A stretch of 63,599 nucleotides of DNA, filler included, from Pelomyxa schiedti (Eukaryota; Protista; Evosea): NCBI GenBank assembly GCA_020536535.1. It is 9 parts of 9 records of this genome, joined end to end, with 100 filler letters (N's around TTAATTAATTAA, not from the genome) between each part and the next. Parts side by side here need not be neighbours in the genome. Positions count along the whole stretch, not along the records: positions 1 to 13,759 come from JAHLWZ010001185.1; 8 more parts are not named here. One strand, written 5' to 3'. The position numbers and the translations under genes are program-made. The notes below the pieces were generated by a model. The model had not been told where the DNA came from, made no database searches, and was given only the letters and a program-made list of their open reading frames with translations. Below are positions 1-63,599 of the stretch, in pieces (position 1 is the stretch's first letter; every line of letters starts with the position of its first letter).

Positions 1-373
1 AGGCACGGGAATTGCAACACACATCATGGACGGTGCAGTGGATATATTTCGAGTATCTGATGCGCTGTTCTGTGTGTCAGTCCGAACAAACAGGCTGCAT
101 GAATGGTTCCAAATCCGTCACCGTGACAGGCCCACCAAGTCAGAGAATTATCTTGAGGGACTCAATCACAGCAAGGAAAACAAAGGGAAACACGTGAGGA
201 GGTTCTTGGCAGAGTCTGGGTTCATCTTCAATGTGTTTGCCAACAATGTGGCCGTCATTGAGCCAACCACAGGGCTGTTTGTCCTCACAATGAGATTTGC
301 TCGGTACAGCTCAATCGACATCACCACACCCTTCTCCTGTCATCTCTTCACCCAATCAGAGGGAGGTATTTAG
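1..373 (+). CDS. 3' part of an HPRCG-box family protein (5' end outside the window), near-identical paralog of 7875-9230
   Basis: Matches 8858-9230 at all but 8 of 373 nt; encodes the family C-terminus ...FLAESGFIFNVFANNVAVIEPTTGLFVLTM... Confidence 0.8.
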   Translation, partial: GTGIATHIMDGAVDIFRVSDALFCVSVRTNRLHEWFQIRHRDRPTKSENYLEGLNHSKENKGKHVRRFLAESGFIFNVFANNVAVIEPTTGLFVLTMRFARYSSIDITTPFSCHLFTQSEGGI

Positions 374-882
374 TGATTTGAGAGATATGCTTTTGCCATC
401 AAAAAAGACCCAGCTTGAAATAGCACATACGTGAATGCAATCACATTTTCAGTGGTGAACAGTGTAAGAGTTGATGTATCGTTTCTTAGTTCCTTTTCTA
501 CCTGGGTGGCAAAGGTTAGTTTGGCTTGGCACACTAGTGATTCCCTCAGTCCCCGGGCTCCACGACAACGGCCCCTGCTGGTACCGGGGCGTCCTGCATC
601 AGAGCCTGCAGCACGCTGCAAGACAGGTCCCAGCCTTGCTGGTCACCATCTGTCACATGGTTTTGACATGGGTCATGCAAAAGGAAATCAAGTTCACGGA
701 AATCTAGATTCGTTACCAGCCTGACAATCTTTTGTTGCAGTGATCCAGGTGGCTGCCTTTGTTACCAGTCTTCCTGGCTATTGCTCCATGCATAGGGGTG
801 GGTGTAGCAACTGATGCAGGCACTTGGTTTTTTTTTAATGTAGTTGGAGATTCCAGTCCCATGATTGAAAAAACACCAAAGA

Positions 883-2100
883 TCAATGCCACCAAAAGGA
901 GGATGGGGTGGCGATGCTTAGATGCTGGAAACCAGGGCAATTGATGACAAGGATAACGCACCCTGATGTTGGCTCAATCACTTCGATGATGGTGGAAAAC
1001 GAGTTGAAGATGAACCCTGACTCGGCTGTCACATGGAATCTCTTCCTTGAGGTGGATGTCAGCTGTCCAAGAGTCAGTGGATGTGCGGGGTTTTCTCGGT
1101 GATAGATGCTGAACGACTCTTGAAGGGTATTCCTGCAGCAGGACACACAGAACAGGGAATCGGACAACCGAAACACATCTTCCACGTTCTTGGACTGGAT
1201 CACAGTTGGTTTGGGGGAGATTGCTGCCTCTGGGAAGTGCAGAATCTCGAACCTCAGCCGATTCCAGGAGAGCTTCACCAGGAAAGTGCGTGACCCATAA
1301 GCGGGAGAAAACAGGTCATCCCAGTTCCTCATCACCACCACAGAGTAGAAGTTGTGCTGCTCCGAGGGGAACTCGCACCTCGTTGTGCTCAAAACAGCCA
1401 GCTTCTTGCTCTCACACGTCTCCTCCATGTCAACAACAACCACCACAACGCAGCTCTGAGTGACTTGAGCAACGACAACCTCACAGTCGACAGACTGGTC
1501 CACAAAGGCACGACAAGTGATGCACCCATTCACCATCGGCATGTCGACAACAACAGCACGTTCCACGTCACAGTGCGGTGCGCGGCCTGTGCTGATCGCC
1601 CCTCCCATAAGTGGAGCAACTGTAAGGCTGCCGCTGATCACCTCCTTTCCTCTTCTTACGAAGTTTCCCACCGATGCCACCCACTTGGTGTTGTAGGCGG
1701 TGCTGTCATCTCGAATCTGATTGTGGGAGGAGGGGCTGCTTGCCCACAACGGCAGGGCCTTGTACACTGGGCTGAAATCGAGTGGGGGCACAGATGACGG
1801 CTCACGAAAAATGCTCATCAGCAGGGGTGACAGGGCGAAGGAAACAGCGACCTCCTTCTGCCTGAGTGCCCCGTCGCGGAGGGCCAATCCACACACATCC
1901 AGCACGAAAAGCCTGATTGTGGGAAGGACGACGTCGAACCACAGGATGCGGAGGAACGACGACGCGTGGTCCCGTCCCATAACTCTCTGCATGGGGCTGT
2001 TGGCACCACACCGATTCACCGTCGCTCCTGCTGCGAGTGCTCCAAGTTGGCCTCGGGTTGTGATGGCGCCGGTTGGGCGTGTAGCGTTCTCTGTGTACAT
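883..2100 (-). CDS. HPRCG-box family protein, intronless, 405 aa
   Basis: N-terminal TTRGQLGALAAGATVNRCGANSPMQRVMG...LWFDVVLPTIRLFV; C-terminal AESGFIF..VIEPTSG shared with 7875-9230 and 11291-12721. Confidence 0.8.
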   Translation of the reverse strand: MYTENATRPTGAITTRGQLGALAAGATVNRCGANSPMQRVMGRDHASSFLRILWFDVVLPTIRLFVLDVCGLALRDGALRQKEVAVSFALSPLLMSIFREPSSVPPLDFSPVYKALPLWASSPSSHNQIRDDSTAYNTKWVASVGNFVRRGKEVISGSLTVAPLMGGAISTGRAPHCDVERAVVVDMPMVNGCITCRAFVDQSVDCEVVVAQVTQSCVVVVVVDMEETCESKKLAVLSTTRCEFPSEQHNFYSVVVMRNWDDLFSPAYGSRTFLVKLSWNRLRFEILHFPEAAISPKPTVIQSKNVEDVFRLSDSLFCVSCCRNTLQESFSIYHRENPAHPLTLGQLTSTSRKRFHVTAESGFIFNSFSTIIEVIEPTSGCVILVINCPGFQHLSIATPSSFWWH

Positions 2101-2255
2101 CTGTACAGTTTCCAGTTGTTATCTGATTTAGTGTATCTCCAACCTGTAGGTTTGGGAGTAATCTCCCTGTGGTATCATACCACTGGTACGTGACAGAAAA
2201 ACTCAGGGGATTGATTCTCTGGCTCAGTAAAATTTTTGGCTTTTAAAAGAAACGT

Positions 2256-3900
2256 TCACCTTTTCCACCAATGCTTTTTGGTCTTTGCTTCATGAGTCTT
2301 CACAGTTGCTTTAGCACCAGTCTTCACAGCCACTTTAGGTTTCCTATGACCCTTGACGAAAGGTTTCATATCCACCTTGACGTCAGGTTTCATATCAACC
2401 TTGACGTCAGGTTTCATATCCACCTTGACGTCAGGTTTCATATCACCCTTGACGAAAGGTTTCATATCCACCTTGACGTCAGGTTTCATATCAACCTTGG
2501 CCTTTCTCACCATACCCCCAGATTTTGATGATGAAGATGAGAATGAAAGCTTTGGAAGTCCAATACCTATCTTGAGTCCTCTGTTTCCTTTCCCAGAGCC
2601 AGATTTGGATTCAGAAGAAGACTTTGACTTGCTGCCAGTTTGAGGAATCTTGACACACAGTGCCTTGGAGTCAACCTTGACATCAGCAATGTTGGTTTTG
2701 GGTGGCTGGTGGTAAGTGTATCGCACTGATGCAAAGTTGTTGTTGAGTACCTGCCTGAGTGCCTGGGTGTTGACGTGGTGCATGACATTTTTTGCTGAGA
2801 GGCATGGTGTCATTGCTCCTGATGATGTGAGCTGTGTGCACTCAGAAAGTGTTTCCTTCAGCTTCTTGTCTGCGGCAATAAGGCTCACTACGTCGTTGGA
2901 CTTGGCGATTTCATGTGCTATGGTGATTGTTCTTTTGTGTGTTGACATGCACACCTCGAGGCACTCTTTGTGTTCTTTCAGGTGTGACTCTGTGTTGTTC
3001 GTTGGTTGGTTGAGTTTCAAAACTGAATTGGTGGGAATGGGATTGGTATACCAATCAAAGATGAAAGCAAAGTGCAGTCTGCAACCACATCGTGGAGATT
3101 CTGTTTAATGGAATGTAAGATTGCCTCCTTCTCTGACTCAACGTTGGAGGTGATTGAGTGAAGCAACTGTTCAGACTCCAAAATGGAAGCCTCACATTTT
3201 TTTATTGCTTCACTTTCAAGTGCAACTGATTCTACAAGTTTGGAAGTCGCACCTGCATGCAAAACAATTGGCTTCTTTCTTTCTTTTTGAGCAAGGTAAA
3301 AAGTACACACTCAAGAGTGATTCACGGATCTGAGAGGTAACTTCATCAAGTGGGACACACTTGTGAGCTGAGTGCGCTGAACTGAATGCGCACAGTGCAC
3401 ATATCGGTTCCCTCTCCTCCAAACAGAACAGATCGAGGTCCTTCTTTGGGTGTTTGGGGCACATGTGTTCCTCAGTCAAAACTGGTGACATGGGTATCGG
3501 CTGGCCCTTGTTGTGAGGTTGGAGGGGAAATCAAATTTGATTCAAAAAAAAGAGGCACACCTTGTGGGACTTGATTCCAGGTGCTTTATGACGGATGTGG
3601 AAGCACGACTCACAGAACAACATCCCTTTGCACCGCAGGCAAGTCAACGTCGCTTTCTTGGCAACTGAGTTCTCATCAATGCAATACCCAAGCTGCACAT
3701 ATTTCTGTGTTGCGCACGTGGACAGAGATGCCGATGACACCGACTGTGGGGCGCATCCAGGCAATGCAGCAAGTGTTGCCACGGACGCTATGTGGTTGTA
3801 GCACCCACGGCAAACCAGGTGCCCACATGATCCCGACTGCGACGCCGAGGCCGTGGAGGTGGTTGTTGTTGCTATTGTTGTTGTTGTTGTGGTGGTGGTG
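2256..3900 (-). CDS. TRIM-like tandem B-box/coiled-coil protein with a C-terminal 8-aa repeat tail; multi-exon, start codon unresolved
   Basis: CGHLVCRGC (half RING); B-box ATLTCLRCKGMLFCESCFHIRH..H; B-box CPKHPKKDLDLFCLEEREPICALCAFSSAHSAH; coiled coil; GT-AG introns join ORFs 3531-4100, 3216-3491, 3017-3310 and 2256-3020. Confidence 0.7.
2351..2500. repeat. Coding 24-bp tandem repeat, about 6 copies (DVKVDMKP / FVKGDMKP on the minus strand)
   Basis: Unit ccttgacgtcaggtttcatatc(c/a)a is directly visible, with variant ccttgacgaaaggtttcatatcca. Confidence 0.95.
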
Positions 3901-4683
3901 GTGGCGGCGGTGGTAGCAGTTGTGGGTTTGTTTCCAGGCACCTGGTGAGTGCCAGGTCGTTCTGTAGTTAGGTATCGGTTTCTTTGTTCATTGTTTTTAA
4001 TTTTATTTAGTGTTGTCAGTCTTTTGTTGTTGCCGACAGTGTACCCCTGTTCCTCTTGCGTCTGCTGTTGTTTCCTCGGTTTTGTTTTGTTTTTCCCCAA
4101 ACTGTTGAAGCAACGCTTCAGTCAATTCTTTTTGTTTTGCTTTGTCTCGTGTTTTTTAAGCTTCGTTTAGCTAGTTAGTCTTGTTTTTATTCTTGTTCTC
4201 ACATCAACACAGGAGGAGAAGGGGCACAGCAGTATGTTTCCATTTCTCTTCTCTGCTTTTCTTTTTCGACTTCTCACATGTGAAAACCAGGTGGTGGTTG
4301 TAGACGTCAGCGGAATGTGTTTGCAGCAAACCGGTATTTCCTCGCCTCCCATCCTGTATTTTTTTTTTTTCATTCAACTTGTGTTGAAATGGGTCTTCTG
4401 TTATCCTCCTTTTTTTTCTTTTTCGATTTCTGCGGCATCCAAGACAGACTTGAACTGCAGGTATCTTCTCCATTTTTCGTTTTCGATTTCTCACTTTATA
4501 ACAGGTAGAACTGTCAGGCTGCTGCGAAAGACAAGTTCGCTTCCTTTTTTTTTTTTTGACTTTTTCTCCAAGGTACATTCCCTTTTTATTATCACCCCAC
4601 TCAACAACAACAGGACCCTGGATGGGCTGACGAACTGAGTGCCATGTCAGGCTTTACTTCCGCCTCCACCCACTTCACTAACA

Positions 4684-4745
4684 CTCCCGCTCTCCCGCTC
4701 TCCCGCTCTCCCGCTCTCCCGCTCTCCCGCTCTCCCGCTCTCCCG
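4684..4745. repeat. 8-bp tandem repeat (CTCCCGCT)n, about 7.5 copies
   Basis: Directly visible between two divergent genes. Confidence 0.95.
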
Positions 4746-4974
4746 TGCTCTTCCAATTTTCTTGGAATAAACTGCTGTAACTGGGCTCAGCCGCAAGCTC
4801 AGTGGCTAACGCGATTTTTGGTTGGAAACAATGTGCAAAGTGATGAAGACGACGGGTGCTCCGACTCGTCACAGCTCTCCCAGCTTACACGGTTGGTCTC
4901 TTCCGGTAATGGAATTGTTTTCGACTTGGGTTTTGTTTACTCTTCCCTTTGAAAAAAAAATAAGAACAACCAAC

Positions 4975-7545
4975 ATGTTGGGTGCTGAGTACACTAGCGA
5001 TTACGACGGCTACCAAGACGATGATGCCGTAGCAGCTGTTTTATTCATCCACGACCACAACAACAAATCCGACGATCTTCTGCAGAAAATAGGAACCGTC
5101 GTGTCGCAAGCTGGGGGCTGTGGTGTTCTCCAAAAATGCTCAGAGTACCAGGCTGAAATAGAGGCCACACTGCTTTCGATGCTTGATCCTCTAATTGGGT
5201 GTGAACGTGGACTGTCTTATCGGGCTGTGTGCACCATCGTCGAAAATTTCTGGCTGTATATGTGTGATATTGGCCAAAGCCCTGAATTCTTGTGGAAGAA
5301 AAAGGAGATTGTGGGAGTGGGTGTGACTGATGGAATGAGTCACGGTCACAGGCGACACTTTGACTTGGTGGCTTGTGCTTGTGCAAATAAAATAGTCGAT
5401 TCCTTCATTTCAGAGTTTGAGGTGCTCTATGACATGATGCCTGCATATGTTGGGCCGTTCATGGGAAGGTTGTTTGAGATGGCTTCAAGGGACCTGCATC
5501 AGAGTCTGGCTCCACATTGCACAGCTTTGAAAAAGTCAATAGTAATTCTGAAGAAGTTGATGTGGGTTCCACACTGCAGGCACTTGTTCATTCCATTTGC
5601 AAACCAACTGCAGGTGATTCTAGACCATGTCAGAACGGAACTACTAGATAATTCAACGAATGAAATGCTCACCTGCTGTGTGAACCTTGTTTCAGTTCTG
5701 CCTCAGTTTGTTCAAGATTTCTGCAATTCCTATCTCTCTAGAGCCGTAAAAGACATTGGCATACTTCGGAGATGGGTGTGGGGATGGGACATATTACCCG
5801 TTTGGACCACAGAGGATGTTGTTGATTTTCTCAAGCAAAGGAATATTACATTCCACCTTATCACAAGCCTGCTCCAGGCTTGTTGTAAGGAAGAAAGTCC
5901 TTCAATTTCATTGACCATGTTCTTGAAGTGGGGTTTCCTAGCTGATACTGTACTATCCAACTTCATCGAGGAAATTCTTCCCATGTTTGGCATGCTATGC
6001 TCTGTGGATCCACAGAATGGGCACAAGGGTATTCTCCAGTTTGTTGAGGATCACATTGAAAGAAGCAACTTGGTTCTCAAGTCTTATTCAGCATTGATGC
6101 TAATTCCAGTGATTTTCACAGGAGGAGCCGTTGATGAAAACGTTTTGATGAAGGCCCTCATGTTTGCATGCTCTGATGGTTCACCACCAATTCTTGAAGT
6201 TCTGTTCTCATTGAAGGAAGTGTTTGACATGGTGACTTCCACAGGCGCAATTGAACTCTTGTTTGAGAAGGCATTGGAGAGGCACAACAAAGGGAGTGAT
6301 GGGTTGCTGTTTCAGATGTTGAAGCTCTGTGCTGTTCGAGTCAGAAATCTTCTTTTCAGAAACGCAACTGTGGAATTCATTACACCAATTCAAAACAGCC
6401 AAGAAGCAGAAGCACCCAGAAAACGGCCCTTGGAAGAAAGGACAAGGAATTATGTTAGTGTGCTTGAGGTTTATTATTCACGCCAAAATGTGGAGACTTT
6501 CAACAGGGGCCTCTCATTTACAGTGGCAGTGTCATCCATTCATTTGGAACCAGACAGTGTCAATTACTGCTTTCTTTTGGTGGCGGCATCAGCACACATC
6601 GTTGGTTCCCAAAGATTTGGTGATTCTAACCTCTGTGATTCCTCACACTTCACCAACCTCATGACACAGTGCTGTTATTACTCGCCAAGTATGATTGAGG
6701 AGAATGAAGAAGTTGTTCTGTCTCTTCTGAGGAATGTCACTGACAGAAGGGCATTCATGCAAGAAATCCTTTACAAGTGCAAGAGAAATTCCGACATGGA
6801 ACAGAAGTGGTGCCCTCTGCTGAGTGCAGTGTTGTTCAGCGAAATCCAGCCGCTTATTCCAACAGAGCCAAGGAAGTTGCCTCGTGCGCTTTCTAATGTT
6901 GAACAGTCCAGTGGAGGTCAGGATAACATCCAGCAACTTATCCTTCAGTGGCCCTCAATCACTGACTGCTTTGACAATGTTCTGCGGTGGCTGTTGACTA
7001 CTGGTGGCAGTTCATCTACATTGACAAGGCTCTTCATGGTGTGGCCAGTGGACCCAACAAAGGTAACCTTTGAAGTCTTGGGTGAAAAACAATCAGTGAC
7101 ACAGTGGGCAATGAAGTCAGGAGATTTTGGTTTGATTCGGCAGCTTCTCCCGTTGTGTAAACCAGGACACATTCCATCTAGTCTCATTGTTGACGCAGTT
7201 GAACGTGGCTTCCGTGGCATTGCTGATTTGCTGTTGTGCCATGGTGTGTGCATTCCTGAATCTACGCTGAATGATGGGAGCACACTGAAAATCCAAGGAC
7301 AACCAGTTGATGCGCATCACCCAAGTGTGTGGCGGTTCTTCAACAGCACACCAAAGTGGGATCCTCAACAACACCGACGGTTCCCGTGGTGGTTCAAGGT
7401 TCACATCCTCAAGACTGTTCTCCTCTGTTGGCTCCACAGTGCCACATCTGAATCAGGATATCAACAGGGGCATTTTATTGGAAGGTTGTCACAAGCCAAT
7501 GTGCACCACATTCTTTCATTCCTTTCCCCTGTCCATTGGCACTGA
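4975..7545 (+). CDS. Large intronless helical protein (about 856 aa) with ankyrin-like repeats and a C-terminal WxPxxHxxFP...L..ILSFL box
   Basis: Uninterrupted ORF 4822-7545; ATG 4975 follows an A-rich leader; WAMKSGDFGLIRQLL and AVERGFRGIADLLLCHG are ankyrin-like. Confidence 0.7.
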   Translation: MLGAEYTSDYDGYQDDDAVAAVLFIHDHNNKSDDLLQKIGTVVSQAGGCGVLQKCSEYQAEIEATLLSMLDPLIGCERGLSYRAVCTIVENFWLYMCDIGQSPEFLWKKKEIVGVGVTDGMSHGHRRHFDLVACACANKIVDSFISEFEVLYDMMPAYVGPFMGRLFEMASRDLHQSLAPHCTALKKSIVILKKLMWVPHCRHLFIPFANQLQVILDHVRTELLDNSTNEMLTCCVNLVSVLPQFVQDFCNSYLSRAVKDIGILRRWVWGWDILPVWTTEDVVDFLKQRNITFHLITSLLQACCKEESPSISLTMFLKWGFLADTVLSNFIEEILPMFGMLCSVDPQNGHKGILQFVEDHIERSNLVLKSYSALMLIPVIFTGGAVDENVLMKALMFACSDGSPPILEVLFSLKEVFDMVTSTGAIELLFEKALERHNKGSDGLLFQMLKLCAVRVRNLLFRNATVEFITPIQNSQEAEAPRKRPLEERTRNYVSVLEVYYSRQNVETFNRGLSFTVAVSSIHLEPDSVNYCFLLVAASAHIVGSQRFGDSNLCDSSHFTNLMTQCCYYSPSMIEENEEVVLSLLRNVTDRRAFMQEILYKCKRNSDMEQKWCPLLSAVLFSEIQPLIPTEPRKLPRALSNVEQSSGGQDNIQQLILQWPSITDCFDNVLRWLLTTGGSSSTLTRLFMVWPVDPTKVTFEVLGEKQSVTQWAMKSGDFGLIRQLLPLCKPGHIPSSLIVDAVERGFRGIADLLLCHGVCIPESTLNDGSTLKIQGQPVDAHHPSVWRFFNSTPKWDPQQHRRFPWWFKVHILKTVLLCWLHSATSESGYQQGHFIGRLSQANVHHILSFLSPVHWH

Positions 7546-7874
7546 TAATACACTGATAGGTAGTACACTGATCCTTTTTATTTCTATCTCAGCACCAAAT
7601 TTCCTTGTTAATTTGTACAATTCATAGACCAAGGGTGGGATGGTTAGAGAATGGCGAGACGTTTTTCCCTTTCACAGCCGTGGGTCAGTTTGTTGCCCTT
7701 ACGTCGTCGTCGCACCCTCGTTGTGGTGCGTGCACGCATCATCTGCTGCGTGGGCCTGGGAGAACTTGGTGCCCGAACGACGTGGCATTGCCTGGTCCCA
7801 TAACTCGTTTGTTGAAGTTGTTGCCATCATCAGAACGTTCTGTTCCCAGAATCGAAAAACACGACGTTTCGTTT

Positions 7875-9230
7875 ATGGCCACGTGGAGAGTCGCAGATGC
7901 TACGGGCACTGCGGACATTGAAGCAACCATCACCACGCGCAGCCAACTTGGCGGGCTCGCAGCGGGCGCTACGATCGAGCGGTGCGGAGGAGCCAGCGCG
8001 ATGCAGCGAGTTATGGGACTCGGCCCCGCCACCTCGTTCGTCCGCGCGCTGTGGCGCGACCTGGTGCGTCCCACAATCCGCTTCTTCGTCGTCCAAGTGT
8101 ACGCGTACGACCGAGGTGCCAGCACGAGGTGCCGCTTCCCCAGCGTCTTCAGCGTCTGCTTCAGCCTCTCCCCTCTTCTCCTCAGCGTCTCCTCGGCCCC
8201 CGGCCCCGCGCTGCTCCCCATCTGTTTCACCAGGTGGGTCGACGCCACCCGCATAGCACTGGACTCCAAGGCGCACGAGGGCCGCTTCGTTCTCGCCATC
8301 AAGAACACGGGCACAGGCTCCGAGGTCACGTGCGTGCGCGGGCCCCCGAGTTCCGCCGCCGAGCACGGCCACGAATTTTCCGTGAACGCCAAGTGGGCGG
8401 CCGTAGTGAGGTATGACAGAAGGGGTGAAAGCACAGAACATCCCACGTTGACAGTGGCTGGGATAAAGAAGAAGGAGGGAGAGGCTACCACCGCTGCTGC
8501 TGCTGCTGGTGGCCAGAAATGTGTTGTTGTGGAGATGCCTGTGGTGGACTGCTGCGAGTGCCCGTACTGTGCACGGCAGGTGCAGATGTTCGCGGACCAG
8601 CATGCTGAGAGCCAGGTTGTTGTGACTCACTCGAGAAAGGACGGCTCTGTCACCTCCATTTTCGTTGTTGACCTGGAGGAGACATATGACAGCGGGAGCC
8701 TGGCCCTTGTGAGCACAACAACCTGTGTCTTGCCGACCTCGTTTGAGTCTCTGATTGTGCTCAGGAACCCACGTAGTGGCAGCTCCCACAACCAACGCAC
8801 CTTCATTGTCAGAACGTGCAAGAGCAAATGGACCTTTGGTGTGTGGCACGTGGAGGAAGGCACGGGAATTGCAACACACATCATGGACGGTGCAGTGGAT
8901 ATATTTCGAGTATCTGATGCGCTGTTCTGTGTGTCAGTCCGAACAAACAGGCTGCATGAATGGTTCCAAATCCGTCACTGTGACAGGCCCACCAAGTCAG
9001 AGAATTATCTTGAGGGACTCAATCACAGCAAGGAAAACAAAGGGAAACACATGAGGAGGTTCTTGGCAGAGTCTGGGTTCATCTTCAATGTGTTTGCCAA
9101 CAACGTGTCCGTCATTGAGCCAACAACAGGGCTGTTTGTCCTCACAATGAGATTTGCTCGGTACGGCTCCATCGACATCACCACACCCTTCTCCTGTCAT
9201 CTCTTCACCCAATCAGAGGGAGGTATTTAA
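7875..9230 (+). CDS. HPRCG-box family protein, intronless, about 451 aa
   Basis: First in-frame ATG of ORF 7605-9230; TTRSQLGGLAAGATIERCGGASAMQRVMG...LWRDLVRPTIRFFV; internal NAKW, VVDLEETY and AESGFIF motifs. Confidence 0.8.
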   Translation: MATWRVADATGTADIEATITTRSQLGGLAAGATIERCGGASAMQRVMGLGPATSFVRALWRDLVRPTIRFFVVQVYAYDRGASTRCRFPSVFSVCFSLSPLLLSVSSAPGPALLPICFTRWVDATRIALDSKAHEGRFVLAIKNTGTGSEVTCVRGPPSSAAEHGHEFSVNAKWAAVVRYDRRGESTEHPTLTVAGIKKKEGEATTAAAAAGGQKCVVVEMPVVDCCECPYCARQVQMFADQHAESQVVVTHSRKDGSVTSIFVVDLEETYDSGSLALVSTTTCVLPTSFESLIVLRNPRSGSSHNQRTFIVRTCKSKWTFGVWHVEEGTGIATHIMDGAVDIFRVSDALFCVSVRTNRLHEWFQIRHCDRPTKSENYLEGLNHSKENKGKHMRRFLAESGFIFNVFANNVSVIEPTTGLFVLTMRFARYGSIDITTPFSCHLFTQSEGGI

Positions 9231-9707
9231 AAAAAATTCCCCCCTTCGTTATTTCTGGGTTTCGTTCTGAATGTCGTGTGTGACCATGCTTTTGTTGTTG
9301 GCGGGAGAAAAACGGGGAGTGTGGCCTCGATCACGGTGGTGTGACAGCGTGGTTTGGGTGTCAGGACAAGTCCACCACGTTCTGGGGTGTGACGTCTATT
9401 AAAGTCACTGCAACACGACAGTAATGTGCCTCAACACAAATGTGCACCTCATCACCAACACACACTCATGATTTTCTCTGACATCATCCGTCGTCACGAG
9501 GGAGCACGCACTACAAAGTGTACACAGTTTGTGCATGCTCCACATCAGCATCGCTGTAACTTCGTTCAACGTCCTCTTCGTCAAAGAAGTGATCACAATT
9601 TTCTTCTGTTAGAGGCAGGTGAACTGATGCCATCAGTTCTACTAAACGACTACACAAACAGAACAAAAAAAATCCCTTTCTCTCACCCCATTCCTCACCC
9701 CAAACTG

Positions 9708-11231
9708 ATGTGTGGTCTTCTTCTTTCGTCGCTATCATCACAACAAACAACCACACCAAGCAACAGCAGCGATGCTCCAATGTGTGCGTCATCACAACCG
9801 GCGTCATCGTCACCATCTGTTGTGAGCGCAACAGTCGTCGTGTGGGCACGTGATCAAATGGCCGCACTGGCTGCAGGGACACACCCGCGGTGTGGGGCAC
9901 GCAGCTCGGTCGGAATTATGGGATCGTCGCTGCTCGAGCTGATGTATCGCATTTGCTGTGGTGACCCAGAGATATCAGTTGCGCCACAACCTGGAAACAG
10001 CGAATTATGGGGCTCCCCTGTGGTGACTCTGTGTGTTGGTGTTTATGCCAGGCCATTGAGCAGTACTACTGGGACTGGAGCTGTGCCCACTGATGTGATA
10101 AGAATCGATGTGTCTGCTCCTTTGCTTGGTGTCATCAGTGTGAGGATGCTGGACCACAGGAAGAGCCTTGTATTTCCGGATACTGAAGAAAGGGGTCTTT
10201 CTCCAAGTGCTGCGCGTCTAAGGCAGAATTGCGAGTGTGAGAGGTGGGACCTTGTTGGCCCGAATGGGGAGTGTGTCATCAAGAAGCCCAATACAAACGG
10301 TACAACTGTAGGCACCTTCTACTTCCTCCCTGCTCCTCCTTTTATTATCGTGGACAGTGATTACAATCAGTCCAACAACTCTCCTGATGAGGATGGCTTT
10401 GACGGTCCCATGTTTTTGTTTGAAGAATCTTACAGCACATCTTGTGCTGGGTGCCACACTGGAAACACAAAGTGGTGGGCGTGGTGTGATGGGGAGGATC
10501 TGTGTTTGCTGGAGATTGCTGAGAGAATTGCCATGAGGAATGGAAATGAGCTTAAACAAACATCAATCAGTACCGAGGAAACCAAGAGCTTGTGGTCGAT
10601 TCTCTTGGCAATTCCACAGATTCACGTTGATGAGGATGATGACCACTGGGTGGTGCAGCTTTTCGTAAGTGAAGTGAATCCCAATGAGCTGGTGATTGCA
10701 GCAGTTGCCCGTTCCACTCTTTTCCTTGTTATTGATGTCACACACACCCTCAAGACTGGGAATCTCACTGTTGTCAGCAGAACCACCTGTGCCATAACCA
10801 GTACTTCAGATGGCAGAGATTATGTGTCAGCAATCATGTGCAGGCAGAAATCAGGTCAGAGAGTGTTTGTTGTGCGGGCACACGGTTGCACCAGAGCGTT
10901 CTCTGATGTTCACCAAGTGGATGAGACCACAGGTGTGAAAAAACTGGTGACTAACGGTGTGATGCAGCTCTGCCATCTCACACCATCATTGTTCTGCACG
11001 TCACATCACTCACCTCCTCAGTGCATGTCCTGTCACATTTGGGACTGCAATGACACAACTAGGCCTGTGTTGGTTGTGGGGCCTGTTGAGGGTTGCACCC
11101 ATGTTGAATCTGCGTGTGGCCTCTTGCTTTTCAACAGCAACACCCAAATCAGGGTTGTTGATGCCCTCACTGGTGTTGAACTTGCCACATTCGATGTTCC
11201 TTCCTCATTCTCACTGATGCTCAAGCCCTGA
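9708..11231 (+). CDS. HPRCG-box family protein (different subfamily), intronless; start is 9708 or 9780
   Basis: WARDQMAALAAGTHPRCGARSSV; NTKWW, VIDVTHT, HIWDCND and GLLLF..IRVVDALTG motifs. Confidence 0.8.
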   Translation: MCGLLLSSLSSQQTTTPSNSSDAPMCASSQPASSSPSVVSATVVVWARDQMAALAAGTHPRCGARSSVGIMGSSLLELMYRICCGDPEISVAPQPGNSELWGSPVVTLCVGVYARPLSSTTGTGAVPTDVIRIDVSAPLLGVISVRMLDHRKSLVFPDTEERGLSPSAARLRQNCECERWDLVGPNGECVIKKPNTNGTTVGTFYFLPAPPFIIVDSDYNQSNNSPDEDGFDGPMFLFEESYSTSCAGCHTGNTKWWAWCDGEDLCLLEIAERIAMRNGNELKQTSISTEETKSLWSILLAIPQIHVDEDDDHWVVQLFVSEVNPNELVIAAVARSTLFLVIDVTHTLKTGNLTVVSRTTCAITSTSDGRDYVSAIMCRQKSGQRVFVVRAHGCTRAFSDVHQVDETTGVKKLVTNGVMQLCHLTPSLFCTSHHSPPQCMSCHIWDCNDTTRPVLVVGPVEGCTHVESACGLLLFNSNTQIRVVDALTGVELATFDVPSSFSLMLKP

Positions 11232-11290
11232 TCAGCCCCTCTTACCCAAAAATTTGGAAAAGGAAAACCAGGAAAAAAGTACTTTTTTTT

Positions 11291-12721
11291 TCAATGCAAG
11301 AAACCAGAGGAGGGTGTGACGAGGGTGACTGGAGAGAAAGCAGGAAAATTGAGGGTGAGGAGAACGAACCCTGATCTTGGTTCAATCACATCAACCATGT
11401 TGGCAGACATTTGGAAGATGAATCCAGATTCTGCCATGAACCTCCTCATACTTTTGCTGGTGTGCGGGGCCTGTGCCTTGTTGTTGTGGCTTGGGAGATT
11501 TTGAAGAAGATTCAGAGGGTGTGTGAGGTCGTCAGTGTGATAGAACTTGACGAAATCCCAATCTTTGTTTGTGCGGAATGACACACAGAGCAGTGAGTCA
11601 GACACCACAAACACATCATCCACGTGGGAGAACATGTGTGTGGAAACGCCTGTTGATTCCTCAACTCGGAACACCGCGTTGTTGTGGAAATTCTTCCTGG
11701 AATGGCTACTTCTTCTCCCGGCAGTCTTCACAAGGAAGGAGCGTGTTTCAGTGGAACAAGGATTCCAGTCGTTCCTCATCACAACGAGTCTGTTGAATGG
11801 GGCACTAAATTCACAGCTCGTTGTGCTCAGCAGAACCAGGCTTCTGTCGTTGAAGGTCTTCTCCATGTCAACGACAAAGATGACTGTTTTGTTCTCAGGG
11901 GAGAGCTGATCTGTGATTGCAACAACAACCTCGGATTCGACACGCTTGTCCATAAACAATTGGACGAGGCAGTAACCAAATGACTCGTGTGCACCTGGCA
12001 TTGCCACAGAAACACCGCTCTGCTGCTGGTGCTCCTGAGTGTTGTTCTTCACGCCGCCAATGAACTTTGTGTCACCACCACCACCAAGATTGCCGCCACA
12101 AATCGGGATGGGCGCAACAGTCAACACCATTGGCCTCGTACCACGATCAAAGAAGTAGGCCCAGGAAGCGTACGGATCTGCCGTTGGCCTCACCACCATG
12201 GCAACCCACCTGCTGTTGGCCTGCCACTCGCACACAGTGTGGCCCGGGGGGCTCCTCAAGGCCTCCGCGGCGGCGCCGGTGCCCGCGTCCACGGCCCCCA
12301 GCACGCAGCAGTCGGTCCCGTGCTGGTGCCGCGGAACCACGCCGACGAAGAGGCGGCTGCTGGCCCACTGGGTCCTGTGCTCCCAGCTGGGGCGCACCGG
12401 CGCCGGGGCGGGGCTGCGGGCGACGCTCAGGAGCAGCGGGGAGACCGCGAAGGAGACGGCCGCCGTGTCCTCCTTCCACCAGCGCCAGCGGGACTGCGCG
12501 TGGCGCGAGGGGATCCCGTCGACCTCGAGGACGAAGAACCGGAGGGTGGGGCGGACCCAGTCGGACCACAGCAGGCGGACGAGCGAGGCGGCGTGGCCGC
12601 GTCCCATAACTCTCTGCATCGCGCTGCCGCCGCCGCACCGCTCGATCGTCGCCCCCGCCGCGAGCGCGCCGAGTTGGTCGCGCGTCGTGGTGGTCATTGC
12701 GGTGACGGAAACGCCACTCAT
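11291..12721 (-). CDS. HPRCG-box family protein, intronless, 476 aa
   Basis: TTRDQLGALAAGATIERCGGGSAMQRVMG...LWSDWVRPTLRFFV; NSRW, VVDMEKT and AESGFIF..VIEPRSG motifs. Confidence 0.8.
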   Translation of the reverse strand: MSGVSVTAMTTTTRDQLGALAAGATIERCGGGSAMQRVMGRGHAASLVRLLWSDWVRPTLRFFVLEVDGIPSRHAQSRWRWWKEDTAAVSFAVSPLLLSVARSPAPAPVRPSWEHRTQWASSRLFVGVVPRHQHGTDCCVLGAVDAGTGAAAEALRSPPGHTVCEWQANSRWVAMVVRPTADPYASWAYFFDRGTRPMVLTVAPIPICGGNLGGGGDTKFIGGVKNNTQEHQQQSGVSVAMPGAHESFGYCLVQLFMDKRVESEVVVAITDQLSPENKTVIFVVDMEKTFNDRSLVLLSTTSCEFSAPFNRLVVMRNDWNPCSTETRSFLVKTAGRRSSHSRKNFHNNAVFRVEESTGVSTHMFSHVDDVFVVSDSLLCVSFRTNKDWDFVKFYHTDDLTHPLNLLQNLPSHNNKAQAPHTSKSMRRFMAESGFIFQMSANMVDVIEPRSGFVLLTLNFPAFSPVTLVTPSSGFLH

Positions 12722-13266
12722 CGTGGAGGAATTTATTTTTAAATGTATTAGCTTTATTATTAATTGTAATGGACCAAACTGTGGTTAACCCTATTTATTG
12801 AATTTTAAGGGAAATACAATTCAACAGAAACGCACAAATCAAACACCCAAACAAACAGAAAAATAAAAAAAAAAAAAAATCGCGCTCGGAACTTTGTTCT
12901 TGTCGTCGATGATTTCGTGATGTGAACGAAAGAAGGATCGAGTTCGAGGAATCTGATGGTAATCGGGAGGGAGAAAAGAAAAAGGCAGTTGGCAATCTAC
13001 CAGGATTTGTACCTCATGTCTGGTACCTCAGCTTTTTCAGATCAACATTGGACTGAGCCACCACCTCAGCAGCGAGGCTCAGCTTTGCTGGGGTCACAAC
13101 AGGCACCACCACCACTGCAGCAGCAGCTGCAACAACAGCAGATCCCTGTCAGACAGGCACAAGCAGCTGCCATTGATAATCCTCAAGCTGTTGGCTCAGC
13201 TGCGTTGAAAAGTGGTCCCCCCAATACTCTGGACCATGTGGCTGTTGGAACCTTCTAGAACAAGCG

Positions 13267-13390
13267 TGTCCTTTTAAGCCAGGCTCAAATCCACCTGACA
13301 ACACACACAAAGTAAAAAAAGAGCAGTAAAGCAACCAACACTACACGAGAATAACCAAAACATTATCATTATTAAATTCTTGTTACACAC
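13267..13390. repeat. Dispersed repeat of about 120 bp, copy 1
   Basis: tgtccttttaagcc..ctcaaatccacc.gacaac...aaaacattatc.ttat..a.tt.cttgttacac aligns with 49056-49177. Confidence 0.75.
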
Positions 13391-13589
13391 AAAAGCACAC
13401 ACTAATGACAAGGTAGTTCCATTTCCAATTACAATAGACTATTACTAAGATGGTCCTTCAGGCATCAACAGCAGGTGAATTGCATCTTGAGTGCTGCTCC
13501 ACTTGCCCTTACAACAGTTCTTGAGCCAGAAAAAGGACTCTGGCCAACTTTTCGTGCTTCTCCTGCAGTTTCGTGTCTCTCTGTGCCTT

Positions 13590-13759
13590 TATTGCAGCTG
13601 CAGGCCTTTTTCACTATTGTACATTTTGATGTGTATTGGTTCAACTCCTTCCTGAATGATGTTGTGCCCCGGATTGACTATGGCCGCCGTGGTAAGAAGC
13701 CGCAGATTTCAACGGCCAATGCTGTTTTGCTCTATTTTATGTGTCTATCAAATGGTTCC
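13590..13759 (+). mobile_element. Possible PIF/Harbinger (IS5-like) transposase N-terminal fragment, cut by the contig end
   Basis: FFTIVHFDVYWFNSFLNDVVPRIDYGRRGKKPQISTANAVLLYFMCLSNG resembles the HTH region before DDE_Tnp_4; no catalytic residues visible. Confidence 0.35.
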
Positions 13760-13859
13760 NNNNNNNNNNNNNNNNNNNNNNNNNNNNNNNNNNNNNNNNN
13801 NNNTTAATTAATTAANNNNNNNNNNNNNNNNNNNNNNNNNNNNNNNNNNNNNNNNNNNN
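13760..13859. other. Artificial contig linker; identical linkers at 42677-42776, 43857-43956, 45370-45469, 48043-48142, 50239-50338, 51600-51699 and 61969-62068
   Basis: 44 N + TTAATTAATTAA (stops in all six frames) + 44 N, repeated identically. Confidence 0.98.
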
Positions 13860-14528
13860 CGGAGCAGCGAGACCCGGTCCGCGTCGCAGTCCCCGCACGC
13901 CGCCAGGATCGCGCGCACGAGGTCGGGCTGCGGCCGGTACAGCGCGAGGTGCAGCGCCGTAGTCTTCTTGCGGTACGACAGGAAGCGCACGCGCGGGTCG
14001 GCGTGGTACTTCCCCAGGAGGCATCGGGCGACCGCGTCGTGCCCCTCGCGCACCGCGACGCCCAGCGGCGTCACGCCGGCCCAGCCGCGCCACTCCCCGA
14101 GGGTGCAGGGCCCGTCCACGAGGGCCTGCACGGCGGCGCGGGACTCGGCGCCCGGGCGCGCGGCCCACGCGTCCAGCACGGCCTCGAGCTCGTCGACGTG
14201 GCCCAGCGCCGCGCAGACGAACGGCAGGCTGATGCGCACCGCGAACTGGCGCGAGGCGAAGCGGCGCACGAAGGCGGAGGTCTCGGAGGTCCACCTGGGG
14301 TCGTTGTCGTCGCGCACCGCGGCGTCGCACCAGGCCGCCTCGGCCTCGCGCCCCGCCGGCACCGCCGCCGCGAGCCTGGCCAGCTTGGCGGCCTGCGCCT
14401 TGGCCGCGGCCGCCAGCATCTTGCTTGCCTACCACCGCGAGGATGATCCCTCGCGTCTCGACGTACTCTGGGTCGGTGTTCTCCTCGTGGAGGGAGGAGT
14501 GCGGACTAGTGCCCACTGTCTGCCCCAT
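13860..14528 (-). CDS. Ankyrin-repeat protein, tandem paralog of 14634-16834; 3' end lost at the contig end; apparent 1-nt frameshift near 14420
   Basis: Starts MGQTVGTSPHSSLHEE like the paralog, but the homologous AAAKAQAAKLARL...VRISLPFVCAALGH...TPLGVAVREGH continues in another frame (ORF 13808-14419). Confidence 0.7.
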
Positions 14529-14633
14529 GTTGTTTGGTTGGTTTTTTTTTTCTCACTTCCGTGACTTCGCAGAACTTTTTTCAGTTAAACTTCACCCCCG
14601 AAAAAGTGTTTTCGTTGTAGTAGTGGTTAGTCT

Positions 14634-16834
14634 TTACTCTTTGTGGGATGGTTCCTCCTTGCTGTGTGTTTTGAAGGAGATGGTGATGTGGAATGCGCTC
14701 CTGCGTACCTTTTCTCTGGCTTCGTCGAGGATGGAATGGTACCTGTGGAGGCTGGGAGGCACTAGTACTGGACGGTGCCCTTCATAGCCCATACGATCAG
14801 TGCAGTCAGTTCCGTCACAAACTCGAAACGGCTTCACGCAGTGTTGGCATAAGTTCCTGGATGCCCAGAAGAAGCACACATGTTTCCACTTGGGGTATTG
14901 CTTGTGAGTTTTCGTTTGTTTGTGTGAGGGTGGTACCTTCACTTCTTCCTCTGCTTTCAAGATATGGAGATACCTTCTGAGAAGAACTCTTGTGGAGTGG
15001 GGCCAGGCTGCACTTGAATTCATGAAGGCATGCTTTTGTTTTATGAGGTGAGCTTCTTATTGTGCGATTCAAAAGGGGAAAAAAAAATACCTGCCAGGAT
15101 GAATTGGAACGGCCAACATGGTACCTAAAGATAAACGATGGTGAGTATCAACTCAATACAGTTGGATTAGGAGGTGCCAACCAAAATCGGGAAGTTTGTT
15201 GAATCCTGCCAAGCGATTGAATGTCAAGATACCCCAACACTTCGGCTGTTTCCGCTTGATATTGCGCAAGCAATGACGTTATCGTGTCATCCATCCTAAC
15301 AACAAATTGTCAAGTTAACTCTTTTTGAAACTTGGAAGATTACTCAATTTTAGCTGCGGAGACCATTCCCGATTCAGGATCACTTGGAGGTACCCCTGAA
15401 AAATCCATAACAGGCATTGACCCACGGAGCTTATCTATCGATTCAAGAGCAGAATATTTCTCCACTGACAGGACTTTCACGGTCTGGCTCTGATACAAAT
15501 CCAGATATCCTGAGAGTTTTTTATCAGAAAAACAGGGAATAACATTATGCGCTACCAGCGATATGAGGGTATTCTTTATCTGGAAATCTTTTCCAGAAGA
15601 AGTCAGATTTGCTTGGGAGCAGACCCCCACGTTTGGCCATTGCGTCCACCAATTCCTTTTGATTGAAAATAACAGCAAGTATCATTGGTGTTTTTGCTTG
15701 AGAGTCGTAGTTGCCCATATCATACTCACACGGGGCGTTTGGATTAGCACCAAGAGAAAGGAGCTTTAGAGCGACGGGTTGATTCTTGATTATCGTTGCC
15801 AATAAAAGTGGTGTTTTGTTCTTTCCAGGGTATGACTCCTCATTGACCCACGGAAGGAAAGCTGGGTGATCGACGAGTATTTGCTGGGCCTCTGCCCTTT
15901 CGAAATGTCGGAATCTCGTGGACGTCGCGTTCAAAAGTGCAAGGCCTAGGCCGCCGCTGAACACCGAGCACAGGTGCCTCAATATTTCCGGGCGAGCTTC
16001 CTCTTGCTTGCAGTACTCGGCAATCGGCCAATCCTTGTCCAACGCAGCCATCGCGGCAGCCCCCCATTTCGCGGAATCGGTGAGGACGCGCACCTGCTCG
16101 ATCTCGTCGGGGCTGTCCTGGTGGTGCAGGGCTATATTTAGCGGCCGCAGCCCGCACCCCTCGCCGCGCAGCAGCGAGATCCTGGCGGCGTCGTCGGCCC
16201 CGCACGCGGCGAGGATCGCCTCGGTGACCTCGGGCTGCCCGCGGTACAGGCTCATGTTGAGCGCCGTGCTCACCTCCGTGACCGCGTTGCCAAACTCGAA
16301 GCGCGGCCGCGGGTCCGCGCGGTACTTCTCCGCGAGGCAGCGCGCGACGGCGCGGTGGCGCTCGCGCGCGGCGACGGCCAGCGGCGTCGCGCCGGCCCAG
16401 AAGTCGAAGGTGCAGGGCCCGTCCACGAGGGCCTGCACCGCGGCGCGGGACTCGGCGCCCGGGCGCGCGGCCCACGCGTCCAGCACGCACACCAGCTCGT
16501 CGAGGTGCCCCAGCGCCGCGCAGACGAACGGCAGGCTGATGCGCACGGGGAGCTTGCGGCTGACCATGTGGCGCACGAACTTGGAGACGTCCGAGGGGAT
16601 CCTGGGGTCGTTCTCGTCGCGGATCGTGGTGGTGCACCAGGCGGCGTCGGCCTCGCGCCCAGGGGCGGTGGCGGCGGCCAGCTTGGCGAGCCTGGCGGTC
16701 TGGGCCTTGGCCGCGGCGGTCAGCAGCTTGTTGCGCTTGCGGACCACCGCGAGGATGCTGGCTTGGGTGGCCAGGTAGTGCGCGTCATGGCTCTCGTGTG
16801 AGGGGTGCGAGTTGGTCCCAACTGTCTGCCCCAT
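14634..16834 (-). CDS. Ankyrin repeat + F-box + Cys/His C-terminal domain protein; long first exon and about 4 introns
   Basis: Ankyrin TPL motifs in 15556-16834; intron 15510-15555 skips the ORF stop; spliced exons give EVLGYLDIQSLGRIQQTSRFWYHVGRSNSSWQ (F-box-like) then PKWKHVCFFWASRNLCQHCVKPFRVC; MGQTVG start is compatible with N-myristoylation. Confidence 0.7.
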
Positions 16835-17147
16835 GGCGTTTTGGTTCGTTGTTTGTTGGCCGTGTTGCCCTCATTGTTGACTTATGAGAAGACTATTTTC
16901 GAAGAATGACAGTTCACGATCTTGTACTATCTTCAGTGCTTCCTGCCATTCCAAGTCGTGGACGAGACTCTCAGGTTCAAACCAGGAAGGGCCGAGGAGG
17001 AGGGAGACGGCAGGGACACTCCAGTCTCCAGAAATGAAGGCAGATTAAGGACAACCCAAACACAGGCTGATTTGGGCCTAACAGATCTCTCTGATCTCTT
17101 AAAAAAACAGTGCCCTAGTCCAAACATTAAAAACGCAAGTACAAAAA

Positions 17148-19763
17148 ATGCAAAAGGAGCTCTATGGCCTCACAGTGATACAACTACGAGAGCGCCTCAA
17201 GGCGTTGTCACTTGTGACCGGTGGCATCAAGAACGTGCTCGTCAACAGGCTCCTCGACTACTACGAGTCCCACCCCGAGGCCACCGACGAAACCACCACC
17301 AGCAGCAGCACTGCCGACTCCAAAGAAAACACCAACAGCGACGCCAACAAGCCCTCCTCAGCAGATGATGTCCCTCCTTCGTCCTCATCGTACTCAGCAG
17401 CATCAACAGGGACAACGGCTACGACGACGACGACGGCGGCGGCGGCGACGACCACTACCACGAGTAGTAGTGCTGCTGCTACGTGCACTAGTAGTACTAG
17501 CAGTGGGGGGAAAACTAGTAAGGGTGATGAGGAGGGCGGGCCGACGACGAGAAGCCGCTCGGCTGCGGCAGCGAGGACAAAGAGTGGGAGCAAGGGCAAG
17601 GGAAAGGGCAAGGGCAGGAGCAAGAAATCCAAGAAGAGCAGCGGGAGTGATGAGGATGACAGCGAGAATTACAGCGAAAGCGGAAGTGAGGGCGCCAGTG
17701 AAAGTGGGAGCGGGAGTGATTCCGCGGAGGAGAGCGACGCGGAGAGTAGTGGTAGTGGCAGCGATTCGGACGAGGAGGTGCACAGGAAGAGGAAGCCAAC
17801 ACGTGGTGCCTCGGGTGCTTTTTTTTTTTTTTTTGTTTATTTACGATAAATGTGGGTGATATTATTTTTATTTATTTGGATTTGATGTGGGTACAGTGTG
17901 TTGAACCTTTTGTTCTTCTAGGTGACTCCACGGATGCAAAAAAGCCTCGCTCGAGTGCACAGAAGACTTCCAGGTGGATAAAGGTAAGATTTAAAATTCC
18001 TGTTTTAACTGGAATTAACCACCCTCCACATAGTTTGACTCCCTGTTACTTTATTCCAGTAGAGATGATATTGCGCCTTCCACAACCATATACGGCTTTG
18101 ACATGGATGACACTCTTATAGCAGTACTATATACGAACTACAAACATTCTGTATTCGTTAAACAACAACAAAAAAAAAAAACCAGACCAAATCGGGGAAA
18201 AAATTCGCCACAGGTCGTTCTGACTGGAAATGGTTCCATAAATGCGTACCAGACGCACTGAGAAAGCTCGTTTCTGATGGGTTGATTTTCCTCCTTGTAT
18301 TTATTACTCGGAAAAATATTTTGTCACACTCACTTAGAAAAAAAGTGGTCATTTTCACCAACCAAGGAGGCATATGTGGAAGGAATGGATATGACAAATC
18401 AAAGGAAGCTATGATAACAGGAAAAATCGAAGACATTATTGCTGAGGTAATCTTTTTAAAAAACATAGGTTTTAATAAATCCCTAGTTGAATCTCCCAAT
18501 ACAAGTTCTTATTGCAACAACAGAGGATATGTATAGGAAACCAGGCACTGAACTGTGGAAAATTTTTGTTGAAAAACTGAATGGCGGTGTAGCCCCAAGT
18601 ATGTGGTTGCCTCGTGTCAATCTGCTGGTTTACCATTCCGCTCAAAGACCTTCCTGAATGTACATTCGTTGGTGATGCTGCTGGTCGGCCAAAGAACTGG
18701 GCTCCAGGGAAAAAAGAAGATTTCTCTTGTAGTGATAGAAAATTTGGTGAGTAGATTTTTTTCTATGGATAACACTCATTGGGTACGGAAAAGCTTTCAA
18801 CTTAGGTATCAAATTTGCTACCCCCGAGGTGTTTTTTTTGGGGCAGCAAGACGTTCCCTTTGATTGGGACTATCCGGACCTCTCCAAGATACCTGAAAGT
18901 GCATATGCACCAAATCTATCTATATTTTATTATTTAATCCTAACTAGCTGGCCCTATTATTGATGGCAATGCGGACACTCTTACTTCCGCGACTACTGAG
19001 ATGATTCTCTTTGTTGGTACTTTTACTTAACACTTCACTGAATAAATAACACAAATAGGATTTCCTGCAAGTGGCAAAAGTACTTTTGCTAAAACACACC
19101 TTATTCCAAAGAACTACGTTCATGTAAACAGGGACACACTGAGCACACAGCCGAAGTGCTTAAAGGCTGCAAAGGACGCACTGAGTAGGTTTGTTTTGCA
19201 TGATTAATCCTTGATACTTCTCACGTTTCCGACAATGACAATAGCGGCTCCAGTGTTGTAATTGACAACACAAATCCGTCAAAAGCAAACCGAGCACCGT
19301 ACATCAAACTTGCCAAAGACCGTATGGTTCATGTGACCCCACACTTAATTCCTAATGCAACAAATCCAGTTGGAGTGCCGGTGCGATGTTTTCGCTTTGA
19401 TACGGAGGAAGAATTAGCCAAACATCTCAACAGCTTCCGCGAGCAAATAACGCAAGGGAAGTCGGCACATGTCCCCAGAGTTGGTACGCAATGTAGATAT
19501 CATTTATTATTTACTCACATTACCCAGGTTATGCTGTCTTTAAAAAGGCATTTCAAGAGCCCACTCTTTCTGAAGGGTATGGCCAAGCACAAAAAAACAA
19601 AAAAAAACAAAATACTCCCTACTCCAAAACAAACAGAACCACACCCATAATGCCCAGCTTCACAAAGCCTAACCCTCAAAGGTTCTCTGAAATACGCCAC
19701 ATCAACTTTGTTGCGAACTTTGCCTCCCCTGAGCACCGTGCAGTCTTTAAACTCATGCATTGA
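17148..19763 (+). CDS. PNKP: Bifunctional polynucleotide 3'-phosphatase/5'-kinase with N-terminal SAP domain; about 13 introns
   Basis: Spliced motifs [53 protein letters not shown]-loop [23 protein letters not shown]; [31 protein letters not shown]. Confidence 0.92.
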
Positions 19764-20042
19764 TGCAGTACTCTGGAGAATAACCTCGTCTTGTAATTGC
19801 TCTTGTGAGTGGGATTTTTTTTAAAACATCACATTGCTCCTTAATTGACAAGAGCGCAACACCGAATTTGTTGGTTGTTCTTGCAATCTCATCTTAGGTC
19901 TGATGTGCACAGCTTTCGTGAAAACTTGTGCACGAATGAACCAATCTCAAAACACAGGTTTTAATTTCGTTTGTTTCCGAGGGAAGCAAAAAGAGGCGAA
20001 ACAGCACAATTAAATAAAAAAAAACAAGGGATCTACAGCAAG

Positions 20043-22567
20043 ATGGCCAGCAGGGGTGGCATTGCCCTGACTACGACAACTACGACTACTACGACCACGA
20101 TTATGACGGATACTGGATCTACGAAGGGATCTACGAAACAGCCTGCTGTGTCAGTCACCAACACCAACAGTGCAGCGGCGAAAGCGTCGCCGTGTTGCTC
20201 GAGCCAAGTTACGAGCACTGTGGTCAGCAAAAGCGCCGCACCAGCGACGCCTCCGCTGAAATGTGACACAGAACTTCCTGTATTACCTCTAAACCCCACG
20301 CCGACTGTGACAGAGGTGAACTTTCCATTTGCGACTGTGGCCAGCAATGGGAATGGTACGAAACCTCATGCTTTGACTTCGAGCGGTCCTTGCTGCGCTG
20401 GTACGCCACCAGGCACCCCGCCGCGAACTCCACCACTCTCTGCTTCTTCTTGTTTAGAGGAATCAAAAAAGTAGGTCACGCAAGCATATGCTTTTTCTGA
20501 AGGTAACACCTCCACAGACTGGATCGCGCCAATAACGAACCCTTTCCCTCGAAATTTAATTTATCCCCACAGGAGACACTACTCTATGGTATAGTGAGTT
20601 CCTCAACTATTTCTTTTAACAAAAAGCCATCACAGAAACATTTTGTGGCTTGTACAAAGTCATTCCAATACATGGTAGAATGTACCTATCCCAGCAGCAC
20701 ATTTGCTTTTACTGTAAGTTATTTGGCACTGAAACCAAGGTGCCACTTTTCTGTATCCTACTCGCTTTTCTCACTTGGACCAGGAAGAGATTAATTTTAG
20801 AGACGTCATAAGCTTGACGAAAAAAATAAAACCTGTATTTCTACCAGGAATCGAGATTGTTACACAGAACAATGTGGTGAGTTAATGAGTAACGATTCAC
20901 ATTTCCCTGAACTGTGCGCAGTATTTCTTTTGTTCTTTCGTTTCTCGCGACAAAGCTTTTCAAAAAATAACTGAACTGTGGGAAGCTACTTCTGCTGCAA
21001 TTACTGCCACAGAATACGCTGCAGGATTGGCACACCCACCGGTAGAACCAGAAACAACCACAGTCACACAGGTTTCATCACCCACTGATTCGGAGAAGCC
21101 ATCTCCACAGCCGGTTGTAGAAACTTCTGCATCTCCCCTTCAAATGGAGTCCACTCCCGCAAGAAAAGAGGACACATCTCCCCCAAGAACAGAAGAACCA
21201 GCAACCTCTTCACAGTTATGTGAAACACTTCCCATTGTATGCCCCTTGAGTTTTTCTGTCCATCCTTATCCCTAATTAAGGATACTGAATTAGACGAAGA
21301 TTCTTCCCACAGAGCCGAAGCCTTCTTAGGTAAACTCTTTCACCATAGTGTGATTCGGTCTCACCTATCTCAGCATGCCAGTTAACCGAACTTCTTCGCT
21401 GCGACTTTCCAATCCCTGTGAAGACGTTTTTCGAATATTTCTACTCCTCTTCCACCAGTTTCACATCGCTCTTTCACAGTGACCATGGCGACAAAGGTGC
21501 CACGGGAAATTCCTATGCCTCTTTTTTTTTTTAACACTAAAAGATCTCGTTGTTACGGACTGGGCTGTTCACCCTACCTATGGCATTGTAAGAGAAAAAA
21601 GATGTATGATACCGTTGTAACTCTTTTCCCACTTGGCTCAATTAGTTTTAGATCAAGTCCCTGTTGTTGCCCCAATTGGTACTTTCCCTTCGGCATGATG
21701 GACTCCCACCTAACCTTTGTTTCCCAGGTCCAAACACTTCTCGTGTTGTGGAGACTCAGAGTTATTACAACAAAAATTCTAGCAAGTAATTTACATTGAA
21801 AATAACCATATTTAATTCTCATTAGGCAGTTAGTAGTGCAAACAATTTCTGTTATGCTAGATATCCCATATGGTGATTATTTTAGAATCGAGGCCAAATG
21901 GGAGGTATTTTGGGTTAGACTGGTGTGCCACATCATTAAACCAAATGTGTAGGTAACACCCCGCGATACTGGTTGCACACTAGTCGTCAGCTCAGGCGTG
22001 AACTTCAGCAAAAGGACGTTGATGAAGGGTTTGTTTCCCGCGACACAAACATATGCTTAGTGGCAGCTAGGAACCATTCTATCAAGTGCAATGAAACAGA
22101 CCAGAGAGTCATACAACCGTTGGGTTATACTGGCTAAAGAGTTTTTAGAGCACCAGAATGCCCGCGCATCACCCCCAGTCCCAGTCCTACAACCACAGCC
22201 TCAACACCCACAACTCAATCAAGAAGCACAGCTGCAACAGCCACAACCTCAAATTACAGCTGCAGCTCCACCTCAACCGGAGCCGCAACTGCAACAGCTG
22301 CAGCCGCAAGTCCAACCTATAGAGCAAGCAGAGAGACAACCCCAATACACATCAACCACAACTTCATCCTCACACGAAACAACCAATGCCGAGTCACAAC
22401 AACTCCACAAACCACACCAAGAAGCCACAACACTCCTCACGAGTCCTTCGAAGTCACCAATCGTCATCCTCATCCTCATTGCCATCATTATCTACCTCAT
22501 CCTCAAACTTCGTAATGTAGAAAGCAGGATCGACGCTCTTGAGAACCTGTTTCTTGACAAGTTTTGA
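20043..22567 (+). CDS. GRAM-VASt (Lam/Aster/GRAMD1-like) sterol transfer protein with C-terminal TM helix; multi-exon
   Basis: GRAM IHGRMYLSQQHICFY; VASt DIPYGDYFRIEAKWE...SSGVNFSKRTLMKG; TM PIVILILIAIIIYLIL followed by a short coiled coil. Confidence 0.85.
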
Positions 22568-22689
22568 TTCTTCTGACTCTAAATAAAAAAGAAAGCAGTA
22601 AATACAATTTTTAAAACATGTAATCTCTTTACGTTTTTCTCTTGAATCCACAGAGGGGTTATTTTGTAGGGTGCATTTTACCACCCTGA

Positions 22690-25521
22690 TGTTGTTGAGG
22701 TTGTTTTGTGCCTATGGGGTGTTGAGGGCACACCGGAAATGGCTTCAAGGTGTTGGTTCTGCAGAGTATCAAGGGATTCAAGGTGGCGTGCAATTGCATT
22801 GAGTGTGTGCTGGGTTCGTGCCGGTGATGGTGATTGTTGGTGTTGCTGGTGCCGGGGTGTTGTGGTGCTGTACGGGGGTTCGCGGTGAGAGGCGGGTGAT
22901 GTGTGAGCCTTGCGCGGCGATGATGAGTGCTGTGCTTTGGTTGCTGGAGTTATGGGTGTGTGTAGGGTGCGGACTGTAAGGGGTTCTGAGGATAAGCCCT
23001 GCAGCTTCTTTGCGTAGTGTTGGCACTTCCTCTCTAGTTGTTTGTTTTCCTGGGGTCACAGTGAGTTTTTTGGAGGTAATTGCTGGTGGAAGGAATTACT
23101 AGTGCAAGTTGTTCTAGTTGCTGACTTAATACAGCCACTTTTTCCGCCTCAGCATTATACATTGCCTCGAATTGTTCCAGGGTGTGTAGTTTGGAATGTT
23201 CAGCTCGCAACTCTGATTCGAGCCACTCCAAATTGGAATCCATGTGCGCTTTGGATTCACTGGATACAGCAAAAAGATTCATGAGAAAAAAGTAGGTGAG
23301 AGGGTACAGGTGTTGCCTACAGCAAGCCTTGCTCTCGACGGGTGGATTCTTGAAGTTGGTTATGGTATGTCCTGGAAATGTAATTAAAAAAACCAGGAGG
23401 AATGCAGGTGCTTACAAGTTTTCATTTACAATCCCGTTGAGCATCTGCGTCTTATAGTCCAAATCTTTCTCCATACTAGTTGCATGTTCTTGCCACTCTT
23501 CTAACTATTGAAGATTTACTCACAACCGATGTAAGAGTAAGGTTACTCGTTGTTCAGTCTTAATTTTTTCTGTACTAGTTGCTTCAAGTCTATTTTTGAC
23601 TGCTTTCAGTTCCTAATAAAAATGAGTAAAAGTCCCCTGGACAACAGGTCTTACTTCTCTCAATTTTGTAACCTCAGTTACGTGAAGTGCATTCATTTCC
23701 ATTTTTTCTTGCTCTCCCTGAAGAATTTTATGTTCCAACAGATGCACTTCCGCCTGCAGTTTTGTTACACGATCTGCATCTTCGGCTCTTGCTGTTCGAA
23801 CACGACTCGTGGAATCTTGTTCGAAGGCTAAGAGTTGAGCATTTAAAAGCTGTTCTTTTTTGACTTCATCTTGATATCTTCTACATAGGGTATGTTGATT
23901 AAATTTGTTAAGGGAAAAAAAGAGATTACTGTCGAGATTCATCAAGTTGCTTCAAAAGTGATGCTTTATCCTTCTTCCATCGATTTCTTTCTTCAGAGTA
24001 TTGTCGCTTGAGAGTGTTCAGTTCTAATCTGTTGAGTTATTCTTCTTTTTATAAATACTCCCAGAAAGAACACAAGAAAGAAGAAAAGAGGATATAAAAA
24101 AATAGAGTGAGAGATAAAGATTACTCTGAAGCCTGTAGGCTACTTGTCATCTGAGTCTTGTTGTGGTGTTGCTGTTGTTCTAGAGATGCTATTTGGGCAG
24201 CAGAACGTTCTCTGAAAGCATGAGCATCGTCAAGTTCTCTCTGAAGCTGGCTTACCTTTGAAAGTCTATTACAAAAGGAAACATCGGCCAGACAAGAAGA
24301 AACCTTGTGTTCAAGTGTCTCTTTTTCTACTTGAAAAGCCTTGGCAACTGCCCTCTCTTCCACTATTTGCCTTGCATGAAGCCGTTCAGTGTGTTCTCTT
24401 TCGTGTTGCAGTTTTTCGGCCCGAGCTCTTGAGTGTTTTTAAGCTAACTGATGGTATTTTCAGGAACTTACACATGTTCTTCAATTTCATTTAGGAGTTC
24501 TTTTTGCCTCTGCTGTAAATCAGTATTTTCCTTTCCTAGAAGTACCATTTTGGAATCATTCTTTTGATACTCCTCTTTTGTCTCTTTTAGTTCATTTCAA
24601 ATGGAACTATTTAAGAACCGATGCAGCTTTGCATGCTAGAGATTCGGTTGCGAAGTTCTTGCTCGGTACTGTTTTTCGTGGTTTGAGTTGATTCGTGTTT
24701 GCGTAATTCCATTCTCTATAAATATTGTTATACAACCATGGTAACTCTTGGGGTTACCATGTGTTCAACTTCAGTTTTTGCTAACTCACATTCTCGTTTT
24801 AAGGAGAAGCAAGTAGATTTATATTTTTCCAGTGCCTTCATAGCATTAGGAAGAATGGAGAGAGCAATGGAGAGTTACTTCTTCTAAACTGCGACATTTC
24901 TCTTGATGGGGCTGCTCCAGTTCTTGGAGCAGCTTCAATCGGAGTCTTTCTATCTCTCTACGAAAAGGTAACCATCTTGAAAGTGAGAAAATTGAAAGAA
25001 ACCTGGATGGGATTGTGGCTTCTTTGAATTCATCCAACTCCCTGCATTTAGCCTCCAGTTGTGACTGGAGTGATTCACATATTTCGTGATGTGTCTGCTC
25101 AACCCTCCTCTGTTGTTATATCAGAATAGTGTAAACAACTTTTTTATTTCTTTGTTTTTGTTTGTACACCAACTACATGTAGACGAAAGTGTAGAGCGGG
25201 AAAACAAAACAAAACAAAACAAAACAAAACGCACCTTCGCTTCAACGGCCTCGGCGGCTGTTTTTTTTGCATCACCAAGTTGGGTCTTGAGCTGGACATT
25301 CGCGGCCTTGAGCTGCTCAAAGTTGTAGGAGAACTGCTCGTTGTCGGCCCTCAGCCTCTCAATCACCCCCATCGCGTCGGCCATCTGCCTGCTCACCTCC
25401 CGCGACACCGTGCCCCCACCCCCGCCGAGCCCACCGGCGTCGGCTACGTGGTCGGCCCCAAGTTGGTCCAGCAGCTCCGACAGGCCCCCTGCGCCGCCGA
25501 CGTCGCACCCGCCGTCCATCA
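22690..25521 (-). CDS. Long coiled-coil protein, CEP83/CCDC41-like (basal-body distal appendage); multi-exon, 3' end approximate
   Basis: IERLRADNEQFSYNFEQLKAAN and REIERLRLKLLQELEQPHQEKCRSLEE..EKYK resemble the CEP83 N-terminal blocks as I recall them. Confidence 0.55.
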
Positions 25522-26421
25522 TTTTCTTCGCCGCGTTGTTGTTGTTGTGGGTGGTTGTTGCTTGATAATTTTTGCTTGGTACGAAAACCACGATCGTGGT
25601 TCGCTGAAAAAGAGTTTCTTCTTCATACCATACACTCTGGTGTGGTGTGGTTGTTGCTTGTGCTGGTTTGGTTCTAAGGCAGATAACGAGGTAAATCATG
25701 CCGATTCTGTGGTTGTCTGCTGGAGTCGTTTACCCCGTGAAAGTAGACACACTGCAAGGCTATTGCATACCTCCAGAGTAGAAAAAGAAATGACAGATTG
25801 GTACATGGAGATAGGTAACTTGGGAGTGAGTCATTTAGTACTTCAAACAAACTTCAGCTGACAAATAACGGTCACCAAAGTAAAGTAACAGCGCATTCTA
25901 TAATAGTTAAGCAGAAACGTGCATACTGAGAGAGATACATTTGTGTAAACGCCCTGAAGAAAGAACATTACAACTGTCTGAAGCTGATGATGGAATCTCC
26001 CTTGGAGTCATGTAGTACGGGAAGATAGAATGCAATTTCAAAATGGTCACAGTGCTATCACTGTGGAGTACCCACAAATGGAACCGCTTCCTGGTAAGTT
26101 GACCAACTCTGACTGATTAAGTCACCTATATTTTGTGTTAAGTAATCTGATAGAACAGGTCCGGGAGTTCGGTTTCCTATTAGAATGTACTATCAACAGC
26201 GAAAAGTGACAAATGCAACAAAATGCTCTTGCAAAGTGGTTCTCTCCCTGTGATACAGTATATCTTACTGTATTCTGAAAGAAGTTACAGTCTGTTCTCA
26301 AAGTAAGAAAAGAGAATACTAGAATCACGTGTATGGTGGGGAGTGGGAAAAAAACGTGGAAAACAAAGGGGAAAAAAAAAACCACTTTCAACGTTGTGTT
26401 GTAGTTTTCACCGAACACTGA

Positions 26422-26567
26422 GATCTGGGATCTCCTGCAAAAAGTGTGTTTTAAATCTGAAAAAACAGTGGAAACTGACATTGAAATGCTCGGGTTTTTG
26501 TCAAGGGAAAAAACGTCAATAATACAAAACAAGGAGGGTCGGTGCTCGTTGCAGGAGATCCCAGATC
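26422..26567. repeat. Perfect 19-bp inverted repeat (26422-26440 / 26549-26567), 108-bp spacer
   Basis: gatctgggatctcctgcaa / ttgcaggagatcccagatc. Confidence 0.9.
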
Positions 26568-26590
26568 CACTTTTTCACTAGCTCGAGACG

Positions 26591-27830
26591 ATGCGCCGTG
26601 GCAGCTTGGACGTGCCTCGTGAGGGAGTGGGGCGTCGCAGGCACGACGCTGCCCGACGCCGACGCCGTGCGGAGGTCTGTGCACTGCTTCGTTGGAGTAC
26701 CACACAGAGTGGGCACTGGCACTTTTCTCGGCTGGTCCGTGAATCAGTTGGAACTGGCTCCAGGACGGCCTGGTCTCGCTCGTGGCCGCCTTTGGCACGC
26801 GGTCCGCCACCAGCATTCCGTAGCTCTCTACGACAGACTTGGCGTCGGCTACGAGCTCGCGGCAAGATGCTGACTCGAGCTACGGAATGCTGGTGGCGGA
26901 CCGCGTGCCAAAGGCGGCCACGAGCGAGACCAGGCCGTCCTGGAGCCAGTTCCAACTGAGTCACGGACCAGCCGAGAAAAGTGCCAGTGCCCACCACGTC
27001 GAGAGTGCTGCCTCCTCATCGGCTCCTTCTACAGCGACATCATCATCCGCTTCAGCCATTTGTGTTCAGTGCGGAAAGGCACATAACACAACAAAAATCC
27101 CAAGGCGCCTATGTGTGCCACACCCCATGACAAAGGCAATGCTGTGCGATGCTTTTCGCGCAGCTGGGGTTGAGGTAACGAAACATTTATTTAAATCAAA
27201 AACTTGCATTCGGCTAATTGTATTCTACAACAACCCTGCAGGTTCACTACGCCGTGAGCTGCTTGGCTTCCGGAGAAGCAGCTTTTTTAGCAATTGAAAG
27301 GGGCATTCCGATCCTATCGATTTCGCCCAATGTTCTGTTTTTTGATGGACCCTGTTCTTGCCACACAATTTGATATGTTGAAGCCCTGTCAAGGCCTGGT
27401 ATTGGTGCTGTCCTGAACATTTAACATCCTCCCCCACAGAAGCTGTTCCACTCTTTTGGAGCTTATGTGTCAGTCACATTTTTAGTGGTGCTACATTATC
27501 AATGCCCAGGGGAGCAGGAGTCAGTGAAGTTGTAACCCCCCCTTTTGAAAGTTCTGCATCAGATTGTCCCAACCAGGGCTGTGTGGTGTCACTTGCTGGT
27601 ACAAACCTGTTGGCATCTCCATGTGGTACTAAGTTAAAATAGGCCTCTGTGTTCTGGAGGAGCAGATACAAGCTGCCCTGGAGAAGGTTACTTCATTAGA
27701 AGAAGTGATGATGGAACTCCACCTGGAACAATCAGTTTCAGATTTGCTTACAAATGAAAAAGGTACTATCATTCCTGTGGGTTTTATTGCTGTCCAGCTA
27801 TTGGATGTTGGTAAGATACAGTTCCAATAG
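26591..27830 (+). pseudogene. Decayed asteroid/XPG-like PIN-domain gene disrupted by two fold-back duplications
   Basis: Spliced segment MLCDAFRAAGVE|VHYAVSCLASGEAAFLAIERGIPILSISPNVLFFD resembles the XPG-I EAD..A...VLS.DSD block with the acidic residues lost; retains a GT-AG intron at about 27175-27241; stops and frameshifts. Confidence 0.4.
26709..26994. repeat. Long inverted repeat: 118-bp arms (26709-26826 / 26877-26994), 1 mismatch, 50-bp loop
   Basis: Arms are reverse complements by eye; the ORF track shows the same peptide MLVADRVPKAATSETRPSWSQFQL on both strands. Confidence 0.97.
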
Positions 27831-27930
27831 CTGGACAGCAATAAAACCCACAGCAATGATAGCACCTTTTTCATTAGCAAGCAAATCTGAAACTGATTGT
27901 TCCAGGTGGAGTTCCATCATCACTTCTTCT
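27698..27930. repeat. Long inverted repeat: 108-bp arms (27698-27805 / 27823-27930), 4 mismatches, 17-bp loop
   Basis: agaagaagtgatgatggaactccacctgg...ctattgga / tccaatag...ccatcatcacttcttct. Confidence 0.97.
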
Positions 27931-28459
27931 TTAAGATGTAGGGTTCAATTCCCACCATGGCCCAAAAAAATCTCACATTTTTTTTCTCCCAGCAGTATGT
28001 CACTCATGGCTGTTTCCAACAAACAAGGTGCAATGCCAGCCTGTGCCTTTTGGGGGGAGCAGTGAATGCTGGCCCAGAGGAATTTTTTTTGTGCCCAATT
28101 TTGGAACGCGAGCTTGCATCAAATCATCCATCTGCAGAAACAATATTCCTCCTTCGTACGTGCTTGACGTGATGATGTTAGTTGCCTGCGCTGTTGTTCT
28201 TCAAGTCTCCAACATGAAATTCCATTTTGTGGGAAAAATCACTGGGGGTACTGTGCTTGCAATGCAGAGGGAAAAGTCTGTGAGCAAGGCCACAAGCAAC
28301 GCCAACAACGTAGCTTGGGCGCGTAACGTACTTGTAGCGCAGATTGGTGAGGGCTGTTGCACGTCAAAGGAAAAAACTGACGAGGTTTGGGTAACGACAA
28401 CACGCCGGATTCAGCAAGAAAAATGACGCCGTTTGATGCCTTTTTACGCCCTACTTTCA

Positions 28460-28902
28460 ATGCCGCAGGTGTGCTCTTCCTTGACCGCCGGGTTATGTGC
28501 CACAAGTCTTGCTACGCCCTCAGAAAACGATCCCATTCCCGCCACTGAACAACAGCCGGAAGCTACGCATGTCACGTTGGAAGTTGGACCCCAGCCTCAA
28601 CGTCGCCGCACACATAGGACGTCTTTGACCAAGCAATGCCTTACGCCGCTTCGCGCTTGGGCATTGGAGCACGTTGAGTATGTGTAATTTGTAGCCATCC
28701 TATTTCTCACACGAGATTTTAGTAACCTCTACCCAACCAAGGAAGACAAGGCATATCTCGCTATGATGTCGGGCCTCACGGAAAAACAAGTACACAATTG
28801 GTACAGCAACCTCAGGAAGGTTTGCACTGAAAACACAAAAAAAAGTGTCACTTATTCACATAATAGAGAGTGATCAGACCTTTGCAGAATGAACTTTCCT
28901 AG
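28460..28902 (+). CDS. Small TALE-class (Homeobox_KN) homeodomain protein; 2 introns; start approximate
   Basis: RTSLTKQCLTPLRAWALEHVE|NLYPTKEDKAYLAMMSGLTEKQVHNWYSNLRK|RVIRP. Confidence 0.85.
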
Positions 28903-28979
28903 TACAAAACCACCACCTACTACGCCAAGTAAAGCCAAGTGAAGAGAATTGATTCCAAAGAACCCACACTCTTCTTTTT

Positions 28980-30330
28980 TTAACGTTTAGCAAGGGCAGT
29001 AGCACAAGGCATCCCAGATACAGGCTGCTGGTTGCTGTAGTCAATGTCTATGTCATAGTACAACCCATTGCTGTTCCATGATGCATCGTTTGACAGAGTA
29101 AATATAGTCCATCCAGCTATCCTTTTATCACCACTGCGGTAAGCATTCACAAAATAGTTGCCCTTTGTGCCCCAGGAATCTGGGGAGTTAATGCCACACT
29201 CTGATACCCATATACTCTATTTTTGGTTGTTATGTTAGTTTTTCCGCGTGGAGTGTAAAATATAAACCTTTCCAGAGGGCAAGTGAGACAAAGCTTGGTT
29301 TGTTGGCCACATGGGGTCAGCTCCATCACTTTGGTCAAGTGACCAGTATCCATAGGCATGAGTACCAAGTCCATCATACTAAAGGAATGTAAGAAAGGTT
29401 GGAGAGAGTAATGCTGATGGGTACGTAGGATTGCACTGAGCCGTCTGCGTCAGTGGTATATATTACATCGGTATATGATTGTCCTGGGTAATTGGAATTT
29501 CCAGTCTTTCACAAGTTAGTGAAGTTAGAAAGCTCCATAACGAGAGAACCTTTGTTGGCATGCTAGCAATCCATTGGAGATTAGATAAGTATCTAAAAGA
29601 TGGGATGCAGTTCTAAGACATTTGAACATTTCTTTCCGGTGAAGATGATCTTACCTTTGCAGTATCCAGGTAGTTCCATCGGGCAATCCACGGGTCAAGA
29701 CCATTGAGATCAGGTTCATTACCAACCTCGATAATGAACTATACAAGATGAGAAAGTTACATTACTCTTGGCGCCAACCTGTGTAGTGCTGTGAGATGCA
29801 ATGTAGGAAACAAGTGTCTGCCCATTTGAGAATGTCATCTCATTTACGAAATGCCATATTTGACTGGAAGCGGTCTTAGTATCTGCACTGCGGAAAATGA
29901 TAACCTGTAATTATTTAGCGGGAAAAATACAAAGGAAAATCTCACCTTTGCTCCCAGACTGTAGATAGCCGTGTCAACGTGTTGATAGGGAACATCGAAT
30001 GTTGAAGGCCAGCCCCACTCGTTATCATAGGACAGCTAAATGGGGAAATTAGAAAGCACGCCCAACTTGGTGCCAGCGCAACCTGGAACTTCACAACGTC
30101 AGCTCGCATCTGTACCATTTCTGTTCAAAAAAAAAACTGTTGTTAGGTACATGTTAAACACATAACAACAAGGTTTGTTTTGTGCGACGAAGGAAAAACA
30201 AACAACCAGGGTACTCAAAGTCGTAGAACTTGGGCTCATCGCGAATGATGCACACTCCCAGGTATGTGCTTGACACATACGAAACCACCAACGACAACAG
30301 GAGCACTACCCCTCTCAAAGATCCGTTCAT
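28980..30330 (-). CDS. Secreted clan GH-A glycoside hydrolase (family unresolved); about 8 introns
   Basis: Signal peptide MNGSLRGVVLLLSLVVSYVSS; acid/base motif IIEVGNEPD; GTHAY; nucleophile motif IWVSECG. Confidence 0.75.
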
Positions 30331-30460
30331 TCGGGTCCCTTTATCAGATTAAAATCAGTGAAGTGTTTTGTGCCTTTGTGCCAAACGAAGTAATAATGTT
30401 TGATCGTCAAGCCTTAATTTGGGCCTATCTCCACAGTTGCAACTCAAAACAGAAATGGGA

Positions 30461-31826
30461 TTAGCTCTTGAAGATCAGCTTGGCAACGTGAAAAGGAAGT
30501 AGTATCGGGGCCAAAGTGACACCTAAGCTTGTGTACAGAATAACCTTTGCTGATTTGGAAGCTTGCTTTGTCCATGTGAAGGTGTCATCAGAAAGGCTGT
30601 GGTAGGTGATAGCCACACAGGGGTGCGATACAATAACACCGTTCCCACAGCAAGACCATGCCTTGGGAATGTTTGTATGTGCGGATATTGAGGAACTTAC
30701 CATAAAGGGGAGACCAAACATGTCGAATTTTCTTGTATGCTTGCCTGTGTGTCCTCTGCATGTCATAGTATTTTGCACCGGCACAAATTTTGCTCCACAT
30801 CCTGGTTTTGAACAGGTGGCTGGCAGTGTGAGCTGCATACGTAAAAAAAAAGGCTATTTGATGTATCATAAGACTTACTCCAAAGAATTGCTTCAGATTT
30901 TCAACTAGCTCAAGGTGTTGGTCATCAAAACCTTGCTGAAGGAGAAGATTTTTCCAGAGAGCCGGCCTATTAGCTAGCTAAAAAAAGTGAGTTAAGTTAA
31001 TGAGAGAAGGAAAAACCTCATAAAAAAGTTTGGAAACTTGAGATAACTTACAAAGAGCCCTCCAATCTAATTTCGAAAATATATACAGTAATAAATTTGT
31101 TGGTACATCCATTAATGTCAGACTTGGAGGAATCACCACCCAGGAACCCCCCAAGGTGAGCTTAGTGTAAGAGTCTCTAGTTGGTTTGGGATTGGGTGCG
31201 GTGGCAATAATTGGTGTGTCTTTCCGTGCCGGCATGCAGACACGGGAAGGCATGGAAGGTGAATTGTCAGGAAAGATTGAATTTCTCTCCTTCAATATGT
31301 CTTCAGGGTTTTCTTCCTGTGTGTAATCATCAATCAATGCAGCACCAGTGAGTCCAGTTAGATTTCCTATTACATTTTGGTCGTTGTCATCTTGTACGAT
31401 AACTACTCTGCTCCTGCATAGAGGCGCCAACAGCGGAAGTCCTTGTGTGGTTGTATTCCCAGTCCGGTGGTCAACAATTGTGGGACTAGCAACAATCGAC
31501 GGCGCCCTGGGGAGAGACACAAACGGCGTGCAAGCCTGCGCGTGAAGTTCAGCCGCACACTGCAAGTGTGCCGCTGCGCCACAAACTGTGCATCTGACAT
31601 AAGATCCACCAGGAGCAGACGAAGCGGAAGAACGAGTGTCCCTCACCAACACGGCACCAACGCTATTGCTGTCGCTACTTTGTGTCAATGGCGTCCACTG
31701 AGATTCGACCGGCGTGTTTCGCGGCTCACTGTAGATTATGATACGGTGGCATGTAGCACATAGATCTGTGTCTCGTTCATTTAAATTTACTTGTTCCAAT
31801 TGGTGGTGTGGCATCAAATGACACAT
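30461..31826 (-). CDS. C1 zinc finger + F-box + CHORD-like zinc finger protein; 2 introns; start approximate
   Basis: H..LCATCHRII...VRCTVCGAAAHLQC...C; F-box LMDVPTNLLLYIFSKLDWRALCKLSQVSKLFYE|LANRPALW; TCSKPGCGAKF..N..CRGHTG...WSCCG..PC..H. Confidence 0.75.
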
Positions 31827-31929
31827 TGACACATTAGCAGGGCAACCGATGCTACGAGTAACTCTTAACTTGTTTTGACGAATTTTCGAAGAAAAGTATT
31901 TTTTTTCAAAACAACTCGTTGGGAGGACA

Positions 31930-33112
31930 ATGGATGCAAGCACGGCAGATCCAAACAAAGATCTCGTGAGAGGCATAGAGGATGCGGAGGTGTGGCCGGA
32001 TTTGTGTAATTTCTTTGGTAATAATAGCTGTGATAGAGAGTGCATAGAGAGGAAGAGAGGCAACTGCATGAGGCAGAGGAAAAGGTACAAAAACTTACAG
32101 CAGAGATACGACAGAGTGAGTATGAAATGGCCCAGTTCGTATCAATTTTGACTGATTTGGACTGCATAACCCCTGGCTTGGAAACCAGAAAGGTACGCAA
32201 AGTAACCTATACCGAGATTAACGATGTATAAGGAAGAAATAGAATTTGTCTCTCAAAAAAACAGTACCTACCTATAATTGATGTGCAAAGTTTCCACTTT
32301 CGTAGAACTGGCGAGTGTTATACAAGAAAATGCAACCTTGACCAGTTTGGCTATCTCAAGAGAGGAGGAGCTCTGTATTTTTAGGTTCTTATTGTGGGGA
32401 TTTCCTAGAGGTAACATACTAAGGAAGAAAAGCACCAAAATGAGAGTAGTCATAAAACGGCATTTAAATGACATGGAGAAATTTGTTGCCAATACATACC
32501 CAGCAGAAACAATAGCAAAAATGGAAGCAGAGAAGAAAGTTCTCCATGAAGAGAGTAAGACCGGTCTCAAAGTATGTGTACTGATCTACTTTTTTGAAAA
32601 CTAGTTGGGAGAGTTCAAGAGGCACTCGGTCCATACTTGCATGTAAATTGTGAAGAAAAGATAAAAGATACTACATCTCTTTTGAATCAACTCACAGAGC
32701 AGAAGGTTTCTTTCAACAGTACCTCTAAATCTTATATATTGCGCAAGCACTCAGCACACCTGGAACTAAAAGAACTGCGAAGAAGTACTGTGAATATGAC
32801 CGCTTCACTAGAAGCTTTGACAAATACACTAGCAGTACTTCAAGAGGTACAAAATGTAGCGCGCTCTCTTTAATGGCACCAAGGAACTCAACGCTGCACA
32901 AATGCAAAAATCTGTCATGTTCGGCGCTTCTTCTGCTCATCACGGTGAGGGCCACTGACCGAGTGTACAACCGTTTGCTGGACATCATCGAATGCCTACG
33001 CACGTTTCTCAGGCAGTCTCCCTTGATGACCAGTACAAAAACCAACACTCTTCGTGTCATGTTGGAAACAAAGAACGCCCTGATGAACACTTTCGTTGGG
33101 TTTTTTCTATGA
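31930..33112 (+). CDS. Hypothetical coiled-coil protein, multi-exon; 3' end uncertain
   Basis: MDASTADPNKDLVRGIEDAE|RVHREEERQLHEAEEKVQKLTAEIRQ...; short GT-AG introns link the heptad-rich ORFs. Confidence 0.55.
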
Positions 33113-34500
33113 AGACAAAACGGGTTGCGGGGATCAAATCTGTGATGCCCATGCGAGTATGGCAAGGGATAAGAGGTTGCAGGAAAAATACCCCCACGGG
33201 TCCATGTGGCTTTGGGCGAATGTGGCTACGCACTGAACAGAAGCCTCTCGAGTATGAAAATAAAGCATAAATGCACTTGCACCCATGCACAGTGTCGTTA
33301 CCCAGATGAATGGTGAGCAAAAAGTCAATGGGCACAAGCAGAGGGAAACTATTACTTGGTGAGGAAAAAAGCTTCGGAATTGGGGACTTACGGTACTGGA
33401 CAGAAAATAATTCTCAAGTAGTGAGGCGGTGGGGATACACATATATGCCGCCCAAAAGGTACTATCCACAGTAGTCCAACAGCCCCAAGGGAATTCCGTA
33501 CAACTCGCTGCACCTTCTCATCACACTTTCTTGCATCACTGCTTGATATGGAGTTTTGGATGAAAAAATCGATCCACTATAGTAGACATGAATGAAAGTT
33601 TCCGGAAATGTAAGTGGGAGAACCTGGGAATGGAAGATGTAACACCACGAACACAGCACAATATTAACTGGATTCCACCTGATTGTTTAGTTGGTTTCTC
33701 TTATTGTACTGTTGGGTTACCATTTGTCGTGAATAACAGGATTGTAGACCGGGAGATTCAATGGTGCCTTGGGAAATGGGAGCCTTGCCTTCTTTCTGTG
33801 AATCCAGAGGTACTTCTCTTTAGATTTGTTTCTGAATTCTTCTTCGGGCATGACTGCCCAAGCAGTGAGGGTCTTGTACATTTAGTCATTTGAAAGAAAG
33901 GTTTCGAGGAAAGAAACTTGAGTTTGCATCTTCCATTGGATACAGGCATGCTCCCACGCGGTTTTATCCGACAATGAAACAGTTTTGTCAAAGTGATCAA
34001 GGGAATTGCTCACTGCAGTGGAAATTTCTTGTCTGTTTGTGATTGCAATTTTTCACCATTGTCCCTATATTAGAGCAAACCTGATTATAGGCAGCCACAC
34101 ATGGTCATCATTGGAAAGTGCTTTTCGCCAAGTGCGGCAGACTTGACAACAGTCACACCCAGATAGTATCTGGATGCAAAATGAAATCGGCTTGGCCCAT
34201 GGTCCAACACAGCAAAACAATTTTTTACCAGATAGATGAGTGCTGTCTTCATTGCCGCTGCAGTAGTTTGCAAGCTGTCCTCATCCCAGGAGTCCTTTGG
34301 TTTTGGCAATGTTGAGTTAACTTCTCCCAGCAATTGAATTTCCATTCGGAACTTGTCCAAGATTTCGTCCTCTCTAGTTGTTGGGATGACTCCAAGCTGG
34401 TCCAGCAGATAGTGTGGGTCCTGCCGTGAGTTACTGAGTTAGTGATAGTAATGGGAAGCATGCCTTCTTTTGACTTTTCTAAATTGATTGGAGTCAAACA
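33057..34500 (-). pseudogene. Decayed coding sequence of unknown family
   Basis: A protein-like frame continues through in-frame TAG and TGA at about 33462 and 33414; adjoining fragmented ORFs. Confidence 0.3.
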
Positions 34501-34695
34501 GTTCTACCAAGGTTTGTCTGTCATATCTCTTCCTTACAATGTCAACTGGAGTTTCATCAAGTATACTCCTCGCGTTTATATGTGCATTGCCTACCAGAGA
34601 AATTGCTTAAAATGGGGCGAGATTGCTGGCAATCTATCAGTGTTGGACTTACATTCCACAATGAGCTGCCACATCCATTTGACAACTGACACAGT

Positions 34696-34800
34696 TTGCA
34701 TCACAGAGGTCGAGTTTATATTGCCTTTGTCCTGATAAAAGAATACCATGCACAAGTTGATGCAAGAGATAAATATGGGATGACTCCTCTGTATCTCAAT
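34696..34800 (+). pseudogene. Isolated ankyrin-repeat fragment
   Basis: LHHRGRVYIAFVLIKEYHAQVDARDKYGMTPLYL, with no intact gene around it. Confidence 0.45.
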
Positions 34801-35197
34801 TACAAACCATCACTGTTTGGTGTGTGCACACAAGGAGGGTCCATCCTTATTGCTGCCCGCACCATTGCTATATTTTTCAGCACTCTTTTGTCCCACAACA
34901 CTACGGAAGTCGCCATCGAGATCCAACCACCTCAATCAACAGCAACAAACACCGCTGCCATCAACCGACCGTGATTGTGACTGTGAATATGGTTTTAACC
35001 ACATGCGCGGGCGATCTCACCCAACGCCCCGGTGTCATGTCGTTGTTAACAGTTCCCACGCGAGATCTACACATCACGCTGACCTGCCTCAAGTGTTCGT
35101 TCCTTCTCCGGTTACGTGGCGCCCCTCTCACACCCATGCAAGAAAGCAAAATAAAAAAGAGCGGCCATCAGTTCCGTTTTCGTTCATTTTATTTGCC

Positions 35198-36744
35198 ATG
35201 GCTAGTTGTGAGGGCGGTGGTGTCGTGACCAAGTGCGCTGTTGTGAGCACAGTACGGGGTCCGATTCAAGTGGAACGACTCAGGTTGCAACCCCCTCGTG
35301 CTCGTGAGGTCCTGGTGAGAATGCAGGCCGCTGGAGGTTTGTTTTTTCTGTTGCTGTTGTTGTTTTTGTTGTTGTTGTTGTTGCTGTTGTTGTTGATGAT
35401 GTCAAGTGAAAAGAAATTGGCTTCGTCGGTGTATCATATTAACGTTGGTTAGTGTGTCACAGCGATTGGCATTTGGTAACGGGGAGTACTAAACACCCTT
35501 TGCCTGCTGCCCTTGGTCACGAGGGTGCTGGCATTGTTGAGGTAAAAGAACGCCGCATTCGTGAAAACAAATATCTGATATCATATGTGTAGAGTGTTGG
35601 AGAAGGAGTCACCTCGGTCAAAGTAGGCGATGCCATTGCTCTGTCATGGGCACCGTATTGTGGATCCTGCTTTCACTGCATCAGGTGTGGAGCTATCTCC
35701 ACTCTTAGAGGTAATAACTTAAATGCAGGGGCTCTCACTTCCTTTGTTCTACGTATGACGGACCGGTACAACAAAAACCTTACTTTTACATCCGAGTATT
35801 GCAAGTTTACATTCTCTAGATATGGGAAGGAAGAATGATGGACAACACTACCAGGCTTTCTAGGAATGATGGTACCCCTGTGTGCCAATTCTGTGTATGC
35901 AATGTCCCACATTTCAACAACGAATAAACTTTCTTCAGGCACTTGGATGTTTCTCAGAGTTTATTGTTGTTCCGGAACAGTCATGTGTTGTTCTTCCCAA
36001 AACTGTCCCTGCAGCAATCAGGGCTCTGATTGGCTGTGCTGTGACTACTGGTGTTGGTGCTGCAATAAATACCGCTGGTGTTACACCTGGCTCAACGGTT
36101 GCCGTAATTGGTGGTGGAGGTATCATCATTCCCAACTAATACTATTCATTATTAAAAACATTCCTCCTACAAAAGGTGTTGGCCTATCTGTTGTTATGGG
36201 AGCTGTTTTAAGTGGAGCAGCAAAGGTAATCATGATCGACCGGGAACCTTCGAAAGAAGCAATTGCACGCTCTGTTGGGGCAACTCACTTTGTGCAGTTC
36301 ACCTCCCACAATACATCTGATGACAACGACGAGCTGGTCCAGCAAGTGAAGCAGCTTACCGACGGCGGCGAAGGCGTTGACTTTGCATTTGAGGCTGTTG
36401 GATCCCCAACACTTCAGCACTTGTGTGTGTCAATTGCACGAAAGGGAGGAGTTGCAGTTTTGGTTGGTCTAGCCGCAATGGGCACATCATTCCCTCTGTC
36501 TGGGGCTACTCTTACACGGCACCACAAAGTGGTGAGAGGGTGCTATTATGGGGGAGTCACTCCGGCTCGTGACTTTGTGAGGGTGGCTGAATTGTTCCTG
36601 TGCGGAAAGCTGCAATTGCAGAAACTGGTCACTAGGACTTACACACTGGACGAAATCAACCAAGCCTATGAGGACATGCTGGCTGGGAAACTGGCTCGTG
36701 GTGTGATTCTCTTTGATGAACCCCCAAACAAATCCAAGTTATAG
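35198..36744 (+). CDS. Zinc-dependent alcohol dehydrogenase (MDR, class III-like) with C-terminal PTS1 (SKL); about 6 introns
   Basis: G|VCHSDWH, LGHEGAGIVE, YCGSCFHC, LIGCAVTTGVGA, VAVIGGG|GVG, VDFAFEAVG; ends DEPPNKSKL*. Confidence 0.93.
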
Positions 36745-36820
36745 TTCATGAAGAAAAAGGAAATAAAAAAGTCATTCACTTTTTATTGCATCTATCCTCT
36801 ATTCTCATCCTCCTCGCTTG

Positions 36821-38398
36821 TTAAGAGAAGCTCCAGACCTTGACGCTATCAATCTATTTCCCCAGTAAGAAGAAAAAAAGAACAAGACAGTCAAATTCAC
36901 CTGAAGTGCCGCGGTTTCACCAGACCAAGTTGGGTACCAGGCTCCTTTGGCACCGTAAAATCTTTTCCCAGGGTTAGGGGTTTTTGTTCCAGCTATGGGA
37001 AGGGCTTACGAATTGACTGCGTGAGAGTCAGAGTCAACCCAAGGTTTCCCACCAACTCCATCCGGGAAATATCCATTAGTTCCACCACATGCAAGATTGA
37101 AAATCAGATAGAAAGCCTGTGTGCAAGGTTTAGTTGATATTGTAAAAGGAAAAAAGGTCTTGCCTGATCAAATGGAGCATTGTCTGGGCGTCCCTCCCAA
37201 GGGTTGTATGTTCCTTATTAGGTTATTAACGGATAAGTCAACAGCCTGTCGGGGTACCTGCTGGGTATGTGCCGCGAGACCAGAATGATGTATTTACAAG
37301 AACATCAAGAACAACTACAGTTTCGGTGTCAATATAGAACTTCATTTCCTTCTCAGTCCATGTCTAATAGCTCAGTCAGGAAACATGATAGTTGTGGCAA
37401 TAGAACGCACCAATCCAAAGGTGTGGAAAGCCTTAGCGAAGTCGCCAGAGGACAAAGTGTACTCACCGTGTGTGAGTTCATATTGATTGACGCTCCAGTA
37501 GGGTCCCCAATGCATTGTGCTAGCTGTTTATTTGTGTTAGGACACTAAAGGGAGTATGAATACTTACCAACTGTGTTTATTCCTCCAGGGTACCCATTCG
37601 TGTTTCCCCTTGACTCCATAATATCAATTTCGCCTGAAGCGGGCCAATTGCCATACGAGTTGTACCTTCGGACTTTTAACAGTGGGAAGAAGGTAACTAA
37701 ACAAACGTTGGGAGAAGCCATATTGCTGGCCACAACCAATCACCAAGGGGCAGCCTTGCCACAACCTCTACTCGGCCGTACTTAAAGCTAAATCTGGGTG
37801 AAAGTAAATAATAATTCAATTCACATTGTTCGAAGAACGCACGAGTTGACAGTCCTTATTCTAGCACTCTGGATGGGGTTAAGGTAGTTTCCTCCAGCCA
37901 ATGCCGTTCTTTCACAGCCATAAAATGCATTCCCAGTGCACAAATCAGCAGGGCTTGAACCCCATACATCAAGAATGTAACTATTTCCTACAACATTTGC
38001 CTCACCACTAAATGTATCGTTAGCTCCACAACACCAAAACGAACAATAAATAAACTCAGACTCAGTACATTGTATCAGCAGTCAAAGTAGGCTTAAGATA
38101 AAGTATTCCATCCCTCACATAACTGTTCGTTCTATTGTTCACGTAGTACTCGAATTCCTACAACGCACCCTAAGTTTCAAAGACAACAAGCAACCAAACA
38201 AACATCAAAAGGTCGACAATTTCTCGTTGCAACGAGAAACAACAAAAAGCACACCCAATTTCCACCGCCTCCCAACGTGATTTCGTGCTGCCAAACGGAA
38301 AGATCCAACTCAGTAAAGTCATCGGAGAATATCAAAGTCTCGGCTGCATTTGTGCACAGCACACACAACAACAAGATCCCAACAACACCCCACAACAT
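36821..38398 (-). CDS. Secreted GH16 beta-1,3-glucanase / beta-glucan recognition protein; multi-exon
   Basis: Signal peptide; LIFSDDF..LDLSVWQHEITLGGGGNW|EFEYY; WPASGEIDIMESRGN; APFDQ|AFYLIFNLACGGTNGYFPD. Confidence 0.92.
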
Positions 38399-38593
38399 TT
38401 TTCTTCGTGCCCTGGATTGGGGTTGGTTTTGTTTCTTTTTTGCTGTTGTCAACGGTGCTGTGATTTTCGTTTCGCGCTTATGTCGTTTCCGGAAAAAGAA
38501 AGTACGATTTTTCCTGTCAGAAAGCGAAAGAAAACGTTCGTGATGATCATGCGTTAGGGTAGGTTTTTATCTTGTAAAAAATGGGTCTATCTA

Positions 38594-39863
38594 TCAAGAG
38601 TTGTCGTAGCGGAGCCTCTTGCGTCTCTGCTCTGTGGTTTCATCTGCTCGCGCGGCATAGATCATAAGCAAAAGAACTTCGACCACCATGGCGCCTATCA
38701 TTCCAACCAGCCCGAGTGCGAATCCCTGATTGTGGGTTGAGGTTTTTTTTTTTGCGTGTTGGAAAGGTTGTGGTTGTTTTTGCATCTCATTTGGAGTGGG
38801 ATATTATTAGGCACTAGTTATATCTCCCTTAAAATGAAGCGGAGTTTGCGTGGAATGGTTGTAGCATACCGCATTTCGGCCGTACATCTTGTTTCCTAAA
38901 TAGTATCCTATTACAAAGCAAGTACCCATAGCAACAATAATGTTGGCTGCCAGTGAAGTGTTCATGGAACCTTCTCCCAGTCCCTGTCTTTGTGTCGATT
39001 ATTATGTTGTATGGATATGTAAAAGTTACGGTACTTTTAATTACAAAAGGTTCACACGCAATGTGGCGTACCCTTTCATGTGCGGGTGAGTGGAGGAGTG
39101 TTTAACATTTGCGACCATCTTTTGATACTCCAAGTGCTTTAATCGAATCAAGACCTTTTCTTTGTCTTTTGATGGGGGTAATAGCCTCGTGTCAGGTATT
39201 TCCTTACAAATATGTGAAGAAAAACAAGCCAAGGTATCCATACCTGAGTAACTGGAAGTAGTGATACTGTACAGCCTTTTGTCAACTCATGCACCCACAC
39301 AGGACCCTTCCAGACTGCACAAAGCGGTCAACATAGGGGACAATCATAACCAAATCATGAAACAAAACAATAACAGGAGATCGACTCAAACATAAAAACA
39401 CGTAACACCGCAGTGCAAATTCATAAAAAATCCCACAGCGACGCAGCAGCACAAATTCATAATTTTGACTGCCAAGAAAACAACAAGAACCTTTGCATCG
39501 CCTCAAGCACAAAGACAAAGCAACTATGACTTGGTGAGGGACTTGCTCAGCCTCACAGTAATCATTGAAAACAGCCACATCCCCGCTGTTGTCAATGATG
39601 TTCCCGGTCGAGGTGGCATTCTGCCGTGCCGTTTCGTTCGTCGCCGTTGATGTTGCTTTTGCTGCTGCTGAGGAGTCGCTGGCAGCGTCGCCTTTTGTGT
39701 CCTCGGCAGCTGTGCCCGGCGGCGGGGATTGTGGGACGCGGGCGGGTTGTGCAGTTGCGTCCGCGCCGACGTCACCAACACGTTTTGGAGATGCACAGTG
39801 CCTGCAGTGCGCTGCGTGGGCAAGTGCCGACGTCAATGCTGCGTTGCGACCAATCAGCACCAT
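38594..39863 (-). CDS. VMA12: V-ATPase assembly factor Vma12/TMEM199-like; multi-exon
   Basis: LIRLKHLEYQKMVANV; two TM segments NIIVAMGTCFVIGYYLG and GFALGLVGMIGAMVVEVLLLMIY. Confidence 0.7.
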
Positions 39864-40865
39864 TTTCTTTGGAAGATCCACTACAAACAAAAAAATGAAA
39901 TCGTTTTCGACGAGTGTGGAAGTGTCTTGGGTTTCTAGAGCGGGTGGGTGGAAACCACCATCATGGTGGTTTTTTGTTGGCGAGAATCACCAGTTGAAGC
40001 CCCATATGGTTCTTTTGTTTGGGATCCAAAACATCCAAGGGTGTGAGGCATGTGGTTGTCGGAGCTTGTGTAACATGGACAACTAAATTGTTATATTGTC
40101 CTCACTGCGACGTTGTCTCTTGGTTTTCAGTCATTTCTGTTGCTGGTTGTGACAATGCACCTCCAGAGAGACACTGTGCCATCTCAGTGCAGCTTGTTAT
40201 GAGTGACTACAGCATTGCCATGCATTTAATGTCCTCTGTGCCTGCTGCTGGTCCAGAAAAAAAATCCCGACCAGGGCACTTATGGTTTTTTTTTTGCAAA
40301 AAAAATCCTTTCTCCCTTCAGGGCACAGAGACTGCTGAAGGACCAAGCACATTTTCTGGTCCACGCTTTGGGCCAGCTAAGTCCAAAAGAGCAGATTTTT
40401 CCATCCACGACTAAGAACAACACTCTGATTTGGAAAATGCTGTAGGACCGACTGTGACTATCATATCTCTTTGCCTACCCATGCATAATTTGACCGTTGC
40501 CGTTTAGCCTAACGGGGATGAAAAGTGGACGTTTTTTCACTATCGGCATGGATTTTTCTCGCCGTTCCCCCCTATCGGGGAACCCAACTTATCCCAAGTC
40601 GCCAAAAATGTACTCCGGTGATTGGTTTTGTGAGAAGATTTCGCTCTCGATTTGACAATTGTGGGTTTCGTCTTGTTCTCTGAACTCGAGTTTGTCGATC
40701 ATACACTCGATCATACACCTACGACATCAAAGCCGCACCGGTGCGCTGCTGAAGAGTGAACAACCACAACGCCACACAGCCTCCTCGTTGTTGTCGTGTT
40801 GAAACAATTAAAAGTACCGAGTAAAAACCCAGGCATTGCGTCTGATGGGTGTCGGCCGACACCCA

Positions 40866-42390
40866 TTAGCCCAGTTTTACAGTTACCCTTGTTGTTGGGT
40901 GTTTTGTGCGGCAGTTGTTTGTTGTCTGTCGCAATTTTGTTTTGGCCAACAAACCATTTCTCTGTTCGCTGTTGGGTTGGTTGCTCGTGTGGTTCATTAT
41001 TTGCATTATTGCGTCACTATCAATGGCCGGAAATTTCCGCAGCAGGAACCTCCATGTTGGCAGCGTAATGTCTGACTCCCCGGGTCGCGCTGGTACGGCT
41101 TGAAAAAGCTTTGAGAGATTACATTTAGAAAGCTGGCTGCCTGGTATTACTGTGGTAGAAGTTACATACATCTGGAAGTGCGAGGCAGCAATTATCTATC
41201 AGCCATTCACAACAGCCAATCTTGTTCCTCGAGAGCATCTTTGAGAGCACTAAATTCTGGTTCAACTTGATGTGTTCTGCCTGGCAAGTTCCAGATCGGA
41301 CGCCTTGACACAAGCATGGTTGAGGATGGGCAAACCAAGGGGTAAGGAATATTCCTCTATGATCCATTTCAATATCTGCGGGTTTGCAACAAAACTCAAG
41401 TACAAACATGGGGATGGAACAGGCAAGTGAGATTTACCCCACTGCACAGATCAAGTGAACTGTGCCTATTAGTCAGAATTCCGCTGATTACATCTTCCCC
41501 TTGTTTCCTCTCTGCCTGTGTTTGTTTGGAATTGTATTTGTCTTGGTAAAGTACTGCTCGATTGTCTCTGCTGTTTTCCACATCACTTTGTTTGTGAACC
41601 TGGCAGTGAGGAAAACTCCAGCATCTGGATCATCCTTTTTCTCAGTTGGCCCTCGTTTGAAAAGAAGTACCACAAGCTCCAGAGTATTCATATCGCCGGA
41701 GTGTAAAGATGTCAGCACAGCAAGGGTGCACGGAGGGAGCGTCAATCACTCTGCAAATAAATAAATAAAAGCCTAAAATGAAGTCAAGACGAACACAGGA
41801 TTATTGGTTGGTTCCTCAGTGGTTTGATTGTGACACCCTGATACATATTTTCTCCTTCCTGTCTGTACAACACTGAAGGATGTCGGTGAAGCATAAATAA
41901 ATATGTGGTTGCATTTCCGGCTCTGAATGTAATGTATTCTTACAAAGGCGAAATTGAAAAAAGAGGGATACTCAGTAAGTAAGTCCATGAGCAGCTCGCG
42001 TGCAACAGTATCCAGGGACTCATACAAACTAACATGCTCAGTGGCAGCCTTATCTGTCCAACTGTAAGGATGCGATCTTTGTCACTACTTCCTGAAAGAG
42101 GTTAAAATGAAATGTGATAATAGTGCAAACTTACAGTCCAGGCTACAACCACCTCTGTGTCCCCTGGCTTTGTTTGGGGGGGACGCTGGTCGTAGGTAAG
42201 TGCAACGGCTTTCTCAAAGCAGCCATAGCTCCAGCTGAGCGTAAGTGCAGGTGTAATGTCGTGCCGACAGCATGGGCAGATATTGCAAGTACACAGCCCG
42301 ACAACAGGCTCCCCATTTTGGATGCGAGTGAGCAGGTAGGCACCTAAGAAAACATTGGTGTATTCCCACCAAGAGCTGCCCCTCACGGTG
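40866..42390 (-). pseudogene. Fragmented gene with ankyrin-like repeats
   Basis: Frame-shifted pieces such as QILKWIIEEYSLP...NHAC and IGCCEWLIDNCCL resemble the repeat style of 58907-61295. Confidence 0.3.
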
Positions 42391-43956
42391 GAGGGTTGAT
42401 GGGAGTGAGGGGGGAGGGGGGAGAAGGAAGGGGAGGGTACCCCCCCCTACCCCTTCCTCCTCCCCCTCTCCTACTCCCCCACTTGGCTCATGGTACCCCT
42501 TGCTTTGCCATATTTTTTTTCAAAAAAACCCAACGCTTAAAAAGAGGTGTACATCCTGTGCCGAGGTAGATTGGGTTGGGATAGTGACCACCACACTGTG
42601 AGGTGTGCTGGGGTGTTGATGGTTGTTGTTTTACTTGTGTAGTAAGGGAGAAAGAAGCCCGAATACAAACACAAGANNNNNNNNNNNNNNNNNNNNNNNN
42701 NNNNNNNNNNNNNNNNNNNNTTAATTAATTAANNNNNNNNNNNNNNNNNNNNNNNNNNNNNNNNNNNNNNNNNNNNCAGGTCTTTACTTTGATGTTCCAA
42801 ATGATTCCGGTTTGTTTCTCACGATATTCAAATTCTAATTCTGTTTTAGGTTGTAAAAGAGTCCTTTGAGGTTGTCTGCATTGCCGCTTTGCGTAGTACT
42901 ACTCAGTGCTGGGCTTTAAGCTTGCTGCAAACTCCCTGATATCTACTGATTTTCTTTCCGTGTGCTGTGCCTTCCTGATGGATTACACTATCACCACTCT
43001 GACTGCAGCTTTGACTTCTTCCAGTAAGTATGCTGAATTGGGTTGCATTGAATTCTAAGCTGATTACAGGTGTTGAGAGCAAGGCTTCCACTTCTGCAAT
43101 TCTACTTGTGTGCTGCTAATTCTGCCTGAATTAATTAAACAGTGTCTGCGTTGCAGCATTACTGTTGAGCTGTGTGTTTGCTTTTCCCTTTTGAAAAGGA
43201 GTGTATATCAGCTTGCACATCGCAAAGTCTTGAGCTTTGTTCCAGTGATCACTGTGATACCTTGTCCCACTATTCTTGCTTATGGCGGTCCTAATTCCAG
43301 TGCTGAATTGCTCTCAATGCTTGCGTTGCTAGGTTGACGCTGCTTGGCAACTCTGGTATGTCTCACTCCTCATAGCTTGCTTCTAACTCAAGTAGTAAGT
43401 CCGCTTTGAAAACTACCAGAATACTGAGTAATTTCTTGCTGTATTGCTGCCTTCCTGGTGCTTTTGCGTTTCCCACTGAATATTCTGGCTTTATGCTGTG
43501 CCTTTCTTGCGTTGATGCCTATGCTTCCTGCTGACTTGGCATCAGAATTACACCAACTTATTCATGTCGTATTTCCTCCTGTGTTGTGCAAGGTAACACC
43601 ATTCTTGCTTGAAACGCCAAACTAACTTCATCAAAGGATTCTGGTGTCTCCAGATGATATGAATACTGGCACACAGATACTGGTTTGCTGCAAGTATTGC
43701 TGCGCCAGTTGCTCCATAGATAGCAGTGCTAGAGATCAAAGCTCTTTTGGTGCATGAAAGTATGTGGTGTCCTCGCATTCTTTTGCCTGACATAGTCCAA
43801 AGTCATTCATGATCGATTTCTGTATTCCAGTATGAATACTCAGCCGAATTGGGACCNNNNNNNNNNNNNNNNNNNNNNNNNNNNNNNNNNNNNNNNNNNN
43901 TTAATTAATTAANNNNNNNNNNNNNNNNNNNNNNNNNNNNNNNNNNNNNNNNNNNN

Positions 43957-45369
43957 GTCGGTTGTATTTGGCCATCTTCTTGTCGATCTTCTTGCGAAGC
44001 CGGGTGTGTGGAGTCTTGGGCTTGTGGTTCCTGCTTGTCTGTAACACTTTGTTTTTCTCCATTGTGAGTGAAATAGGGCGCTTGGAATCTGAGTCTTCTG
44101 CCTCATCTTCCTCAGTTTTCTTTGGTTCTTTTTCTTTTTTCGGTTTAGCCTCGGCTTCTGATGGTTCCTCGGTTTCAGTTTCTCTTAAGAGATGTTAGGG
44201 CTGCTTGCTGTTAATCAAAAGGAAGCTTTTACTTGGTTTTCTTGGCTTCCTCCTTGACTCGTTTTATTGATTTCATTTTTTTGTCAAGTGGCAGAGGGAT
44301 ATCAACATCAGCTGACCGCTGAGGGGCAGCAGACTAATGAATAAGTTATTCACGGAATCCTAAAAGGAGAACTTACAGTCTGTTCCAAGGCACTAACAGC
44401 ATAACTCATCCCTGCATAATTTTTCTGGGAAGATTCTGCTTTCTGATAATCTACTTCTTCGTCATCTAAATCCTCTATAATATCGTCAAGGTCAAATGCA
44501 GTTGCTCTGACTGGTTTGTTATTTGCTGGAGGAGGAAGTGGTGAAGTGCTGGTTGTTTGTATTTCACTGGGCTCTGCCTTGGGAGGCGGGCTGGTTGGTG
44601 TTGTCTGTGGCTTAGTCACAGTAAATATTGATTTTCCAGTAGAAGGTTTCATTTGTTTGGGAGATGCAAGTGATTTGGTTGTTTTTGGTGTATTGGCGGG
44701 TTTCTTTGTGGGTTTTGGCTCAAATGGTTTTTTCACGACTTTGGAAGTGGTTGTTGTACTTTTAGCGGAATCTGTTGATGCTGGTTCTGTCTTTGTGCTA
44801 GTTTTAGTCGAGGTTGTCGGAGTATGGTTGATGACAATTTTCTTTGTAGATGAGGTTGTTGGTTTTGTGGAAATATCGATGGTTTTGGCAGATTTTTTTG
44901 CCTTCTCCTTAGGTGTTGATGTGGGTTCAGGTTTGACGGAGCTTTTACTTTTTGGGATCTTTTTTTCCTCTGTCATTTCTAGAATGTCATTTTCATCTGA
45001 CATTGCGAACTTGTCAATGCGAGTTCGGAATTTTTCTTCAACAGCCTAATGAAACAATAAGCACAGGGAAGGGTGCCAGAGACAACAAAATAACCTTCAA
45101 CTTATTTAAAGATTCTTTCCCTGCTACCATCTGATCAATGACGGGATGATCCCGGAGGGTGAGGTCTGCCATTTTCAAGGAAAAGAAAAATGACACATTC
45201 ATGCAGTACTGCTTCAGCAAAGCTGGAAATGTTGTTACCTAAGGAGGTAATTTGCGAAGTTTCCCTACCAAATTTGATCTGCATGAACTGCACCCAAGCT
45301 TGGCTTCTAGTTTTCCGAGGGAGTCCATTGGCTCTGTACTTGGGTAAGAGGAAAAAATCTTAGAGGTTA
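43957..45369 (-). CDS. UTP3: Sas10/Utp3 SSU-processome protein, partial at both contig ends
   Basis: LLKQYCMNVSFFFSLKMADLTLRDHPVIDQMV (Sas10/Utp3/C1D domain); start of the C-terminal domain KRPISLTMEK...KTPHTRLRKKIDK. Confidence 0.75.
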
Positions 45370-46033
45370 NNNNNNNNNNNNNNNNNNNNNNNNNNNNNNN
45401 NNNNNNNNNNNNNTTAATTAATTAANNNNNNNNNNNNNNNNNNNNNNNNNNNNNNNNNNNNNNNNNNNNCCATACAGCCGGGGAGCACTCAAGCGCGAGC
45501 TACGTGGGCTCCTCAAGCCCGTCCTGGGCACCGAGGAGGGCAGGCGCCGTGCACTCCAACGCATCAACGGCCACAGATAGAGACATGCCCTAAATGAACC
45601 CCCCGGTTTTGTTTGACACCCTGTGGTCTACTATGTTTTTGGACTACACCTTATGGAACAGTTATTGTACAGCTAGGGAGTTCCTCTGGCGTCGTCTACT
45701 GGGCACACAGAAATTCTCCGGGGTTGATGTTCAATCAGAAATGAAAATTTGGGACTCACACTTTTAATCCTTTGAGTCTTTGGATCTTGCCATGTGATGC
45801 TCCTCCGACGCTGGAAAGACCACGAAACGGTAGAACGTGTCTGGTCCAGACATTTCGGAATTTTCCCTTCAATCAGAGAACCAGGATCGGCCGATCTTCT
45901 GCAGAACCTAGCAACTCCGTGTGCCTGTGGTTTTCCCCACGGCCACACAACGGTGACGAGTGTCCGACGAACCGGTGTCACCGACCCACAACGACCTTGG
46001 CCGCCAACGTCGTCGAAGTGTCGGGGCAGACCA

Positions 46034-46340
46034 ATGACAACGACAACGACAACGGCAACGGCAGCGACAGCGACAGCGACAGCGTCGACAGCGACAACAG
46101 ACCAATGGGGTGGCTTGGATGCGTCACCACTGTGGGCCCGAGACCAGACGTGCGACCTGCTGCTGGCCTCGCGCCCTGGGTGCTGGGGACCCCACAGGCT
46201 GCTGGTCGTCGACGCTGGGGGCGGTGCGCGCGGGGGTCGGGCGGGCGGGACGTGCACGGCTGAGCGGCGGTGCTGGGAATCTCGGTGCTCCTGCTTGGGA
46301 ATGACATGCGTCTCGAGTCCATGTCATCGGTACTAGATAG
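46034..46340 (+). pseudogene. Decayed 5' end of an HPRCG-box family gene
   Basis: MTTTTTTATAATA...SPLWARDQ parallels VVWARDQ of 9708-11231, then degenerates; GC-rich like intact 5' ends. Confidence 0.35.
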
Positions 46341-46738
46341 TGTGTGCCGCGACGTGGGGGTGCGTGGCGAGTGAGTGGAGGTGGTCATGATCATGATCAC
46401 GGCGCTGAATGCTACTGCTGGACAACTCAATGGATTGCCATTTTAAACCATTGTAGAAGATTGTATTATGAACTCTTTGGGGAAAAGCAACAAAGGTTGA
46501 GCTTTCGTGGACGCAAGGAAACGGGCGGAGCAAGGCGCGGAACCTAGCCTGGACTACGGTGCCCAACTTTGGAAGTTGCCCGCTCGGCACCCAGGGGTGA
46601 AGCGAGAAGCGGCACGTGGGCAGGTGCCCTCCGGGACCAAGCCCCGGCTGGATCCGCGCGCCGCGTCGGTGACATAAAGTGACCAGGAAGGGGACGCAAG
46701 ACACCTTTGGCACCATTCCCCTGTGTAGCATTTATAAT

Positions 46739-47143
46739 GTGTACTTCCGCAAAGTACACGAACTCGGCCTTGCTCGCGAGGCTCTGAAGTCTGGTGCGCT
46801 TTAGCGGGATGATTGGAGAGCCTGAGGACTGAGCCGAATCTGGACTATTACCAGAATGAGACAGCGAAGGTAATGATCAGCGCACAGCGCAGCTGGGCGC
46901 ACAAATACAGCAACAACAACGTGGCAGGCGGTTTTGATCACATGCACACTTGTCCGAGAATCCATTTGAACATCGCAGCCTTTTAACCCAATCGCACAAC
47001 CGCTCTGCGAGATTTTACACACTCCCTTTTTACCCCCTTACAACAACAATGACCAAACAAACAAGAGAACACTCTTTATTCTCTTCACTCTCACTCGTTT
47101 TCTTCCTCTGTGGGACTTATTCTCGAGCCCACAGAAGCTAACA
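46739..47143. repeat. Dispersed repeat of about 400 bp, copy 1
   Basis: Aligns end to end with 50527-50921, with abrupt shared boundaries. Confidence 0.95.
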
Positions 47144-47734
47144 ATAAGATCTCTGTTTGCAACAAGATCGCAGCCTTCGTCTTTGTTGTGTTTCCATTTT
47201 TTGGTATGGTGAAGGAAAAGATACGTTGCTATTATGAGCGTAATGTAGTGTACTCTGCATTGCTACATGGGTTGACACTGGTGGATCTGGTGGGTCTGCT
47301 TTGGACACAAGAAGATCCATCACACAGGCAAGCCCAATGGCCATCATACCTATGTTACAATCCCAGCAGCTCTCTATGGAAAATTCTATGAGTCAGTTGA
47401 AGGCAGCTCCATTCTGGTCAACCAGGCAGTCTTTGGAAAATTTGTCATGGTGGTAGCTTTGGCAGACACTTCCTGTACTGCTGTGGGGAGATGTGATTGC
47501 TGTGTTCTTGGATCTTGTGGGTCTCCGGTTCTGCTGCTGCCACTCTGCTCCATGGGCCATTGCCTACCGGCATCATGAGTCCAATTGGGTACACACCTGA
47601 TGAAGAGTTGCAGGAGCAGCCGAACCCAGTGCACCCTTTTTTTCCCAGATTAACAGCTAGTGTGCACACTACAGACACAACTTTTGTTGTACTAAAAGAA
47701 AGTCAATGCTCCGTTTTCAGAAGGAAAAAAAGAC

Positions 47735-47816
47735 TGCGCCGGCTGGGATTCGAACCCAGGCTCCAAAGGAAATGCATCTTGAGTGCACCGCGTTAGACCA
47801 ACTCCGCCACCGACGC
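47735..47816 (-). tRNA. tRNA-Leu(CAA)
   Basis: Acceptor GCGTCGG/CCGGCGC-A; anticodon arm GTGCA-CTCAAGA-TGCAT; long variable arm; GGTTCGAATCC; downstream T7 terminator. Confidence 0.95.
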
Positions 47817-47978
47817 TTAGACATCTAGCAGAAAGGGAGTCCAAAGGCTTAGAAGAGGGACAAAAAGCACAGCCAAATTTTGGTCTTCTCCGAAAAGAGC
47901 TCATTTGTACAAATGCCGGCGGTACTTTCTGCAGGAAAAAGACCAACAATCTGTGCAGGCATTTTCCTCAATGCAGAA

Positions 47979-48042
47979 GCAGGTATGGCCGAGAGGTCTA
48001 AGGCGGCTGATTTAAGCTCAGCTTTCGTGAGATGCGTGGGTT
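47979..48042 (+). tRNA. tRNA-Leu(TAA), 3' end lost at the contig end
   Basis: GCAGGTATGGCCGAGAGGTCTAAGGCG; anticodon arm GCTGA-TTTAAGC-TCAGC; variable arm; GTGGGTT then the gap. Confidence 0.88.
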
Positions 48043-49055
48043 NNNNNNNNNNNNNNNNNNNNNNNNNNNNNNNNNNNNNNNNNNNNTTAATTAATTAANN
48101 NNNNNNNNNNNNNNNNNNNNNNNNNNNNNNNNNNNNNNNNNNAATAACAGCCAACCTCAGATGATCTATATGTAATTGGCGGCGGCCACAAGAACGTGGA
48201 GAGCTTCTGCTATGCAACTGAGATGCGGCACAAGTTTCTCACAGGAAACAACCCATTCCACATTGACATCACACAACCAAACCCAATCATCAAATTCCTT
48301 GGGTGTGCCAACAACACATTCTTCTCCCCACTTCAGTGCTGAAGCCACGCCGTATCAGACACACTCCCTTCCTGTATGCATCCCTCCTTCTGCTTCACAG
48401 TTGTGTACTTGTAAAAAAAGTAAGATGTAATAATGGTGGGAGGTTGAAGGAGGCCATGTGCTGCATAACAAAAACCTGAACCAGAATATTATTTTATTAT
48501 GGCGTTCTTGTATGGTGGTTTTGCTTGGGGAGATCCGGGACAAACGAAGAAATCTAATCTCCGGATATGGCAGCCATGCACTCTGCATTCCGATATTAGC
48601 GCGGGAATCATGGGAAGCATACATGCAAGTTCACCCGGCAAGCGTTCTACCAAGCGCGGGCATGCACTGGTTCAAATCCAAAGCTACAATGGATGAGACT
48701 CTCATTTAACTCCAATTTCACTAATTGGTTTATTCATTGCGTTTATATTTATGGTTTTATTAGCTGCTTTTGGTATGCAAGTATGTACCATAACCACTGG
48801 ATCAAATCCAAAGCAAAATCGTGTTAGTTCTGTTTAAATAATCAGTTTAGAATCATTTCGTTTGTATTTTACTGCTTTATTGGATTGTATTTTTTGTGTT
48901 TTATTAAGAAGTTAACTCTACATACATTTCTGGAAACTACAAAGCCATAAGAAAATTAAGCCTGACATCGCATGCTGTTAGAGCAGTATTTATCGCAAGA
49001 GCAACGGCGGTATCTGCAGCCTTTTACGCGTGTTTTTGTACATTGCGATGAGCTC

Positions 49056-49177
49056 TGTCCTTTTAAGCCTGACTCAAATCCACCGGACAACGCACACGCA
49101 AAATAAAGCAAAAATAACACACCGACACCACACAAGAATAACAAAAACATTATCGTTATCGAATTTTCTTGTTACAC
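49056..49177. repeat. Dispersed repeat of about 120 bp, copy 2
   Basis: Aligns with 13267-13390. Confidence 0.75.
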
Positions 49178-49435
49178 AAAGTACAGATGCCAGTTATTGT
49201 AGTTAAGCAACATGGTGATATGTATACACCATCGTGCATTCTAATCTGTGTTATATTGACGTCTCGGTGCGGCAGGCGATGGGTAATTACGAAGACAAAG
49301 ATCGCAGTCAGTTTTTGCGGAAAAGTGATCATGATGGGCCTGACAGACTGCTATTGTTGTGTGGATATGTTATTTGCGGCCGACGCAATCAATGGCTCAC
49401 CATCAAGATTGGTTTCACTTGCTAAAGCACACAAA

Positions 49436-50238
49436 TTAACAGTGTTTGTTGATTGGGGCGTTGTTGTTAAAAATCCTGAGTGTTGCCAGTTGCGTGCCTG
49501 TGACGGTGTCGCGAATGCAACATGTGGCAACAACAACGTCGTTTCCCGGTTTGGAAGTGGAGGCACAATCACCATCATCAGCCTGTATTTTGACAGCATA
49601 AATTTCATTTGACGAGGAACCACAGCAGTCCCAATTCAGGGGGTCACGTGGGTAGCGCCACGATGGCTTGCTCATCATCATGTCAGAAGCGCTATACACT
49701 TCGCACATTGCCAAATCCTTTCTCACCCAAACAATGTGCCCATTGTTTGAAACAGTAGCAAGGTCATAAGTCCTTGATGGGAATGCACGCACTTGTTGGC
49801 GAGTCACGGTGTTGAACACTTGGTATCCAGTGGCATCGCTGTGCAAAGTGAGGATGGTGTCTGGTGAGGACCAAACCAAGTCGAAGGGAGTCGGGTGCGG
49901 GATTGGACGACTCTCCCTTGCCTTCACCGTCACTCCAGCAGCAACGCTCTTCTCCAGATCAACAAAGGAGATGAGAGGTGCCTTTGGTCCATCGCCCCAA
50001 CTGGTGTTTCCAACAAAAACTATCTCATCACCACACGGTCCATCAAACGGAGGGAACCTCGCACCAAGCCCACCAAGTGGAACCGTGCGTTTCACGCCAA
50101 CACCACGAGATGACACAGGCACACCATTCATCATCCTCCACACAACCAGGTCTTTCTCTGTGTCAAACTTCACCAGCCACTTGCAGTTGCTTCTCCAGAA
50201 GAGGCCTGCCGCGCCGCGACAAATCGTTGCCACCACGT
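49436..50238 (-). CDS. 3' part of a probable HPRCG-box family protein (5' end lost at the contig end)
   Basis: SNCKWLV, ISFVDLEKS and IRDTVTGTQLATL match the family NxKW, VxDxExT/S and VxDxxTG motifs; intronless. Confidence 0.6.
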
Positions 50239-50526
50239 NNNNNNNNNNNNNNNNNNNNNNNNNNNNNNNNNNNNNNNNNNNNTTAATTAATTAANNNNNN
50301 NNNNNNNNNNNNNNNNNNNNNNNNNNNNNNNNNNNNNNCAACACAAGATGCGTGGAGGAGGACTTGGCCTGCACCAAGTGTGTCGAGCACACGTTCTACC
50401 TCCTCCGTTAGCTCATCGTCCTATGATGGCACCTCAAATACATTAACATGGGGGCTACTACGCCTGCAGGTGCGAACATCGATCAGGTCTACTCTGGAAC
50501 CACTGCACACTGGTCAAGATGGTAGT

Positions 50527-50921
50527 GTGTACTTCCGCAAAGTACACGAACTTGGCCTTGCTCGCGAGGCTCTGAAGTCTGGCACGCTGTAGCGGGATTG
50601 GAGAGACTGAGGACTGAGCTGAATCTGGACTATTACCAGAATGAGACAGCAAAGGTAATGATCAGCGCACAGTGCAGCTGGGCGCACAAATACAGCAACA
50701 ACAACGTGGCAGGCAGTTTTGATTACATGCACACTTGTCTGAGAATCCATTTGAACATCGCAGCCTTTTAACCCAATCGCACAACCGCTCTGCGAGATTT
50801 TACACACTCCCTTTTTATCCTTACAACAACGACCAAACAAACAAGAGAACCCTTTCTTCTCTTCACTCTCACTCGTTTTCTTCCTCTGTGGGACTTATTC
50901 TTGAGCCCACAGAAGCTAACA
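50527..50921. repeat. Dispersed repeat of about 400 bp, copy 2
   Basis: Aligns with 46739-47143. Confidence 0.95.
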
Positions 50922-52014
50922 GTAGATGTGTGTTATTTTCCCATTTTCCTTGGAGTCCACACCACTCACTACACTGAGGTGAAGAAACAAGATAAAGGAG
51001 TTGCTTCGGTCACTGTGGACCACATGGCTGAATAAAATAATCAACTCTAACAAGTGTGAGTTGATAAACAATCAAAGGTGAAGAAAGAACAAACTGGTCT
51101 AAGAGACTAACGAAGGCGCTGATCGTCGGCGAGTGGTGTCTGATGGAGTGATGGTGACACTACTAGTCATAGCAGCCGATGAATCACGTTGTGGCGGAGG
51201 AACAGCTTTTTTTTTTCCCTTTTTTGATGTGAGGGGGGATACTAATTTGTAATTGTGGTGTGGCACTTTCGTTTCAAAAGGTGCTGAACATCAGCTTTGG
51301 TTTTCCTGACTCAACTCCCAGCTTTGCGACAACTCTGCTGAGTTCAGCTACTGGTTGTTCTGCAGCATTCCAGGTATGCAGTCCCCTCTTATCTAAAAGC
51401 TGACTAATTAATGGAGGGATTCGCTGAACAGAAGTGCTTGAAAGTTGTTGTATTCCACCAGCCTGCATGCATGCATGCCAATGGATCATATTCGGACTGT
51501 GCTGGGTTGGAGGAGAAATTACTCCAGGTTCATTTCATATGAGATGAAATCCAGCATGTGGACTCAATTTCTTCAGATGTCCAGATCTGCTGAAGAACTN
51601 NNNNNNNNNNNNNNNNNNNNNNNNNNNNNNNNNNNNNNNNNNNTTAATTAATTAANNNNNNNNNNNNNNNNNNNNNNNNNNNNNNNNNNNNNNNNNNNNA
51701 TGCAGGTTGTGCCTCTTCATTCCAAAAATTTCCATACCAACTATCACACAACAGAGAGAAATTGAAGAGAAGAAAAAGTTCCTCCCACAAAAGAGGCACT
51801 AGACCACACATGAATAAAAAAAGAAAAAAATACAACAGGATGACTTTGAACAAACAAAAGGATGGGCCCGGGCATAGTGGGGACCAATTAGAGCAAACAC
51901 TCCAATTGCTCACCAATTGTCGTCTGATTGGCTACCCTGGCTGAGTCCAAACGAAATTTCGCAACAACCAAAAAAAACCAAGAGACGAACAAAAGATTGG
52001 AAAAAAACCACGAG

Positions 52015-55000
52015 ATGAGTTCGGTACCACGCGACATGGAGATCGACCGGCCCGCGGCATCTGCGACAACGTCATCAACGACAGCGACTACCGCATCGCC
52101 ATCCACAACAGCGCCAAACATGACTGGCATTGACACTTCGTTGTACAGCCGACAGATCGCTGCGTTGGACGCGACGGCCCAGCGTCGCATTATGGCGGCG
52201 CGCGTTTTGCTTGTTGTGGGGGGCGGCGCTGGGGCCAGGGGCGGCGGCAGCGGCGTGGGAATTGCTGCGGAGATAGCGAAGGATTTGGTGCTTATGGGAG
52301 TGAACACTCTGTCGATGCTGGATGACGAACCTGTGGTCGTTCAGGACTTGATATCTCAGGTAGGAGGCTGAATTTTCACTACTCTCATACTCCCACTTTT
52401 TCGTGCTCGCTTCACTATAAACGCTAACACGATTAACATGCAGTTCTATCTTACGGAAGCGGACGTGGGAAAGCAGCGGTCAGCAGCCTGTGTGCCAAAG
52501 ATCGCCCAAATGAACCTCAATGTTATTGTTAACTGCGTCTCTGGGGAGCCAAACGAGGCCCTTATCACAAATTATGATGTATACTGGATCTCTTCTTTTA
52601 CTGCCTCTGAGCTAACTCTTCATCTCAGATTGTGGTGCTTACAAATGGTACTCTACAAAAAGCCCTGGCACTTGATGCCATTTGTGTTGCCAAACAGAAG
52701 AAATTCGTGTGGTGTGGCATAAATGGATGTTTTGGCTATCACTTCAACAACTTTGGCGCGGATTTCAACATCTATGACACAAATGGTGAACAACCAAAAT
52801 CCTACATGGTTGCAGGAGTTACACAGGTACTACGAGGTCAGCACTTGAAGCACTCTTAACTTTACTTACAGGAAGAGAGAGGTGTAGTTTCTATTCCTGA
52901 TGACGACACAAGGATGGAGCTTGATGATGGAACCATGATTACTTTTTCAGGTGTAGAGGGTATGACTGAATTGAACGGACTTGCAATGAGGATGAAAAAG
53001 ACTGGTAGGAACTCTTCATATATCTTCTGCACTTACAACTAAGCAGGTCCACATCTCATTCAAATATGTGACACGAGGTCGTTCCACCCCTACGTAGGAG
53101 GTGGCTATATTGTATGATAAGTTGTTTACCATTTTGTGCACTGACTGTATCGCAGAATGAAGTTAAGGAGCTGGCTGCAATGTCTTTTGTATTTTGAACT
53201 CATTTTGTTTCCCATTTAATCCCTGCAAGGCACCTCTGGAGCAAGAACTTCTGAAGCCAACTCTATTTCCATGTGACGAATCAAAACCTGGAAGAGACAA
53301 GAAGTTGTTTGTTGCTTACCGCGTTTTATGGGGCTTCATTACTCAATGTGGACGGTTCCCCAATGTGAGAGACGAGGTTGGTTATCAAAATTCAATGCAA
53401 ATTTCTTAGGAAAAATAGGCGGATGCAAACCAAATAGTGACCATAGCAGAACAGTTCAAACCTCAGTTGCCCAACTTTGCTGAGGTATCAAACATTTGCA
53501 TCTACTGTGAAGTTAACTGGTGAAAGTCTTTTGATGTAGACTTGATCAAGACAATGTCACTTGTTTTCTTGTCTGAGACTTCTGCTCTAACCACTATGTG
53601 GGGAGGAATTTCTGCTCATGAAATAATTAAAGCTGCCTCAGGAAAATATACTCCAATTAAACAGGTTTCACAGTTCCTCAGAAGTTCGCAAATTTCACCT
53701 CAAACATAGTGGCTATTCTTTGATATTACTGAGATATTACCTCCTGCTGAAACTCCAGCGTCCGACTTTGCCCCCCGAGGATGTCGGTATGATGCTCAGA
53801 TATCACTGATCGGGCGAACCATGCAAGACATGATAGGGTCTATCAATGTCTTCCTGGTTTTTTTCCCCTTTCCAACTCAACTTTATCTCTTATAATTTAT
53901 AGGTTGGAGCAGGAGCAATTGGGTGTGAGATTCTAAAAATTTGGGCGATGATGGGTCTCAGTTGTGGTCCTGAAGGTATTTCTTTCTTTTTTTTTTTTTC
54001 TCCTTTTAATTCTGTTCTTTAAGGTCTTATTCACCTAACGGATATGGACACCATTGAAAAATCAAATCTCAGCCGTCAACTCTTATTCCGCAATACTGAC
54101 GTTGATGTATATTCCTTCTTACTCTCATTCCCCAATTTCTCATATCCAACAGAAACCCAAATCACTGGTAGCTTCAGGAGCTGCCAAGGCTATGAACTCA
54201 GACATAAAAATAAAACATTATACTATAAGAGTCGGCCAGGAAACTGAAAGTCAACTCCTTTTCACAAAAAGAACCGTATTAATCTTCCCGCAGATGTCTT
54301 CGATACCAATTTCTACTCCTCTTTACATGCTATATGTGCAGCACTGGACAACGTTCATGCCCGTGCATACCTTGATGGTCGGTGTGTTGCATTTAAGAAA
54401 CTCTTCGTTGAGGGTGGGACACAGGGGCCAAAAGGAAGCACAACTGTATTGACTCTCTTTTTCTCCTTTTTCTTGTTCTCAGATTTCTAGGTTGTTGTTC
54501 CATATATGACTGAGTCTTATGCCACATCGGGTATCCGTGATCCTCCTGAAAAAGAATTCCCTCTATGTTCGTTTCTCTGAGTTATCCCTGTTTCTTACTT
54601 CTGCAAAGGCACAATACACAATTTCCCTAATGCAATTGACCACACCATTGCATGGGGCAGGAATCTCTTCGAAGGAACATTTGTATTGATGTCGCAAGAT
54701 GTCAACTCTTACTTGCGAGATTCGAATTTCTTCAAGGTTTCTTGTAATATATTATTGCCGTGTCATTCTAACATGCTATGTAGTCAATTGCTCAAGATCA
54801 TGAACGTTTCGAGAGACTCACTAGTGTTCACGACAGCTTAGTTGTCAATCGGCCCCGTACATACACTGACTGCTTGCATTGGGGAAGGCGACTTTTTGAA
54901 GAGAAATTTACCAACAACATTAAAAACCTCTTGACGAAGTTCCCTCCCGATGCTATGGCTGAGGGTGGAAAAGGTACACCATCTTCACCCTCGTTTTATT

Positions 55001-56151
55001 AACAGGTTGATAGCAAAATTCTGGAGTCCTCCCAAGAAGTGCCCAATAACTCCACTCTTCGACCCTTCACACACGTATCACAAGATGTTTGTCACAGCAG
55101 CTGCAAATTTACGTGCATTCTGTTTTGGAATTCCAGGTGAACACCGCAACCCTAACAAAAAAAAATCTCTGACTTCTCTCAGTTGTCGAGATGAACGATT
55201 CTATGTTTTCCACAATTATGTCTGAGGTAAATGTTCCTGCTTGGGTTGAAAAAGCTACGGTGGAAGAGGAGACGCCCGAGATTGAAAAATCCATGATGGC
55301 TGCTCTTCCTGCAGCTGTACCCACCCTGAAATTCAATGAGGTGATCTTTGAAAAGGTTGTTCCCAACTTAGTTGCGCTGTGGCGGGTTTTTGACTTCTTC
55401 CCAGGATGATGACAGTAACTCCCATATAGCGTTCATAACAGCATCGTCCAATATACGAGCGGAATGCTACAAAATCCCTGTTGCTGACTTTCACCGCACC
55501 AAGGCTTGCTTTAATTCCATATGCATAGGAAATACTAATTCATGAAGGTGATTGCTGGCAAGATTATCCCTGCGATGATAACAACAACAGCCATAGTGTC
55601 TGGCATGCAATGCCTCCAGCTGTTGGTGGCCTCATACGGCGAGAAGCCCATTACCGCTTACCGGAACCTGTTCCTTAACATAGCTGTACCGCTTTTCGCC
55701 TTCCAGGTAATAATGATGCTTTCTTTTACTCCTTGTATGCTAATGTGGTCTTAGGAGCCGCTTCCTGGTCCCAAGGAACTGTGGGCCGATGCCGATGTTC
55801 CTGTCATCAACGGAGACCCAACTCCTGCCGAACTCGCAGTTTGGCTCAAGGTACTCAACATACCCACTAGCATGACCAAACCTCCTTAATGCAATCCAAG
55901 GAAAACCACAAGTTGACACTCAGCTCAGTCGTTTACGGAGCGAAGCTGCTGGTTGCACCCTTCTCCTACGCCAAGAACAAGAACACCAAGTAATCCCCAA
56001 CAACTACATAGTAAACACCTCTCATTATATCTCACCATATTGCAGGATCAGTCAACTATCCGGAGTAGCCCCAGGCACAAAAGACGTTGAGCTTCTCATC
56101 AGTGTTGACGAGAATGACGACGGCCTTGTTATCCGTGTCGTTTTCCCTTGA
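52015..56151 (+). CDS. Ubiquitin-activating enzyme E1 (UBA1/UBA6 family); about 23 introns
   Basis: DTSLYSRQ; [12 protein letters not shown]; [18 protein letters not shown]; ALDNVHAR; GTQGPKG; catalytic [16 protein letters not shown]; FEKDDDSNSH; [14 protein letters not shown]. Confidence 0.95.
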
Positions 56152-56389
56152 TAATGTACAACCCATAATAGCACACCACGGCGGCATTTTCCTATATCCA
56201 ACGCGGAACGAAACCCACCACATTTTGGCTTGCCAAATGATGTCCTATGCGTTATCTTTCTGCCGTTAATTTGCAAGACAACTTTACAAAAAACAATCCT
56301 GATTCCTTCTTTTTTGTTTGAGGAATAACAAGGAAACCCTAAGTTTTACTGGGTTTTTATATGCATTGGGAGTTTTGTATTAATATTGC

Positions 56390-57518
56390 TTATTGCACAA
56401 CGATCATCCAGGCAATAACAAAGTAGAAGAGGAAAATGGGGTATACTGAGAGTGCCTTCCTGCCTTTAGGTACAACATCCCCCATGAATCCAACGCTTGC
56501 TGTTATGGGTAGTCAGTAGATACAAGGAACAATTGGGTTTGGTACCCCAGGTTGACCAAGCGAAGCAAGGACCAATAACAACAAAGCGCAGCCAGAAGTA
56601 GTCAACATCAAAGATGCTTATTATGTATAGAACAATTGCCCCGGCACAAAGAGGAAACACACAATAGCCAAGCACGCATATACTTTGGAAAATTGAACTG
56701 TATGCAAGATATGAGAAATTTAGAAGCAGTGGGTTTTTTTGAGTGTGGGTATACATGTTTCCTCCCAGGAGTAAGGCATTGATTGTAATGATGAATGCAC
56801 CAACCCAAACAAATACAAAGACAAGTGCAAATACAAGAGCCACTTGGTCGGGTGGGGCGGTGAGTGAAAGGAACCTGGTTTGAATTGGTTTTTATGTTTC
56901 GATTTCCTCCGATACTTACACAGCAAGCAGCATGCAAATGACAAGTGGTCCCCATAGATCCCCTTTCATAAAGGTCAGCTCAATGGGAAAAAAGAACACA
57001 AGCGAACATACAGTCTCGTACAGCATTCTTGGCATTTCCATGAGGCATGATCACATGGAACAGCTTTACACATATTTTCTTAACATCCCGCCACTTTTAA
57101 AAAAAAAAAACAAAAAAAGGTTAGCTCAAACCCACCTCAACAAAAACCAATAGAAATACAGTATACTCCATTCAATCCCACCAACTTCCACCCCAACCCC
57201 TCCCATAATTGTGACACATACGATAGTGAGCCAGACAGGTTCGTCGAGGGTCCTCTCTTGCACGGTAGCAACGGGCGGCGCGTCGGGCATCATCATCCCC
57301 CCGGCGGCCGATGACGATGATGGGAATGGCTCCTGCTTCTCGAACGTCAGCGGGGGCGGCTGCTGGCCGTCGTAGGGCCCCGACCCCGCCGCGTACGCGT
57401 ACGTCGGCGACGGGTCCGCCGCGCTCCCCATCGACGCCGACGTGCTGGTTGTGGTGGTCGTGTATGCCGCCGACGTCGGGGGCTCAGGCGCGGGCTCGAA
57501 GTTCATTTGTGTTGCCAT
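56390..57518 (-). CDS. YIPF6: Yip1-family protein, YIPF6/Yip4-like; multi-exon
   Basis: RTLDEPVWLTI; DLWGPL; FVFVWVGAFIITINALLLGG; SIFQSICVLGYCVFPL; RKALSVYPIFLFY. Confidence 0.88.
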
Positions 57519-57812
57519 TATTTATGTTGGTTTGCCAAATGGAAAGTGGGTGGTGGTGGCGTCGCTGTCCCTGTCGCCTCCTTGTTTCTTTTTGTTTTTT
57601 CCGTGGTATCAGAGGTGTTTTTCGCATCTCAGAGATTCTTTTGGGGCCCCAGGGGATGTCAGCAGGCACAGAGCGACAGGGGGGGGGGATACCCACACTG
57701 ATGTTAGCCAGTAGCCTAGTCACCAGATCCGCCTTATCACTTCAACTCATATTTGATCGTCGTTGATTGGTGAGTGACGTTGACGCGCGGTGTGGGGTAA
57801 ACAACTTTAAAG

Positions 57813-58864
57813 ATGTTTAACAACGACGCCGGGGGCAGGGACACGTTCCTACCACATGGGTACGTTGTAATTATGGGATGTTGGGAGTCCTGTTGCTGTT
57901 GTTTATTGGTTTTGGTGTTTCTACATAGTCACTCGTGCATTCGTAGGCATAAATTCCTGATAAAATGCCCTCTTTTTTTTTTTAATCATTGTGCTGTGAT
58001 TGTAACATAATATACAGAGGGGGGATGGAGTTTATGGCACCGCCAGAGAGTGGGACCCACGGCCAGTCATTTGCCAGCGAACCCCCATTGCTGGAGGGTA
58101 TGTACTTTTTATATATATATATATATATATAATTTTCTCCTCCCCACCGTGCCGTTGCACAGTGGAGCGCTTGTCAAAGTAACAACATCAAATAACAACC
58201 ACAACATTAATCCACCTACGCGTAGAGCTGGAAATCAATTTCTCCCATATTTGGGCGAAGACCAAGGCTGTGCTCAACCCTTTCAGAGACATTGACCCCA
58301 ATTTGATGGACGACACTGACTTGGCTGGTCCAATACTTTTTTGTTTCTTACTCGGTGTATTATTACTCCTGGTATGTGATGCTCTTTTTCTCTTAGCCTA
58401 ACATAATTAACTAAAGTCCTTTCTTCCCTCACTAGGTTGGAAAAGTGCATTTTGGGTATATATTCGGGCTTGGTGCAGTTGGATGCATGGGAATGTGGTC
58501 TGTGCTTAATTTAATGAGTGATAGAGGGGTGGACATGTACAAGGTGATAAGCGTTTTGGGATACTGTTTACTGCCCATGGTTTTCCTTGCCGGGCTATGT
58601 GTTTTTATTCCCATAAGGTACCGATCCTATTCCGGAACACTACGCATAACCTCATTAAGATCAACTCTGGGATTTACGAGTGCATTTCTGTTTGTATCAT
58701 GGTGCACATACTCCGCTTCAGTAATTTTTGTAAAGGTAGTTACTGCAATTGCCAATTTCACTCTCACACCTATCAAGGTTCTACAAATGGTTGAGCAGCG
58801 GATATTGGTTGCCTACCCGGTGGCCATGCTCTATGCCTGCTTTGCCTTACTCACACTCTTTTGA
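57813..58864 (+). CDS. YIPF5: Yip1-family protein, YIP1/YIPF5-like; multi-exon
   Basis: EPPLLE|ELEINF; DDTDLAGP; [10 protein letters not shown]; [11 protein letters not shown]; [22 protein letters not shown]. Confidence 0.9.
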
Positions 58865-58906
58865 AATGTCACTTGTATAACAAAAAGAAAAACAAACCTT
58901 TTTATA

Positions 58907-61295
58907 TCAGCCCAACCTGTTCTTTTTTTTGATTGGAGAGCCGGTTCTTTGACTTACATTCGGCGGTAATCCTGGTTCCCATATGATGTCCTTGAGCCAT
59001 ACTGGTAAGTTTTTGCTCGACTTCCCACTCAGGTCCCTTGGAGTTATTCTGAAGTGTTGTATGAACCACATCGCTGTGTCCTCGGTGTATTGCCCTCGTA
59101 CACCCATGGCACGAATAACCTTGTCTGGCTGTATGAGCAAAGTGTCAGCTTTAGTGATGGAAAATCTCTCACAAAGCCACTTGAGAGGCTCCAGTGCAGA
59201 GCTTGTGCAAAGGTCCACAATGAACTTGCTACGTAGGTCGGCCTTGGTAATCCTCAGAGTATCTGCCATCCACATGGCTTGCCTGAAGTTTCCTATTTGC
59301 ACACAGGCTTGGAATTGATCAACTCGGGCTGGGAAGTCATATTCTCTGCTCAGAGGTACAAGGTCATGAACGGCCGGTAACAGGTTCATGCATCCGTTCC
59401 TGCCTGGAAGTGAGAGTAGTTCCGCCCACATGGAGGTCAGGTGGAATTCCGAGATATTGCTGAAGTACTGGAGGTACCAGTACACAAGAGAGTTTCCTGG
59501 TCCTATCTTTTTCTGGTATTGAACATCATACTTAGCTGCTACCTCGAGCAGCTCACCCAGGGATAGCTCTTTCAGATCAAAGTGCTTGGTCATAGCCTTG
59601 AACCCAACAGGGCACAGATCCTCTCGTGATTCCATTATTATGGTTGTAACTTGATCCAGAGTGAATTTAGGGGCAATCCAATCAACAAGCAGTTGAACAA
59701 CCTGCCAATACATTTTGTATAAACGAGGAGATGGCCCAACTGGCACCAATTTAAGAACTCTGGATAGAAACTCACCACAAGAATTGGCAAAAAGAGAGTT
59801 CAAGTCGAACTTGTTGAAAAACCAGTCAATTGCTGGTACACAGCAGCAACAGCCCTCGATTATATGAGCTATTTCTTCTGTGTTCCATTGAAATATAGAA
59901 GCTAGATAGTTTGCAACTAGAAATTTAGGAGGTTCCAGTGTGAAATTTGCAGCCCCAGGAACCTTGGTGCGAATTTCGTGACCCAGAAGCAGAGCAGTGA
60001 TAAGAAGAGTCCTGGGAATTTCGTGTTCTCTTATAGCCAGTGTGGTGACCAGCCATTGCACACCTTCAACATTGTCTGTTGTGCAACATTCGTAGATAAT
60101 CTCCCAAAGATGATCGCGAATACTTGGGATTCCCACATTAATTACAAGTCTTGCGGCTTCGAGGTTATTGTATTTCAAGGCTGCCTTGATCATTCCAAGG
60201 CATTCATATTCAGAATTGGCCCTATTTTGTATTATCCTTTGCAAGAGACTGATGCCATTCGATTTGCAGGCGTTAACAGCCAGTTCTGGAGCAAAATAAA
60301 GCTCAGAGAGGGAAGAAATTCCCAGCAGATTCTGTAGCACCGCTACTTTCGATTCATCGCCAAGATGAAAAGCTGCGGTCAGTACATGACGCCTTAAGGA
60401 ATCTAGGCTAATGTGCAAATTGTGGGAGGTACTTAATCAGGGCCGCACATATTTCCAAAGAACCCACAGAAGCTGCAGTTTTCAGTGCCTTAAAGTATGT
60501 AGCAGTCTGCAGTGCGCCAGTATTATTCATTGCATACTTGAACACTGGAAAGGAACCAGACTTACATGCAAAAATAACTGCGTCGCTGTTGTGGTTCCTG
60601 TCAAACAGTTCCACGCACTCCAAATTTCCACCCAAATAAGCACAATTCCGCGCATTTCCGTGTTCTGTGTCAAGTGATAGTGGCATCCCATGATTGTGGG
60701 AAAACCACTCCGCAAAATCCGCATGGCCGTGACCAACAGCAAACGATATAGGCCCAGGGTAGTAACGTGAGTACATGATATGGTCCTCGGGGTCCAGGCG
60801 GCGAGATATCCATCCAGCCAGCCGGATGCAATTATGGGTTGCCGCGGCGCACGCGGCGTTGAATGGGTTTCCCAACTGGCGAATAAGGGCGGCTCCCATA
60901 AGTGCCCTTAGCGGGAACATTGCCTCCCCACACTTGCATACAATTTCCTCGCAAGCCCCCTCGTAGTGCCGCATGTGTTCCCATAATCTCCCAACCGGCC
61001 ACACCCTTGCCGGCTTCTTGGTCCTCCCCGTAGTACTTGTTGCGGCTGACTGTTGTGGTACTTCGTCGGACCCATAAACGTCTTCGTCGTGCCATTGGTT
61101 ACTGTGCACGCTGGGCGTGGGACAACCACAGAAAGCGATAATGGGAGCAGGAGGCTTGCCGGTGCAGCTTCTTGAGGGGAACAGCCGAGGGAGTACGATT
61201 CGCCACGTGATCCACGACACCCCCAGCGCTCTGTCGATCCCCAATTGGCTGGTCTCGGGACTGCGCGGTGGCACCAATGCCCGGTCGGTGTCCAT
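58907..61295 (-). CDS. Ankyrin-like repeat protein; two ORFs joined by a possible 25-nt intron (60408-60432) or broken by a frameshift
   Basis: Repeated AC..G...A.WL...F units in both ORF 60408-61559 and ORF 58907-60418; ATG 61295 (MDTDRALV). Confidence 0.7.
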
Positions 61296-61439
61296 CGAGT
61301 TTTTTTCTCTGAAGGAATTACCAAAAAACAAAAAAAAAAAAAAAGAAAAAACACGAGAGGTGACGAGGGACTGCAGGTGTGCGGAGATCTTTGTGGTGCA
61401 CAGATGACGATAATAATAACATAAACGCAGACAACCAAG

Positions 61440-61968
61440 ATGCAACTGCACGTTAGACTTGCGTCGGGGCGGCAGATCTCGGTCAACTTTGACGGCGAAT
61501 TTGCTCGGGTTTACGACGTCGCTACGTATATCAAACTTTACGAAGGTTGGTTCGTTCACCGGTTTTCTCCCTCTTTTTGTGCCGCGGTTTGGTTTTGACT
61601 TTTTTTTCTCCTGCAGGAATAAATGACGATGAAGTGGCCTTCTGCCGAGGAGGAAGATGGCTCGCTTTTGATGAGGTTCTGCATAACCACGACGACCTCG
61701 ATATCACTTTTAGGTATACCGCACTTTAATCGAGGCTTCATTATCAATGCACTTAAACTTAGGATACTCGGAGGAATGAAGTCTAATACCACAGTATCCA
61801 GCAATTCCGATACACCCTCAGGAATGCCTTCGTCAAAGCCTGTTACGAACATCAAAGGAAAGTGCACGGTACCGGAATGCAAGAAGCGATCCGTGCTGAT
61901 TGTTGGTGACTGCAAGTACTGCTCTGGGCACTTTTGTAACGATCACAGACTACCGGAAGACCACTCAT
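61440..61968 (+). CDS. Ubiquitin-like domain fused to an AN1 zinc finger (ZFAND4-like architecture); 2 introns; 3' end lost
   Basis: MQLHVRLASGRQISV...E|GINDDEVAFCRGGRWL...ITFR|ILGG-MKS...CTVPECKKRSVLIVGDCKYCSGHFCNDHRLPEDH. Confidence 0.85.
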
Positions 61969-62183
61969 NNNNNNNNNNNNNNNNNNNNNNNNNNNNNNNN
62001 NNNNNNNNNNNNTTAATTAATTAANNNNNNNNNNNNNNNNNNNNNNNNNNNNNNNNNNNNNNNNNNNNCGGAGGGAGACAGGCGACCTAGAACTGATTCG
62101 AATCAGTGCCTGTAAGGTGGGAAGAACCACCATTGTAGTGGTTGTCATAGGTTCGGGAGCTCGCCACTGATGATTCGAGAAAA

Positions 62184-63380
62184 ATGTACGCCGACGGTCC
62201 ACTGACCTGCGCGTTGACGAGCAGCGTTGCGACTCTGGATGCGTGGCTGCAGCTCCTCGCGTTCGCAAGCGCGAGCCACCCGCGGTGCGGAGCCACCAGC
62301 GCGGCGCGGTCGCTGTGGCTCCACGGCCCATCCGCCGCGGCGGCGGTCCGCGACGCCTGCTGCGTGAGGGGGGGCACGAGCGCGCGATGTGACAGCAGCG
62401 GTTGTGGTTCACAGATGTTCTGCCTCGTGGTGAGGTACCGCCTCGTCACGTTTGGGATCTCGCCCGTTTTGCTTGGTGTCACTCACGGCCCTGCTGTGAG
62501 CGAGTGGGGCACCGGGCTTAAGTTCACGTTGGTTGGCTGCGACCGCGCTTTGACGTGCTGCCTCGCCGTGGGCTGGGATTTGGTGCTGTGCGGAACGGGT
62601 GCCCACAATTGGGATTACGGGACCGCCAAGGTCATCATGAAGAGAACCGAGTTGGAGAGCCCAGGACAGCGTTGGATCTCAAACAACGAGAGGTGGATGA
62701 TGTAGTGCACAGAGGGAAAGGTTGTGGTGTTCGACCTGTGGTGTGATGAACCAAGGGAATCGAGGGTGACTGTGAGTGAAACTATCTCTAGTAGGGAGCC
62801 ACACTTCATCTGGTCAAAGTACATCCTCGACGAGGTTGTGCTCATTGTTCCGGAAGCTGCTGCCGAGGGCTCAAAAATGCTTGTGGCTGTTGATGTGTTG
62901 AGGACCTTCACGGAGACACGCCTGTGTGTCATGAGTGTGACCTCGCTTCCAATTGGTAATGTGTGGAATAACATGTATGGTGAGACCCTGCACATGAAGG
63001 GAGAAGGCGGGGTGGAGTGTGTTGTGGTTGACAATTCCTTTAGTGCTGAGCCTGGCGTTGTTCACGTCGCTCTGCCAGGTGGAAAACTGATGTACCTCAC
63101 AAGGGGCACCTGTGGCCTGTCACAGTTGAACAGGCACCAGTTCTGCATTCAGTCGTACCCAGGAGGTTCACCATTGTTTGAGGTGTGGGACTGCAACAAC
63201 GTGACAGCACCACTGAGTTCCATTGAGACCTCCAAATTAACTCGTGTTGTTGGGGGGTCAGGGTTCCTGTTTTCCACAACGAAGGGCACACTGACTGTGA
63301 CAGAGGCATCCTCTGGGTTCCTGGTTCTCACCCTCTCCCTCAGTGTTTCACAAATTGTTATACACTCTTCTTACTTGTGA
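62184..63380 (+). pseudogene. HPRCG-box family gene with a single in-frame TAG at 62703-62705
   Basis: AWLQLLAFASASHPRCGATSAAR; ORFs 62184-62705 and 62724-63380 are in the same frame; C-terminal FEVWDCNN and GSGFLF..VTEASSG. Confidence 0.7.
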
Positions 63381-63574
63381 CAACTTATCACTGGCAAATA
63401 CAAAATCCTTCAGAGACTGAAAAAACTGTACACTAAGGCCAAACTCCCTTAGACTGTTAGAAATCATTTTTGGTAGTGCAAAAACGTACTCCACAACGGG
63501 GATATTTTCCTTGTCAGTAACTGAGAATGACGTTTTCAGGGTGGTTGTGGTGGTGCTGTTGTGGGTGTGGTTCT

Positions 63575-63599
63575 GAAGAAGAAGAAGAAGAAGAAGAAG
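63575..63599. repeat. (GAA)n microsatellite running off the window end
   Basis: Directly visible. Confidence 0.95.

Follow-up and report, generated by a model that had tools for sequence, protein, structure and literature searches.

A single-exon gene family in Pelomyxa schiedti couples a conserved HPRCG box to a variable, predicted seven-bladed beta-propeller

The first 12.7 kb of a 63,599-nucleotide window (the whole stretch of Pelomyxa schiedti DNA analysed here, nine parts joined end to end) is crowded with related intron-free genes, raising the question of what these genes encode, and whether their products are ubiquitin-ligase substrate adaptors, as an earlier note on this DNA suggested. 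Four complete single-exon members of the family, called here the HPRCG family after its box, are found in this region along with one C-terminal fragment and one box remnant. The five members that the earlier note listed are all in place, with that at 1–373 being the C-terminal end of a member truncated at the edge of the contig. The features, in order along the window, are as follows.

2–373, plus strand: C-terminal family fragment, 123 codons and a stop, with its 5′ part beyond the contig edge
883–2100, minus strand: member A, 405 aa, single ORF, GATVNRCG-type box at ~1894–2082
2256–3623, minus strand: B-box/coiled-coil (TRIM-like) gene, intron-bearing, non-family context, stop TGA at 2256–2258
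7677–7733, plus strand: HPRCG box remnant AVGQFVALTSSSHPRCGAC, read from the translation of ORF 7605–9230
7875–9230, plus strand: member B, 451 aa, single ORF, GATIERCG-type box at ~7926–8103
9708–11231, plus strand: member C, 507 aa, true HPRCG-type box R48–G63 at ~9849–9896
11291–12721, minus strand: member D, 476 aa, GATIERCG-type box at 12521–12706, basis of the structure model

The window members align over their full length at 21–45% identity, with three of the four complete members belonging to a derived GAT(I/V)xRCG subfamily, and member C to a divergent subfamily whose proteins begin MCGL. The box remnant lies upstream of member B in the same frame, with no propeller after it. Family members are single uninterrupted ORFs, as had been claimed, whereas the published P. 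schiedti genome carries 7.43 introns per gene, and the neighbouring B-box gene, with more exons upstream to ~4100, contains short GT-AG introns. A second intron-free multi-copy ORF, representing a 907-aa family, adjoins HPRCG family members in the window; this linkage was not found in the flanks of 50 other HPRCG family loci.

The members share an N-terminal box of the form RxQxxALxxG..(HP/IE/VN)RCGxxS followed by LW...V.P, with NxKW, VVDxExT, and AESGFIF..VIEPxSG in the region behind it, and WDCN in more distant members, and each of the motifs named previously (the box, LW...V.P, NxKW, VxDxExT, ESGFIF, and WDCN) was thereby recovered. Family-wide, the box most often takes the HPRCG form (51 of 146 sampled boxes), within a consensus read as ALxxSSHPRCG, and Q, R-C-G, and W each occur in 90% or more of a set of 73 diverse boxes. 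Column entropy rises from 1.47 in the box to 2.2 in the propeller strands and 2.35 in the propeller loops. The earlier remark that no named domain could be recognised holds, with no recurrent Pfam match among full-length members or isolated boxes, and with no Pfam family matched by the box. The Pfam WD40 repeat signature likewise matched no member, the SOCS_box profile matched neither members nor isolated boxes, and no recognisable signal peptide was found in the family proteins. Searches with the box itself returned no matches from a sequence-profile search of the PDB, and no usable match from a language-model search of the ESM Atlas.

The family is large, well in excess of chance, in agreement with the lineage-specific expansion proposed for it. 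A profile search of the genome found 104 places among 94 scored candidates, drawn from 1026 first-look candidates, and 480 protein clusters matched the family profile at E ≤ 1e-3 (350 at E ≤ 1e-10), equivalent to ~2.4% of the 19,876 proteins in the predicted proteome. A genome search with a box profile, as the earlier note had proposed, matched all 150 scored candidates from 1648 first-look candidates. A back-translated HPRCG coding pattern occurs 477 times in the genome, compared with 45 occurrences of a control pattern, and the genome therefore probably holds about 1,000 family copies, an extrapolated figure that is best read as hundreds to about a thousand. All 20 sampled family matches are from P. 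schiedti, and word-index protein searches gave P. schiedti alone, whether started from a single member, a set of 46 diverse members, or the isolated box. Scans of metagenomes and viral contigs found no relatives. The family thus appears confined to P. schiedti at the level of detectable sequence similarity. No paper describing the HPRCG motif or family was found in the literature, the term “gene family” is absent from the P. schiedti genome paper, and the family would seem to be previously undescribed.

The variable region behind the box had been read as a beta-propeller, and the AlphaFold2 model of full-length member D (pLDDT 81, pTM 0.83), together with its structural matches, agrees with this reading. 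In the model the box occupies residues 13–59 and the propeller residues 60–475, with seven four-stranded blades predicted around a central axis. Structural comparison of residues 60–475, of the kind suggested in the earlier note, gave matches to many unrelated seven-bladed propellers (Z of 14–16 over 260–310 residues), including prolyl-oligopeptidase, amine-dehydrogenase, Sec12, BtuG, and WD40 propellers. The box is predicted to form a module of ~50 residues comprising a helix, the conserved loop (S)HPRCGxxSP, a short helix, and a long helix ending in LW..WV, and it retains a confident prediction when modelled alone (pLDDT 84.6). The isolated box model gave no Foldseek matches and a best VIA match of Z 3.8, small helical domains being hard to match.

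Near-identical, distant, and stop-disrupted copies are present together, bearing out the birth-and-death evolution proposed for the family. Positions 1–372 and 8858–9229 are 98.1% identical, with the similarity stopping at the end of the ORF, whilst distant copies share ~20% identity, and broken copies include those with internal stops at C1270, C3083, and C1908 as well as the box remnant at 7677–7733. These observations support growth of the family by local and tandem duplication, and loss of copies to truncation and stop codons. Weak purifying selection acts on the coding regions of the family, with dN/dS of 0.33–0.67 in nine of nine independent recent pairs, and the comparison of box and C-terminal region that had been called for gives a pooled pN/pS of 0.31–0.45 for the box against 0.63–0.66 for the propeller. 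A whole-gene dN/dS of ~0.6 is also compatible with a partly dispensable family under relaxed constraint. We are nearly certain of the overall description, that of a single-exon family of ~430–480 aa proteins with a conserved HPRCG box and a far more variable seven-bladed propeller, turned over by duplication and decay.

Several of these features would also be expected of a selfish or near-neutral expansion, in which the genes are the ORF of an unrecognised mobile element or a swarm of retrocopies doing little for the cell. The genes are intron-free in an intron-rich genome (7.43 per gene), the copies number on the order of 1,000, dN/dS is high (~0.6), GC3 is 0.74–0.56 in the family versus 0.40–0.50 in neighbouring genes, the duplication between 1–372 and 8858–9229 stops exactly at the stop codon, fragments and broken copies are numerous, and a second intron-free multi-copy ORF lies alongside. 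However, copies down to 20% identity retain intact ORFs of 400–500 codons, dN/dS is below 1 in all nine independent pairs, no member carries a reverse-transcriptase, integrase, or transposase domain, the window copies lack flanking terminal repeats, and the neighbouring 907-aa family is unlinked to the 50 other family loci, making such an expansion improbable. A mobile-element or viral origin was rejected as the main reading, given the absence of element domains and flanking repeats, dN/dS values under 1, and the location of the copies among genes of the host.

If the family serves the cell, its architecture suggests a division of labour, in which the conserved box would dock all members onto one shared cellular partner, and the diversified propellers would bind differing ligands, such that the family would constitute a repertoire of interchangeable recognition subunits. 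Docking onto a common partner, argued by analogy with known systems, is a realistic possibility, to which we give slightly less than an even chance, and the more specific proposal that this partner is a ubiquitin ligase is doubtful. A cullin-RING ubiquitin ligase is nevertheless the leading candidate partner, because known families combining a box with a propeller work in this manner. The genome encodes several cullins and an RSE1/DDB1-type propeller protein. The box may instead cap the propeller of its own chain. If it acts as a structural cap or a dimerisation element, the family would consist of cytosolic binding proteins or scaffolds that stand alone, such as lectin-like or pattern-recognition proteins, with no ligase involved. 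The whole-chain pTM of 0.83 suggests one rigid body, the near-invariant Cys, often with a His three residues earlier, might take part in a metal site or disulfide between molecules, and N-terminal extensions are common among propellers. However, a confident fold is predicted for the box in isolation (pLDDT 84.6), and the box is far more conserved than the propeller strands against which it would pack, an uncommon pattern if so variable a domain carried a purely structural cap; we consider a cap or dimerisation element unlikely.

Amongst docking modules, the F-box offers a close comparison in layout, with the F-box/WD40 and F-box/Kelch receptors of SCF ligases also pairing a short conserved N-terminal helical module with a variable beta-propeller, and also showing large lineage-specific expansions, fast evolution, and pseudogenes. 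The box could accordingly be a divergent F-box, or a SOCS/BC-box, binding Skp1 or Elongin C, with the family acting as SCF- or ECS-type substrate receptors in a genome that has an SCF system (at least 126 F-boxes and several cullins). An F-box is found in one of the ESM Atlas clusters close to the model (TM 0.49), and FBXW8 ranks 19 among the Foldseek propeller matches, however both are generic propeller matches. The HPRCG box lacks sequence or profile likeness to F-boxes, no likeness to them was seen in its predicted fold, and the family lacks a linker domain. The F-box HMM (PF00646) did not match any of the 36 full-length members or 73 isolated boxes at E ≤ 10, none of the at least 126 canonical F-box matches that the Pfam model finds in the genome falls at a family locus, and hhalign of 124 boxes against 15 F-boxes from the same genome gave a probability of 0.08% over 4 aligned columns. 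No F-box, SOCS-box, or BTB structure appears among the best 50 matches to the isolated box model (best Z 3.8), although such an absence carries little weight for a domain so small and helical. A BC-box is further disfavoured by the Leu–Cys spacing, which is 8–9 residues in ALxxSSHPRCG compared with 4 in (S/T/P)LxxxCxxx(A/I/L/V). The F-box or SOCS/BC-box reading is thus very improbable, and the earlier proposal of a divergent F-box or cullin-adaptor motif finds no support in the profile, hhalign, and structural comparisons. Judged from profiles and models, the box is a putative new module rather than an F-box, SOCS-box, or BTB domain.

A similar arrangement is found in the DCAF receptors of CRL4 such as DDB2 and CSA, in which a helix-loop-helix stands directly ahead of a seven-bladed propeller, and a DCAF-like box would insert into a DDB1-type adaptor. 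In DCAF structures a helix passes directly into the propeller with no linker domain, and in our model the last helix of the box (residues 41–59) likewise leads directly into the first strand (residues 61–71), in an organism whose genome has a strong RSE1/DDB1-type propeller gene and several cullins. This likeness is one of layout, however, and the Pfam WD40 signature is unmatched, no DDB2 or CSA chain or other specific structural match appears among the best 50, and a genome typically has few DCAFs, which are shared throughout eukaryotes, in contrast to a huge family in one organism. We regard a DCAF-like role as rather improbable. The BTB/WD-repeat paralogues of giant viruses, such as mimivirus R739, also resemble the family in joining an adaptor domain to a propeller, in their many paralogues, and in their amoebal setting, and such proteins are among the BFVD propeller matches, which are generic (TM 0.3–0.4). 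Unlike these proteins, the family carries a box that is not a BTB domain, yielded no relatives in the viral contigs scanned, and has its copies among intron-bearing host genes.

P. schiedti and its bacterial and archaeal endosymbionts form an obligate consortium. Given this consortium, the handling of symbionts or prey is an obvious role to propose for a huge and diversifying family of cytosolic binding proteins, with an antiviral or anti-symbiont role being speculation. The most far-reaching form of the docking proposal, in which the HPRCG box is a docking module new to science for a hub protein such as a cullin adaptor, defining a new class of substrate receptor, and the ~1,000 fast-evolving propellers form an intracellular recognition repertoire for endosymbionts, prey, or viruses, is quite unlikely as a whole. 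Were the repertoire reading correct, approximately one in 40 predicted P. schiedti proteins would belong to a single undescribed family with the build of a recognition repertoire, and the box would count as a new protein-interaction module deserving structural and binding work.

The public gene models give one member a different architecture. The annotation merges member A with the upstream B-box gene on the same strand (PF22586, E = 5e-8) into protein P0008, named TRIM39, and under this model the propeller would serve as the recognition domain in a TRIM-like ligase, TRIM proteins comprising a RING, B-box, coiled coil, and C-terminal recognition domain. However, the B-box gene ends at the stop codon at 2256–2258, between the B-box and member A, member A begins with an ATG of its own, a 23-nt micro-exon is needed for the join, and neither a B-box nor a RING was present in any of 10 longer family proteins scanned. 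Public gene models for the HPRCG family are often wrongly fused or spliced, distorting gene counts and orthology analyses of the P. schiedti genome. Two gene models in the window other than P0008 are clearly mis-joined or mis-spliced, and the annotation merges member B with member C (P0018).

The contig at the start of the window holds several intron-free genes of one Pelomyxa schiedti family, in which a conserved N-terminal "HPRCG" box of ~50 residues precedes a variable beta-propeller, with the ORF list giving uninterrupted frames precisely where the earlier note had placed them. The features of this contig are as follows.

2-373 (+), family fragment, frame continuing off the contig edge
883-2100 (-), member A, 405 aa, uninterrupted frame
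2256-4100 (-), TRIM-like gene interrupted by introns, encoding an ANCHR-like B-box (E 5e-8) and a coiled coil
4822-7545 (+), uninterrupted ORF of 907 aa from a second intron-free multi-copy family
7677-7733 (+), orphan HPRCG box remnant AVGQFVALTSSSHPRCGAC, upstream of member B and in the same frame
7875-9230 (+), member B, 451 aa from the ATG chosen in the earlier note, uninterrupted frame
9708-11231 (+), member C, 507 aa, uninterrupted frame
11291-12721 (-), member D, 476 aa, uninterrupted frame

The five window copies can be aligned along their full length, as can dozens of other genomic copies, and all of the motifs named previously were recovered in the alignments (the N-terminal box, LW..V.P, NxKW, VVDxExT, and AESGFIF..VIEPxSG), with WDCN seen in more distant family members. 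The start of member C at 9708 is supported by related copies elsewhere, which also begin MCGL. The remnant at 7677-7733 looks like a leftover from a copy that was deleted or recombined; unlike this HPRCG remnant, the box of member B itself is of a derived form, GATIERCG.

The earlier note's proposal of an expanded family was correct and understated. In the 52.4-Mb, 5337-contig assembly, where the contig described here is C1185, a profile built from the five window copies recovered at least 104 genomic places (94 of 1026 first-look candidates scored), with an array of eight matches on contig C1023, and each of the 150 candidates scored from 1648 matched a profile of the box alone. The back-translated HPRCG pentapeptide occurs at 477 genomic sites, compared with 45 for a reversed control, with six same-strand coding sites spaced 2-6 kb apart on contig C21 (1726-19672, -), indicating a tandem array of family members. 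Of 146 boxes sampled, with a bias toward the non-HPRCG subfamily of the window, 51 had the HPRCG form, and extrapolation suggests roughly 800-1,300 box-bearing copies, fragments included. Searching 1.84 billion representative proteins with a 36-member profile returned 480 clusters at E<=1e-3, of which 350 remain at E<=1e-10 and 137 at E<=1e-30. The published draft lists 19,876 predicted proteins, with 7.43 introns per gene (PMC8887013), such that the 480 clusters alone correspond to ~2.4% of the predicted proteome, and the family is among the largest of the organism. All 20 of the listed hits whose species was looked up belong to P. schiedti, with the shortest hits placed among them as the likeliest metagenomic fragments. 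A word-index search with member D returned only P. schiedti proteins, including the annotated product of the same contig, while word searches with diverse members or the box alone found no relatives outside this species, nor did the JGI metagenome and IMG/VR scans find any. The family is apparently species- or genus-restricted, and weak relatives in other Archamoebae may lie within the tail of the 480 hits.

Glutamine, the R-C-G triplet, and one tryptophan each occur in 90% or more of 73 diverse boxes, the consensus of which is ARDQxxALxxxSHPRCGAxSPA....L.R.LW...V. Modelled alone with this alignment, the box is confidently predicted (pLDDT 84.6) to form a helix (8-20), an extended loop containing HPRCG..SP, a short helix (33-36), and a further helix (39-50). 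None of the 73 boxes matched Pfam, even at E<=10, in keeping with the earlier remark that no named domain could be recognised. The box likewise gave no match to the PDB by sequence profile, no hits to its model in Foldseek, and no usable match by protein-language-model search, with exhaustive VIA-align giving a best Z of 3.8 and no F-box, SOCS-box, or BTB chains in the top 50, although small helical domains of this kind are hard to match. The box had been proposed to be a divergent F-box; this identification is not supported, with hhalign of 124 boxes against 15 F-boxes of the same genome giving a probability of 0.08%, and none of the at least 126 canonical F-boxes found with the Pfam model lying at family loci. 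Given both the lack of a clear match in these searches and the lack of similarity to the genome's own F-boxes, the box should be treated as a new module.

The proposed beta-propeller, by contrast, is borne out by prediction. The AlphaFold2 model of member D, built with a 36-sequence alignment (pLDDT 81, pTM 0.83), comprises three helices (13-25, 34-39, and 41-59) and then 28 strands, with residues 60-475 superposing on seven-bladed propellers in Foldseek and VIA-align (Z 14-16 over 260-310 residues). The matches include prolyl oligopeptidase, aromatic amine and methylamine dehydrogenases, BtuG, Sec12, IFT, and WD40 proteins, and a viral structure library gave the same generic picture. As this list is flat across unrelated families, the modelled fold is a generic seven-bladed propeller of no identifiable superfamily, and Pfam WD40, Kelch, and other repeat models matched none of the members scanned. 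Ten longer annotated family proteins share no extra domain, indicating that the two-part architecture is the norm.

Across the genome, the reading frames that contain box matches stay open for about 400-560 codons, whereas cullin and DDB1-type genes are split into many exon-sized matches and the B-box gene adjoining member A has short GT-AG introns, upholding the intronless character claimed for the family. Public annotation of these genes is faulty. Annotated protein P0018 joins members B and C, deleting the C-terminus of B and the box of C, and P0001 lacks a 28-residue "intron" cut from member D, a segment that includes the family-wide conserved VFRVEESTG. Both are clear prediction errors, rendering doubtful the model P0008 (named TRIM39), in which member A is fused to the B-box/coiled-coil gene by taking the stop codon at 2256-2258 into a splice donor and adding a 23-nt micro-exon. 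The public models at 883-2258, 7875-11231, and 11291-12721 are unreliable, and much of the family is probably subject to similar errors, which distort protein counts.

Among 39 genomic copies analysed by the Nei-Gojobori method, nine independent recent pairs (dS 0.03-0.47) gave dN/dS values of 0.33-0.67; being below 1 in every pair, these indicate that the coding sequences are constrained, though only weakly. The suggested comparison of box and C-terminal region shows the box to be the more constrained (pooled pN/pS of 0.31-0.45 vs 0.63-0.66), with column entropies of 1.47 for the box, 2.2 for propeller strands, and 2.35 for propeller loops. Indels and low model confidence occur mainly at residues 181-240, 334-348, and 404-424. 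Synonymous divergence in deeper comparisons is also lower in the box (0.31 vs 0.51), a tendency only, as it holds in just five of the nine independent pairs. GC3 falls from 0.74 to 0.60 and 0.56 across gene thirds, 5' to 3' (neighbouring genes, 0.40-0.50; first third of member D, 0.95), and the boxes of B and D share 81% DNA identity over 178 nt (7926-8103 vs 12517-12694), despite proteins only about 41% identical. Together, these three observations hint at 5'-biased gene conversion. A 98.1% duplicate in the window, in which similarity stops precisely at the stop codon, the box remnant 5' of member B, and genomic copies with internal stops or truncations agree with the birth-and-death evolution proposed earlier.

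Of the earlier interpretation, the propeller and the birth-and-death evolution stand, whilst the F-box does not. The protein appears cytosolic, and hundreds of copies are maintained in which a small, strongly conserved N-terminal module is paired with a propeller that has diversified; we hypothesise that the box is a constant end that would dock onto one common partner, with the propeller as the variable end that would do the binding. The box may instead be a structural cap or dimerisation element, or the expansion may be largely selfish or near-neutral. The dock-and-binder arrangement is known from receptors that bring substrates to cullin-RING ligases. The family represents a new variant of the box-plus-propeller theme, with a box of unassigned type. 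Its modelled layout, in which the last helix leads directly into blade 1, recalls DCAF receptors no less than F-box proteins. The genome contains cullins, a DDB1-type gene, and many F-boxes, which is only a prerequisite for a ligase role.

The 907-aa ORF at 4822-7545 has no Pfam domain and 52 genomic matches, about ten of which are near full length (44-54% identity), and its family was not seen beside the other 50 HPRCG loci examined. The interval 4682-4746 lies inside a short ORF of Pro/Ser/Leu-rich repeats that does not belong to the HPRCG family. The TRIM-like gene contains a partial RING-like CGHxxCxxC stretch and, at its C-terminus, octapeptides of the DMKPDVKV type, encoded by seven tandem repeats of 24 nt (2308-2523).
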